64,000 bases of DNA, from NCBI RefSeq assembly GCF_963921235.1, contig NC_086097.1, positions 101,806,001 to 101,870,000 of the forward strand. The letters are read 5' to 3'. The position numbers and the translations under genes were made by a program. Shown here piece by piece: positions 1-64,000 of this stretch (its first letter is position 1; each line of letters opens with the position of its first letter). The notes under the pieces were generated by a model. The model searched no databases. It worked only from the letters and a program-made list of their open reading frames with translations, and was not told the origin of the DNA. Origin of the DNA: Mobula hypostoma (taxonomy: Eukaryota).

Positions 1-16
1 CCTCTTTCTTTAAAGA

Positions 17-727
17 TTGTGGTTTCCCTTCTGCGTCATCAATGATGCCCTCACCTGCATCTCCTCCATTTCCCGCACTTCGGCCCTCACCCCATCCTCC
101 CACCACCACAACAGGGACAGAGTTCCCCTTGTCCTCACCTACCACCCCACCAGCCTCCAGATCCAGCACGTTATCCTCCGCAACTTCCGCCACCTTCAAC
201 AGGACCCCACCATTAAGCACATCTTTCCCTCTCGACCCCTCTCCACTTTCCGCAGGGATCGGTCCCTCCGCGACTCCCTTATCCACACGTCCCTCCCCAC
301 GGATCTCCCACCCAGCATTTATCCCTGTAAGCGTAAGTGCTACACCTGTCCCTACACCTCCTCTCTTGCCACCATTCAGGGCCCCAAACAGTCCTTCCAG
401 GTGAGGCAACACTTCACTTGTGAGTCTGTTGGGGTCATCTATTGCATCCGGTGTTCCCGGTGCGGCCTCCTCTACATCGGTGAAACCCGACGCAGATTGG
501 GGGACTGCTTCATCGAGCACCTCTGCTCTGTCCGCCACAACAGACAGGATCTCCCGGTAGCCGCCCACTTCAACTCTGCTTCTCATTCCCATTCAGATAT
601 GTCCATACATAGCCTCCTCTACTGCCATGATGAGGCTAAACTCAGGTTGGAGGAGCAACACCTCATATACTGTCTAGGTAGTGTCCAGCCCCTTGGTATG
701 AACATAGAATTCTCCAACTTCCGGTAA
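17..727 (+). CDS. PLE polyprotein C-terminal fragment (GIY-YIG endonuclease)
   Basis: 236-aa open frame with VIY...YIGET core and Cys/His residues. Homologous to the ORFs at 6193..6519(-) and 6750..7520(+). Confidence 0.8.
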   Translation: MWFPFCVINDALTCISSISRTSALTPSSHHHNRDRVPLVLTYHPTSLQIQHVILRNFRHLQQDPTIKHIFPSRPLSTFRRDRSLRDSLIHTSLPTDLPPSIYPCKRKCYTCPYTSSLATIQGPKQSFQVRQHFTCESVGVIYCIRCSRCGLLYIGETRRRLGDCFIEHLCSVRHNRQDLPVAAHFNSASHSHSDMSIHSLLYCHDEAKLRLEEQHLIYCLGSVQPLGMNIEFSNFR

Positions 728-992
728 TTCCTTCCCCCTCCCTTCCCCTATCCCTATGTCACTCTGCCCCCTCCCCCAGCTGCCTACCACCTCCCTCATG
801 GTTCCACCTCCTTCTACTACCCATTGTGTTTTCCCCTATTCCTTCTTCACCTTTCCTGCCTATCACCTCCCTGCTTCCCCCCCCCCCACCCCTTGATCTA
901 TCCCCTTACTGGTTTTTCACCTGGAACCTGCCAGCCTTCTCCTTCCCACCCTCCCCCCACCTTCTTTATAGGGCCTCTGCCCCTTCCCTCTA

Positions 993-1030
993 CAGTCCTG
1001 ACGAAGGGTTCCGGCCCGAAACATTGACTG
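993..1030 (+). ncRNA. Minimal type-I hammerhead ribozyme motif, decayed around the cleavage site
   Basis: cagtc-CTGACGA-agggttccggccc-GAAA-catt-gactg. Stem I is cagtc/gactg. CGTC is changed to CATT, consistent with CpG transitions. Confidence 0.7.
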
Positions 1031-1166
1031 ATCTTTTCCACGGATGCTGCCTGACCTGCTGAGTTCCTCCAGCATGTTGTGAGTGTTGCTTTGAGCCCAG
1101 CATCAGCAGAGTATTTTGTGTTTACGTAGCTCTATGAAACTCTTCTGTATCCTACTTACCACTTAC

Positions 1167-1273
1167 CGCTCAGCAGTCAACGTTTCACTCACTGCCCTCA
1201 TCCAGATCCTTGACAGTCTGTGAGCCGTTGTCAATTCACCATTTAATGATGGAGCCTGATGGAGCACACCATG
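1167..1273 (-). other. Candidate host-gene exon (unidentified)
   Basis: Minus strand tttttcatag acceptor, 107-nt open frame HGVLHQAPSLNGELTTAHRLSRIWMRAVSETLTAE(R), then a consensus GCG|gtaagt donor. Lies in non-repetitive sequence. Confidence 0.25.
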
Positions 1274-1353
1274 CTATGAAAAATGCTCTGGTGTTTGCAG
1301 TAGGATAACAAGGTGAAAGAGACAACCCTGCAGTTTTTCCATGCCCTGGAGTG

Positions 1354-1655
1354 CCAATCATACACCGAGGGGTGGCTTCATCCAATCAAACGCCAAGGTG
1401 TGGCTTCATCCAATCATACACCGAGGGGTGGCTTCATCCAATCACACACCGAGGGGTGGCTTCATCCAATCATACACCGAGGGGTGGCTTCATCCAATCA
1501 AACGCCAAGGTGTGGCTTCATCCAATCACACACTGAGGGGTGGCTTCATCCAATCATACACTGAGGGATGGCTTCATCCAATCACACCCCAAGGTGTGGC
1601 TTCATCCAATCACACACCGAGGTGTGGCTTCATCCAATCATACACCGAGGGGCGG
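1354..1655. repeat. 28-bp minisatellite, about 11 copies (ccaatcatacaccgaggggtggcttcat)
   Basis: Direct tandem repetition visible. It explains the repetitive ORFs at 1313-1728. Confidence 0.95.
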
Positions 1656-1879
1656 CTGGAATGCACAACCCTGTGGCTCCGGGTATGAGCTCTGCCCAGG
1701 GTGCGCTGAGGCATTCTTGTCTCTCTGAATGATTTAAAAAAAATAATTACATTGATACTCTCTCTGTTTCTAATTACCTCTACCAGCCAATCCATTCTAG
1801 CTCAACGGTAACATCTCAGAGGGCAGAAATTCCACCCTAATCAATACATACTCCTGAAGCACTCAGGTCATTACATCCT

Positions 1880-2292
1880 GGGCACATTTCACACCACCCA
1901 CCATCAGTAGTATCCACATGAGGTGCTGTCTCAAGAAAACAACATCCATCATTAACGATCTCAACAAAAGAACCATGCCATCTTCTCTTAGCCATCATCA
2001 AACAGTAGGTACAGAAGCCTGAAGTTCCACATCACCAGGTTCAAGAACAATCATTCGATTCTTAAACCATCTAATCACCACAGCTTAGTAACATTATGAC
2101 CACTACCACTTTGCAGTAGAATGGGCCTTATTGTGTCCTTTCTTGTAAAAATTGTGTACTATACTAATGTTTTCCTTGCAAATGCAGCTCATCTGATGTC
2201 ATGAGCCAGTGATGCTGCTGCAAATCAGTTTTTCATTGCACCTGAACATACATGTATTTACATATAAGGCAATAAAATTAAACTATTGAATT
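1880..2292 (+). mobile_element. Degenerate Rex1/Babar-like LINE 3' fragment
   Basis: Decayed KATSII.D...PS.RRYRSL..TTRFKN-type coding remnant followed by a 3' UTR ending in aataaa. Confidence 0.6.
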
Positions 2293-2693
2293 TTATTTGT
2301 TTTTTGAAGAGTGCAACAGAAATACAAGCTAAAATCTGCAAAGACATGCTGTGCTTAATTAAAATCAAAGTGGCACCCTTGAGTTGCAACAGGCAATTTG
2401 CTGGAAGCAATCTAGGAAAAGTATTGAAATTGGAACATGTGTTTCTGGAAAACAAATCAGGTCTTACTCCTCATCCTGAGGTGTGTTACACTGCATGACA
2501 GAGCGTCTTAACATCCATCTCAAACTGCTTAAAAATTACTGAGCAAATATTTTCCTTCTGTAATAATCTTGGCACAAAAGCCATCTCTGATTTCACTAAA
2601 TGACTCACTGAGCTACTACTTCATCAGATGTGGAACTACTGTGGATGGAAAATGTATATCGATCAACTTTACCTTCAAGTACTTTCTCTCGCT

Positions 2694-3233
2694 CATAGAA
2701 ACATAGAAAATAGGTGCAGGAGTAGGCCATTCGGCCCTTCGAGCCTGCACCGCCATTTATTATGATCATGGCTGATCATCCAACTCAGAACCCCGCCCCA
2801 GCCTTCCCCCCATACCCCCTGACCCCCGTAGCCACAAGGGCCATATCTAACTCCCTCTTAAATATAGCCAATGAACTGGCCTCAACTGTTTCCTGTGGCA
2901 GAGAATTCCACAGATTCACCACTCTCTGTGTGAAGAAGTTTTTCCTAATCTCGGTCCTAAAAGGCTTCCCCTCTATCCTCAAACTGTGACCCCTCGTTCT
3001 GGACTTCCCCAACATCGGGAACAATCCTCCTGCATCTAGCCTGTCCAATCCCTTTAGGATTTTATAACTTGCAATAAGATCTCCCCTCAATCTTCGAAAT
3101 TCCAATAAGTATAAGCCTAGCCAATCCAATCTTTCATCATATGAAAGTCCTGCCATCCCAGGAATCAATCTGGTGAACCTTCTTTGAACTCCCTCTATGG
3201 CAAGAATGTCTTTCCTCAGATTAGGGGACCAAA
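2694..3233 (-). mobile_element. CR1 LINE, 5'-truncated young copy (RT C-terminus and 3' UTR)
   Basis: ORF 2785..3276(-) reads WSP.LRKDILAIEGVQRRFTRLIPG...TRGHSLRI...FFTQRVVNLWNSLP. It is followed by the 3' stem-loop and a (ttctatgt)n tail. Confidence 0.93.
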
Positions 3234-4085
3234 TTCTCACATTCCCTATAGTATGTTTTCTCAGAACTCCCACCATTTGTTCCTTTGTTTATTCTTGCTC
3301 TTTTGTCATCTCTCTGGTTCATGTGTGCTCTGTTTTCATGAAAAATCTCAATGTGCACTCTGCCTCATTTCTCCTACTCACAGTTCTGTTCTCTCTCTAA
3401 AGTCCACTCTCTCCTTGTTCTCGGTGTTCTGTTCTCATCCCCTCATCCCCCTTCCTTTTGTTTCCAGTCTCACTTTCTTGCTCTCACTCCAAAGCGAAGT
3501 CCCTTGTGTTGCCATTCTTTCTCTCTGACTTTCACCCTCTCTCCATTCCACTTCCTCTTGTCTCTGTTCTGTCACCCACTCTTTCTCTACTGTGATAACT
3601 CGCTCCAAATACTCCACTGTAGGGTTAACAGCAAGGTTAGAGTGAGTCATCACAGTTAAAAAATGGGGACTACATTTTTTTCTCTATCAGGCAGTCCTGT
3701 GCATTCTGAAATGACTAATGGGGCCAGTATGGAAACTGCAGACTCAGGGAAGGAGGCATTAATCGGGTGGGGAGGTTGATACAGTTACTTCTGCTATTTT
3801 GCTAGGCTTCTGTTGAATGGACATTCTCTCATACTCCATCTCACTCTCTATGCCTTTCTAACCTTCTCTCCATACCTTCTTTGCTCTCATCTCTGACCCT
3901 TGTTTGCTGTCGCTAACCTACCCTTTCACCAACTCCATCTGCATTTCCCTCTTATTATTCTTGAATCCAGCTCTCACACATGCTTCAAGTCTTCCCGGAC
4001 CCACACCACTCTGATCTCCAGTTTCAGATCCATCTACCTTACCTTGTTCTACTGAGTGGCCACACTGGAAATACATCTCCCTTAC

Positions 4086-4182
4086 CACCAGCACACCCAA
4101 TTCATAATGGGTGTACTGTAATGGACTCAAAGATGAAACAACAGAGATAATGTTACACAATGTATATAGAACTGTGAAAGAC
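4086..4182 (-). other. Candidate host-gene exon (unidentified)
   Basis: ttctccag acceptor, 97-nt frame SFTVLYTLCNIISVVSSLSPLQYTHYELGVLV, then a GTG|gtaagg donor. Phase-compatible with 1167-1273. Confidence 0.2.
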
Positions 4183-4454
4183 CTGGAGAACTGATGCAGG
4201 GTCAGGAGACATTTGGTGTGAGAGCTCAAGAGTTATTCAGTGAGGTATAAATTCAAAACACTTCAAGTACATTGGAAAGTCAGCTAGCGGGCCACTCACT
4301 GACATGGTTCTGTTGAAGAAGGTAGTTATTACATTAGATCATTTCTCTCCATTACCTATGGTGGAGAATTCAGTGAAAGGGACAAACCCATCCAACTGCT
4401 GTTCAAAGGAAAAAGAAAAAGTCTGAAGAAGGTGGAAAATGGAAACAAAAACAG

Positions 4455-4606
4455 GATTCTGGCATCTTCCCCCTTCCTTTCCAGCCCTGAAGAAAGGTCT
4501 CAGTCCAAAACGTCAACTGTTTATTCATTTCCATAGACGCTGAGGTCCTCCAGCATTGTGCGCGCTGCTTTGGATTTCCAGCATCTGCAGAATTGCTCCT
4601 GTTTCT
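4455..4606 (+). mobile_element. Solo PLE 3' terminal-repeat fragment with degenerate hammerhead motif
   Basis: cagccCTGAAGAaaggtctcagtccAAAACGTCaactg...tcctccagcatt...ccagcatctgcaga is homologous to the PLE tails elsewhere in the window. Confidence 0.7.
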
Positions 4607-4619
4607 GATAGAAAACAGA

Positions 4620-5425
4620 AGCTGCTAATTGGAATAGAGGCAGAGAGGCATGAGCCTCTGTCTGAACACTCAACATTACTGATCTACAGAGGGATCTTAG
4701 GGTCTGAAAGTTGTTACACAAATCAACAGGGTAGTAAAGAGGTTGTGTGTCACACTTGCCTTCATTAGTTGAGGCACTGAGTTCAAGAGCCAGCATGTTG
4801 CAATCTTTCAAAACTCCAGTTACCCCACTTCAGGACTTTGCGTTCAAATCTGGTCTCTCCATTACAGGAAGGATATGGAGGCTATGGAATGGTGGGTGGT
4901 GGTGATATGGACCATGTGTAGGCAGAAGGGATGAGGTGTGATCAGATTGATTAGTGCAGGCCTGAGGGCCATTCCTTGGATATGGAGGCTATGGAATGGT
5001 GGGTGGAGTGATATGGACCATGTGTAGGCAGAAGGGATGAGGTGTGATCAGTTTGATTAGTGCAGGCCTGAGGGCCATTCCTTGGATATGGAGGCTATGG
5101 AACGGTGGGTGGAGTGATATGGACCATGTTTAGGCAGAAGGGATGAGGTGTGATCAGTTTGATTAGTGCAGGCCTGAGGGCCATTCCTTGGATATGGAGG
5201 CTATGGAATGGTGGGTGGAGTGATATGGACCATGTGTAGGCAGAAGGGATGAGGTGTGATCAGTTTGATTAGTGCAGGCCTGAGGGCCATTCCTTGGATA
5301 TGGAGGCTATGGAACGGTGGGTGGAGTGATATGGACCATGTGTAGGCAGAAGGGATGAGGTGTGATCAGTTTGATTAGTGCAGGCCTGAGGGCTATTCCT
5401 TGGGCTGTATTTTTCTATGTTCTAT
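4620..5425 (+). mobile_element. Internally deleted CR1 3' fragment whose end is tandemly amplified
   Basis: LAFI..G.EFKS / WS.HYRKD remnant at 4750-4890 and a CR1-type ttttctatgttctat tail near 5410-5424. Confidence 0.7.
4871..5402. repeat. 106-bp tandem repeat, 5 near-identical copies
   Basis: Units start at 4871, 4978, 5084, 5190 and 5296. Confidence 0.95.
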
Positions 5426-5860
5426 CCACCAGGTTCCCAGAACCCTTTGACTGCTTTCAACTAGAGAACTTGTTTCTTCCTGCTTTGACTCAACTTTTTC
5501 TGTCCTTATCAACCCCTTCCAGTGATACCTCCTATGCCCTGCCCCACTTTAACATGCTGACATTCCAATCTCTCCAGCATTCCTTCTGCATCTCAAATCC
5601 ACACCACGGTGGCCTGAGGGACCAACACTCTTTCCTTGAGCAGAGGTCCAAACAGTTCTGCTCCAACACCACCCAGTTACCTGACTCAACTCACCCTCAC
5701 ATTGAAGAGCTCTTCCCTGTACTCCATTCGTTACCTCCACATTAAAGGTGCAGTAAAGAGAATGAGTAATACCCGAACAACAGGAATTCTGCAGATGCTG
5801 AAAATTCAAGCAACACACATCAAAGTTGCTGGTGAACGCAGCATCTGTAGGAAGAGGTGC

Positions 5861-5896
5861 AGTCGATGTTTCAGGCCGAGACCCTTCGTCAGGACT
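5861..5896 (-). ncRNA. Minimal hammerhead ribozyme motif with one substitution (ACGT to ACAT)
   Basis: Reverse complement is agtc-CTGACGA-agggtctcggcct-GAAA-catc-gact. Confidence 0.75.
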
Positions 5897-6192
5897 AACT
5901 GAAGGAAGAGTGAGTAAGGGATTTGAAAGTTGGAGGGGGAGGGGGAGATCCAAAATGATAGGAGAAGACAGGAGGGGGAGGGATAGAGCCGAGAGCTGGA
6001 CAGGTGATAGGCAAAAGGGGATACGAGAGGATCATGGGACAGGAGGTCTGGGAAGAAAGACAAGGGGGGGGAACGACCCAGAGGATGGGCAAGAGGTATA
6101 TTCAGAGGGACAGAGGGAGAAAAAGGAGAGTGAGAGAAAGAATGTGTGCATAAAAATGAGTAACGGATGGGGTACGAGGGGGAGGTGGGGCC

Positions 6193-6519
6193 TTAGCGGA
6201 AGTTAGAGAAGTCGATGTTCATGCCATCAGGTTGGAGGCTACCCAGACGGAATATAAGGTGTTGTTCCTCCAACCTGAGTGTGGCTTCATCTTTACAGTA
6301 GAGGAGGCCGTGGATAGACATGTCAGAATGGGAATGGGATGTGGAATTAAAATGTGTGGCCACTGGGAGATCCTGCTTTCTCTGGCGGACAGAGCGTAGA
6401 TGTTCAGCAAAGCGGTCTCCCAGTCTGCGTCGGGTCTCGCCAATATATAAAAGGCCACACCGGGAGCACCGGACACAGTATATCACCCCAGTCGACTCAC
6501 AGGTGAAGTGTTGCCTCAC
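6193..6519 (-). CDS. PLE GIY-YIG endonuclease domain fragment (inverted arm)
   Basis: VIYCVRCSRCGLLYIGETRRRLGDRFAEH...QPDGMNIDF. Confidence 0.7.
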   Translation of the reverse strand: MRQHFTCESTGVIYCVRCSRCGLLYIGETRRRLGDRFAEHLRSVRQRKQDLPVATHFNSTSHSHSDMSIHGLLYCKDEATLRLEEQHLIFRLGSLQPDGMNIDFSNFR

Positions 6520-6749
6520 CTGGAAGGACTGTTTGGGGCCCTGAATGGTGGTAAGGGAGGAAGTGTAAGGGCATGTGTAGCACTTGTTCCGCTTACACGG
6601 TTAAGTGCCAGGAGGGAGAGCAGTGGGGAGGGATGGGGGGGACGAATGGACAAGGGAGTTGTGTAGGGAGCGATCCCTGCGGAATGCAGAGGGGGGGGGA
6701 GGGAAAGATGTGCTAGGATTCCTCCGTCTCCGCCGCATCTGCTCTCAGG

Positions 6750-7520
6750 ATGAGGCTTTTCATTCTAGGACGAGGGAGATGTCTTCCTTTTTTAAAGAAA
6801 GGGGCTTCCCTTCCTCCACTATCAACTCTGCCCTTAAACGCATCTCCCCCATTTCAAGTACATCTGCTCTCACTCCACCCTCCCGCCACCCCACTAGGAA
6901 TAGGGTTCCCCTGGTTCTCACCTACCACCCCACCAGCCTCCGGGTCCAACATATTATTCTCCGTAACTTCCGCCACCTCCAACGGGATCCCACCACTAAG
7001 CACATCTTTCCCTCCCCACCCCCCTGCATTCCGCAGGGATCGCTCCCTACACAACTCCCTTGTCCATTCGTTCCCCCCATCCCTCCCCACTCATCTCCCT
7101 CCTGGCACTTATCCGTGTAAGCGGAACAAGTGCTACACATGCCCTTACACTTCCTCCCTTACCACCATTCAGGGCCCCAAACAGTCCTTCCAGGTGAGGC
7201 AACACTTCACCTGTGAGTCGACTGGGGTGATATACTGCGTCCGGTGCTCCCAATGTGGCCTTTTATATATTGGCGAGACCCGACGCAGACTGGGAGACCG
7301 CTTTGCTGAACATCTACGCTCTGTCCGCCAGAGAAAGCAGGATCTCCCAGTGGCCACACATTTTAATTCCACATCCCATTCCTATTCTGACATGTCTATC
7401 CACGGCCTCCTCTACTGTAAAGATGAAGCCACACTCAGGTTGGAGGAACAACACCTTATATTCCGTCTGGGTAGCCTCCAACCTGATGGCGTGAACATCA
7501 ACTTCTCTAACTTCCGCTAA
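6750..7520 (+). CDS. PLE polyprotein C-terminus (GIY-YIG), 5'-truncated with a frameshift in the poly-C near 7020
   Basis: The RT C-terminal part (FLRLRRICSQDEAF...PLVLTYHP) is in ORF 6605..7120 and switches frame into this ORF near 7020. Confidence 0.75.
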   Translation: MRLFILGRGRCLPFLKKGASLPPLSTLPLNASPPFQVHLLSLHPPATPLGIGFPWFSPTTPPASGSNILFSVTSATSNGIPPLSTSFPPHPPAFRRDRSLHNSLVHSFPPSLPTHLPPGTYPCKRNKCYTCPYTSSLTTIQGPKQSFQVRQHFTCESTGVIYCVRCSQCGLLYIGETRRRLGDRFAEHLRSVRQRKQDLPVATHFNSTSHSYSDMSIHGLLYCKDEATLRLEEQHLIFRLGSLQPDGVNINFSNFR

Positions 7521-7814
7521 GGCCCCACCTCCCCCTCGTACCCCATCTGTTACTCATTTTTATGCACACATTCTTTCTCTCACTCTCCTTTTTCTCCCTC
7601 TGTCCCTCTGAATATACCTCTTGCCCATCCTCTGGGTCGTCCCCCCCCTTGTCTTTCTTCCCGGACCTCCTGTCCCATGATCCTCTCATATCCTCTTTTC
7701 CAATCAACTGTCCAGCTCTCGGCTCTATCCCTCCCCCTCCTGTCTTCTCCTATCATTTTGGATCTCCCCCTCCCCCTCCAACTTTCAAATCCCTTACTCA
7801 CTCTTCCTTCAGTT

Positions 7815-7850
7815 AGTCCTGACGAAGGGTCTCGGCCTGAAACGTCGACT
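7815..7850 (+). ncRNA. Minimal type-I hammerhead ribozyme, intact core
   Basis: agtc-CTGACGA-aggGTCTCGGcct-GAAA-C-GTC-gact. Stem I agtc/gact, catalytic boxes CUGANGA and GAAA, GUC cleavage triplet, palindromic ACGT in place of helix III. Confidence 0.85.
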
Positions 7851-8203
7851 GCACCTCTTCCTACAGATGCTGCCTGGCCCGCTGCGTTCACCAGCAACTT
7901 TGATGTGTGTTGCTTGAGTAATACCCGATTTGTTTTGGGATGCAGGTATTCAGCCCTAAGCAGGCTTTATTTCATTAACCATCATTGTTTCACATTCCAC
8001 TACAGCCATCAATCTTTTCCTCTATTTATACCTCCTCAGACGGATTCGTGTTGCTTACTTCAATGGCACCATAAGAAATTCTGTCAACTGGCCAACCCCA
8101 GTCTCCACTTTATCACGGAAATTCATAGAGATCTAGAATGACACAACACAGAAACAGGCCCTTTCTTCAACTGCTCCATGCCAGTCAAGATATCCATCTA
8201 AAC

Positions 8204-8282
8204 CAGGGGTTCCCAACTTGGGCTCCACAGACGCCTCTGTTAATGGTAAGGGTCCATGGTATAAGGAGGGTTGGGAACCCTT
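8204..8282. mobile_element. Tiny hAT-type MITE (about 79 bp)
   Basis: Terminal inverted repeats caggggttcccaac...gttgggaaccct. A related remnant lies at about 47755-47806. Confidence 0.65.
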
Positions 8283-8700
8283 TCCAATCAATGTCCCTGC
8301 CCAAGTTTTCTGATGTCACTAAACTCAGTAGAAAAACAAATTGAGCAAAAGATGCAGAGAGTGCAGAGAGATATAGGTAGGTTAAGTGAGCGGGTAAGGG
8401 TCTGGCAGATGAAGTACAACGTTGGTAAATGGAAGGTCATCCACTTTGGAAAGAAAAATAGAAGATCAGATTATGATTTAAATGGTGAAAGCATGCTGTT
8501 GTGCAGAGGGAATTAGGAGTGTTTATGCGTAAATTGCAAAACTTTACAAATGCAACAGGTGATCAAGGAGGCAAATGAAATGTTGGCCTTCATTGCTAGA
8601 GGGATTGAATTTAAGAGCAGGGAGGTTATGCTGCAACTGTACAGGGTACTGGTGAGACCGTACCTGGGGTTCTGTGTGCAGTTCTGGTCTCCTGACCTGA

Positions 8701-11096
8701 GAGAGTATGCTAATCGGCCATCACTCCCTAGCATACTCCTGGCTAATGTTCAGTCTCTGGACAATAAGCTGTGAGAACTGAGAGCCAGAATCTCCTACCA
8801 GTGGGAAACAAAGGAATGTAATATTTTGTGCTTCGTGGAGACCTGGCTGATGGATGAGATACCAGATCATGCCACAGAGCCCTCTGAGTTCTCCCTGTTC
8901 CGGGTGGACAGATCAAAGAACCCCTCTGGGAAGAGTAAAGGAGGTGGGGTGTGCTTCATGGTCAATAATGCCTGGTGCAATCCCCAGAACATGCACACCC
9001 TCAAATCCTTTTGTTCCCCGGATCTGGAGTACCTGGTGCTGCTGTGTAGACCTCCCTGGCTGTCTAGGGAGTTCACGGCTGTTATTATCACAGCTGTGTA
9101 TATTCTGCCGCAGGCTGATACTGACCTGGCTCTCAAGGAACTGTACAGACTATCAGCACCCTGGAGACTGCACACCCGGAGGCTGCCTTCATCGTCACCG
9201 GTGACTTTAATAGAGCGTCGCTGACTAAAGTCTCTCTGAAGTTTTGCCAACACATCCAGGTGAGCACACGGGAGACAGCATACTCAACCACTGCTACTCC
9301 CCCTCTGCAAAGCTTACAAAGCATTCCTTCGCCCGCCATCTGGAAAATCAGATCACTCTTCCATCTTGCTGCTGCTGAGGTACAGGCAGAAGCTGAAACG
9401 AGAGGCAGCCATTGCTAAAACCATCCACTGTTGATCCGGCCAGTCGGCCTCCATGCTACAGCACTGCTTTGATGACGTCAACTGGAATGTCTTCCATGAT
9501 GAGGATGTCTCTGGGTTCATGGAAGGGGTCATGAGTTTCATCTCGAACTTCATTGAGGATGTTGTCCCCTAGAAATCGGTCAGGGTCTTTCCAAATCAGA
9601 AACCCTGGATCAACAGTTCCATGCGAGCAACACTTACTACGCGGCACAGAGCTTATGTTGCCAGTGACCAACAAGAGCTCAAGAAATATAGCTACAATCT
9701 GCGCAAAGTCATCAACGCAGTGAAACAGCAATACAGAGACAAGAGTCAGACACAACTCTCCACCAACACATGCAGCTTATGGCAAAGTCTGCACACCATC
9801 CCAGACTTCAAAGCTAAACGCAGTGGAGTTTTCAACATCAATGCCTCTCTCCCAAATGAGCAAAAACTTATTTACGATCGATTTGATGTCGCCAATACTG
9901 AACTTCTGAGGTGAGCTGATGATGCAACTGGCAGCTTGGTCATCTCTGAGGCTGAGGTATGCAGATGTTTCCAACGAGTGGACAGTCACAAGGCTGTGGG
10001 ACCAGACAGCATCCCAGGGCGGGTACTCAGGATGTGCGCGGCACAACTGGCAGGTGTGTTTACAGACATTTTTTATCTGTCCCTCTCCCAGTTTAGAGTG
10101 CCCTCCTGCTTCAAAACAACCACCATTGTTCCTGTACCTAAAAAGACCAAGTAATAATAAATAATAATGAGGCAGCCTACAGAGAAGAAGTCATCACCCT
10201 GACACAATGACGTCAAGAAAACAACCTCTCCCTCAACGTCACAAAAACAAAGGAACTGGTTATGGACTACAGGAGGAATGGAGACAGGCTAACCCCTATT
10301 GACATCAATGGATCTGGGGTTGAGAGGGTGAACAGCTTTAAGTTCCTCAGCATACACATCACCGAGGATCTCACGTGGTCTGTACGTACCGGCTGTGTGA
10401 TGAAAAAGGCACAACAGCGCCTCTTTCACCTCAGACAGTTGAGAAAGTTTGGTATGGACCCCCAAATCCTAAAAACTTTCTACAGGGGCACAATTGAGAG
10501 CATCCTGCCTAGTATGGGAACTGTACCTCCCTTCATCGCAGGGCTCTGCAGAGAGTGGTACGGACAGCCCAGCGCATCTGTAGTTGTGAACTTCCCACTC
10601 ACTATTCAGGACATTCACAAAGACAGGTGTGTAAAAAAGGCCCGATGGATCACTGGGGACCCGGGTCACCCCAACCACAAATTGTTCCAGCTGCTACCAA
10701 CTGGGAAACAGTACCGCAGCATTAAAGCCAGGACCAACAGGCTCCAGCACAGCTTCTTCCACCAGACCATCAGACTGCTTAATTCATGCTGACACAACTG
10801 TATTTCTATGTTAAACGCAAACGCGAGGAAATCTGCAGATGCTGGAATTTCAAGCAACGCACATAAAAATTCTATGTTAAACGCAAACACCAGGAAATCT
10901 GCAGCTGCTGGAATTTCATGCAAAACATATAAAATTTTATGTCTGTTGTTTGTATTTCTATGTTATATTGACTATTGTGTACATAATATTTATTATAAAT
11001 TACTACGATTGCACATTGCACATTTAGACAGAGACGTAACGTAAAGATTTTTACTCCTCATGTATATGAAGGATGTAAGAAATAAAGTCAATTCAG
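8701..11096 (+). mobile_element. Rex1/Babar-like LINE (AP endonuclease, partial RT, internal deletion near 10150)
   Basis: [64 protein letters not shown] motifs. aataaagtcaattca tail. Confidence 0.85.
10814..10950 (-). mobile_element. Micro-insertion of PLE 3' terminus (two tandem ~55-nt copies) with 15-bp TSD
   Basis: TSD tgtatttctatgtta at 10799-10813 and 10951-10965. The insert is (aaacgcaaac..gaaatctgcagatgctggaatttcaagcaac..) twice, period 66. Confidence 0.8.
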
Positions 11097-13535
11097 TCGA
11101 GGAAAGATAGACCGGCTTTAGAGGTGATGCAGAGGAGGTTCACCAGGTGGACTTGTGAAACGAAGGGGTTAACCTGAGGAGAGATTGAGTCACCTGGGAC
11201 TATATTTGTTATAATTCAGAAGAATGAGACAGGTTCTCATAGAAACATGAAAATATTAAAAGGGTAGATAAGATAGAGGCAGGAAAGGTGCTTCCACTGG
11301 TAAATAAGAATAAGGGGAACAGCCTCGGTATTAAGCTGAGTAGATTTAGGATGGAGATGAAGAGAAACTGCTCAGAGAAATCTGTGAAATTCTCTGCCCA
11401 GGGAAGTAGTGGAGTCTACTTCATCAAATATACAGAAGACACAGTTAGATAGATTTTTGCCTAACGGGTGAATTAAGGGTTATGGGGGAAAAGGCAGGTA
11501 GTTTACAGCCAGGTCAGCTATGACCTTATTGAATGGCAAAGGAGGCTTGACGGTTTAGATGGTCTACTCCCGTGTCTACTCCTGATGTCAAAAGTACCTT
11601 TTTAATTTTGTTAACATACTGTACCTGCCTCAACCACTTCCTCTGGCAACTTGTACCAAATGCTGACCACCTTGTGGGTGAAAAGTTGCCATCAATTTCC
11701 TGCTACATCTCTCCTCTCCTACCTTAAACCTATGCCCTCTAGTTTCTGATTTGCCAACCCTCGGAAAAGTTTGTCTGCATTCACCCTATCTATCCTCCCA
11801 TCAACCTTATTGACCTCTTTAAGATCACTCCTCATTTTCCTGCGCCCCAATGGGAAAGGTCCACTCTGCTAAATCTCTCTCCATAACAGTCCTTTAAGTT
11901 CTGGCAACCTCCTCTGTACTCCTTCCATCTTTATGGAATCTTTCCGACAGCAAGGTGACCAAAACTGAACATAAATTCTGTCAGCCCAATCAGCAGCAGG
12001 AGCAGGCCACTGTGACGAGGTTCCTCGCAGGTCAGTGACACTTGTTTAAAAGTGCAGCAGGGACAAGTGGAGCGGCCATTGCTGGAGTGGGCCAGTGGTG
12101 AGAGTGGGAGTGTCAGGCTTTGGCTCAAAGGAGACCTTGGCTTGAAAGAGGCGTTGGCTCTTAGTAATCTTCTGTTAGGGTTCTTTTTTTTTCTCTCACT
12201 GTACCTAGTGTAGTAAATGGTTGTGTGTTCTTCATGCCAGATATTGGAGTCGAGGGAGACCCTGACTCTCCCTGGGAGCTACATCTGCGTGAAGTGCATC
12301 CACTGCAGCTCCCTGAAGACCGTGTTAGGGATCTGCAACAGCAGCTGGATGGCCTTCAGCTTGTACGAGAGAGTGAGGAGATAATCAATCAGGGTTACAG
12401 GGAGGTAGTCAACCCGAAGTTGCAGGAGGGGAGTAATTGGGTGACTTTCAGGAGAAATGGAAATGTGAATAGGCAGTTAGCACAGAGCACCCCTGTGACC
12501 ACTCCCCTCAATAGTAAGTATACAGTTTTGAATACTGTCGTGAGGTATGACCTCCCAGGGCCAGTGCCATGGAGACTGGGTTACAGGCACTGAGCATGGG
12601 TCCATGATGCAGAAGGGAAAGAGGGAGAAGAGGGGAGTGGTAGTGATAGAGAACTCAATAGTCAGAGGAACAGACAGGAGATTCTGTGGATGTGAACAGG
12701 ACACCCGGATGGTATGCTGCCTCCCAGGTGCCAGAGTCAGGGACGTCTCAGATCACATCCACAGCATTTTGGAGAGGGAGGGAGAGCAGTCAGATGTCTC
12801 GGTACATATTGGTACCAATGACATAGGAAGGAAAAGCAAAGAGGTCCTGAAAAAAGAATTTAACTGGGTAGAAAGCTGAGAAACAGGACCTCTTGGTTGG
12901 TAATTTCTGGATTGCTGCCTGTGCCACACGCCAGTGAGGGTAGAAATAGGATGATTTGGCAGATTAATGTGTGGGTGAGAAGCTGGTGCAGGGGGCAGGG
13001 CTTCAGGTTCTTGGATCATTGGGATCCCTTCTGGGGAGGTATGACCTGTTCAAAAGTGACGGGTTGCACCTAAACCCAAGGGGGAACCAATATTCTCACA
13101 GGCATGTTTGTTAGAGCTGTTGGGGAGGGTTTAAACTAATTTGGCGGGGGGGGGGAACCAGAGTGAAGGGACTCAGGATAGGACAGATGGTGAAAAAACA
13201 AAAATAGCATGCAGTCAGACTGTCGGTAAGAGCAGGAAGGTGATAGGACACAATTGCAATCAGCTGGGCCAGTATCAGTGTATTAGGGATGCAGAATCAA
13301 AAAGGGTAGCAAATGCAGTACTCAGACTGTGATATCTCAATGCACAGAGTATAAGAAATTAGGTGGATGATCTTGTTGCACTTTTACTGATTGTGAGGTA
13401 CGATGTTGTGGCCGTCACTGAATCATGGCCGGAGGATGGTTGTAGTTGGGAGCTGAATGTCCAAGGTTACACGTTGTATCAGAGGGATAGGAAGGTCGGC
13501 AGAAGGGGTGGCATGGCTCTGCTGGTAAAGAATGA

Positions 13536-15502
13536 TACCTGGTTGTACTTCTACTCCCTGAGTATAGGCAGAGACTGAAGACTGCAGCACCAGCAGTGAG
13601 GACCAAGAAGGTATGGACAAGGGAAGCACAGGAGCGCCTACAGGACTGCTTTGAATAGGTAGACTGGATTGTATTCAGGGATTCATCTTCGAGCCTAGAT
13701 GAGTATGCTGCAGCTGTTACCGACTTCATTAAAACCTGTGTGGATGAGTGTGTGCCTACAAAGACTTACTGTACATTCCCAAACCAAAAGCTGCGGATGA
13801 ACCAGGAGATATGTCGTCTGCTGAAAGCTAGATCTGTGGCATTCAAGTCTGGCGACCCAGGCCTGCACCAGAAAACCAGTTATTACTTGCGGAGGGTTAT
13901 TTCAAGGGCGAAGAGACAATTTCGAACGAGGTTGGAGGCGATATCAGATGCATGCAACTCTGGCAGGGACTGCAAGACATTACTTCCTACAAAGTGAAAC
14001 CCAATAGTATAAACCGCAGCGATGCTTCACTACCAGATGAACTCAACACCTTCTTATGCCCGTTTTGAAAAGGAGAACACAACTACAGCTGTGAAGATCC
14101 CTGCTGCACCTGATGACCCTGTGATCTCTGTCTTAGAGGCCGATGTTAGGCTGTCTTTAAAGAGAGTGAGCCATCGCAAGGCAGAAGGTCCCGATGGAGT
14201 ACCTGGTAAGGCTCTGAAAACCTGTGCCAACCAACTAGCAGGAGTATTCAAGGACATTTTCAACCTCTCATTGCTATGGACAGAAGTTCCCACTTGCTTC
14301 AAAAAGGCAACAATTATACCAGTGCCTAAGAAGAATAATGTGAGCTGCTTAATGACTATTGCCTGGTAGCACTCACATCAACAATGATGAAATGCTTTGA
14401 GAGGTTGGTCATGGCTAGAATGAACTCCTGCCTCAGCAAGGACCTGGACCCATTGCAATTTGCCCATCACCAGAATAGGTCAACGGCAGACGCAATCTCA
14501 ATGGCTCTGCACAGCTTTAGACCACCTGGACAACACAAACATCAGTGACAGGATGCTGTTCATCAACTATAGCTCCGCATTTAATACCATCATTCCCACA
14601 ATCCTAATTGAGAAGTTGCAGAACCTGGGCCTCTGTACCTCCCTCTGTAATTGAATTCTTGACTTCCTAACTGGAAGACACAATCTGTGCAGATTGGTGA
14701 TAACATATTCCCCTCGCTGACGATCAACACTGGTGCACCTCAGGAGTGTATGCTTAACCCACTGCTCTACTCTCTATATATACATGACTGTGTGGCTAGG
14801 CATAGCTCAAATACCATCTATAAATTTGCTGATGATACAACCATTGTTGGTAGAATCTCAGGTGGTGACGAGAGGGTGTACAGGAGTGAGATATGCCAAC
14901 TAGTGGAGTGGTGCCGCAGCAACAACCTGGCACTCAACGTCAGTAAGACAAAAGAGCTGATTGTGGACTTCAGGAAGGGTAAGATGAAGGAACACATACC
15001 AATCCTCAGAGGGATCAGAAGTGGAGAGAGTGAGCAGCTTCAAGTTCCTGGGTGTCAAGATCTCTTAAGATCTAACCTGGTCCCAACATATCGATGTAGT
15101 CATAAAGAATGCTAGACAGTGACTATACTTCATTAGGAGTTTGAAGAGATTTGGCATGTCAACAAATACACTCAAAAACTTCTATAGATGTACCGTGGCG
15201 AGCATTCTGACAGGCTGCATCACTATCTGGTATGGGGGGGGGACACGGGGGCTACTGTACAGGACCGAAAGAAGCTGCAGAGGGTTGTAAGCACTTTTTT
15301 AATATACAGTATTTCTGTCTTTTGTACTTTTTAAAATCTATTCAATATATGTATACTGTAATTGATTTACTTATATATTTATTATTATTTTTATTTCATT
15401 TATTATTATTTTTTCTATATTATGTATTGCATTGAACTGCTGCTGAAAAGTTAACAAATTTCATGTCACATGCCAGTGATAATAAACCTGATTCTGATTC
15501 TG
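13536..15502 (+). mobile_element. Rex1/Babar-like LINE, 5'-truncated, nested in the CR1 APE region
   Basis: [51 protein letters not shown]. aataaa(cct)gattctgattctga tail. The host CR1 resumes at aatcagtagaaagatg. Confidence 0.88.
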
Positions 15503-15764
15503 AAATCAGTAGAAAGATGCGATATAGGATCAGAAGATATTGAATCCTTGTGGGTTGAGTTAATAAACTGCAAGGTAAAAGGACCCTGATGGCAGTTATA
15601 TACAGGCCTCCGAACAGTAGCTGGGATGTGGACCACAGATTATAACAGGAAATAGAAACAGCGAGTCAAAAGGGCAAGGGAGACAGTCATGGGAAATTTT
15701 AACATGCAGGTCGATTGAGAAAATCAGGTTGGTAATGGATCCCAAGAGAGTGAGTTTCTTGAAT

Positions 15765-16215
15765 CAGAATCAGGTTTATTATCGCCGGCGTGTGACCTGA
15801 AATTTGTTAACTTAGCAGCAGCAGAAAAAAGTAATAAAATAATAATCAATAAATCAATCAATTACAGTATTCGTATATTGAATAGATTAAAACCATGCAA
15901 AAACAGAAATAATATATATTTAAAAAGTGAGGTAGTGTTCAAGGGTTCAATGTCCATTTAGGAATCTGATGGCAGAGGGGAAGAAGCTGTTCCTGAATTG
16001 CTGAGTGTGCGCGTTTAGGCTTCTGTACCTCCTACCTGAAAAGTGCATGCCCTGGGTGCTGACATCCTTAGTAATGGACGCTGCCTTTCTGAGACACTGT
16101 TCGTTGAAGATGTCCTGAGAACTTTGTAGGCTAGTACCCAAGATGGAGCCGACTAAATTTACGACCCTCTGCAGCTTCTTTTGGTCCTGTGCAGTAGCCG
16201 CACAGGATGTAGCTA
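15765..16215 (-). mobile_element. Rex1-like 3' fragment nested in CR1
   Basis: ORF 15947..16141(-) RRYRSL..TQQFRNSFFPSAIRFLN with a (gattct) tail. 8-bp TSD tcttgaat at 15757-15764 and 16216-16223. Confidence 0.85.
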
Positions 16216-17823
16216 TCTTGAATGCCTACAAGATGGCTTTTCAGAGTAGTTTGTCATTGAGCCTACTAGAGGATCAGCTATACTGGATTGGGTGTTATGT
16301 AATGAACCGGAGGTGATTAGGAAGCGTAAGGTAAAAAAAAACCTTAGGAAGCACCGATCACAATATGATTGAGTTCAACTTGAAAGTTGATAGGGAGAAA
16401 GTAAAGTCTGATGTAGCAGTATTTCAGTGGAGTAAAGGAAATTACAGTGGTATAAGACAGAAGTTGGCCAAAGTAAATTGGAAGGAGATGCTGTCAGCAG
16501 AATATCAATGGCACGAGTTACTGAGGAAAATGAGGAAGGTGCAGAACAGATGTATTTCAAAAATAAAGGAACACTCAAATGGCAAAATAGCACAACTGTG
16601 GCCGACAAGGGAAGTCAAAGCTACTGAAAAAAACAAAAGAGAGGGCATACAGCAAAGCAAAAATTAGTGGGAAAACAGAGGACTGGGAAGCTTTTGAAAC
16701 CCTACAGAAAGCAACTAAAAGAATTCTTAGGAGAGAAAATATTAAATATGAAAGCAAGCTAGCAAACAACATCAAAGTGGATAGTAAAAGCTTTTTCAAG
16801 TATGTAAAAAATAAGAGAGATGAGAGTGGATATAGGCCCGCTAGAAAATGAGGCCAGAGAAAGAATAACAGAGGACAACTGAATGGGTATTTTGCACCAG
16901 TCTTCACTGTGGAAGACACTAGCAGTGTGTCAGATGTTGAAGGGTGTGAGGGAAGAGAAGTGAGTGCAGTTGCTGTTTCAAGGGAAAAGGTGCTCAAAAA
17001 GCTGAAAGACCTAAAGGTACATACATCAACTAGTCCAGAGGAACTGCACCCTAGGGTTCTGAAAGAGGTAGCATTAGAGATTGTGGTAGCATTAGAAATG
17101 ATCTTTCAAAAATCATTGGACTCTGGCATGGTGTCAGAGGACTGGAAAATTGCAAGTGTCACTCCACTCTTTAAGAAAGGAGGAAGGCAGCAGAAAGGAA
17201 ATTATAGACCAGTTAGCCTGACCTCTGTGGCTGGGAAGATATTGGAGTCAATTGTTAAGGATGAGGTTATGGAGTACTTGGTGACACAGCACAAAATAGG
17301 ACAAAGTCAGCATGGTTTCCCAAGGGGAAAATCTTGCCCGACAAACCTGTTCAAATTCTTTGAGGAGATTACAAGTAAAATTGATAAAGGGGATGCAGTG
17401 GGTGTTGTACCTTTGGACTGTCAGAAGGCATTTGACAAGGTGCCACATATGAAGCTGCTTACCAAGTTAAGAGCCCATGGTATTATAGGAAAGTTACTAG
17501 CATGGTTAGAGCATTGGCTGATTGGTAGGAGGGAGCAAGTGGGAATAAAAGGATCCTTTTCTGGTCGGCTGCCGTGACTAGTGGTGTTCCGCAGGGGTCG
17601 GTGTTGGGACCACTTCTTTTTATGTTGTATATCAATGATTTAGATGATGGAATACATGGCTTTGTTGCCAAGTTTGCAGATGATATGAAGATCGGTGGAG
17701 GGGCAGGTAGTGTTGAGGAAAGAGGAAGGCTGCAGAAGGACTTAGATAGATTAGGAGAATGGGCAAGGAAGTGGCTAATGAAATACAATGTTGGAAAATG
17801 CATGGTCATGCACTTTGGTAGTA

Positions 17824-18107
17824 ACCATATATAACCATATAACAATTACAGCATGGAAACAGGCCATCTCGGCACTTCTAGTCCGTGCCGAACTCTTACT
17901 CTCACCTAGTCTCACCGACCTGCACTCAGCCCATAACCCTCCATTCCTTTCCTGTCCATATATCTATCCAATTTAACTTTAAATGACAACATAGAACCTG
18001 CCTCAACCACTTCTGCTGGAAGTTCGTTCCACACAGCTACCACTCTCTGAGTAAAGAAGTTACCCCTAAACTTTTGCCCTTTAACTCTCAACTCATGTCC
18101 TCGACAT
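17824..18107 (-). mobile_element. Short CR1 3'-end fragment nested in the CR1 RT
   Basis: The host cactttggtagta|...|gtagaaataaatgtgc is interrupted by a minus CR1 tail (FFTQRVVAVWNELP, 3' UTR). Confidence 0.8.
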
Positions 18108-19010
18108 GTAGAAATAAATGTGCAGACTATTTTCTAAATGGGGAGAAAATCTAAAAATCTGAGATGCAAAGGGACTTGGGAGTTCTTGTGCAGAACACCC
18201 TAAAGGTTAACTTGCAGGTAGGTTGGTGGTGAGGAAGGTAAATGCAATGTTGGCATTTATTTCAAGAGGTCTAGAATACAAGAGCAGAGATGTGATGCTG
18301 AGGCTTGGAAGGGCACTGGTGAGGCCTCACCTTGAGTATTGTGAACAGTCTTGGGCTCCTCATATAGGAAAAGATCTGCTGGCATTGGAGAGGGTTCAGA
18401 GGAGGTTCACAAGGATGATTTTGAGAATAAAAGGGTTATCACACAAGGAATGTTTAATAGCTCTGGGTCTGTACTCGCTGGAATTTAAAAGGATGAGGGG
18501 GCATCTCATTGAAACCTTTCAAATGTTGAAAGGCCTAGACAGAGTAGATGTGGAAAGGATGTTTCCCATGGTGAGGGAGTCTAGGACAAGTGGGTACAGC
18601 CTCAGGATAGAGGGGTGTCCATTTAAAACAGAGATGTGGAGAAATTTCTTTAGCAAGAGGGTAGTGGATTTGTGGGATTTATTACCATGGGCAGCTGTGA
18701 AGGCCAGGTTGTTGGGTGTATTTAAGGCAGAGATTGATAGGTTCTCGATTGGACACAGCATCAAAGGTTACAGGGAGAAGGCTGGGGATTGGGGTTGAGG
18801 ATGGGGTAAAAGGATCATCCATGATTGAATGGCGGAGCAGACTCGATGGGCCAAATGGCCTAATTCTGCTCCTATGTCTTGTGGTCTAACAATGCTGGTG
18901 CAGTCTCACCAACATCTTGTACAACTGTAACCTAACATTCAAACTTCTGAACTCAGTGTCCGAAGTGATGAAGGCCAATGTTCCCCATTCTCTCCACCTA
19001 CGCTCTACAA

Positions 19011-21253
19011 TAGGGGTCGCCAACCCACCAATCGCGATCGACCAGTCGATCTTTGAGACATTCCCAGTAGATCCCGAAGAAAAATCAAAAATAAATACAC
19101 AAGTACTGTTGTAATGTGAGCATTATAAAAGTAAGTAATACTAATTAGGATAATGGTAATATAGCAATATTTTCGCTAAAACGCTGATTGTAAAGAGAGA
19201 TTGTTTCCGGGTTGCGGGGGTTTAGTTCCGTTCTTTCTGCCCAGTGCGCATGTGTGTATTTCCCCCGCCATGCACCGCGTTTTCAGCGTAGCCTGGGCTG
19301 CATCAAAGTGACCAATCAGATTAGTTAAGAGTACAGACTGTCGCAAACATCAATATACGGCAGTGGTCCCCAACCTCCGGGCCGCGAAGCATGCAGTGGT
19401 GCAGCGGTAGTCGGGATACACACAGCACATCTTTAAGAAAAAAAGCCGAAATAAACAAGATAATTAATTAGGTGCCACCCAGCACGTAAATGTCGACCCA
19501 GATCAGAGGCAACGCAATCAGCACTCGCTCGTGATACCCTGATAGCAAAGCGGAGGCTCCATGAAAGAAGGCAAAAACATACAAATTCCATCTAGAATGG
19601 GAAGAGGAATTTCTGTTTACTTTGGTGAAAGACAAGTGTGTATGTATGTTGTGCCACCAAACACAAGCACTGACTAAAAGAGGGAATCTGGAGCGGCACC
19701 ACAACACCTACCCCCCCCCCCCCCCCAAAGAGCACAATTTGTGCCAGGAAAGTTGAGCTGAAATCGGGGCTGAAGGCTCAGCAATCGTTTTCCACAAAAC
19801 ATGCTGCTCAAAATAAGGCTGCTATTGAAGCATCATTTCGTGTAAGTCCCCTTTTGGCTAAACACAAGAAGCCTTTTACAGATGGCGATTTCTTCAAGGA
19901 AGCAATGGTCATTACCGCAGAGACTGTTTTTAATGACTTTAAAAACAAAAACGGCAGCACAACCGCAATACATAATATACCGCTTGGCCCTGCAACAGTG
20001 ACAAGGAAGGTAGAGTCACTGTCAGGGGACGTGGATATTTTTCACTACAGTTCGATGAATTCCTGGATGTAATGCAAACAGCTCAGCTTGTTGTATTTGT
20101 CAGAATGGCTTTCCAGGATTTTACAACAAAGGAGGACTTCCTCACTCTTTTGCAATTAAAGGAAAGAACGAGAGGTGAGGATATTTACAATGAGTTTAAA
20201 AAAATATGTCCATGAAAATGACATCCCCATTCATAAACTGGTGGCAATTACTACTGATGGGGCCGAGCAATGCGCAGTGTGCGCGTTGGTTTTATAGCAC
20301 TAAAAGTCAGTGCCTATTTCCGGTCAGCTTATCCAAGTGAAATTGCATTTTCACAGATGAAAATTATTAAATCTAAGTACAGGAGCTGACTTACTGACAG
20401 ACACCTCACTAGGGTTGCCAACTTTCTCACTCCCAAATAAGGGACAAAAGTAGCAGTCTAATCCCGGGACATTTGTATTTACCCCAAGAAAGACTACCAT
20501 GACCATGAAGCCTTGCGTGGGCACCGGTGTGCGCATGCGTGTTGTGCCGTTTTTTTTCACCCCACGAATCGGTTTTGGCTTAATCTTCATTATTTCTACT
20601 TTATATTAGCTGTGTATTTATCATATCATTCCTGCTTTTACTATATGTTAGTGTTATTTTAGGTTTTATGTGTTATTTGGTATGATTTGGTAGTTATTTT
20701 TTTGGGTCTGGGAACGCTCAAAATTTTTTTCCATATAAATTAATGGTAATTGCTTCTTCGGCGTAAAGCATTTCGGCACGAAAGGTTTCATAGGAACGCT
20801 CTACCTTAGCGGGGGGAATACATCACACCTCACAGACTGTCTCAGACTGGCTGTCTGTAGTTATGAGCCAAATTTCAGGGAGCTAGCAGAAAGTATTCAG
20901 CCCCAGTCATCACACTGAGTGCAACAGTCAATTTTTATTCATTTATTTTTCGTGTTGAAATAAAAATAAATAATGAAACTCAGAATTAAAGGTGTGAAGT
21001 ACTGTAGTATTCTTAAAGAAAGACAGCTATGGCCTGTTTGATATGCTAGTTACAGTGTTTTCTTGTTTGAATTAATTTGAAAGTTTGACAGAAGTATTTT
21101 ATGTAATTCAAATACAATTCGCCCAAATAAAAGGCCTCAGATTGGAAGTACAATCTGAGCTGTTTTTTTCTCTAAACGATTTAGTAGGTAGATCTTGCCT
21201 TTCACTGAGATCGCGGTAGGGGATCTTGGGCTTAAAAAGGTTGGTAACCACTA
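19011..21253 (+). mobile_element. hAT DNA transposon (Charlie/GTF2IRD2-like transposase), internally deleted
   Basis: TIRs taggggtcgccaacc and ggttggtaaccacta. Perfect 8-bp TSD ctctacaa (19003-19010, 21254-21261). Remnants KFHLEWEEEFLF..KCVCMLC...NLERHH, KHKKPFTDGDFFKEAM, ITTDGA, FSQMKIIKSKYRS.LTD.HL. Confidence 0.92.
20410..20824. mobile_element. Composite DNA-transposon remnant nested in the hAT C-terminus
   Basis: Starts with TIR-like tagggttgcca and is flanked by direct repeat acacctcac (20401-20409, 20825-20833). No matching right TIR. Confidence 0.6.
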
Positions 21254-22186
21254 CTCTACAACTTAAAACACAGTTGCTTTCACTTTAAAAAGTGTTTAGT
21301 ATATTTTGTATTTACCATGGAGAAGGACATGGAATCCAGTGAGTTCAGGTCAGAAAACAGTGATATCCTGAAACGTGTTAACATCACGAAGGAGAAGCTT
21401 TCAACAGTCTTTAAGTGCATGAAGATAGATTGACGAGGTGTGTCCCAGCAGGTGTGGGAAGCAAGGGAAGAAATTTCTGGAACACGGGGCTGCTGGATAG
21501 GACTGTTTCCCTGGAGCAAGAAACTAAAGAGCTGTAGGCACATATTATAGAAACCAGCCTCCTGACAATAGACCCTGTTCACACTTCTCCTGGACATTCT
21601 CTCTTCAGCCCCTTCTCAATGGGAGGAAGATACACAAGACCATAACGCCAGGATCAAGGACAACATCTCTCCCATAGTTTTAAGACTATTGAACTCTCAT
21701 CTAGTATGCTCTACGGTGGACCTTTGGCCTCACCATCTACTTACGATAGCCTTGCACATGGGCCACCGGCACTGCACTTTCTCTGTAAGTGTATCACTAC
21801 TTTCTGCACTCTGTTATTGCTTTTCCCTTGAACTACCTCAATGTGATGAAGTGATCTGAATGGATGGCGCACAAAGCAAAGTTTTTCACCGTACCTCAGT
21901 ACATGTGACAATAACAAACCAACTTACCACTACGAATGGATCTGCCAGCCTTCAGTGTTGTAGCACACAGGAAGCATCAATTAGAGGTGCAGTTGTAAGT
22001 GTACTGGACCAACGGATGTGATTAGATTAGATTAGATTCAACTTTATTGTCATTGTGCCGAGTACAGATACAAAGCCAATGAAATGCATTTAGCATCTGA
22101 CCAGAAATGCAAAGAATAGTGTTATTTACAAAATAACTACAAATTTAAAAAGTGCTATAGCACACAAATATAAAAGTACTGAGAGA

Positions 22187-22422
22187 GTTTAGCGCTGTGA
22201 TGTGAGGTTTAGCGCTGTGATGTGAGGTTCAGCGCTGTGATGTGAGGTTTAGCGCTGTGATGTGAGGTTCAGCGCTGTGATGTGAGGTTTAGCGCTGTGA
22301 TGTGAGGTTTAGCGCTGTGATGTGAGGTTTAGCGCTGTGATGTGAGGTTCAGCGCTGTGATGTGAGGTTTAGCGCTGTGATGTGAGGTTTAGCGCTGTGA
22401 TGTGTGGTTCAGCAGTGTGATG
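22187..22422. repeat. 20-bp minisatellite, about 11.5 copies (gtttagcgctgtgatgtgag)
   Basis: Direct tandem repetition with t/c variants. Confidence 0.97.
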
Positions 22423-23476
22423 AAGTGAGAAGCAAGTGGATGGTGGAACTGCAACGCTGATGGGAAAAGAGAGAAGAGAAAATGTATTGGATGGTGGAAT
22501 CTTATTGGGGGGAATTAGGAAGGGTGATCTGACAAATGTGGAGGCTGGTACAAAACTAAAGAGCTATTTAATGAGGGAAATGAAGGTGTAGAGGGTCAGT
22601 AACTTTAAATTCCCTGACAATACGTCCTCCTCATCGTAAAGGAGCACTACCATAAGACAGCAGCATCCATCATCAAGGACCCCCATGCTCTCTGCCATCA
22701 GGAAGGAGGCCCAGGAGCCCTGTGTGCGACACTGCCAGATTCAGGAACAGTTATTACCCTTCCACCATCGGGCTCCTGAACCAACGTGGATAACTTCACT
22801 CACCTCAACGCTGAACTGACTGCACAACGCATAGACCCACTCTGAAGGTTCTACAACTCAAGCTCTCAGTATTCTATTACTTATCTACATTGACCTCCAC
22901 TGGACCCTCTTCAATGCTGGCACTTTTCAACTTCTAGTTCAATTGTCATTCAGCCATACACGAATACCCATGAATACAGCCAAACGAAAGAGTTCCTCGG
23001 GAGCCAAAACACACGACCAACAGCCATACCAGAACAAGGCAATGTAGTAGATATAAGATAGCACTAAACATACAGTCACACAAAAAAAATTACACAGCCT
23101 GAGTCCCTGAGTGACATGCCCTGTGAATTGTGCGTGGGTGTTATCGGCAAAAACAAGCAGTTCTCCCCAGTCCACAGAATGGTATAGTCGAAATCCACCA
23201 GTTGACCACTAGAGGGCCGCACCAATGGGAGAGACCAGCCCCCCTACCCAGCATGGGCACTGCGCTACACCACCTCCGGTCACCTCTCCGGGACAGCTGC
23301 AACAGGTAAACCCACAGCTTCCACAATATCCCAAATCCAGGCTGACTGATGCTGCAAGTCATTCTTGTTATCGGTGGACAGCAGGAGGATTAGGGTGGGG
23401 ATGGGGGCATGTGAGAGGGACAAGTTGAACAAATGGGATTGCTCTGACAGCCACCATGAACATGACGAGTCCTGTT

Positions 23477-24597
23477 TGTGACTTCAGCTCGGCATTCAAC
23501 ACCATCGTCCCAGAAATCCTCCACTCCAAACTCCCCCGCCATCTGTCAGTGGATCATAAGCTTCCTGACTGACAGGGTGCAGCAAGTGAGGCTGGGGAGC
23601 ATCATTTCTAGCACCCAGACAATCAGTACCGGTGCCCCCCAGGGATGTGTGCTCTCCCCACTGCTCTTCTCCCTTTACACTAATGACTGCACCTCACAGG
23701 ATCCATTTGTTAAACTCCTGAAGTTTGCAGACAACACAACTGTCATTGGTCTTATCCGAGACGGTGATGAGACTGCATACAGACGGGTGGTGGAACGGCT
23801 GGCCCTCTGGTATGATCAGAACAATCTGGAGCTAAATAAGCTCAAGACTGTGGAGATGACAGTGGACTTCAGGAGGAGCCCCCCAATACTCCCCCCACTC
23901 ACTATACTCAACAGTATTGTGTCTGCTGTGGAGACCTTCAGGTTTCTGGGTGTCACGATCTCCCAGGACCTGAAGTGGACACCCAACGTGGACACTCTGA
24001 TCAAAAAGGCTCAGCAGAGATTGTATTTCCTATGTCAACTCAGGAGGTACAACCTGCCTCAGGAGCTGCTGATTCAATTCTATTCAGGAATGATCCAGTC
24101 TGTTCTCTGTTCGTCCATCACTGTCTGGTTTGGATCAGCTACCAAACAAGACAAGAATAGACTCCAAAGAACTGTCAGGGCTGCGGAAAGGATTATTGGT
24201 GTGAAGCTGCCCTCAATCCAGGACTTATATGCATCTAGAGTCAGGAAGCGAGCAAGCAGCATCATTGTAGACCCATCACACCCTGGACATCACCTGTTCC
24301 AACTCCTTCCTTCTGGTAGGCGCTTCAGATCACTGTATGCCAGGACAAATAGGTACAAGAACAGTTTCTTTCCGTATGCCATCAGTCTTATGAACACTTG
24401 AATTTTAGTCTATTATAAACCAAGTCCACCTGTACATACACAGGTATACCTCATTGTATATAGTTCACGATTATTTGCACTATTGTTTGCTTTTTGATTC
24501 TGTACAGCGAGAGCTCAGGGAAACCGGCATCAAATTCCCTGTATGTGTCCACATAACTTGGCAATAATATAGGATTCGATTCTGATTCTGATTCTGA
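23477..24597 (+). mobile_element. Young 5'-truncated Rex1/Babar-like LINE
   Basis: ORF 23478..24401 with [24 protein letters not shown](N)[23 protein letters not shown]. (gattct)n tail. Confidence 0.9.
23478..24401 (+). CDS. Non-LTR reverse transcriptase, C-terminal half (Rex1/Babar-like)
   Basis: 307-aa ORF containing the C-terminal RT motifs. The catalytic FADD is mutated to FADN. Confidence 0.75.
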
Positions 24598-24654
24598 AAC
24601 TGCCTCCGTGTAGATCATTAGAAATGTGAGAGCCAAAGTGTGGGAGAAAAGATA

Positions 24655-24842
24655 TGTGACAGTGTTGTCACAGACACAGGAAATGAAGTGCCAGTGTGAC
24701 AATGACATCACGGACAGAGGAAATGAAGTGCCAGTGTGACAGTGACATCACAGACACAGGAAATGAGGTACCAGTGTGACAGTGACATCACAGACACAGG
24801 AAATGAAGTGCCAGTGTGACAGTGACATCACAGACACAGGAA
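24655..24842. repeat. 40-bp minisatellite, about 4.5 copies
   Basis: cacagacacaggaaatgaagtgccagtgtgacagtgacat units at 24669, 24709, 24749, 24789 and a partial unit at 24829. Confidence 0.93.
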
Positions 24843-25373
24843 CTGAGATACCCAAAGAGTGCTGCCAGTACTACACAGAGCATGGATGGTATACTACCGA
24901 GTGAAACCATGATCCCCTTATCCCAGTGAACTGTCTCCATCTGTCTTCAATCAAAGAATTCTTTGCTTTATTCCAAACTGATGTATGAACCTCAATTTCA
25001 GCAATGTTTGAATGTATCAAAAAATCTGTAGAATACCTCACTCCCTCTTTAATATCATCATTCAGCAAACATTCATTTTGTTTCCAAAAATACATGAAAG
25101 AGATCAAGCCCTGTCTTTATCTGAATTACTGAAGCCTCACAGAATATCATATTTCTGTTGGGATGCTTCCTGACCCATCCCTCCCTTCTCAATATCTAAT
25201 AGTTCTGGCTTAGCATGCTGTATTGTTTGAAAGGGAAAACACAGGCTCATTCTAAGTATTTAGAACTTAAACTACTTTTCATCTCTCGCAGCTCTCTTCC
25301 CTTTCTTGATCTGTCTCCACCTCTGGGGACAGACCATGTACCAATCATTTACAAACCTACTGACTCTCAGTTA

Positions 25374-26435
25374 ACAACAGGAATTCTGCAGATGCTGGAA
25401 ATTCAAGCAACATACATCAAAGTTGCTGGTGAACGCAGCAGGCCAGGCAGCATCTATAGGAAGAAGCGCAGTCGACGTTTCAGGCCGAGACCCTTCGTCA
25501 GGACTAACTGAAGGAAGAGTGAGTAAGGGATTTGAAAGCTGGAGGGGGAGGGGGAGATGCAAAATGATAGGAGAAGACAGGAGGGGGAGGGATGGAGCCG
25601 AGAGCTGGACAGGTGATAGGCAGAAGGGGATACGAGAGGATCATGGGACAGGAGGTCCGGGAAGAAAGACGGGGGGGGGTGACCCAGAGGATGGGCAAGA
25701 GGTATATTCAGAGGGACAGAGGGAGAAAAAGGAGAGTGAGAGAAAGAATGTGTGCATTAAAAAGAGTAACAGATGGGGTACGAGGGGGAGGTGGGGCCTA
25801 GCGGAAGTTAGAGAAGTCAATGTTCATGCCATCAGGTTGGAGGCTACCCATACGGAATATAAGGTGTTGTTCCTCCAACCTGAGTGTGGCTTCATCTTTA
25901 CAGTAGAGGAGGCCGTGGATAGACATGTCAGAGACCGCTTTGCTGAACATCTACGCTCTGTCCGCCAGAGAAAGCAGGATCTCCCAGTGGCCACACATTT
26001 TAATTCCACATCCCATTCCCATTCTGACATGTCTATCCACGGCCTCCTCTACTGTAAAGATGAAGCCACACTCAGGTTGGAGGAACAACACCTTATATTC
26101 CATCTGGGTAGCCTCCAACCTGATGGCATGAACATCGACTTCTCTAACTTCCGCTAAGGCCCCACCTCCCCCTCGTACCCCATCTGTTACTCTTTTTAAT
26201 GCACACATTCTTTCTCTCACTCTCCTTTTTCTCCCTCTGTCCCTCTGAATATACCTCTTGCCCATCCTCTGGGTCACCCCCCCCCCCGTCTTTCTTCCCG
26301 GACCTCCTGTCCCATGATCCTCTCGTATCCCCTTCTGCCTATCACCTGTCCAGCTCTCGGCTCCATCCCTCCCCCTCCTGTCTTCTCCTATCATTTTGCA
26401 TCTCCCCCTCCCCCTCCAGCTTTCAAATCCCTTAT
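25374..26435. mobile_element. Young fold-back PLE insertion: minus arm 25374-25932, plus arm 25931-26435
   Basis: Inverted arms and a 13-bp TSD tgactctcagtta (25361-25373, 26436-26448). Same family and same acaacagg start as 5777-7914. Confidence 0.94.
25470..25505 (-). ncRNA. Minimal type-I hammerhead ribozyme, intact core
   Basis: Reverse complement agtcCTGACGAagggtctcggcctGAAAcgtcgact is identical to 7815-7850. Confidence 0.85.
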
Positions 26436-29357
26436 TGACTCTCAGTTACCTCGGCTATACCTCTTCCCACACAGTCACTTTGAAAAAATTGTCTTCCCTT
26501 CTCCCATTCTTCTACCTCCACAACATCTGTTCTCGGGGTGTGGTTTTCCATTCTAGAACATTTGATGGGAGCAGTGTGGAGAGGAGTAAACTACAGTACA
26601 GAAGGGACAAGCGGGGTGGCCATTGTTGGGAGTGGGCCAGTGGTGAGAGTGGGAGTGTCAGGCTTCAGCTCGGAAGAGGCGTTAGCTCTGAGTAAGCTGT
26701 CTGGGTAAGTTTCTGTTAAGTTTCCCTATTTTCTTACTGTGTCAGGGGTACTTAGTGTAGTTTAAATGGTGACTGTGTGTTCTTCATGCCGTATGTTGGA
26801 GTCCTGGGAGACCCAGAGTCTCCCAGGGAACTACATCTGCGTGAAGCGCATCCGGCTGCAGCTCCTTGAAGACTGTTTTGGGGACCTGGAGCAGCAGTTG
26901 GGAGAGTGAGGATATAATCGATCAGAGTTACAGGGAAGTAGTAAACCCGAAGTTGCAGGAGGCGAGTAGTTGGGTGACGGTCAAAATGAATGGGACAGTG
27001 GCTAGGCAGTTATTGCAGAGCACACCAGTGGCCACTCCCCTCAATAATAAATATACAGTTTTGGATACTGTTGTGGGGGATGACCGCCCAGGGGAATGCC
27101 ACGGAGACCGGGTTACTAACATTGAGTATGGGTCCGTGGTGCAGAAGGGAAAGAGAGAGAAGAAGGAAGCAGTAATGATAGGGGACACAATAGTCTTAGG
27201 AACAGACTGGAGATTCCATGGACGTGAACTGGACACTGGAATGGTATGCTGCTTCCCAGGTATGTCTCAGGTCATGTCCACAGTATTTTGGAGGGGGAGG
27301 AGAGCAGCCAGATATCTTGGTACATATTGATGCCAATGACATAGGAAGGAAAAGCAAAGGGTTCCTGAAGAGAGAATTTAGAGAGCCAGGCAGAAAGCTG
27401 AGAAGCAGGACCTGCTGGGTAGTAATTTCTGGATTGCTGCCTGTGCATGTGCCAGTGAGGGTAGAAACAGGATGATTTGGCAGATTTCTGCGTGGCTGAG
27501 AAGCTGGTGCAGGGGCAGGGCTTCAGGTTCCTGGATCACTGGGGTCTCCTCTGGGGAGGTATGACCTGTTCAAAAGTGACGGGTTGCACCTGAACCCGAG
27601 GGTGACTGATATTCTCATGGGCAGGTTTGTTACAGCTGTTGGGGAGGGTTTAAACTAATTTGCAAGGAACCAGAGAGAAGGGACTCAGGATAGGACGGAT
27701 GGTAAAAAAAGCAAAGATAGTGTACAGTCAGACTGTCAGGAAGGACAGGCAGATGATAGAACAAAATTGCAGCCAGCAGGATGAGTATCAGCACATTGGG
27801 GATGCAGAATCAAAAAGTTTCGCAAATACAGCACTCAAAGTGTTATATCCCAATGCACGGAGTACAAGAAATACGGTAGATGATCTTGTTGCACTATTAC
27901 AGATTGTCAGGTATTATGTCGTGACCATCACTGAATGGTGGCTGAAGGATGGTTGTAGTTGGGAGCTCAATGTCCAAGGCTACACGTTATATCAGAGGAA
28001 TAGGAAGGTCGGCAGAGGGGGTGGTGTGGCTCTGCTGGTAAAGGATGGCATCAAATCAGTAGAAAGATGTTGAATCCGTGTGGGTTGAGTTAAGGAACTG
28101 CAAAGGTAAAAGGACCCTGATGGCAGTTACATACAGGCCTCCCAACAGTAGCTGGGATGTGGACTACAGATTACAATGGGATATAGAAAAGGCGTATCAA
28201 AAGGGCAATGTTATGATAGTCATGGGAGATTTTAACATGCAGTTAGACTGGGAAAATCAGGCTGGTAATGAATCTCAAGTGAGTGCCTATGAGATGGCTT
28301 TTTAAGAGCAGCTCGTCATTAAACCTTATAGGGGATCAGCTATACTGGATGCAATGATCCGGAGGTGATTAGGGAGCTGAAGGTAAAGGAACACTTAGGA
28401 GGCAGCGATCACAATATGATTTGAGTTCAACATTGAAATTTGATAGGGAGAAAGTAAGGCTGATATAGCAGTATTTCAGTGTGATAAAGGAAATTATAGT
28501 GGTACAAGAGAGGAGCTGGCCAAACTGGAAGGAGATGCAGGCAGGGGTGACAGCAGAGCAGCAATAGTGTGAATTTCTAGGAAAAGTGAGGAACGTGCAG
28601 TGTAGATATATTTCAAAAACAAAGAAACACTCAAAATGGCACAATAGTACAGCCATGGCTGACAAGGGAAGTCAAAGCTAATGTAAAAGCAAAAGGGAGG
28701 CCATACAACAAAGCAAAAATTAGCAGGAAGATAGAGGATTGGGAAGCTTTTAAAAACCTACAGAAGACAGCTAAAATAATTATTGGGAGGGAAAGAATGA
28801 AATATGAAAGCAAGCAAGCAAACAATAGCAAGGTGGACAGAAAAAGCTTTCTCAAGTGTGTAAAAAATAAAAGAGAAATGAGAGTGGATATAGGACTGCC
28901 GGAACATGAGGCTGGAGAAATAAAAACAGGAACAAGGAGATGGCAGATGAACTAAATGAGTATTTTAAATCAGTCTTCATTGTAGAAGACATTAGTAGTA
29001 TGCCAGACATTGAAGGATGTGAGGGAAGAGAAGTGAGTACAGTTAATATTACAAGGGAGAAAGTGCTCAAAAAGCTGAAGGACCTTAAGGTACTTAAGTC
29101 ACCCGGACCAGATGAACTGCACCCTAGGGTTCTGAATGAGGTAGCGGTAGTGATTGTGGAGGCATTAGTAATGATCTTTCGATAATCATTGGGCTCTGGC
29201 ATGGTTCTGGAGTACTAGAAAATTGCAAATGTCACTCCATTCTTTAGGAAAGGAGGAAGACAGCAAAAAGAAAATTATAGACCAGTTAGCCCGACCTCAG
29301 TGGTTGCGAAGAAGTTGGAGCATGAGGTTATGGAATACTTACTGACACAGGACAAGA

Positions 29358-30022
29358 GTAGATTAGATTTTGAGGACACTCAGTCCTCATTTATTGTCAT
29401 TTAGAAATGTATGCATTAAAAAATGATACGTTCCTCCAGTATGATATCACAGAAACACAAGACAGACCAAGACTAAAACTGACAGAACCACATAATTATA
29501 ACATATAGTTACAACAGTGCAAAGCAATACCGTAATTTGATAAGAGCAGACCATGGGCACGGTAACAAAGAAAGTCTCAAGTCCCAACAGCCCCATCATC
29601 TCACGCAGACAGTAGAAGGAAGAAACTCTCCCTGCCATGAGCCTCCAGCACCGCAAACTTGCCAATGCAGCATCCTGGAAGCACCCGACCACAGTCTGAC
29701 TCTGAGTCCGTCCGAAAACTTTGAGCCTCCGACCAGCTCTCCGACACCGAGCACTGAGCACTTTGACCCCGGCCCCGGCCACCAAGCAACAGGCAAAGCC
29801 AAGGATTCGGGTCCTTCTCCTCCGGAGATTTTGGATCACATAATAGCAGTGGCAGCGAAGCAGGCATTTCAGAAGTTTCTCCAGATGTTCTTCCATGCTC
29901 TCATGTCGGCCTCCATCAAATCAGAATTGTGCACGGCCTCCGACTTGACAGATTACAGATATTCATCACCGGAGAGGCCGTGCGCGCTGCGTCGCACCAC
30001 CATCTTCTCCTCCTCCCAACTA
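29358..30022 (-). mobile_element. Short non-autonomous retroelement (~660 bp) nested in the CR1 RT
   Basis: The minus strand starts ggaggagaagatggtggtgcgacgc and ends aataaa...(aatct)n. The host CR1 rejoins across it (gacaaga|...|agatagggcgaagtcag). Confidence 0.7.
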
Positions 30023-30648
30023 CAGATAGGGCGAAGTCAGCATGCTTTCCTTAAGGGAAAATCTTGCCTGACAAACCTGTAGGAATTCTTTGAGGAGATT
30101 ACAAGTAGGATGGATAAAGGGAATGCAGTGGATGTTGTATATTTGGACTTTCAGAAGGGCCTTTGACAAGGTGCCACACATCAGACTGCTTACCAAGTTA
30201 AGAGCCCATGGCATTACAGGAAGTTACTGGCCTGGTTAGAGCATTGGCTGATTGGTAGGGGGAAGCAAGTGGGAGTAAAACGATCCTTTTGTGGTTGGCT
30301 GCCAGTGACTAGTGGTGTTCTGCAGGAGTCGGCGTTGGGACCACTTCTTTTTATGCTGTATATCAATGACTTAGATGATGGAATAGATGGCTTAGTTGCC
30401 AAGTTTGCAGATACAAAAATTGCTGGAGGGGCAGCTAATGTTGAGGAAACAGGTAGGCTGCAGAAGGACTTAAGACAGATTAGGAGAATGGGCAAGAAAG
30501 TGGCAAATGAAATACAATGTTGGAAAATGCATGGTCACGCACTTTGGTAGTAGAAATAAATGTGCAGGCTATTTTCTAAATGGGGAGAAAATCCAGAAAA
30601 TCTGAGATGCAAAGGGACTTTGATGTCCTTGTGCAGAAGAACCAAAAG

Positions 30649-33600
30649 CAGCCTTTCTCAACCTTCCTGCCCTGGAGGAATCCTTGAAATAACTTCCAGG
30701 TCTCAGGGCACCCCTGCATAAAAATCATTACATCTACATCTCACAGTAAGTTAGTGTGATCAGCAAGTTGTAGATATAATAATCCAAAAATATTTGTCAG
30801 CGCTCCTGAGTAAAAAATGATTATTTAGCCAACCTTTCCTGAAAAAAATATTGTTAAGATTAGTTTACCTTTCTTGAAATTACTCTTTCTCTTTCATAAA
30901 TTTTAAAAGCTAAGGCAAACATAATAAATTTCTCAATTCTGGGTTGAACTTGAGATACATGGATTTCAGCTCCAACTGAAATGAGATGATTTCTACCCTT
31001 GATACTTATTAAACAAAAAAAAGCTTGCTCACACATGTAAGAAGTTGAAAACTGCACCAAAATATTGATTGCTTTCCTATGAATGGCAGGATACTCTTCT
31101 TTCACAGAAATCCAGAACTTACCCAGGGGCAGGTCAGTAAATCCCATCCTAAGTGCACGATCAGAGTGCAGCTTACAAAGTTCTTCCTCTTCTCTCAAAG
31201 TCAAGTTCTCAGGCTGCACAAAAGATTCAGAGAAAGGATCCCTCACCCAGTCATACATTTGTTTTGAAAGGGAGGAAAAGTACTGTTCAATTTTGTTCTG
31301 CAGTTCTTCCAGGTAGTTTTCAGTAAGACTTGAGACTTTATGATATCCTCCCTCACTCTCAAGCCCAAGCAGCAGTGGAAACATTTCAAGATTTCCTTTT
31401 GTGGAATGTTTTTCCTAAGATTCAGTTTCCTTTTAAATCCACGAATCTTATCACTTGAAGTCAAAACATTTTCTCCAGGGCCTTGCAGAGACTTGCTCAA
31501 CTGGTTCATATGATGAAAAACGTTTGTCAAATAGGCTAGTTTCTGCACCTATTCTTCACCTTCAAAGTACTCAGCGAAATCTGGCCTACTACTTTATTTT
31601 AAGTACTCTTGCAATTCACCCAAAAGAGCTCAAACACTGTTGTGAACTCGTCCTCTGTGTGTAGCAGGAAATTGGTGTGTTCTTTGTCCAGGTTTTCACA
31701 CAGATTTTTAAACACTCTCGAGTTAACTGGTCTTAGAGCTACTAAATAACTTGCTTGCTGAACCGTGTAACTGACTATGACTTTATTTTCATAAGCTTTA
31801 ATCTGTTTGTTCCGAGGTTTCAATAGTCGTTTCAAATAATCAGCAATTTTACGTGTCATATGTTTGTGATTTGTAGTTAAGTGTCTTTTCAATTTTGCCA
31901 TTGCTACTTTTGTAGGTTGTTTGCCACAGACCAGGCACAATGCAATAGGACAACTTGGATCACCAGTCCATGTAAAACCCATTGATAAGTAGCTTTCGTT
32001 GTAAAGATACGGTACCGGCTGATTACTTCGTCCTGCCCATTGCTTTTGTCTCCAGGACCTAGGAGAGGGGTGGATGACTTCTGGGGGCAACGGGAGGCAT
32101 CGGGTCTCTGCTGTGGTCCTGAGTCTCCCAATCGCGAAGGGCGGTCAGTCATTGGTGTGTGTGCGCATACGTAACTGGTAGCTGTCTGCCACAGGATCTG
32201 CAGATATACCTGTATACCGACCACCCTGCGAGACCGCATGCGCTGGCAACGCACTTTCCCCACCTGAGACACTGCTGGCTTCTAGCGGACAGCACCAGAT
32301 ATGCCGCTTTGAGGGAACTGCCTCGCTTTCACCGAGAGCTGTTGAGAGTTTGGGGTCTAATCTCATCCAGACAGGTGCTCCTGCACCGATGGCGGGCGGT
32401 GCTGCAGCTGCGAGGGGACTAGTCCCCGTCCCATCACGCTGGGTGTTGAGGGGGTTCAGGGAAGTGGAGGGGTTCCGGCTGCACCACCACCACCCGGTGG
32501 GCGGGAATCGCCTGTCAGACCCAGGCCCCGGAATACCACTCGGGAGAGGGCCCTGAACAACGTGAGCCATCACGTGGGGTTTCCCACCGTGCCCGTCCGT
32601 GATGCTCCAAAGTGCTTCTTGTACGGGCTGCTCCTGCACACCTTTCACTTCCTCGCCTTTGTCTGCCGACCAGACTCGCCTTGGCGGTCCGTGTTACCAT
32701 CAGGCAGCAGAGGAGGTCCCCAGAGGAAATCTCTTTATGCAGGGGACCTGCAGTACCGTACGACAGGTCTTTAAGCAGGTACTGACACGCCGTCCTCCTG
32801 TCCGTTCTGTGGCCGGGAGGAGTCAGTGTACCACGCTTGCACAGAGTGTGAGCGGTTGCAGCCCCTGTCTGAGTGTCTGAACGGGCTGCTGCTCAGGTTC
32901 TGGTTGCACATCAGCCCCGCGCTCCTCATCTACAGGCAGGGGCAGGCCGGCACAAGGATCTCGCTCCTGGGCCTGGCCAAGATGCCCTTTCACAGGTCGA
33001 GGGGGTAGAAAGTCGAGGGCTCTGCCAGGGCGGACTGCCTGTCCCTCTTCCGAGGGTGGGTTGGTGCCGGCTGTCCTCGGAGAGGGAGCATGCCATCACA
33101 ATGGGTACAGTGGGGGGTTTCCAGGATGCTGGGCCCACCAGGGAACTGACTGTCTTAGAGACAGTAATGAGTATATTTTAATTTGCATTTATTCACTGTC
33201 TTGTAAATACTGAATGTTTGTACTTTGTGTATCTGTTACGTGAATCAACTTCTTTTGTTTTGTAAAAACCAGATGGACTTTTTTGTGTCAGTTGTTGCAC
33301 TAGTGCAGTGAAATGACTCAGAAGATTGTTATTCTTCATCATTAACCTTATCAGAATTGTCTGTCAGCAGCACACAAGGGGAAACTGGGGGAGGTAATTC
33401 GGGAGGGAGAGGCTGACGTCACAGCCCGAGTTGGGCAAGTCCATTGAATACTCGTAAAATGCATTTCACACTCATCAACAGCCTGCTGTCCTCCCCTCTG
33501 CAATATAGCCCTCACCAATTATCAGCCTACTGGTCTCCAATGGCCTCCCCTATCTAGCACTTAAAAACTGAGAAGGGAGTTGAGCAAACAAACACAGTCC

Positions 33601-33768
33601 TATTACGCACTGCCATATCGGGCTGAGTGACCTCTAATGAGATTGCTAATGGGGCTGCTTGGTCACTGGCCACCACTGCGAGCGTTGCATAAAGTTCAAA
33701 AACGGTGTTTTTTAAAATTAATCATGATCTCTCTCGGCCTCTCATGGAATCCCGGTTGGTAAACACTG
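30649..33768 (-). mobile_element. hAT DNA transposon (Buster/Charlie, ZBED5-like transposase), decayed
   Basis: TIRs cagcctttctcaacc and ggttggtaaacactg. Degenerate 8-bp TSD (accaaaag/ccttaaaa) in a CR1 ccctaaag site. ORFs with YLSMGFTW..CLVC...KLKRHL, KLAYL..F..MN, FW...EEYP...F.TSY.CEQAF. Confidence 0.88.
32055..33230 (+). mobile_element. Tx1-like (L1 clade) LINE 3' fragment nested in the hAT element
   Basis: GC-rich segment encoding CPFCGREESVYHACTEC (CCHC knuckle, 32799-32849), LLLRFWLH.SP.LLIY and LLGLAK. Confidence 0.75.
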
Positions 33769-34674
33769 CCTTAAAAGTTAACCTGCAGGTCAAGTTGGTG
33801 GTGAGGAAGGCAAAAGCAATGTTAACATTCATTTCAAGGGGTCTAGAATACAACAGCAGGGATGTGATACTGAGGTTTTATAAGGCACTGGTGAGGCCTC
33901 ACCTTGAGTATTGTGAACAGTTTTGGGGATCCTTATCTAAGAAAAGTTGTGCTGGCATTGGAGAGGGTTCAGAGGAAGTTCACAAGGATGATTCCAAGAA
34001 CGAAAGGGTTATCATAGGAGGAACATTTGAGTGGCCCTGGGTCTGTACTCATTGGAATTTAGAAGTATGAGGGGGATCTCACTGAAACCTTTTGAATGTT
34101 GAAAGGCCTAGACAGAGTTGATATAGAAAGGATGTTTCCCATGGTGGTGGAGTCTAGCACAAGAGGGCACAGCCTCAGGATAGAGGGGCACCCACTTAAA
34201 ACAGAGATGCGGAGAAATTTATTTAACCAGAGGGTAGTGAACTTGTGGAATTTGTTACCATATGCAGCTGTGGAGGCCAGGTCATTGGGTGAATTTAAGG
34301 CAAAGCTTGATAGGTTCTTGACTGGCCATGGCATCAAAGGTTACACGGGGAAGTGGGAGGTAGGGCCGAGGTGGAGAAAAAGGATCAGCCATTATTGAAT
34401 GAATCAATGGGACAAATGACCTAATTTTGCTCCTATGTCATATGGTCTTCTCAGGCAGGTGGTACAGATTCTAGGTTCAGAAACAGCTGCTTTCAGTTTT
34501 TGACCTACACAAATCTAATCTCACCTCAGCAACAGAAAACCAAGAGCCACATCTTGCACTGTCGTGGACTTGTCTCTGATTGTGTATTTTTTGCACTGAT
34601 GTCTTTCAGCCTTTTTTGCTTCAGTGTCTTGTGTAATTTTTGACCAATTTATGCATAACATATTGTTGTGATAC

Positions 34675-37440
34675 TAGAAACATAGAAATCTACAGCAAAT
34701 TACAGGCCCTTTGGCCCACAATCTGTTCCACACACTCACTATTCTCTGTGTGAAAAACTTACCTCTGACATCCCCCTTGGTCCTACTTCCAAGCACCTTA
34801 AAACTGTGCCCTCTCATGTTAGTCATTTCAGCCCTGGGAAAAAGCCTCTGACTATCCACACGACCAATGCCTCTCATCATCTTATACACCTCTATCAGGT
34901 CACTTCTCATCCTCTGGCACTCCAAGGAGAAAAGACCAAGTTCACTCAACCTATTCTCATAAGGCATGCTTCCCAATCCAGGCAACATCCTTGTAAGTCT
35001 CCTCTGCACTCTCTCTATAGTATCCACATCTTTCCTGTAGTGAGGTGACCAGAACTGAAAACAGTACTCCAAGTGGGGTCTAACTAAGCTCCTATATAGC
35101 TGTAACATTACCTCACGGCTCTTGAACTCAATCCCACGGTTGGTGAATGCCAACACACCATATGCTTTCTTAACAATAATGTCAACATGCACAGTAGGTT
35201 TGAGTGTCCTATGGACACAGACCCCAAGATCTTGCTGATCCTCCACACTGCCAAGAGTCTTACCATTAATATTAAATTTGACCTACCAAAATTAACCACT
35301 TCACACTTATCTGGGTTGAACTCCATGTGCCACTTCTCAGTCCATTCCTGCATCCTATCGATGTCCTGCTGTAACCACTGACAACCCTCCAGACTATCCA
35401 CAACACCCCCAACTTTTGTGTCATCAACAAACTTACTAACCCACCCGTCTATTTCCTCATCCAGGTCATTTATAAAAAATCACAAAGAGGAAGGGTCCCA
35501 GAACAGATCCCTGCGGAAAACCACTGGTCACCATCCTCCATGCAGAATACGAACCATCCACAACCATCCTTTGTCTTCTGTGGTCAAGCCAATTCTGGAT
35601 CCACAAAGCAAGGTCTTCTTGGATCCCATGTCTCATTACTTTCTGAATGAGCCTCACACGGGGAACCTTATCAAATGCCTTACTGAAGTCCATATACACT
35701 ATATCTACTGCACTACCTTGGTTATATCCTCAAAGAATTCAATCAGGGTCATAAGACATGACCTGCCCTTGACAGAGTCATGCTGACTATCCCTAATCAG
35801 ATTATGTCTCTCCAAATGCCCATAAATCCCATCTTTCAGGATCTTCTCTAACAACTTGCCCACCACTGAAGTAAGACCCACTGGTCTATAATTTCCTGGG
35901 TTATCTCTACTCCCTTCCTTGAACAGGGAACAATGTTTGCAACCTTCCAGTCCTCTGGTATTTCTCCTGTCCCTATCGATGATGCAAAGATCATTGCCAG
36001 AGGCTCTGCAATCTCCTCCCTCACTTCCCACATTAGCCTAGGGTATATCTTATCTGGTCCCAGCAACTTATCTTTTCAGAAGTTCCAGCACATCCTCTTT
36101 CTTAATGTCTATACACTCAAGCATTTCAGTCTGCTGCAAGTCATCCCCACAATTGCCAAGGTCCTTTTCCCTGGTGAATACCAAAGCGAATTATACGTTA
36201 AGTACCTCCGCTACCTCCTCCGACTCCATGCACATGTTTCCACTCTCACTCCTGATTGATCATATTCTCACATGGCTCATCCTCTTGCTCTTCACATACA
36301 AAGCCTTGGGGATTTCCTTAATCCTGTCCACCAAGGCCTTCTCATGGCCCCTTCTAGCTCTCCTAATTTCATTCTTCAGCTCCTTCTTGGCACCCTTGTA
36401 ATTTTCTAGAGCTCTAACAGTATCTAGTTTCTTGAACCTATTATAAGCTTTTCTTTTCTTCTTAACTAAATTTTCTACATCCATGTATACCATGGTTATT
36501 TTACCCTACCATCCTTTCCCTGCCTCAATGGAACATACCTATGCAGAACACCATGCAAATGTTCCCTGAACATTTGTCACATGCATTTCCCAGAGAACAT
36601 CTGCTCCCAATTTATGTTCCTAGGTTCTTGCCTAATAGCATCATATTTCCTGTACCCCAATTAAATGTTTTCCCAATTTGTCTGCTCCTATCCCTCTCCA
36701 GCGCTATGGTAAAGGAGTTAGAATTGTGATCACTACCTCCAAAATGCTCTCCCACCGAGAGATCTGACACCTGACCAGATTCATTTCCCAATACCAGATC
36801 AAGTACAGTCTCTCCTCTAGTTGACTTATCTACATATTGCATCAGGAAACCTTCCTGAACACACTTAACAAACTCCAACCCATCTAAACCCCTTGCTCTA
36901 AGGAGATGCCTGTCAATATTAGGAAAGTTAAAATCTCCTATCACAACAACCATATTATTATTGCACCATTCCAGAATTTGTTCCAATGATCCAAGAACTT
37001 GAAACCCTGCCCCCTGCACCATCTTCTCAGCCTCTCATTCATCTGCACTATCTTCCTGTTCTGACCTTCACTAACTCGTGGCACTGGGAGTAACGTGGAG
37101 ATTGGTACCTTGTAGGTCGTGTTCTTCATCCTCCTTCCTAGCTCCCTAAACTTAATGCACAGGACCCCTACTCCTCTCCTGCCTACGTCATTGGTACCAA
37201 CGTGTACCACAACCTCCGGCCACTCAACTTCCCCTTCCAGAATATTCTGCAACCACTCAGAGACACCCTGGACACTAGCACCCGAGAGGCAACACACTAT
37301 CCTGGTGTCTCTTTTGCTGCTGCAGAATCTCCTATCTGTCCCCTTAACTATCAAGTCCCCTATGACTATTACTCTGTTAACTTCTCCCTGCCCTCTGAGG
37401 CTCAGAGTGCCATTGGTCTGGCTGTTGCTGCCTTGCCCAG
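34675..37440 (-). mobile_element. CR1 LINE with internal deletions (ORF1 esterase, partial APE, RT)
   Basis: ORFs 36941..37486 (IGD.IV..CCLSGA..HVGTND), 36612..37022 (GDFNFP..LDLVL), 35466..35699 (DFSKAFDKV..PQGSVLGP) and 34674..35246. (ttctatgt) tail. Confidence 0.9.
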
Positions 37441-39744
37441 ATAGAGATGCAAGATTTTGTACCTGCACACATGACAATAAAGTCAACTTGACTTGAGAAG
37501 TAAAGGAAGTACTTTCGTCATTTCTTATGCCTCTTCATTTGGTTGGTCTCCATTCTGCACTGATTTTGCCTTACATTTGTTTCTTCTTAGTTTTTTTCAG
37601 AAGCTCAGAAAGAAGAGCAGAATTGGGCCATAAGTCTTCGGTTATGTGCAACCATTGATCTGATCTCGGCCTCAACTCCACTTTCCAGTTCCAGCAACTT
37701 CTCAGCTCTCCTAAAGCCAAAACACCAAACTCAGCTTCCCATGAACAGGCACCCACAGTCCTCAGAGGCTGAAAAATCCAAAGGTTCCAGGACACATTAC
37801 TTCTCACATTGCCGTGATTGAACCATTCCTAAACTGCAGGAGGCTGCTCAACGTCCATGCCAGGTACATCAGACTCAAAAACAGTTACTTTCCCCAAGCA
37901 GTAAGGCTCCACCCACCAACGCCACCACTAGAAGTCATTGTGTTTTATTATCACTGTGTCCTTTGTGGAGTTTGCGAGGATTTTTTGCGCTGCATCGGAT
38001 CCAAAGAAACAATTATTTCATTCCCCTTTACACTTGTGTGCAGGAAATGACAATAAATAATCTTGAGAGAGGAAGTAGACTAATTTTGCTGAATGACTTG
38101 ATTCTGCTCCAATGTCCTATCCTCGTCCCCTCAGCTTAGCCTTTCTGAGGTTATGCCAGTTATCCATGTCCACTGTTGGCATCTGGACCTCTTGTTCAGG
38201 TACGAATAATCCCATAAACAGAAGGAGCTTAAGGATAACTGAACCCCCATTAGATGTTCTCCACATCAGGGAAACCTAATGCAAGTATGGTGACTACGTT
38301 ACACAACACCACTAGAGCAACCCTAATGAGCCGACCCTACTCCAATTACAAGTCAAGGTAGAAGGTGATCTGAGCAGCTGGAAGTTTCAACATTTTTGTC
38401 TTTTTGGTGTCTGATATTTTGCTTTGGGGGGGGGTGCTTGCATTACATGGGGTTGTTTTGGTTATGAGGTAGGAGCAGGAATTTCATCTGGGACTCTGTG
38501 AGATATTGGTCACAAGTTAGAGGGATATCAGCACTTGCAAGAGGAGGAGGAGAGACAGAATAGAAGAATGAGAGGACGGAGCAGTACAAGGTTGATGATG
38601 GGTCCAGGAATCGGGGCATTGCCAACTAGTTAGCTTATGAGAGGGATTGGTTAAGGAATCTGGGGTTAATGGACAGGGTGTGTGTGGAGAGGGTAACTGG
38701 GGAGAGCAGTAGGCCTGGGAAAGGAGGTAAGGGATCAGAGGGAAGGTAGAAGTTGAAAGACAGGAGATGGGAGATAGAGAGGCAATTGCAAGGAAGCTAG
38801 AAGGGGAGATAGAGGGGCGAGAGGTGATAGGACGGGAAATGAGAAGGGGGTGAAGGGTGACAGGAGGAGAGATGGGTAAAGGAAGGGCTGAGGGGAGGTA
38901 GTAAGGGATATGGGTGATGGGAAGAGAAGAATGGTCATGGTACAGGTGGGAGTGTTGTGGAACTGGAGAAAGAAAAGTTCAGAATGACGTAAGGTTTACT
39001 GACCCAAGTGTTACTGAACAAAGCTCCAACACCAGACTATCTGATTTTGGCTGCTAGGAAAAAGGAACGCTTAAGTTGCAGTGAAATTAACCCAGAGCCT
39101 ACAGTTGCATCCCTCAACATGAACACAGGGTGGGACGCGCACTCCCAGCACCCTGGACCCCCAGTTACATCACAGCTGCCTCTAACCCGAACTCCATTCA
39201 CTCTTAAGTGTCTCCCAGTCCACAGACCTGACAAGGCTAAGTGTGCTTTTTCAAGAACAGAGATCCAATGAACACTCATGGCTTTCCAGAGCTGCCACCT
39301 GGAGGGCAAGGCTCATTTTTCGTAACCTCCAGAAACGGGAATGGATCAGGCTGTGCCTGGTGATCTCGGGGAAAACTACTAAATAGCTTCAGGTCTACCG
39401 TGTCATTCTATCTCCGCTCCTCTACATTCCCAATTGCTTATCCAGCTGCCTGTTATTAGGTTAAATCTGTTTAAATTTAATTTGGGGGCCCTTGAGAAAC
39501 ACAATCCTAAGATTGGGGAGGACCAGGCTGATAGACAACGGATTTAGAGAGTAGATAAAACAGCCACATTGCATTTCCTCAGTCAAATTTCATTACAGTC
39601 TTGGAGCTCATCCAGTCAACCTCATCTATCCCAGCTCTCAGAAAAATTCCATCCCATTCCTCTGCTTATTTCCCATGAACTATTCTCTTACATTTTCCCA
39701 GCAACTCCTTGCTACCACCTACACCACAGGGAATTTACAGCGGA

Positions 39745-40790
39745 CATAGACCATAGACTATAAGACAAAGAGGCAGAATTAGGCCATTTGGCCCATCGAG
39801 TCTGTTCCACCATTCAATTAAGCTGATTTATTATCTCCCTAACCCCACTCTACTGCTTCTCTCCGTAACCCTTGTTGCCCATTTTAATCAACAACCGACC
39901 AATGACCTACCTCCACAGCTGTCTGTGACAACCAATACCACAGATTCCCCACTCTCCGGATGCAGAAATTCCTCCTCATCTCTGTTCTAAAGGGATGCCC
40001 CTGCATTCTGAGGCTGTGCCCTCTGGTCCAAGGCTCCTCTGCTGTCGGAAAACATCCTCTCCATGTCTATTCTATCCAGGTCTATCGATATTCAATAGGT
40101 TTCAATGAGATCCCACTTCATTCTTCTAAACTCCAGTGAGTACAGGCCCAGAGCCATCAAATGTTCCTTATACCTTCACCTTTTCATTCCTGGGATCATC
40201 CTTGTCAACATGCTCTGATGCCAGCACATCCTCTCTTAGATCATTCTTTCATTATGTGCTGTGTTGTATGACCTAGGCAATCATGGACTTTCCATGACCA
40301 TGATTGTTTCTGGCGAATCTTTCTACAGGAGTCGTTTGCCATTGCCTTCTTCTGGGAAGTGTCTTTCTTAGATAAGGGGCCCAAAACTGCTCATACTACT
40401 CCAAGTGTGGCCTGACTAATGCATTATAAAGCCTCAGCATTACATCCCTGCTTTTACATTCTTGTCCTCTTGAAATGAATGCTAACATTGCATTTACCTT
40501 CCTTACTACTGACTCAATGTGCAAGTTCAGGTGCAACATGCTACGTACATGTTCTCCCTTTGCACCTCTGATTTCTGAATTTTCTCCCCATTTGGAAAAT
40601 AGTCTATGCCTTTATTCCTTCTCTTAAAGTGCATGACCATATACTTCCCTGCACTACATTCTATCTGCCACTTCTTTGCCCATTCTCATAATCTATCTAA
40701 GTCCTTCTGCAGAGACCCTGCTTCCTCAACATTCTTGGCCCCTTCCACCTACCTCCATTTTGTCTGCAAACCTGGCCACAAAGCTACCAA
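39745..40790 (-). mobile_element. Decayed CR1 3' portion
   Basis: Reverse-complement match to the CR1 3' UTR and RT C-terminus of the 12040-18887 family. Confidence 0.8.
40242..40365 (-). mobile_element. Short RTE/BovB-related (Sauria-SINE-like) insertion
   Basis: Contains gtttgccattgccttct. Flanked by 8-bp TSD tcttagat (40234-40241, 40366-40373). Confidence 0.55.
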
Positions 40791-40964
40791 TTCCATCAAC
40801 CTATCAATCTTACGTCTTTCAGATGCAGGAGGAATCCAGAGCACCCAGAGGAAACCCACCACCTGCTCCAACACATTGCTGCCCTGTACCAAAAGTACCA
40901 GTCTATTTTATGTAACTGATAGAAGTATATCAACATTATAAAAGGCTTGGATAGGAGGGTAAGT

Positions 40965-41388
40965 AAGAACTTGGCCTTTTCTCCCTGGAGCGACAGAGGA
41001 TGAGAGGTGACCTGATGGAGGTGTATAAGATGATGAGAGGCATTGATCGTGTGGATAGTCAGAGGCTTTTTTCCAGGGCTGAAATGGCTAACACGAGTGG
41101 GCATAGTTTTAAGGTGCTTGGAAATAGGTACCGAGGGGATGTCAGGGGTAAGCTTTTCAGACAGAGGGCGGTGAGTGTGTGGAATGCACTGCCGGCAGTG
41201 GTGGTGGAAGCGGATACAATAGGGTTTTTTAAGAGCCTCTTAGATCGGTACATGGAGCTTAGAAAAATAGAGGCCTATGCGGTAGGGAAATTCTAGGCAG
41301 TTTCTAGAGTAGGTTATATGGTCGGCACAATATTGTAGGCCGAAGGGCCTGTAATGTGCTGTAAATTTCTATGCTCTATGTTCTATGA
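40965..41388 (+). mobile_element. CR1 3' fragment
   Basis: ORF 41000..41296 MRGDLMEVYKMMRGIDRVD...WNALP with a ttctatgctctatgttctatg tail. Confidence 0.88.
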
Positions 41389-41629
41389 TAGAAAGAATCT
41401 TTCTCCAATGGTAGGGGCATTAGAAACAAGATGGCATAGGTTTATGGTGAGGAGTTTTAAAGAGCATTTGAGGTCAGGGTTGGTTGAGGACTTCAAGTTC
41501 TTCTGTGTAAACATCACCATTAGCCTGCCCTGGTTAAACCAGGCAGACACACTGGCCAGCACCTCTACTTCCCGTTGACCCTCACCAAATCTTACAGACG
41601 CACTACAGAGAGCATCGTATCCTATCTGG

Positions 41630-42550
41630 ATGCAACAGGAGGAGGAGAGCTAGTGCTGGAGGAGCCTCAGCCCCTGAGCTTGTCCAACAGATCTGAGGTT
41701 GCTGCTCCCTATAAGGATGAGAGTGGGAGCTGTAGGAAAGATGAGAAACCAAACTGTAGCACCATGGGTTAGGGAGCCATTCGAGGGGTGGGGAGGGTGT
41801 GAAAAGAAGAGAAGTGTAGTTGTAATTGAGGATAATATATTCAAGGGAATAGACACAGTTCTCTATTGCAAGGATCGAGAGTCCCGAAGGCTGTGTTGTC
41901 TGCCTGGTACCCAGGTTCGGGGCGTCTCATCTGACCTACAGAGGAATTTGGAGTGGGAGGGAAAGACCCAGTTGTCGTGGTCCTTGTGGGTACCAGTGTC
42001 ACAAGAAGAGCAGGGAAAGAGGTTCTGCTGACAATATTTGGGCAGCTAGTCACTAAATTAAAACACAGAACCAAAAAGAAAATTAACTCTGGATTGTTAT
42101 CGGAGTCACGTGCAAATTGGCACAGAGCTAATAAAATCAGAGAGGTAAATATGTGGTGTGACAGAAGTGTGTCTGAATTTGTGGGACATTGCCACCAGTA
42201 TTGGGGAAGGATGAGATAGCCTTCACCTGAACCACCCCCTGGTGAATGTCATAACTAGGGGTGTAGGTAAGGCTTTCAACTAAATACTAAATAGGAGGGA
42301 GTCGGTTCAACGGCTTGGAATAGTGTGGACAAACAAAAGGGAAGGAGTGGTGAGTGAAAGATTACTGAAGTCGCTAGAATAAAGAATAAGACAAAAAGTT
42401 TGGGAAGGGTTAAGAATTTAACTTCAGGCAATGTAGAGACAAAATTGAAAATGGAAGTGAAAACAGGACTGACTGAATGTGATTTTGCAGCATAGTTAAA
42501 ACTGGCAGGTATGAAGTTGTGAGTATTACTGAGTTATGGCTGAAAGACAA
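41630..42550 (+). mobile_element. Degenerate CR1 ORF1 (esterase) to ORF2 start fragment
   Basis: VVVIED.I.KGID....RRLCCLPG.QVR and SGLLSE.RANWHR..KIREVN remnants. Confidence 0.65.
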
Positions 42551-42834
42551 CCAGGCCCAAGTACAGTTTCTATCCCTCTTATCAGGCTCTCGCACTCTAA
42601 AAGATGAACTTGACCTCGCAATCAACTTCGTGTCCTTTGCACTTCAGTTGCCTAGCTACATTGCACTCTCCTTGTAACTGTAACACTTCATTCTGCATTC
42701 TATTTCTATCAAATGCTGATATTTTTAGTAAATGGAAAATGCTGGAAACATTTCCAGCATGTTCTGTTTTACTTCCGAACTTTTGGGAAATTATACTTTC
42801 ACTCTTCTCACCATGTTACGCCCAGGAATGCATT

Positions 42835-44045
42835 TCATAGAACATAGAACGCAGACTCTTCAACCGACCATGTTGTGCTCACCTTGTAACCTACTCTGAA
42901 TTCAATCTAACTCTTCCTCCATGCTTCTATCATCCATATGCCTAATCATTTCTAAAATGCCCCAAATGTATCTGAATGTACCTCCACCCTTGGCAAGCAC
43001 TCCACACACCCACCACTCCCTGCATTAAGAACTTACTGTACTTCTGACGTTGCCTTGTACTTTTCTCAAATCACCTTAAAATGATGCCCTCTTGTATTAA
43101 CTATTTCCGCCCTGGGAAAAAGTCTCTGGCTGTCCACTCTATCTCCACCTCTCATCATCTTGTGTATCTCTATCAAGTCACCACTCACCCCCCGTCGCTC
43201 CAAAGAGAAAAACCCTAGTCCACTCAACCTAATTTCATCAGCCATGCCGTCTAGTCCATAACACTATAAGATATAGGAGCAGAATTAGGCCATTTGGCCC
43301 TTCGAGTCTGCACCACCATTTCATCATGGCTGATCCAATTTTCCTTTCAGCCCCAAATTCCTGCCTTCTCCCCATATTCCTCCATGCCCTGACAAATCAA
43401 GAACCTATCAACTTCTGCCTTAAGTATACATGAAGTCTTCCACAGATTCATTGCTCTCTGGCTAAAGAAATTCCTCATCTCCATTCTAAAAGGATGCCTC
43501 TCTATTCTGAGGCTGTATCCTCTGGTCTCAGATTCTCCCATCATTGGAAACATGACTCACCACAGTCGAGGCAGCATTCTGATTAACCTCCTCTGCACCT
43601 TCTCTAAAGCTTTCACGTTGTTCCTATAATGAGGCAACCAGAACTGACCACAATATTCCAAGTGTGGTCTAACTAGGGTCTTATAGATTTTCAACATGAC
43701 CTCACAACTCTTGAACTCAATTCCCCAAATAATGAAGGCCAACACACCATATGCCCTCTTAACAAACTTATCAATTTCCGCTGCAACTTTAAGGAATCTA
43801 TGAACGTGAATCCCAAGATCCCTCTATTCCTCCACACGGCCAAGAATCCAGCCATTAACCCTGTATTTTGCCTTCAAATTCGACCTTCCAAAGGGAATCA
43901 CTTCACACACTTCCAGACTGAACTTCATCTGCTACTTCTCAGTCCAGCCCTTCATCCTGTCAATGTCCTGTTGCAACCCATAACAATCTCCACACTATCC
44001 ACAGCTCCACCAGCCTATGTACCATCTGCAAACTTACTTGCATCT
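42835..44045 (-). mobile_element. CR1 3' portion with a second CR1 3' end (about 43257-43555) nested inside
   Basis: ORFs 43557..43745(-) and 43347..43553(-). Two separate CR1 tails. Confidence 0.8.
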
Positions 44046-44399
44046 TGAAAACTATTTTGTTTTTTGACAGAGGCACAGGAGACTGTAGTTGCTGGAATCT
44101 GGAGCAAGACACTAGATGCTGGAGGAATTCGGTGGGTCAGGCAGCATCTGTGGACAGTCAGCGTTTCAAGTTGAAATGCTTCAGCTGGACTGGTCTTGAA
44201 AGATATCGATCTAAAATATCGATCGCCCATTTTCTTTCATTTCATGAGTTGCCATTGACAGAGAAATATCTGAACTCTTTCACAGGAAACAGAACAGAAC
44301 ACTGCAGCACAGGATTGGTTCCTTTGGCCTACGTTGTTTGTGCTGAACATGATACGAATTAATCTAATCCCTTCTGCCTGTTGTATACTAGTTATATGT

Positions 44400-45516
44400 T
44401 ATATAATTTGATTTCCAGAAGGAGTTTGATAAAGTGCCACATGAAAGACTTATCTATATAGAAAGAATGTATGGAGTTGGAGTAATGTATTGGCATGGAT
44501 AGAGGACTGGTTAACCAACAGAAGTCAAAAAGTTGGGATAAATGGATGTACCTCTGGTTGGCAGTAAGTGATGAGCAGAATACTTGGCGCATGACTGTTC
44601 ACGTTCTACATTAACGATTTGGAAGAAGGGACTGAATGTAGTGTAGTGTATCTAAGTTTGTTGATGACACTACATTTAGTGTAAAAGAAAATTGTGCCGA
44701 TGATGCAGAGAGCCTGCAGATACTGTAGGATTAAGTGTGTTGGCAAGTGCCTGTAAGAGGGAGTACAAAGCTGGTAGATGGAAAGCCATCTCATTTGGAA
44801 GAAAAAATAGAAGGTAAATTTTAATTTAATTGGTGAAAGATTGCGACATGCTGTTGTGCCGGGGGCCTGGGAGTGCTTGCATATGAATTGCAGGTGCAAA
44901 AGGGATTTTGGCCTTCTTAGCTAAAGGGATTGAATTTACAAGCAGGGAGGTTATACAACTGTACAGGGTACTGGTGAGGCCACATCTGGAATACTGCATG
45001 CAGTTCTTGTCTCATTACTTGAGGAAGGATATACTGGCTTTAGAGGTTCACCAGGCTGTTTCCAGAAATGAGGGGGTTAGGCAATGAGGAGAGACTGAGT
45101 TGCCTGGAACTCTACTTGCTGAATGAGAGGGGAACTTATAGAAACATATAAAATTATGAAAGCAATTGCTAAGGTGGAGGGAGGAACGTTGTCTCCATCG
45201 GTAGGAAAGACTAAAACTCGGGACATGGCCTTGAAGCTCTGGGAATAATAGATTTAGGGCAGAGATGAAGATGACATGCTTTTCCCAGAGGGGAGTGAAA
45301 CTGTGGAATTCTCTCCCCAGGGAGGCAGTAGAGGGTACCTCTTTAAATATATTTAAGACACAGCTAGAGAGAATTTTCCATAGTGGGGGAATTGAGGGTT
45401 ATGGGGAAAAGGCAGGGAAGTGGAGCTGAGTCCACAGCCAGATCATTCGTGAGAACATTGAATGGTGCAGCCTGCCTGATTGGCTTAATGGCCAACCTTG
45501 CTCTTATGTTCTTATG
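44400..45516 (+). mobile_element. Degenerate CR1 RT and 3' UTR
   Basis: DFQK.FDKVPH, INDLEEG, KFVDDT, LYRVLVRPHLEYC remnants and a cttatgttcttatg tail. Confidence 0.8.
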
Positions 45517-45899
45517 AAGGTGAGTATGCCATATGCCTTCGTTACCACTCTCTCTGCTTGAATTGCCACTTTCAGGGAGCAACGGACTTGGATCCTTTTG
45601 AACGAGGGGCTGGTGTGCCTCCTGAATGAGGGTTCCTACCGGTCAGATAGTAATAGGACTAGTGCCCAGCACACACAGCAATCCGGCAAGAGCTGCCCAT
45701 CAGGAACAGCTGTTAATACAAGCAGTTGGTGTGGTGAGGTCCAAGGGAACCACCGTATAGACAAAGCAACAACTTGGCTCCATACTTCACTCTTACTATC
45801 CCAAAGGAGGGTGTCCCAGACCATAAGTTACTATAGCAGCCTGCTGGTCAGGCCTTATAGGAGAGGTTGATCCCTACCAACGTATCCTAGTATCCCTTT

Positions 45900-46140
45900 A
45901 TAACAGAGACGAGGAGGAATTTTTTTCAGCCAGAGAGTGATGAATCTGTGGTTTTCGTTGTCATAGACAGTGGTGGAGGCCAGGTCAGTGGGTGTATTTA
46001 AAGAAGAGAATGATAGGATCTTGATTCGTCAGGACACCAAAGGTTACAGGGGGAAGGCAGAAGAATGGGAGGAGTCATAAATCAGACATGGAGCAGACTT
46101 GATGGGCTGAATGGCCTAATTCTGCCCATCTGTCTCCTGG
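45900..46140 (+). mobile_element. CR1 3' end fragment
   Basis: RRNFFSQRV.NLW remnant followed by the 3' stem-loop region. Confidence 0.75.
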
Positions 46141-47654
46141 GCATACATTGAGGTGGACGAATGCAGAATACGGTGTTACAGTTAGAGAAAAGGTGCAGTG
46201 CATGCAGACACAGAGAGATAAACTGGGAGGTTAAGAGATCATCTTTGAGGGTACAGGGTAGGTCATTTGAGGTCCTGGTAACAAGGGGCTGGAAGACGTC
46301 CTTGAACCTGGTGGTCTGTACTCTCTCTAGCCACTATGCTGCCTGATGGGAGAGAGAAGAAGAGAATATAGCCAGGATTGGAGGAATCTTTGATTATGTT
46401 AGTTGCTTTTGTGAGGCAACAATTGATTAAAGTCTATAATGTTATGAGGACAGACTGCAGGAAATATCAGAGGTAGATAAACCAGAGAACACATATTTAG
46501 GATAAGGGAGAAGAGATTGAACGTGGATCTTCTGCACTCACCCACAGAGTGGTGTGTAACTGGAACGGACCAACCAATAGAATGGTTGGAGCAGAGTCGC
46601 CAGCAGCGTTTAAGCCAAACATTTGAATTGTCCAGATTTAGAGATATATGAAATAAGTCCTTAAGGATGAGGTTGACTAGTCGGCATTGACGTGGTGGGC
46701 AAAATAGCCAGTATCTATGCTGTGAGCCTGTTCCCAGTGTAAATCCAACACTAACTGAATTGAACAGTAAGAATAATGAAAGCTAGACCCTACGCTATAG
46801 AAAGGAAGCTTTACAGCCGATCACAGATGAGAGGACAGACTAAACCAGGCAGGGCGAGGATATTCAGACAGAGGAAGGGAGAAATAACTGAGTATAAATG
46901 AATGGTCTGGGTAGGATGAACAAGAAGAGCATTTCCTTTCACAAAGTAAGCAACATTCAGGAGAAACAGCCATCTGCTAATTAATTGAAGGATCAGGGTG
47001 GCTGAGGAACAAACTCAATGAGTATCAGGAGTCTGAAACTCAATACCAGGAAAGGTGGTGGTGGCAGAAACCCTCCTCATATCTGAGCAGTGCCTGGATG
47101 AGCCCCTGGAGAGCCCTGGCCTGAGAACCGTGAAGTGGGACAAGCACAAATCTTTAGCCAATATGGCACAGTGGCCCAAATATCCTCCTTCTATGCATTA
47201 AGTTGCTACGATTCCAAAGGACAAATTTTCTTATAGGCCCAGGGGCATTGACACAAATCTTGGCACAATACTGATAGGATTCTAAGTATAATGTTACTGT
47301 GATGTGACCATTATAATTTGGACTGACTCCAAAGCACTGGTATCATGTAGCGTACTCAGATTAATTCATGGTCAGCAGAACTGTACTCGATTTAATCTCC
47401 TGTTCAAAAGACTTGCTCTATGTGCCAGGTCTACACCAGGAGGCAATGGATGCAATAAAGATAAAAGAGCTTTGTATTTGAAACTGCCTTTCACAACCTC
47501 AAGATATTGCAAGAGGCAATAATGAAGCTCTCTGTGGTATACTTACATAACAGCAGAAATGCTGACACAAATTTAATTCAGCACATCCCATGGCCACCAG
47601 CCTGCATTAAAGATCTGATAACCTGCTTCATGATGTTCTTTAAATAGAGGCAAA

Positions 47655-48280
47655 GAATTACACAGCATAGAAACCGGCTCTTCAGTCCAACTCAGCCAAG
47701 TCACCTGCCTGCATTGCTCTTATTTGCCTATATTTGATCCTTATACCTTTAAACCAGGGCTTCCCAACCTGGGGTTCACGGCATTAAAAAATCTGGTAAT
47801 CGCTGCCTGCAACCTCAGCCTCCTGTTCTCCAGAGAAATAGGTTTCAGCCTATCCAAGCTCACCATATAACTCAAGCCCTCCATTCCAGTAACATCCCCA
47901 TGAATGCCTCCTGGACCCCTTACAGCTTAACAACATCCTTCCTACGGCTAGGTAACCTGAACTGCACACAAATGTAGTATCACTAATATCTTGTAGAATC
48001 GTAACTTGTACTTAATGTCTGACCAATGAAAGCAAGTGTCTTCCTCACTATCCTCACACCCACCCCGTTTAGCTGTGTCACCACTTCCAAATAACTGTGC
48101 ACTTGCATCCACAGGTCTCTCTGTTCTACAACCTTTGCCAGAGCCTTGCCATTTGTTGTGCAACTCCTGCCCCAGTTGAACTTAGCAAAATTTCACACGA
48201 GTTAAATTGCATCTGCCATTCCTTGGCCCACTTCCCCAGTTGATCTAGATCCTGCTGCCTAATTTGCTTCACTGTCCATA
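47655..48280 (-). mobile_element. Degenerate CR1 fragment
   Basis: ORF 48126..48308(-) QQDLDQLGKWAKEWQMQFN. CR1 tail near 47660. Confidence 0.7.
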
Positions 48281-48629
48281 GATTGGAAATGCTGATGCAA
48301 ATTTGCATTTAGCAATGTCCCATAACTACTAACTCGAGTTAAAGAGTTAATCTGCTTCCTGATGTTGGTTAAAGACTATGAGCAAACGTAATGCAGCAGA
48401 CCACATCCCATGATATAACAAGACAAAACATTTACATCAAGACAAAGGAGAAGGTAGATGAAATAACAATAGATTATTTATTTGGTTGAATTTAAGGAGA
48501 TGCACAGTGAAGGAAAACTACACTTTGACATTAAAGGACCCTGAAAGATGTGGACTACTTCCCACATCATAGGAGCCTCCTCTTAGTGAAGATAGACATT
48601 GATGAGTAAATTGAATACTACCAACTGTG

Positions 48630-49075
48630 GTCAGCTGAAGAAAGGAATGTTTAAATGTCAAGTCCTCAGCACGGCACCAGGCTTGTGGTCCATGGAGGAG
48701 CAGTGATCCTGTGTGTTTGTGAGACCAGGACTACCAGACCCTCAAGACAGACAGAGATTACTAGGCAGAAGGAAGGATAGATTCAAGGATTTGCCCACTG
48801 CCTGCTTGAGAAAAAATGCAGCATCTCCACTAACCCCTGGGAACCTGCAGCACACAACTGCTCCAAGTGGACAGAGCAGTGGGTATGCTGTTGGGTCGTC
48901 TATGAGGAGTGCACAGAGCCCTGTGTAACCAATGAGAAAAGAGAATCACCTCGCAAACCATCCACTCACACACCAAGCCCTCTCTGGGAGAGTCAGCAGT
49001 TCCCACATTGGCTTCACCAGCCAACCTGAATAACTGGAGCAGAATTAGGTCATCTACTATCCCAAGGAACTGCCG
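48630..49075 (+). mobile_element. Degenerate RTE-like LINE 3' fragment
   Basis: GRRK.RFKD....L.K...W...A...SKW remnant typical of RTE C-termini. Confidence 0.5.
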
Positions 49076-50059
49076 AAGATTTTAAGGAGCATCCTGAAAG
49101 GGATGAGAAAGCTGAGCAAACGTGGTCCAGGGTCTCAGCCTCAGCAGTTGTAAGCACATTCAGTGCAAACAGAGGTTCCAGTAACAATGCAGAACTTGAG
49201 GAATGCAAAGATCATAAAGGACTGCAGGTCCAGGGAGGTCACAGAAATAGGGAGTTCAAAAATCACAAGGGGTTTGATAACAAGGAAGGTGGATGTTTAA
49301 ATCCAGGCACTGCTAAACGGGGAGATGAAGTGGGTTAGTGATAGCTGGACTGATGGCTACATGGAACCTGGTGCAAGTTACGCCAGCTTTTCCACAGGAC
49401 AGCTACAGAGGCTGGAGGTTAGAGCTGACCAACATGGCAGTGAAATAGCCAAGCTCTTTTGTGACACAAATACAGGCAATTGCTGCTTGAAGAAAGAGGA
49501 CACCAACACTTCAGCTACAGTCTATTTTGATGCACTAAGGGAGGACCCTGGGGTGGGGGGAGGTGAACAAACAATTTGCTGTAGGATAGGGGCAGTGTTT
49601 CAGCAAAACATCAGCAATTCCCTTCCCCCTACAGATGCTGCTTGATCCATTGAGTTCCTGCAACAGATTGTTGTTCCAGGTTCCAGTATCAGCTGCCTCT
49701 TGCTTCTTAATTGGGGATGAGGTTAGGTCTATGGAAAACATTACACTGCAGTGAGCAGAAAGTAATCCAAATCAAAACATCATTCACAACAGTATTTGGA
49801 AACAATACAAGAGTCTTTCAGCCAAGAAATGCAACAGACATCGACTTGGTCTGGTTATAAACTTGTATATAACAAAACATCTCCTTATTTACTCTCAACC
49901 AAAGGACTGTTACAACATGCCATAAAATTCCATGCCACCCCTGGCACCCATTTCTTCAGACATTCTTTGGCCATTAGCCCAGTCACTGCTTCACTGTTCA
50001 AGTGTCACTGAGCAAACCAAGTGATCACACCAAGCACCAGAAAGAACCAATTATCCAGT

Positions 50060-50220
50060 TGGCCCTTGTGGCTAAAGGGATCAGGGGGTATGGAGAGAAG
50101 GCAGGTACAGGGTTCTGAGTTGGATGATCAGCCATGATCATACTGAATGGCGGTGCAGGCTCGAAGGGCCGAATGGCCTACTCCTGCACCTATTTTCTAT
50201 GTTTCTAGTTTTCTATGTTT
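50060..50220 (+). mobile_element. CR1 extreme 3' fragment, same young family as 2694-3233
   Basis: KGIRGYGEKAGTGF*, intact 3' stem-loop and ttctatgtttcta tail. Confidence 0.88.
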
Positions 50221-50414
50221 TATCATTTGACTGCACCGTTAGGCTTTCTGCTGCTTATCGTTTGCCTACCTGTTCTATTTTGTTTTTACATTGACTACAT
50301 GTGAAAAGATTCCATTGGTAGGAGACACTTTGTGATGTTGTAGGATGAAAATAGGCAGTGTGCAAATCGAAATGCTTTCCCTTTCTGCCAGCAGCTGCCT
50401 TGATATGATTGGAG

Positions 50415-50703
50415 AATGTGGAATGCATCACCCAGCACGCAGAACGCAACACTCAGCATGTGGAATGCATCACCAGAACGTGGAACGCAACACCCTACAT
50501 GTGGAATGTATCACCACAACGTGGAACGCATCACCCTGCATGTGGAACACATCACCAGAAGGTGTAATGCATCACCTGTTCGTGGAATGCATCACCCAGC
50601 ACGTGAAACGCATCACCCAGCACGTAGAACGCATCACCCAGCACATAGAACGCATCACCCTGCACGTGAAACGCATCACCCTGAACGTGAAACACATCAC
50701 CAG
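50415..50703. repeat. 21-bp minisatellite, about 14 diverged copies (gtggaacgcatcacccagcac)
   Basis: Tandem periodicity. It produces the HVERIT-repeat ORFs. Confidence 0.9.
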
Positions 50704-51299
50704 TATGTACAACCAGGTTTCACTCAGATCTTGAGCTGAGCTCAGAGGTCAGTCTCCTGAGTCAGAAGAACAAATGAAAAGCAGCACGAAAGCCTATAGG
50801 ACTGGAAAAGCAGATTTAATTTGTGACTGCAATGATATTATAACCCAGTGACTGAGATTGGAAAGGGCTCCAAAGTTGAAAGCAACTTCCATTCAATAAT
50901 AAGATGTAAGAATCCATTAAAAACATTCTTATCAGCTATTATATGAAAATTAGATTCCTCTATTCAAAAGCAATGAGAGAAATTTACAAGAAAGGGTGTA
51001 AAATAGATTTTCCCATGGATCAGTTAAAATAAACATGATATTGCAATAGTCCCTCGACTAAACTCATATGATTCAATGGGTCACTGCAAGTTGGCCAGGA
51101 TGAGATACAGATAAACCATGAACCAACTCTATTGGGGAATAATATCCATCCCCCTATTTCTAAGAAACAGGCTGTAAACCTCTTTGGCTACAGGCTTGAG
51201 AACCTTCCCAAAATCTTCTTCAAGTCCAAAGGCACAGCAGAAAAAGAAAGGTTTTCTTCCTTCCACATCTGTGGAGGAAAATAAACAGGCTCAGACTCT

Positions 51300-51415
51300 T
51301 TGACTCAAAACATCGACTGTTTATTTCCCTCCACAGATGCTGCCTGACCTGCTGAGGTCCTCCAGCATCTTGTGTGTGTTGCTCAAGATTATCAACATCT
51401 GCAGAATCTCTTCTG
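51300..51415 (+). mobile_element. Solo PLE terminal fragment
   Basis: aaaacatcgactg...gatgctgcctgacctgctgag..tccagca...catctgcagaatctc. Confidence 0.7.
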
Positions 51416-52227
51416 TCTTTTTCCTTCCAAGTAAGTTTCCAATCACTGCAAAGTTCCCATCAATGAGAATAATTTGGTGACTTCGGTCAAAGCGCCCTTC
51501 TCATTGGAAACTATGATATCTCAGCAGCTGCACCAATTCTATTTTCAGAAGACATTGCTGAGGTTTCAAGATATTAGGAAAACTGACATTCATACTGTCC
51601 CTCAGGAACTTACAAAGTACTTAAGAGGAAGCACTTGTTTTGAAGTCTTGTCACTGGGGTGAATATTGGTCAGGACATCTTTTTTGGAATCTGTTCAGCT
51701 CATTTTGGGATTCTAGATTATTATCTTCTCAAAAAAATGGTGGAGGCACAGCACTCACACAGTGCCAGGCTGGGAGTGTTTCTTCTCAAACACCCAAGAG
51801 TAGGATTTGATCCCACTATCAGGTGGTTGAGTGGTAAGCTAGCTGTCTGCCTTGCAGGAGGCTGCTGCCATTTGAGCCTGGATCCCATGGTTAGAGTGAC
51901 TGAATTATGTCATGACAGGAGATGATTGAAAACTACCAGATTAATAAGATTCAACCAATTGATGAAGCAGGCAGCCAGCTCCTCATTCCTTAGCTGGTCA
52001 ATCTAGCCAATAGGCTCAGTACTCAATCATGTCATATTATAGCCACAGAGGACAGGCAGAGGCAACGAGTGATTCCAAGGAAGAAAACAATACTGGGGCA
52101 CTAAATTAACTGTAACAGCGGGGAAAATAACCTCAGGTCAAATCTTCATACATCAGAGCGCAGCTTAAATCATAACAGCAGCTGTGAGAAATAGAAGGTT
52201 TCAGAGCTCTGCATTCTTAGATTCCTT

Positions 52228-53715
52228 ATGCGTTCCTTAGATTCAGGATCAGTTCCTGAGGATTGGCGAATGGCTAACGTTATCCCACTTTTTAAGAAAG
52301 GAGGGAGGGAGAAAACAGAGAACTATTGCCCTGTTAGCCTAACATCAGTAGTGGGGAAGATGCTAAAGTCCATTATTAAAGATGAAATAGCGGCATATCT
52401 TGATAGCAGTGATAGGATTGGGCCGAGCCAGCATGGATTTACCAAGGGCAAATCATGCTTGACTAATCTATTGGAGTTTTTCGAGAATGTAACCAGGAAG
52501 ATAGATGTGGGAGATCCAGTGGATGTGGTGTACCTTGACTTTCAGAAGGCATTCGATAAGGTACCACATAGGAGACTGGTGGTGAAATCAGAGCTCATGG
52601 CATTGGGGGGAGGATATTGACATGGATAGAAAACTGGTTGGCAGATAGAAAGCAAAGGGTAGCTGTGAATGGGTGTTTCGCGGAATGGCAGGTGGTGACT
52701 AGTGGGGTGCCACAGGGCTCGGTATTGGGACCACAGTTGTTTACCATTTACGTCAATGATTTAGAGGAAGGCATTGTGAATAACATCAGCAAGTTTGCTG
52801 ATGATACTAAGCTGGGTGGCAGTGTGACTTGTGATGAGGATGTTAGGAGAATTCAAGGTGACTTGGATAGGCTGGGTGAGTGGGCAGAAACTTGGCAGAT
52901 GGCGTTTAATGTGAATAAGTGTGAGGTTATTCACTTTGGGAGCAAGAACAGGAAGGCAGATTATTATCTGAACGGTGTGGAGTTAGGTAAGGGAGAAATA
53001 CAAAGAGATCTAGGAGTACTTGTTCATCAGTCTCTGAAGGTGAATGAGCAAGTGCAGCAGGCAGTGAAGAAGGCTAATGGAATGTTGGCCTTTATTACAA
53101 AGGGTATTGAGTACAAGAGCAAGGAAATCCTTTTGCATTTGTACAGGGCCCTGGTGAGACCACACCTGGAGTATTGTGTGCAGTTTTGGTCTCCAGGGTT
53201 AAGGAAGGACATCCTGGCTGTGGAGGAGGTGCAGTGTAGGTTCACTAGGTTAATTCCTGGGATGTCCGGACTGTCTTATGCAGAGAGGTTAGAGAGACTG
53301 GGCTTGTACACGCTGGAATTAAGTAGATTGAGGGGGGATCTGATTGAGACATATAAGATTATTAAGGGATTGGACAAGATAGAGGCAGGAAATATGTTCC
53401 AGACGCTGGGAGAGTCCAGTACCAGAGGGCGTGGTTTAAGAATAAGGGGTAGGTCATTTAGGACAGAGTTGAGGAGGAACTTCTTCTCCCAGGGAGTTGT
53501 GGAGGTGTGGAACGCGCTGCCTCAGAAGGCAGTGGAGGCCAATTCTCTGGATGCTTTCAAGAAGGAGCTAGATAGGTATCTTATGGATAGGGGAATCAAA
53601 GGTTATGGGGACAAGGCAGGAACCGGGTATTGATAGTAGATGATGAGCCATGATCTCAGAATGGCGGTGCAGGCTCGAAGGGCCGAATGGTCTACTTCTG
53701 CACCTATTGTCTATT
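52228..53715 (+). mobile_element. Young 5'-truncated CR1 with nearly intact RT
   Basis: ORFs 52228..52620 and 52617..53633 (one frameshift near 52580) cover the whole RT domain. The 3' stem-loop follows. Confidence 0.95.
52617..53633 (+). CDS. CR1 ORF2 reverse transcriptase, C-terminal 338 aa
   Basis: SGVPQGSVLGPQLFTIYVNDL, SKFADDTKL, LYRALVRPHLEYCVQFWSP. Confidence 0.8.
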   Translation: MTWIENWLADRKQRVAVNGCFAEWQVVTSGVPQGSVLGPQLFTIYVNDLEEGIVNNISKFADDTKLGGSVTCDEDVRRIQGDLDRLGEWAETWQMAFNVNKCEVIHFGSKNRKADYYLNGVELGKGEIQRDLGVLVHQSLKVNEQVQQAVKKANGMLAFITKGIEYKSKEILLHLYRALVRPHLEYCVQFWSPGLRKDILAVEEVQCRFTRLIPGMSGLSYAERLERLGLYTLELSRLRGDLIETYKIIKGLDKIEAGNMFQTLGESSTRGRGLRIRGRSFRTELRRNFFSQGVVEVWNALPQKAVEANSLDAFKKELDRYLMDRGIKGYGDKAGTGY

Positions 53716-53904
53716 CACACTACTCCAGCATCATGCAAACCCACAAGCCACTCCTCTATACTTTCGTGCCCGTCCTCTCTAGTCTTCCCCACCAGTTTCA
53801 AACATCCCCTCACTAAACCTTTCCTGCCTCTCCTTCTCTAGCTAAGTGTTTGGCCACTAAGCCTAATCATCTTCGATATACTCTAATTATAATACCTCTT
53901 CTCA

Positions 53905-54310
53905 CTCCTGCTAACAGGCAGAAGGTACAGGAGCCTCAGGACTCGCTCCACCAGGTTCAGGAACAGTTACTACCCCTCAACCATCAGGCTCCTGAACCAG
54001 TGGGGATAACTTCATTCAACTTCACTTGCCCCATCACTGAAATATTCCCACACCTGTACAAACTTTCAAGGACTCTTCCATCTCATGTTCTCGATATTTA
54101 TTGCTTATTTATTTATTTATTTTTGTGCTTGCACAGTTGTTGTCTTTTCCATACTGGCTGAACGCCCAAGATTGGTGCGATCTTTCATTGATTCTATTAT
54201 GGTTATTATTCTATTATGGATTTATTGAGTATGCCCACAAGAAAATGAATCTCAGGGTTATACATGGTGACATATCTGTACTTTGATAATAATTTTACGT
54301 TGAACTTTGA
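53905..54310 (+). mobile_element. Rex1-like 3' end fragment
   Basis: GRRYRSLRT..TRFRNSYYPSTIRLLN followed by a 3' UTR with a tgaactttga tail. Confidence 0.7.
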
Positions 54311-54384
54311 AGGTCTTTGGGATAAAGACCATACAAGATACAAACAGAGGTGAGAAACAGGCTGGTTTCCATCTTGCTGCTCTA

Positions 54385-54945
54385 CGAGATTTACTTGTCC
54401 CTGATGGTGAGGACGTGGATGTGGTGAGAGGACCTACAAGTACTTGGAGGTGCAGCTGGATGACAGACTTATGGAGCAACAACACAGGCTGTGTACGAGA
54501 AGGGCCAGAGTCGCCTCCACTTCCTGAGGAGACTGAGGTCCTTAGGAGTATGCAGGCCTCTCCTTCACATGTTCTACCAGTCTGTTGTCACCAGTACAAT
54601 CTTCTATGTTGTGGTGTGCTGGGGCAATGGCATCAATATGGGTGATGCCAACAGGCTCAATGAACTGATTAGAAAGGCTGGCTCTGTTATAGGAGTCAAA
54701 CTGGACACACTGGAGGCTGTGGTAGAACAAAGGACCCTACAGAAAATCCTGGCAATTCTGGACAATGTTTCTCACCGTCTGCATGCCACCTTGGCTAAAC
54801 AGAGGAGCACTTTTAGTAATCGACTAAGATAACTGCCCTTCTCCAAAGAGCATTATATGAGGTCATTCTTACCCTCGGCCATTAGGCTCTATAATGAATC
54901 AACCTATAGCCAGGGAAGTGATGACCCCTCCTGTTAGACTGTTAT
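54385..54945 (+). mobile_element. Rex1/Babar-like RT C-terminal fragment
   Basis: ORF 54491..54832 KGQSRLHFLRRLRS..FYQSVV.S..FY.VVCWG. Confidence 0.8.
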
Positions 54946-55692
54946 TAGCCTCTGTTTATCACAGCCTGCTATCGTGGACATCCTGTACAATACCACCCAG
55001 GACATGCTACCATTTGGGAGGAGGAGCCCATATCAATGAATCCACATCAAAGCACCTTCTTTCCCTCACCATCAGATTTCAGAATAGTCCACAAGTCCAT
55101 TAATATTACCTTGTTACTCCTTTCTTTTGTAATTTGTGGTAATTTTATGTCTTTGCACCTGCCTTGCTAATCCAACCTCAAATCAAGAATGGAAACAGAG
55201 ATAAAGAGTAGATCTGAAAGATTACATTGCAATACAAGAAAATGATGATGAGTAACTTTAAAAAAATAATTAAACCTGAATATATGCAATTTTAAACTTG
55301 TAGTTTAAATTTCATAAACAATCATCACTAATCACTTAGCAACACGCAAAGCACTGGAAGAACTCAGCTGCATTTATGGAGGGAAATGGACAGTCAGCAT
55401 CTTGGATCGAGGTTTAAATGCATTCCAGAATAAGGATCTCAACCCAAAATATCAACTGTTTATCTCTTTCCAGAAATGCTCCTGGCCCGAGTTTCTCCAG
55501 CACTTCTTGTATTGCTCCAAATTCCAGCATCTGCAGTCTCTTCAGTCGATCACTCTTTCAGTCAGAGAACTACAACAGTATTTGTCTAAACATTTACATT
55601 AGATTTGGTCTATATCTAAGAGATTCACAAAGAAAAACAAAATGCTTTGCCAATCAGGTGGTATCTGTGGACAGAGTAAACCAGGGATGTAT

Positions 55693-55820
55693 GACGAAGG
55701 GTCTCGGCCTGAAACGTCGACTGTACCTCTTCCTAGAGATGCTGCCTGGCCTGCTGAGTTCACCAGCAACTTTGATGTGTGTTGCTTGAATTCCCAGCAT
55801 CTGCAGAATTCCTGTTGTTT
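55693..55820 (+). mobile_element. 128-bp PLE 3' terminus truncated inside the hammerhead core
   Basis: (t)gacgaagggtctcggcctgaaacgtcgact...cctgttgtt. 7-bp TSD gatgtat (55686-55692, 55821-55827). Confidence 0.85.
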
Positions 55821-56309
55821 GATGTATTCCACCTCAATTCCCATTCCTCAGGACTCTGATGATGGAACCAAGAAATAAAAATATTCTCTCTGTTTCACTC
55901 TCTCCACAGATGTTGCCTGACCTACTGAGTATCTCCAGCCCTCTCCAGTATCTGCAATACTTTCCTGCTAAACTACAACCTTTATGCATTTCAATACAGA
56001 GCCAAACAGAGAGATAGTCTTTTTTCTGAAGCTGATGGTGGAATGGAGAACTCAGCCATTACTTTTGAAAGTATGTATCTCAAGTTGCGATACCACTTGC
56101 CCATAAAAATTCCCCAGAGAGCAGGAGACCCGGGGGTTTATCTTATAGACCTGTATAAGTTAAGGGGGGTATACATAGGCAGAACACTTCTCCCCCAGGG
56201 AAACAAAATCCAAACCTGGAGGGCATATGCTTAATATTTTAATATTAACCTTATCTGCCACATATACATTGAAACATATGGTGAAATGCGTAGTTTGTGT
56301 CAAATAATA

Positions 56310-59300
56310 GGCACAATAGTAGCATAGGAGTTAGCACAACGCTATTACAGCTCGGGTGTCAGAGTTCAATTCCGACCTCCTCCCAGTGGAATGCATGGGT
56401 TTTCTCCGGGTGTTCTGGTTTTCTCCCACAGACCAAAGACGTATTAGTTCATTAGGTAATTGGTTACATAGAAACATAGAAAACCAACAGCACAGTACAG
56501 GCCCTTCGGCCCACAATCCTTACCTTAAAGATTACCTAGAGTTACCCATAACCCTCTATTTTTCTAATCCAGGAGTCTCTTAAAAGACCCTATCGTACCC
56601 ATCTCCACCACCATCGCCAGCAGCCCATTCCACGCACTCACCATTCTCTGCGTGAAACAACTTAGCCCTGACATCTCCTCTGTACCTACTTCCAAGCACC
56701 TTAAAACTGTGCCCTCTCATGATAGCCAGTTCAGCCCTGGGAAAAAGCCTCTGACTATCCACACGATCAATGCCTCTCATTATCTTGTACACCTCTATCA
56801 GGTCACCTTTCATCCTCCATCGCTCCAAGGAGAAAAGGCCAGGTTCACTCAACCTATTCTCATAAGGCATGCTCCCCCAATCCAGGCAACATCCTTGGAA
56901 ATCTCCTCTGCACCCTTTCTATAGTTTCCACATCCTTCCTGTAGTGAGGTGACCAGAACTGAGCACAGTACTCCAAGTAGGGTCTGACCAGGGTCCTACA
57001 TAGCTTTAACATTACCTCTTGGCTCTTGAACTCAATTCCATGGTTGCTGAAGGCCAATGCCAACACACCGTAACCACAGAGTCAACCTGCGCAGCAGCTT
57101 TGAGTGTCCTATGGACTCGGACCCCAAGATCCCTCTGATCCTCCGCACTGCCAAGAGCCTTACCATTAATACTATATTCTGCCATCATACTTGACCTACC
57201 AAAATGAACCACCTCACACTTATCTGGGTTAAACTCCATCAGCCACTTCTCAGCCCAGTTTTGCATCCCATCAATGTCCCATTGTAACCTCTGACAGCCC
57301 TCCCCACTTTCCACAACACCCCCAACCTTTGTGTCATCAGAAAATTTACTAACCCATCCCTCTACTTCCTCATCCAGGTCATTTATAAAAATCACAAAAA
57401 GTAGGGGTCCCAGAACAGATCCCTGAGACACACCACTGGTCACCAACCTCCACGCAGAATATGACTCGTCTACAACCACTCTTTGCCTTCTGTGGGCAAG
57501 CCAGTTCTGGATCCACAAAGCAATGTCCCCTTGGATCCCATGCCTCCTTACTTTCTCAATAAGCCTTACATGGGGTACCTTATCAAATACCTTGCTAAAA
57601 TCCATATACACTACATCTACTGTTCTTCCTTCATCAGTGTGTTTAGTCACATCCTCAAAAAACTCAATCAGGCTCGTAAGGCACGACCTGCCTTTAGCAA
57701 AGCCATGCTGACTATTTCTAATCATATTATGCCTCTCCAAATATCATAAATCCTGCCTCTCAGGATCTTTTCAATCAACTTACCAACCACTGAAGTAAGA
57801 CTCACTGGTCTATAATTTCCTGGGCTATCTCTACTTCCTTTCTGGAATAAGGGAACAACATCGGCAACCTTCTAATCCTCTGGAACCTCTCCCGTCCCCA
57901 TTGATGCAAAGATCATTGCCAGAGGCTCAGCAATCTTTTCCCTTGCCTCCCACAGCAGCCTGTGGTACATCTCATCTGGTCCCGGCAACTTATCCAACTT
58001 GATGCTTTCCAAAAGCTCCAGTACATCCTCTTTCTTAATATCTACATGCTCAAGCTTTTCAGTCCGCTGCAAGTCATCCCTACAATCGCCAAGATTCTTT
58101 TCCGTAGTGAATAATGAAGCAAAGTATTCAGTAAGTACGTCTGCTACCTCCTCAGGTTCCATACACTGTCACTGTCCACTGTCACACTTGATTGGTCCTA
58201 TTCTCTCACATCTTATCCTCTTGGTCTTCACATAATTGTAAAATGCCTTGGGGTTTTCCTTAATCCTGTCCGCCAAGGCCTTCTCATGGCCCCTTCTGGC
58301 TCTCCTAATTTTATTCTTAAACTCCTTCTTGCTAGCCTTATACTTTCCTAGATCTCTATCACTACCTAGTTTTTTGAACCTTTCGTAAGCTTTTCTTTTC
58401 TTCTTGACTAGATTTACAACAGCCTTTGTACACCACAGTTCCTGTACCCTACCATCCTTTCTATGTCTCATTGGAACATACCTATGCAGAACACCATGCA
58501 AATATCCCCTGAACATTTGCCACATTTCTGCCGTACGTTTCCCTGAGAATATCCGTTCCCAATTTATGCTTCCAAGTTCCTGACTGATAGCTTCATATTT
58601 CCCCTTACTTCAATTAAATGCTTTCCTAACTTGTCTGTTCCTATCCCTCGCCAATGTAATAGTAAAGGAGATAGAATTGTGATCACTATCTCCAAAATGC
58701 TCTCCCACTGTGAGATCTGACACCCACCCAGGTTCATTTCCCAATACCAGATCAAGTACAGACTCTCCTCTTGCAGGCTCATCTATATATTGTGTCAGGA
58801 AACCTTCCTGAACACACCTAACAAACTTTACCCCATCTAAATCCCTTGCTCTAGGGAAATGCCAATCAATATTTGGGAAATTAAAATCTCCCACCATGAC
58901 AACCCTGTTATTATTACACCCTTCTAGAATCTGTCTCCCTGTCTGCTCCTTGAGTCTCTGTTACTATTAGGTGATGCATAAAAAACACCCAGTAGAGTTA
59001 TTGACCCCTTCTTATTTCTAACTTCCACCCACAGAGACTCAGTAGACAATCCCTCCATGTCTTCCTCCTTTTCTGCAGCTGTGACACCATCTCTGATCAG
59101 CAGTGCCATGCCCCACCTCTCTTGCCTCCCTCCCTGTCCTTTCTGAAACATCTAAAGCCTGGCACTCTAAGTAACCATTCCTGCCCCTGAGCCATCCAAG
59201 TCTCTGTAATGGCCACAACATCATAGCTCCAAGTACTGATCCATGTTCTAAGCTCATCTGCTTTGTTCATTATGCTTTCTGCATTAAAATAGACACATCT

Positions 59301-60650
59301 CAAACCATCAGTCTGAGTGCATTCCGTCTCTATCACCTGCCTATCCTCCCTCTCACACTGCCTACAAGCTTTCTCTGTTTGTGAGCCATCTCTTCAGGTC
59401 GGTTCCCACCCCCAGCAATTGTAGTTTAAACTCTTCCCAATAGCCTTAGCAAACCTCCCTGTCAGGACGTTGGTCCCCTTCGGATTCAAGTGCAACCCAT
59501 CCTTTTTGTACAGGTGACGCCTGCCCCAAAAGAAGTCCCAATGATCCAGAAATCTGAATCCCTGCCCCCTGCTCCAATCCCTCAGCCACACATTTATCCT
59601 CCACCTCATTCTATTCCTATACTCACTGTCACGTGGCACAGGCAGCAATCCCGAGATTACTACCTTTGAGGTCCTGCTTCTCAACTTCCTTCCTAACTCC
59701 CTATAGTCTGTTTTCAGGACCTCCTCCCTTTTCCTACCTACGTCGTTGGTACCAATATGTACCACGACCTCTGGCTGTTCACCTTCCCACTTCAGGGTAT
59801 CAGGGACACGATCAGAAACATCCACACCCTGGCACCTGGGAGGCAAACTACCATCCGTGTTTCTTTCCTGTGTCCATAGAATCGCCTGTCTGATCCCCTA
59901 ACTATAGAGTCCCCTATCACTGCTGCCATCCTCTTCCTTTCCCTACCCTTCTGAGCCACAGGGCTAGACTTTGTGCTAGAGGCACGGCCACTGTTACCTT
60001 CCCCAGGTAGGCTGTGTCCCCCCCCCCCCACAACAGTACTCAAACAGGAGTACTTATTGTTAAGGGGACAGCCACAGGGGTACCCTGTAGTATCTGACTC
60101 TTGCCCTTCCCTCTCCTGTTACCCACTCTCTGTCCCCCGAGGCCCCGATGTGACTACCTGCCTATAGCTCCTCTATCACGTTCTCACTTTCCCTGACCAG
60201 ACTAAGGTCATCGAGCTGCATCTCCAGTTCCCTCACCCAGTCCCTAAGGAGCTGCAGCTCGACTCACCTAGTGCAGATGTGGCCATCTGGGAGGCTGGGA
60301 GTCTCCCGGACTTCCCACATCTGACACCCAGCACAGAACACCAGCCTCACAGACATACTTCCTGTTTCTATTCCTCACGGGTAACTTACCTCACCTCATC
60401 CTGTTATTGCCAAAGCCCGAATGAGCCAAAGCCTCAGATCACTCCGTTGATGTCCACTCCGCTAGGCCGTGTCTCCCTTTCATGCTTCAACCTTCCCTGC
60501 TATTTAACTCATGATTGGTGCTCTGGTTATAGCTGCTGATAGGCCATGTATGATGGTTGTTGTAAATTGTCCTTTGATTAGACTAGGATTAAATCAGGGG
60601 CTGTTCAAGGGCCAGAAGAAATTATCCTGTGCGTATCTAAAAACTAAATG
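56310..60650 (+). mobile_element. tRNA-derived V-SINE/HE1-like SINE in two pieces (about 56310-56465 and 60556-60650) split by a CR1
   Basis: B-box-like agttcaattcc and V-domain tgggttttctccgggtgttctggttttctcccacagaccaaagac. Continues as ttgtaaattgtcc..gattag after the CR1. Confidence 0.65.
56466..60500 (-). mobile_element. Near full-length CR1 LINE (ORF1 esterase and ORF2 APE-RT), frameshifted
   Basis: Consecutive minus ORFs 59792..60043, 59394..59846 (HIGTND, DGLHLN), 59097..59336 (YFNA.SI..AITETW), 58610..58897, 57012..57740 (RT core) and 56580..56870. acatagaaacatagaa tail. Confidence 0.93.
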
Positions 60651-60664
60651 TTCAATAAACAAAT

Positions 60665-60915
60665 CAATTAAATCCATTACAACTGGGCAGCCCGCAAGAG
60701 TTGTCGTGCTTTTGTCACCAACATAGCATGCCCACAGCTGGCCAATCCTACCTGTACGTCTTTGGAATGTGGGAGGAAACCAGAGCACCCAGAGGAAACC
60801 TGCGCAGTCACAGGGAGAAGATACAAACTCCTTACAGACAGCATTGGGAACTGAACCCCAACCGGTGATCATTCGCACTGTAAAGCAATAGACCACTGCT
60901 ACACTGCCGTGCCAC
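60665..60915 (-). mobile_element. tRNA-derived V-SINE/HE1-like SINE
   Basis: Minus strand ggcacggcagtgtagcagtgg (A box), ggttcagttccc (B box), ggtttcctctgggtgctctggtttcctcccacattccaaagac (V domain). Confidence 0.75.
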
Positions 60916-61645
60916 ACCAGGTTAGAGGGAAAAGAGTTAAAATGGAGCTGAAAGGCAACTTGTTTACACAGAGTGTGTATCTGGAGTGACGCTCTGAAGG
61001 AAGCAGCAGAGGTGGGTACGATAACAACAGACTGCAGATGCTAACATCTGGATCAACAAACAACTTGCTGGAGAACTCAGCAGGTTGAGCAGCATCTATG
61101 GGGTTGAAAGGAATTGTCAGTGTTTCAGTCAAAACCTTGCATCAGGGCATTTAAAAGACTTTGGGACAGGTACATGGATAGCAAAGGTTTAGAGGATATA
61201 GGCGAAATACTGGCGAATGGGACAGGCATCTTGGACAGGACTGGACTATTTCCATCCTGTATAACTCTAAGCAAACAGGGAAAGGTACGCTGAGTATCTT
61301 TTCACTCTCTGTCTTTGCAGAAGCAGGGCATTGTGCAACTTAGCCTTAATTGTGTGAGAAATTCCTCTTTCTGACACAAGGTTGATATTAGACATGAGCG
61401 CCTCAGGTACTGTATAAATCATTGCATTAAATGTTCCAGCGCACAAGACGAAGTGAAACTATTCTCAACCACTGTTGCCAAAACTTTCCTAGCACCTCAT
61501 GCAGAACATGCCCTCTTCTCATTGCTACCATCAGCAAGTGGTACAACAGCTTTAAGACACACACTCAACATTTCAAGGACAGTTTCTTCCCCTCCGTGAT
61601 CCAATTTCTGAATAGACAATGAACCCATGAATATTACCTCACTAA

Positions 61646-62657
61646 ATAGAGAGAATCTGCAGACGATGGAAATCCAAGCAACACACACAAAATGCTGGAG
61701 GAACTCAGCAGGCCAGGCAGCATCTATGGAAAAAACAGTTGACATTTCAGGCCGAGACCCTTCATCAAGACTGGAGAAAAAAAGATGAGAAGTCAGAGTA
61801 AGAAAGTGTGGGGAGGGGACCCTTCATCAAGACTGGAGAAAAAAAGATGAGAAGTCAGAGTAAGAAAGTGTGGGGAGGGGAGGGAGAAACACAAGGTGAT
61901 AGGTGAAACTGGGAGGTTGAAGTAAGGAGCTGGGAAGTTGATTGGTGAAAGAGATACAGGGCTGGAGAAGGGGGAGTCTGATAGGAGAGGACAGAAGACC
62001 GTGGAAGAATGAAAAGGTGGGAGGAGCGTCAGAGGGAGGTGATGGGAAGGGGATAAGGTGAGAGAGGGAAAAGGAGATGGGGAATCGTGAAGGGGAGGTG
62101 GGGCATTACCAGAAGTTCGAGAAATCAATATTCATGCCATCAGGATGGAGGCTTCTCAGACGGAATATAAGATGTCGTTCCTCCAACCTGAGTGTGGCCT
62201 CATCGTGACGGTGGAGGAGACCATGAATTGACATATCGGAATGGGAATGGGAAGTGGAATTAAAATGGGCAGCCACTGGGAGATCCCACTTTTTCTGGTG
62301 GACAGAGACAGTGCTCAGTGAAGCAGTCTCCCAGTCTACGTCGGGTCTCACCGATATACCGGAGGTCACCAGGAGCAATCAGCGCAACAGGCTCACATGT
62401 TAAATGTCACCTCACTTGTTCACACCCACCCGCCACTTTCTGCTTTTCACAGGGATCGTTCCCGACACAACTCCTTTGTCCATTCGTCACTCCCCACTGA
62501 TCTCCCTCCCGGCACTTACCCTTGCGAGTGTAACAAGTGCTACACCTGCCCCGACACCTCCTCCCTCACAATCATTCAGGGCCCTAAACAGTCCTTCCAG
62601 GTGAGGCGACACTTCACCTGTGGGTCTGATGGGGTCATTTACTGTGTCCGGTGCTCA
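61646..62657. mobile_element. Older PLE with inversion: minus arm about 61646-62418, plus arm about 62419-62657
   Basis: ORF 62106..62378(-) is the GIY-YIG C-terminus and ORF 62397..62690(+) is the CxxC/VIYCVRC part. Degenerate hammerhead at 61737-61772(-). 61-bp tandem duplication at about 61757-61880. Confidence 0.85.
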
Positions 62658-63547
62658 CTTTTTCTTTTGTTGGGGTGTATGGGGTGTTGAGAGAGGGGTT
62701 GCACCTCTGGTGAAGGGTCTGTCATGTCTGTTCCAAGGCAGCTCACTCATCTTTGGTCCCCAACAGACACTCATCTCTCACCTGACCTCCAAGTTGTGAC
62801 TGACCAGGTGAGGATAGCCAGAGGTCTCGTGTCCTGGTGAGATAGGGACATGCCTGTCCTAGAAAGTGAAATCAGCTCCAGTGGAGGGGCGGAAGAGATC
62901 TCAATGGACAGGAGGCAGCTCAATGCTCTGTGTCAAACAGGGGGCAGGACAAGGCACAGACGTGGCCATGGTCACCCACTGTAACCAAGGAAGATCCAGT
63001 TATAACCTGGACTTGGATTTCTGAGGTCAAGAGAGTGGAACTACCCTAATGCAATGGCTTTTCCACTTTAAAAATTCTCCCACACAGGTTTCCTGTCATC
63101 ATGGGGCATAATAGACAACCACCATCTATTTCTGACTGAAAGTTATATTTTTTTTTAATATTTATGTATTGCAATGTACTGCTGGCACAAAACAACAAAT
63201 TTCCCAACCAGTGACATTAAACTTGCTTCTGACTCTGCCCTGACAGTTAATGAAATGCTGCATGATCATTCACTGATTGCTGATTGTAAAGGGACCTCAG
63301 GGTCTACCTCTTCACAGAGTGTGGTCAGGATATGGAACCAGCTGCCAGAGGAAGTTGTTATGCCAATCCAATACAACATTTAAAAGACACTTTGATTTGA
63401 CAGGAACATGGATAGGAAGGATTTAGAGGGATAGGGGTCAAACACAGGCAAAAGGACATCCCCCCTTATCGCACCCCCATTGGGCAGGACATATTAAAGC
63501 ACATATACTAAGCCTAAGGGAGCTTCTACCCTGCTATTATAAGGCCG

Positions 63548-63865
63548 TAAGACACAGAAACAGAATTAGGCCATTTGATAAATTGAGTCTGCTCACTGTC
63601 CAATCATGCCTGATTTGTTTTCAACCCCATTCTCTTGCCTGCTCCCGATAACCCTTAACCCTTCACCTATGAAGAATGTATCAACCTCTGCCATAAATAC
63701 ACTAGTGACTTTGTATCTATGCAACATCCCCCACCCCCAACATCACCAGATTCACAACCCTCTGGCTAAAGAAATTCCTCCTCATCTCAGTTTTAAATGG
63801 ACACCACCTCAGAATCTAGACTCTCCTACTAATGGAAACATTCTCTCTATGTGCATTTTATCCTG
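63548..63865 (-). mobile_element. CR1 3' end fragment
   Basis: Reverse complement of the CR1 3' UTR and RRNFFSQRVVNLV region. Confidence 0.75.
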
Positions 63866-64000
63866 ACTTTTCAGTATCCTCATGAAGGGTCTCAACACAA
63901 AATGCTTTATTCCTCTCCATTGATGCTGCCTAACCTCCTGCTGAGTTCCTCCAGCATTTTGTGTGTGTTGCCCTTCCAGTATCCAAAAGGTTTCAATCCG

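What the first reader, a model, noticed from the sequence alone, without database searches (positions are those of the whole stretch)
7815..7850. Intact minimal hammerhead ribozymes in the terminal repeats of a young Penelope family
Seen: agtc-CTGACGA-aggGTCTCGGcct-GAAA-C-GTC|gact occurs identically at 7815-7850(+) and 25470-25505(-). Variants occur at 993-1030, 5861-5896, 55692-55722 and 61737-61772, always at the same position in the PLE 3' repeat. Established: PLE pseudo-LTRs carry minimal type-I hammerheads whose helix III is reduced to a palindromic tetranucleotide (here ACGT) and which are thought to cleave as dimers. Inference: this family encodes a self-cleaving RNA that cuts after GUC (7846) and may define transcript ends. 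It could also cut a host pre-mRNA passing through. A gene-centred annotation would miss this.
Basis: partly seen in the sequence, partly recalled or inferred. Interest (0 to 1): 0.72.

Follow-up and report, generated by a model that had tools for sequence, protein, structure and literature searches.

The report
Hammerhead motif in ray Penelope remnant
This 36-base stretch has every sequence feature of the tiny self-cutting RNA motif that Penelope-type jumping genes are already known to carry, but here it sits in a truncated, frameshifted copy where it is predicted to be buried in a long hairpin and is likely inactive, so it is an ordinary example of a known kind.

Summary
7815-7850(+) equals 25470-25505(-) and fits the published minimal hammerhead of Penelope-like elements (PLEs): CUGACGA, one extra A, stem II, GAAA, palindrome ACGU, cut predicted after C7846. 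A descriptor finds 4 such sites against 0.015 in shuffles. Corrections: stem II more likely closes with G7827-U7838; only 2 of the 6 listed copies are intact; all visible copies are 3' ends of truncated insertions, not paired terminal repeats. The host element is a Neptune-type PLE, probably of a ray. Across subfamilies, homology breaks exactly at the two edges of stem I, so the motif was kept in source elements, but no two-sided covariation was seen. The cut does not mark insertion ends: 3' ends lie about 70 or 100 nt beyond it, and 0 of 3 short copies start at it. In a read-through RNA the 7815 copy is predicted to pair fully with the antisense of its inverted twin (5861-5896), which argues against cutting a host message; no host exon was found. 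Cleavage was not testable. The class was described in 2014 and a relative tested in 2024; this scan noted the same thing before on other DNA, including this genome.

The parts
7815..7850 (+). Minimal type-I hammerhead motif, intact: stem I 7814-7818 with 7847-7851; C3-A9 7819-7825; extra A 7826; stem II 7827-7830 with 7835-7838 (G-U closing pair); GAAA 7839-7842; palindrome ACGU 7842-7845; C17 7846, predicted cut 7846|7847
5777..7914 (.). Insertion A: two 5'-truncated PLE 3' ends joined head to head at 6714|6715; 14-bp target duplication at 5763-5776 and 7915-7928; only the left (minus) arm carries the last 29 nt (tail)
6715..7520 (+). 3' part of the PLE ORF (end of RT thumb, C-x4-C-x2-C linker, GIY-YIG endonuclease); 5'-truncated, with a frameshift near 7020; stop ends at 7520, 299 nt before C3
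5861..5896 (-). Twin motif in the inverted arm of insertion A; G16.2A breaks the palindrome; its antisense is predicted to pair with 7815-7850 in a plus-strand transcript
7851..7914 (+). Short variable spacer, then the conserved block 3' of the motif; this arm stops 29 nt short of the tail end
25470..25505 (-). Second intact motif, identical to 7815-7850; 100 nt from the predicted cut to the tail end at 25374
25374..26435 (.). Insertion B: head-to-head arms joined near 25931; 13-bp target duplication at 25361-25373 and 26436-26448; the plus arm stops about 20 nt before the motif
55692..55820 (+). Short insertion of the young subfamily, 7-bp target duplication; starts inside the core (no C3, no 5' strand of stem I)
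993..1030 (+). Motif of an older subfamily, 271 nt after the stop of a PLE ORF end (14-727); stem II closes G-C; palindrome lost
4483..4519 (+).
51296..51415 (+).
61737..61772 (-). Decayed motif of an older subfamily (C3U, C15.2U, G1.1A)

Best explanation
The stretch is a minimal hammerhead-ribozyme motif carried in the 3' end of a Neptune-type Penelope-like retroelement, and this copy is likely an inactive passenger of a truncated, head-to-head insertion. In full-length source elements the motif likely cuts the element's RNA after GUC only weakly, with help from the element's own protein or a second copy (inferred from published relatives, not tested here). The RNAs that were copied into this window had not been cut here: reverse transcription likely began about 100 or about 70 nt downstream of the cut and ran through the uncut motif. 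Both nicked target strands were likely extended on RNA of one source element, giving two arms whose 3' ends face outward, with target duplications. After insertion the copies decay, mostly at CpG sites. In any read-through transcript the 7815 motif is predicted to be held in a roughly 900-bp hairpin with its inverted twin.
For: Shown: motif anatomy and rarity; fit to the published consensus of PMC4209133, Fig. S3; PLE ORF end upstream with the C-x2-5-C-x2-C linker (definition in PMC8557442); 91% identity over 170 aa to a Mobula protein; target duplications, inverted arms and one-sided tail, as described in PMC8557442 and PMC3846280; loose-end peaks of DNA contigs at 25469 and 25505, the two edges of stem I; 76-87% identity of the motif between subfamilies against 40-62% upstream; both arms of an insertion share 9 diagnostic columns. 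Predicted: the naked monomer prefers a rod in which G5-G8 pair with C15.2-C17 (-11.0 against -7.0 kcal/mol), and two copies prefer a plain duplex (-30.3) to the double hammerhead (-11.5); burial in the hairpin. Published: the anole Poseidon hammerhead cut only with protein present, its mutants still inserted, RT began internally at two sites downstream, and no RNA-seq reads ended at the cut (PMC11167929); a schistosome minimal motif did not cut as a monomer and cut weakly as a dimer (PMC4209133).
Against: No two-sided covariation: 0 of 9 pairs in 8 copies, and the structure scores below its shuffles; the copies are few, close and decayed, so the test is weak. The block 3' of the motif is about as conserved (40/50 and 43/50 in two older copies), so conservation alone does not single out catalysis. 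Energy models ignore the tertiary contacts of the hammerhead core and co-transcriptional folding. The RNA runs were contigs only and cannot show RNA ends. One joint row in run X1 links the tail end to exactly G1.1. Clade assignment rests on the linker motif, not on an RT tree.
Confidence: 0.85

Rival explanations
1. One reading: in source elements two tandem motifs cut as a dimer and so define the ends of a unit-length, possibly circular, RNA that is the normal template for insertion.
For: Proposed in PMC4209133. The palindrome and all core bases are intact in 2 copies. Insertions that run through an uncut motif would also arise from a re-ligated circle. One X1 joint row joins the tail end (25373) to G1.1 (25473), depth 47.8, among 8 X1 rows shown in table 5c; another joins it to 25423 instead.
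Against: 0 of 3 short copies start at the cut. No loose-end peak at 25473/25474 among the 18 rows shown, though 1284 rows were hidden. The double hammerhead is predicted far less stable than alternatives. Cleavage was not needed for insertion in vitro in the anole element. 1 of 9 Xenopus dimer constructs cut in a 2026 preprint.
Confidence: 0.2
2. The motif is kept mainly as part of a structural, protein-binding or splicing signal at the element's 3' module, and catalysis is incidental or lost in this family.
For: The downstream block and tail are about as conserved as the motif. About three quarters of the laid depth has U rather than C at 11.1. A pyrimidine tract ending in AG forms the 5' strand of stem I in 7 of 8 copies' alignment rows except where truncated, and in Drosophila virilis an intron ends at helix I. 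Naiad PLEs spread without canonical hammerheads.
Against: The only freely varying core position among subfamilies is N7 (C, A, U), the position left open in the published consensus. G-U at 10.1-11.1 occurs in several published motifs. No GT-AG intron joint among the 15 joints shown; 95 were hidden.
Confidence: 0.15
3. The 7815 or 25470 motif cuts a host pre-mRNA that is transcribed through the locus.
For: The family is present in two runs guessed to be RNA (11,970 and 8,187 contig records laid). The 25470 motif lies just outside insertion B's hairpin.
Against: The 7815 motif is predicted to be paired at all 38 positions with 5860-5897. No intact same-strand partner exists in the window. At 25470 the predicted fold is not a hammerhead either. 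No host exon found among 160 ORFs by Pfam; all hits were mobile-element domains, which does not exclude a long intron. Contigs do not show that this locus is transcribed.
Confidence: 0.04
4. Chance match of short boxes in repetitive DNA.
For: The loose core pattern alone is near chance; Rfam has no match; the fold is no more stable than shuffles, z -0.37.
Against: Full descriptor 4 against 0.015; fixed position in a PLE 3' end in all 8 copies; fit to the published consensus.
Confidence: 0.01

Closest known systems
Minimal hammerheads (min-HHR) of metazoan PLEs (Cervera and De la Pena 2014, PMC4209133)
   Same: Type I; CUGANGA plus one extra base; G at 10.1; GAAA; palindromic 15.2-16.2 with no helix III loop; NUH triplet; short helix I; U-rich 5' flank; solitary copies in 5'-truncated elements; reported there for Neptune, Poseidon and Xena elements of fishes.
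   Different: No cartilaginous fish among the Fig. S3 and Table S1 entries that I read (supplement parts 1-2 of 3). Stem II is short (4 bp) and closes mostly with G-U, a variant also present in their cichlid, Xenopus (1) and Latimeria (1) rows.
Poseidon element of the green anole, PAc (Frangieh et al. 2024, PMC11167929)
   Same: Hammerhead upstream of two reverse-transcription start sites that define the tail. There the cut is at +26 and RT starts at +111 to +118; here insertion ends lie about 70 and 100 nt beyond the cut.
   Different: Different clade (Poseidon). In PAc the ORF starts within stem II; here no long ORF follows the motif within the available 100 nt and no full-length element is in the window. 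PAc was tested in vitro; this family was not.
Insertion unit of endonuclease-positive PLEs (Craig et al. 2021, PMC8557442; Arkhipova et al. 2013, PMC3846280)
   Same: 5' truncation, adjacent inverted copy, 30-40 nt tail at one end only, target-site duplication.
   Different: Neither insertion has a direct-repeat pair of pLTRs or a whole ORF; the tail here is 29 nt.
Non-LTR retrozymes (Cervera and De la Pena 2020, PMC7229834; Li et al. 2026 preprint 10.64898/2026.07.22.740005)
   Same: Type-I hammerhead related to PLE pLTRs; reported for one cartilaginous fish genome in the preprint.
   Different: Retrozymes are tandem arrays with a motif in each unit; these copies are solitary and attached to PLE ORF ends.

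Membership tests
PLE minimal hammerhead (PMC4209133) | Core boxes CUGANGA and GAAA, NUH triplet | tested here: met
   CUGACGA 7819-7825, GAAA 7839-7842, GUC 7844-7846
PLE minimal hammerhead (PMC4209133) | Unpaired base between positions 9 and 10.1 | tested here: met
   A7826; register favoured 0.87-0.97 against 0.02
PLE minimal hammerhead (PMC4209133) | G10.1-C11.1 closing pair (over 80% consensus) | tested here: inconclusive
   G-U here; G-C in the 993 copy and in 20-28% of laid depth; G-U also in published rows
PLE minimal hammerhead (PMC4209133) | Helix III reduced to a palindrome | tested here: met
   ACGU 7842-7845
PLE minimal hammerhead (PMC4209133) | Short helix I flanking the cut | tested here: met
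   5 pairs, outermost U-G
PLE minimal hammerhead (PMC4209133) | Position in the PLE terminal repeat, same strand as the ORF | tested here: met
   299 nt and 271 nt after the stop in two subfamilies
PLE minimal hammerhead (PMC4209133) | Compensatory changes in stems across family members | tested here: inconclusive
   0 of 9 pairs with a two-sided change in 8 close or decayed copies; 4 one-sided pair types; no genome was held for a larger sample
PLE minimal hammerhead (PMC4209133) | Self-cleavage (weak; as dimer or protein-assisted) | not testable with these tools
   needs bench assay or raw RNA reads; only contigs were available
Neptune clade of EN+ PLEs | C-terminal GIY-YIG endonuclease | tested here: met
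   PF01541 E 6.5e-4, 20.4 bits, under the 22.6 cut-off; full-length relative P0005 has RT then this domain
Neptune clade of EN+ PLEs | C-x2-5-C-x2-C linker between RT and EN (shared with Nematis) | tested here: met
   CKRNKCYTC and CKRKCYTC; cysteines invariant in 8 of 8 aligned proteins
Neptune clade of EN+ PLEs | RT phylogeny groups with Neptune | not tested
   RT core is absent from the window's copies; Neptune over Nematis is inferred from the vertebrate distribution in the 2026 preprint
EN+ PLE insertion unit | Inverted 5'-truncated copy, one-sided tail, target duplication | tested here: met
   insertions A and B
Non-LTR retrozyme | Tandem units each with a hammerhead | tested here: not met
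   no tandem of motif-bearing units in the window
Canonical hammerhead families of Rfam | Match at gathering score | tested here: not met
   0 matches in 64 kb

The most novel reading that the evidence does not exclude
The ray motif is a self-locked ribozyme: its own core (G5-G8) pairs with the helix III palindrome and C17, and the element's protein unlocks it on binding the 100-nt module downstream. Because the module is scattered at very many loci, expression of one active element would switch on cutting in host transcripts that carry a free copy, and the released 100-nt piece (cut to tail) would itself be copied into the genome, as the single tail-to-G1.1 joint in run X1 hints.
Probability: 0.06. 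Interest if true: 0.55.

Novelty: new member of a known kind. Interest (0 to 1): 0.13.

Why it matters
As it stands it adds a cartilaginous-fish example to a class known since 2014. The role of PLE hammerheads is still open in the papers read, and this high-copy family would be a convenient sample for a genome-wide test of whether insertion ends ever fall at the cut. These particular copies are unlikely to do anything. It would matter more if protein-assisted cutting of host transcripts were shown.

Tried and rejected
No whole genome is held for this window, so no genome-wide alignment of copies. Rfam: 0 matches. A 24-nt pattern from the conserved block 3' of the motif found 0 stretches in metagenome and in viral contigs. 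The search for related loci could not use alignment A2; with single proteins it gave 5 distant metagenome loci (27-44% identity) and 0 of 32 confirmed in prokaryotic genomes. Of those 5 loci, 1 (L001) gave a weak descriptor hit with a 3-bp stem I, which I do not count. Raw-read run X21 laid 0 reads. Variable places in the motif against its flanks: 1 of 38 against 12 of 76 (one-sided Fisher p 0.03), but p 0.26 against the whole stretch and 20 of 60 rows were hidden, so it is not used as support. The idea of a splice acceptor at stem I or 20 nt after the cut found no supporting joint among 15 shown and stays open. A paper search for G10.1 with U11.1 found 0 papers; penelope + neptune + shark found 1 unrelated paper; penelope + twin priming + inverted found 2 unrelated papers. 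Look-ups of earlier scan notes by place and by sequence found nothing. Retrozyme reading rejected: no tandem units.

Full report
1. Observation. The 36 bases at 7815-7850(+) are identical to 25470-25505(-). In standard hammerhead numbering (recalled, and as used in PMC4209133): C3-A9 = 7819-7825, an extra A at 7826, stem II 7827-7830 with 7835-7838, G12-A15.1 = 7839-7842, C15.2 G16.2 U16.1 = 7843-7845, C17 = 7846; stem I pairs 7814-7818 with 7847-7851. The bare pattern CTGANGA-N4-30-GAAA is near chance (12 against 7.3). A descriptor that also demands both stems gives 4 sites against 0.015 in 200 shuffles. Rfam has no match at gathering scores.

2. The other copies. Eight copies lie in the window, two more than listed. 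Two are intact. 5861(-) and 993(+) have ACAU in place of ACGU. 55692(+) starts inside the core. 61737(-) has C3U, C15.2U and G1.1A. 4483(+) has G12A, G10.1A and G1.1A. The copy near 51300(+) starts within stem II. Most changes are transitions at CpG sites; the 38-nt motif holds 4 CpGs. That they arose after insertion is inferred. That C3U and G12A impair catalysis is recalled.

3. The element. Upstream, on the same strand, lies the 3' end of an ORF with a C-x4-C-x2-C linker and a GIY-YIG domain (Pfam E 6.5e-4, under the cut-off). The linker marks Neptune and Nematis PLEs (PMC8557442, passages). The closest longer proteins are from Hypanus sabinus and Mobula hypostoma (4 of 8 hits; 91% over 170 aa to P0002), so the host is probably a ray. 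The ORF at 6715-7520 is 5'-truncated and frameshifted. The motif lies 299 nt after the stop, and 271 nt in the older copy at 14-1130. The other Pfam hits among 160 ORFs are LINE and DNA-transposon domains; no host exon was found (the second scan took 144 of the 183 ORFs of 62 aa or more outside self-repeats, six of the longest having been scanned).

4. Insertion anatomy. Insertion A (5777-7914) and insertion B (25374-26435) each consist of two 5'-truncated 3' ends joined head to head, between target duplications of 14 and 13 bp. In both, the left arm ends at the tail end, 100 nt beyond the predicted cut. The right arm of A ends 29 nt earlier; the right arm of B ends about 20 nt before the motif. 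Both right ends share a few bases with the target duplication. The arms differ at 19 of 905 columns in A, and in B at 8 of 421, of which 5 lie in target-duplication columns that I included by mistake, leaving 3. At 9 columns both arms of A agree against both arms of B (3 of these in a poly-C tract where alignment is uncertain), so both arms likely came from one source element; conversion between arms is the alternative. This architecture is described in PMC8557442 and PMC3846280 (passages), and two internal RT start sites that explain the tail in PMC11167929 (main text, parts 1-2 of 4). PMC3846280 reads the head-to-head form as self-priming on an antisense template instead; I did not test that.

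5. Conservation. Against three older copies the motif is 32, 29 and 33 of 38 identical; the 100 nt upstream are 40-62% identical, the 14-nt spacer 8-9 of 14, the next 50 nt 40, 26 (with a 12-nt deletion) and 43 of 50, the tail 21, 28 and 25 of 30. In one search (4 runs laid on 25340-25935; X1 DNA contigs, X10 and X14 guessed RNA contigs, X21 raw DNA reads with 0 laid), three of the six X1 loose-end rows shown fall at the tail end (25373, 281 records) and at the two edges of stem I (25469, 294; 25505, 257). The loose letters at 25505 match the 4483 copy for 21 nt. The only variable place shown inside the motif is 11.1 (C in 23%, 20% and 28% of depth); 20 of 60 rows were hidden. No two-sided covariation was found in the 8 copies. 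The motif fits the Fig. S3 consensus of PMC4209133, where G-U at 10.1-11.1 also occurs (supplement parts 1-2 of 3); I saw no cartilaginous fish in that list.

6. Does it cut, and where does it matter? Untested. Nearest-neighbour energies put a rod, with G5-G8 paired to C15.2-C17, 4 kcal/mol below the open hammerhead, and a plain two-copy duplex (-30.3) far below the double hammerhead (-11.5); these models omit core tertiary contacts. PMC4209133 (parts 1-2 of 4) reports no monomer cleavage and weak dimer cleavage for a schistosome motif. PMC11167929 reports cleavage only with protein, no need of it for insertion in vitro, and no RNA-seq ends at the cut. Here, 0 of 3 short copies start at the cut, all 3' ends lie beyond it, and no loose-end row at the cut is among the 18 shown (1284 hidden). 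Against this reading: one X1 joint row links the tail end to exactly G1.1 (depth 47.8); another links it to 25423. For host RNA: a plus-strand transcript across insertion A is predicted to pair all 38 positions of the motif with 5860-5897; a minus-strand transcript across B leaves the motif outside the long hairpin but folds it otherwise. No intact same-strand partner exists in the window.

7. Known or new. The class, its place, its decayed solitary copies and the insertion form are in print. A 2026 preprint (parts 1-2 of 5 and passages; its supplements are closed and may name the cartilaginous fish and its families) finds hammerhead-bearing retrozymes and PLEs in one chondrichthyan. PMC7229834 was seen as passages. 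Searches found no paper on this ray family. Earlier scan notes report the same motif and insertion form in shark-like genomes and in this genome; they are unchecked notes and not support. Verdict: a real motif, a new member of a known kind, likely inert at this locus; interest 0.13.

Noticed in passing
window 5763-7928 and 25361-26448: At the short-arm end of both insertions the target duplication resembles the element sequence that would follow (3 shared bases in A, 6 of 7 in B), as expected if the second nicked strand primed inside the RNA by microhomology (twin-priming-like; the L1 parallel is recalled).
   Followed up: partly
window 25373 and 25473 (run X1): One joint row links the element's tail end, plus 4 further bases, to exactly G1.1, the first base after the predicted cut; depth 47.8, one of many joints.
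   Followed up: no
window 7795-7816 and 7852-7866, and the older copies: A pyrimidine tract ending in AG forms the 5' strand of stem I, and a second tract ending in YAG lies about 20 nt after the cut, followed by ATG; both look like splice acceptors. No supporting joint among 15 shown.
   Followed up: partly
window 4462-4482: The 21 nt upstream of the 4483 motif match the loose-end consensus at the 5' edge of stem I in run X1, after which that consensus loses coherence; a subfamily of short copies may start about 21 nt before stem I.
   Followed up: partly
window 61773-61860 (minus strand): A tandem duplication of about 60 bp repeats the pyrimidine tract and the first half of the motif just upstream of the 61737 copy.
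   Followed up: no
window 25374: In other copies the element continues past this tail end by about 5 more conserved bases (loose ends at 25373 in X1 and X10), so tail ends are heterogeneous.
   Followed up: no
window 32020-33150: A 1.1-kb G+C-rich (0.60), CpG-rich stretch with no Pfam hit in the ORFs scanned, next to a decayed hAT-like transposase (30860-32144).
   Followed up: partly
window 1298-1717, 4902-5431, 22147-22482, 24655-24854, 50413-50701: Tandem arrays with units of 28, 106, 20, 40 and 21 bp.
   Followed up: no
P0001 and P0004: Ray proteins annotated as isoforms of host genes consist largely of this PLE ORF, probably exonised or mis-annotated elements.
   Followed up: no
L001:3933: A weak hammerhead-like hit (3-bp stem I, palindromic 6-nt helix III) about 660 nt downstream of a distant RT match in a metagenome contig.
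   Followed up: no
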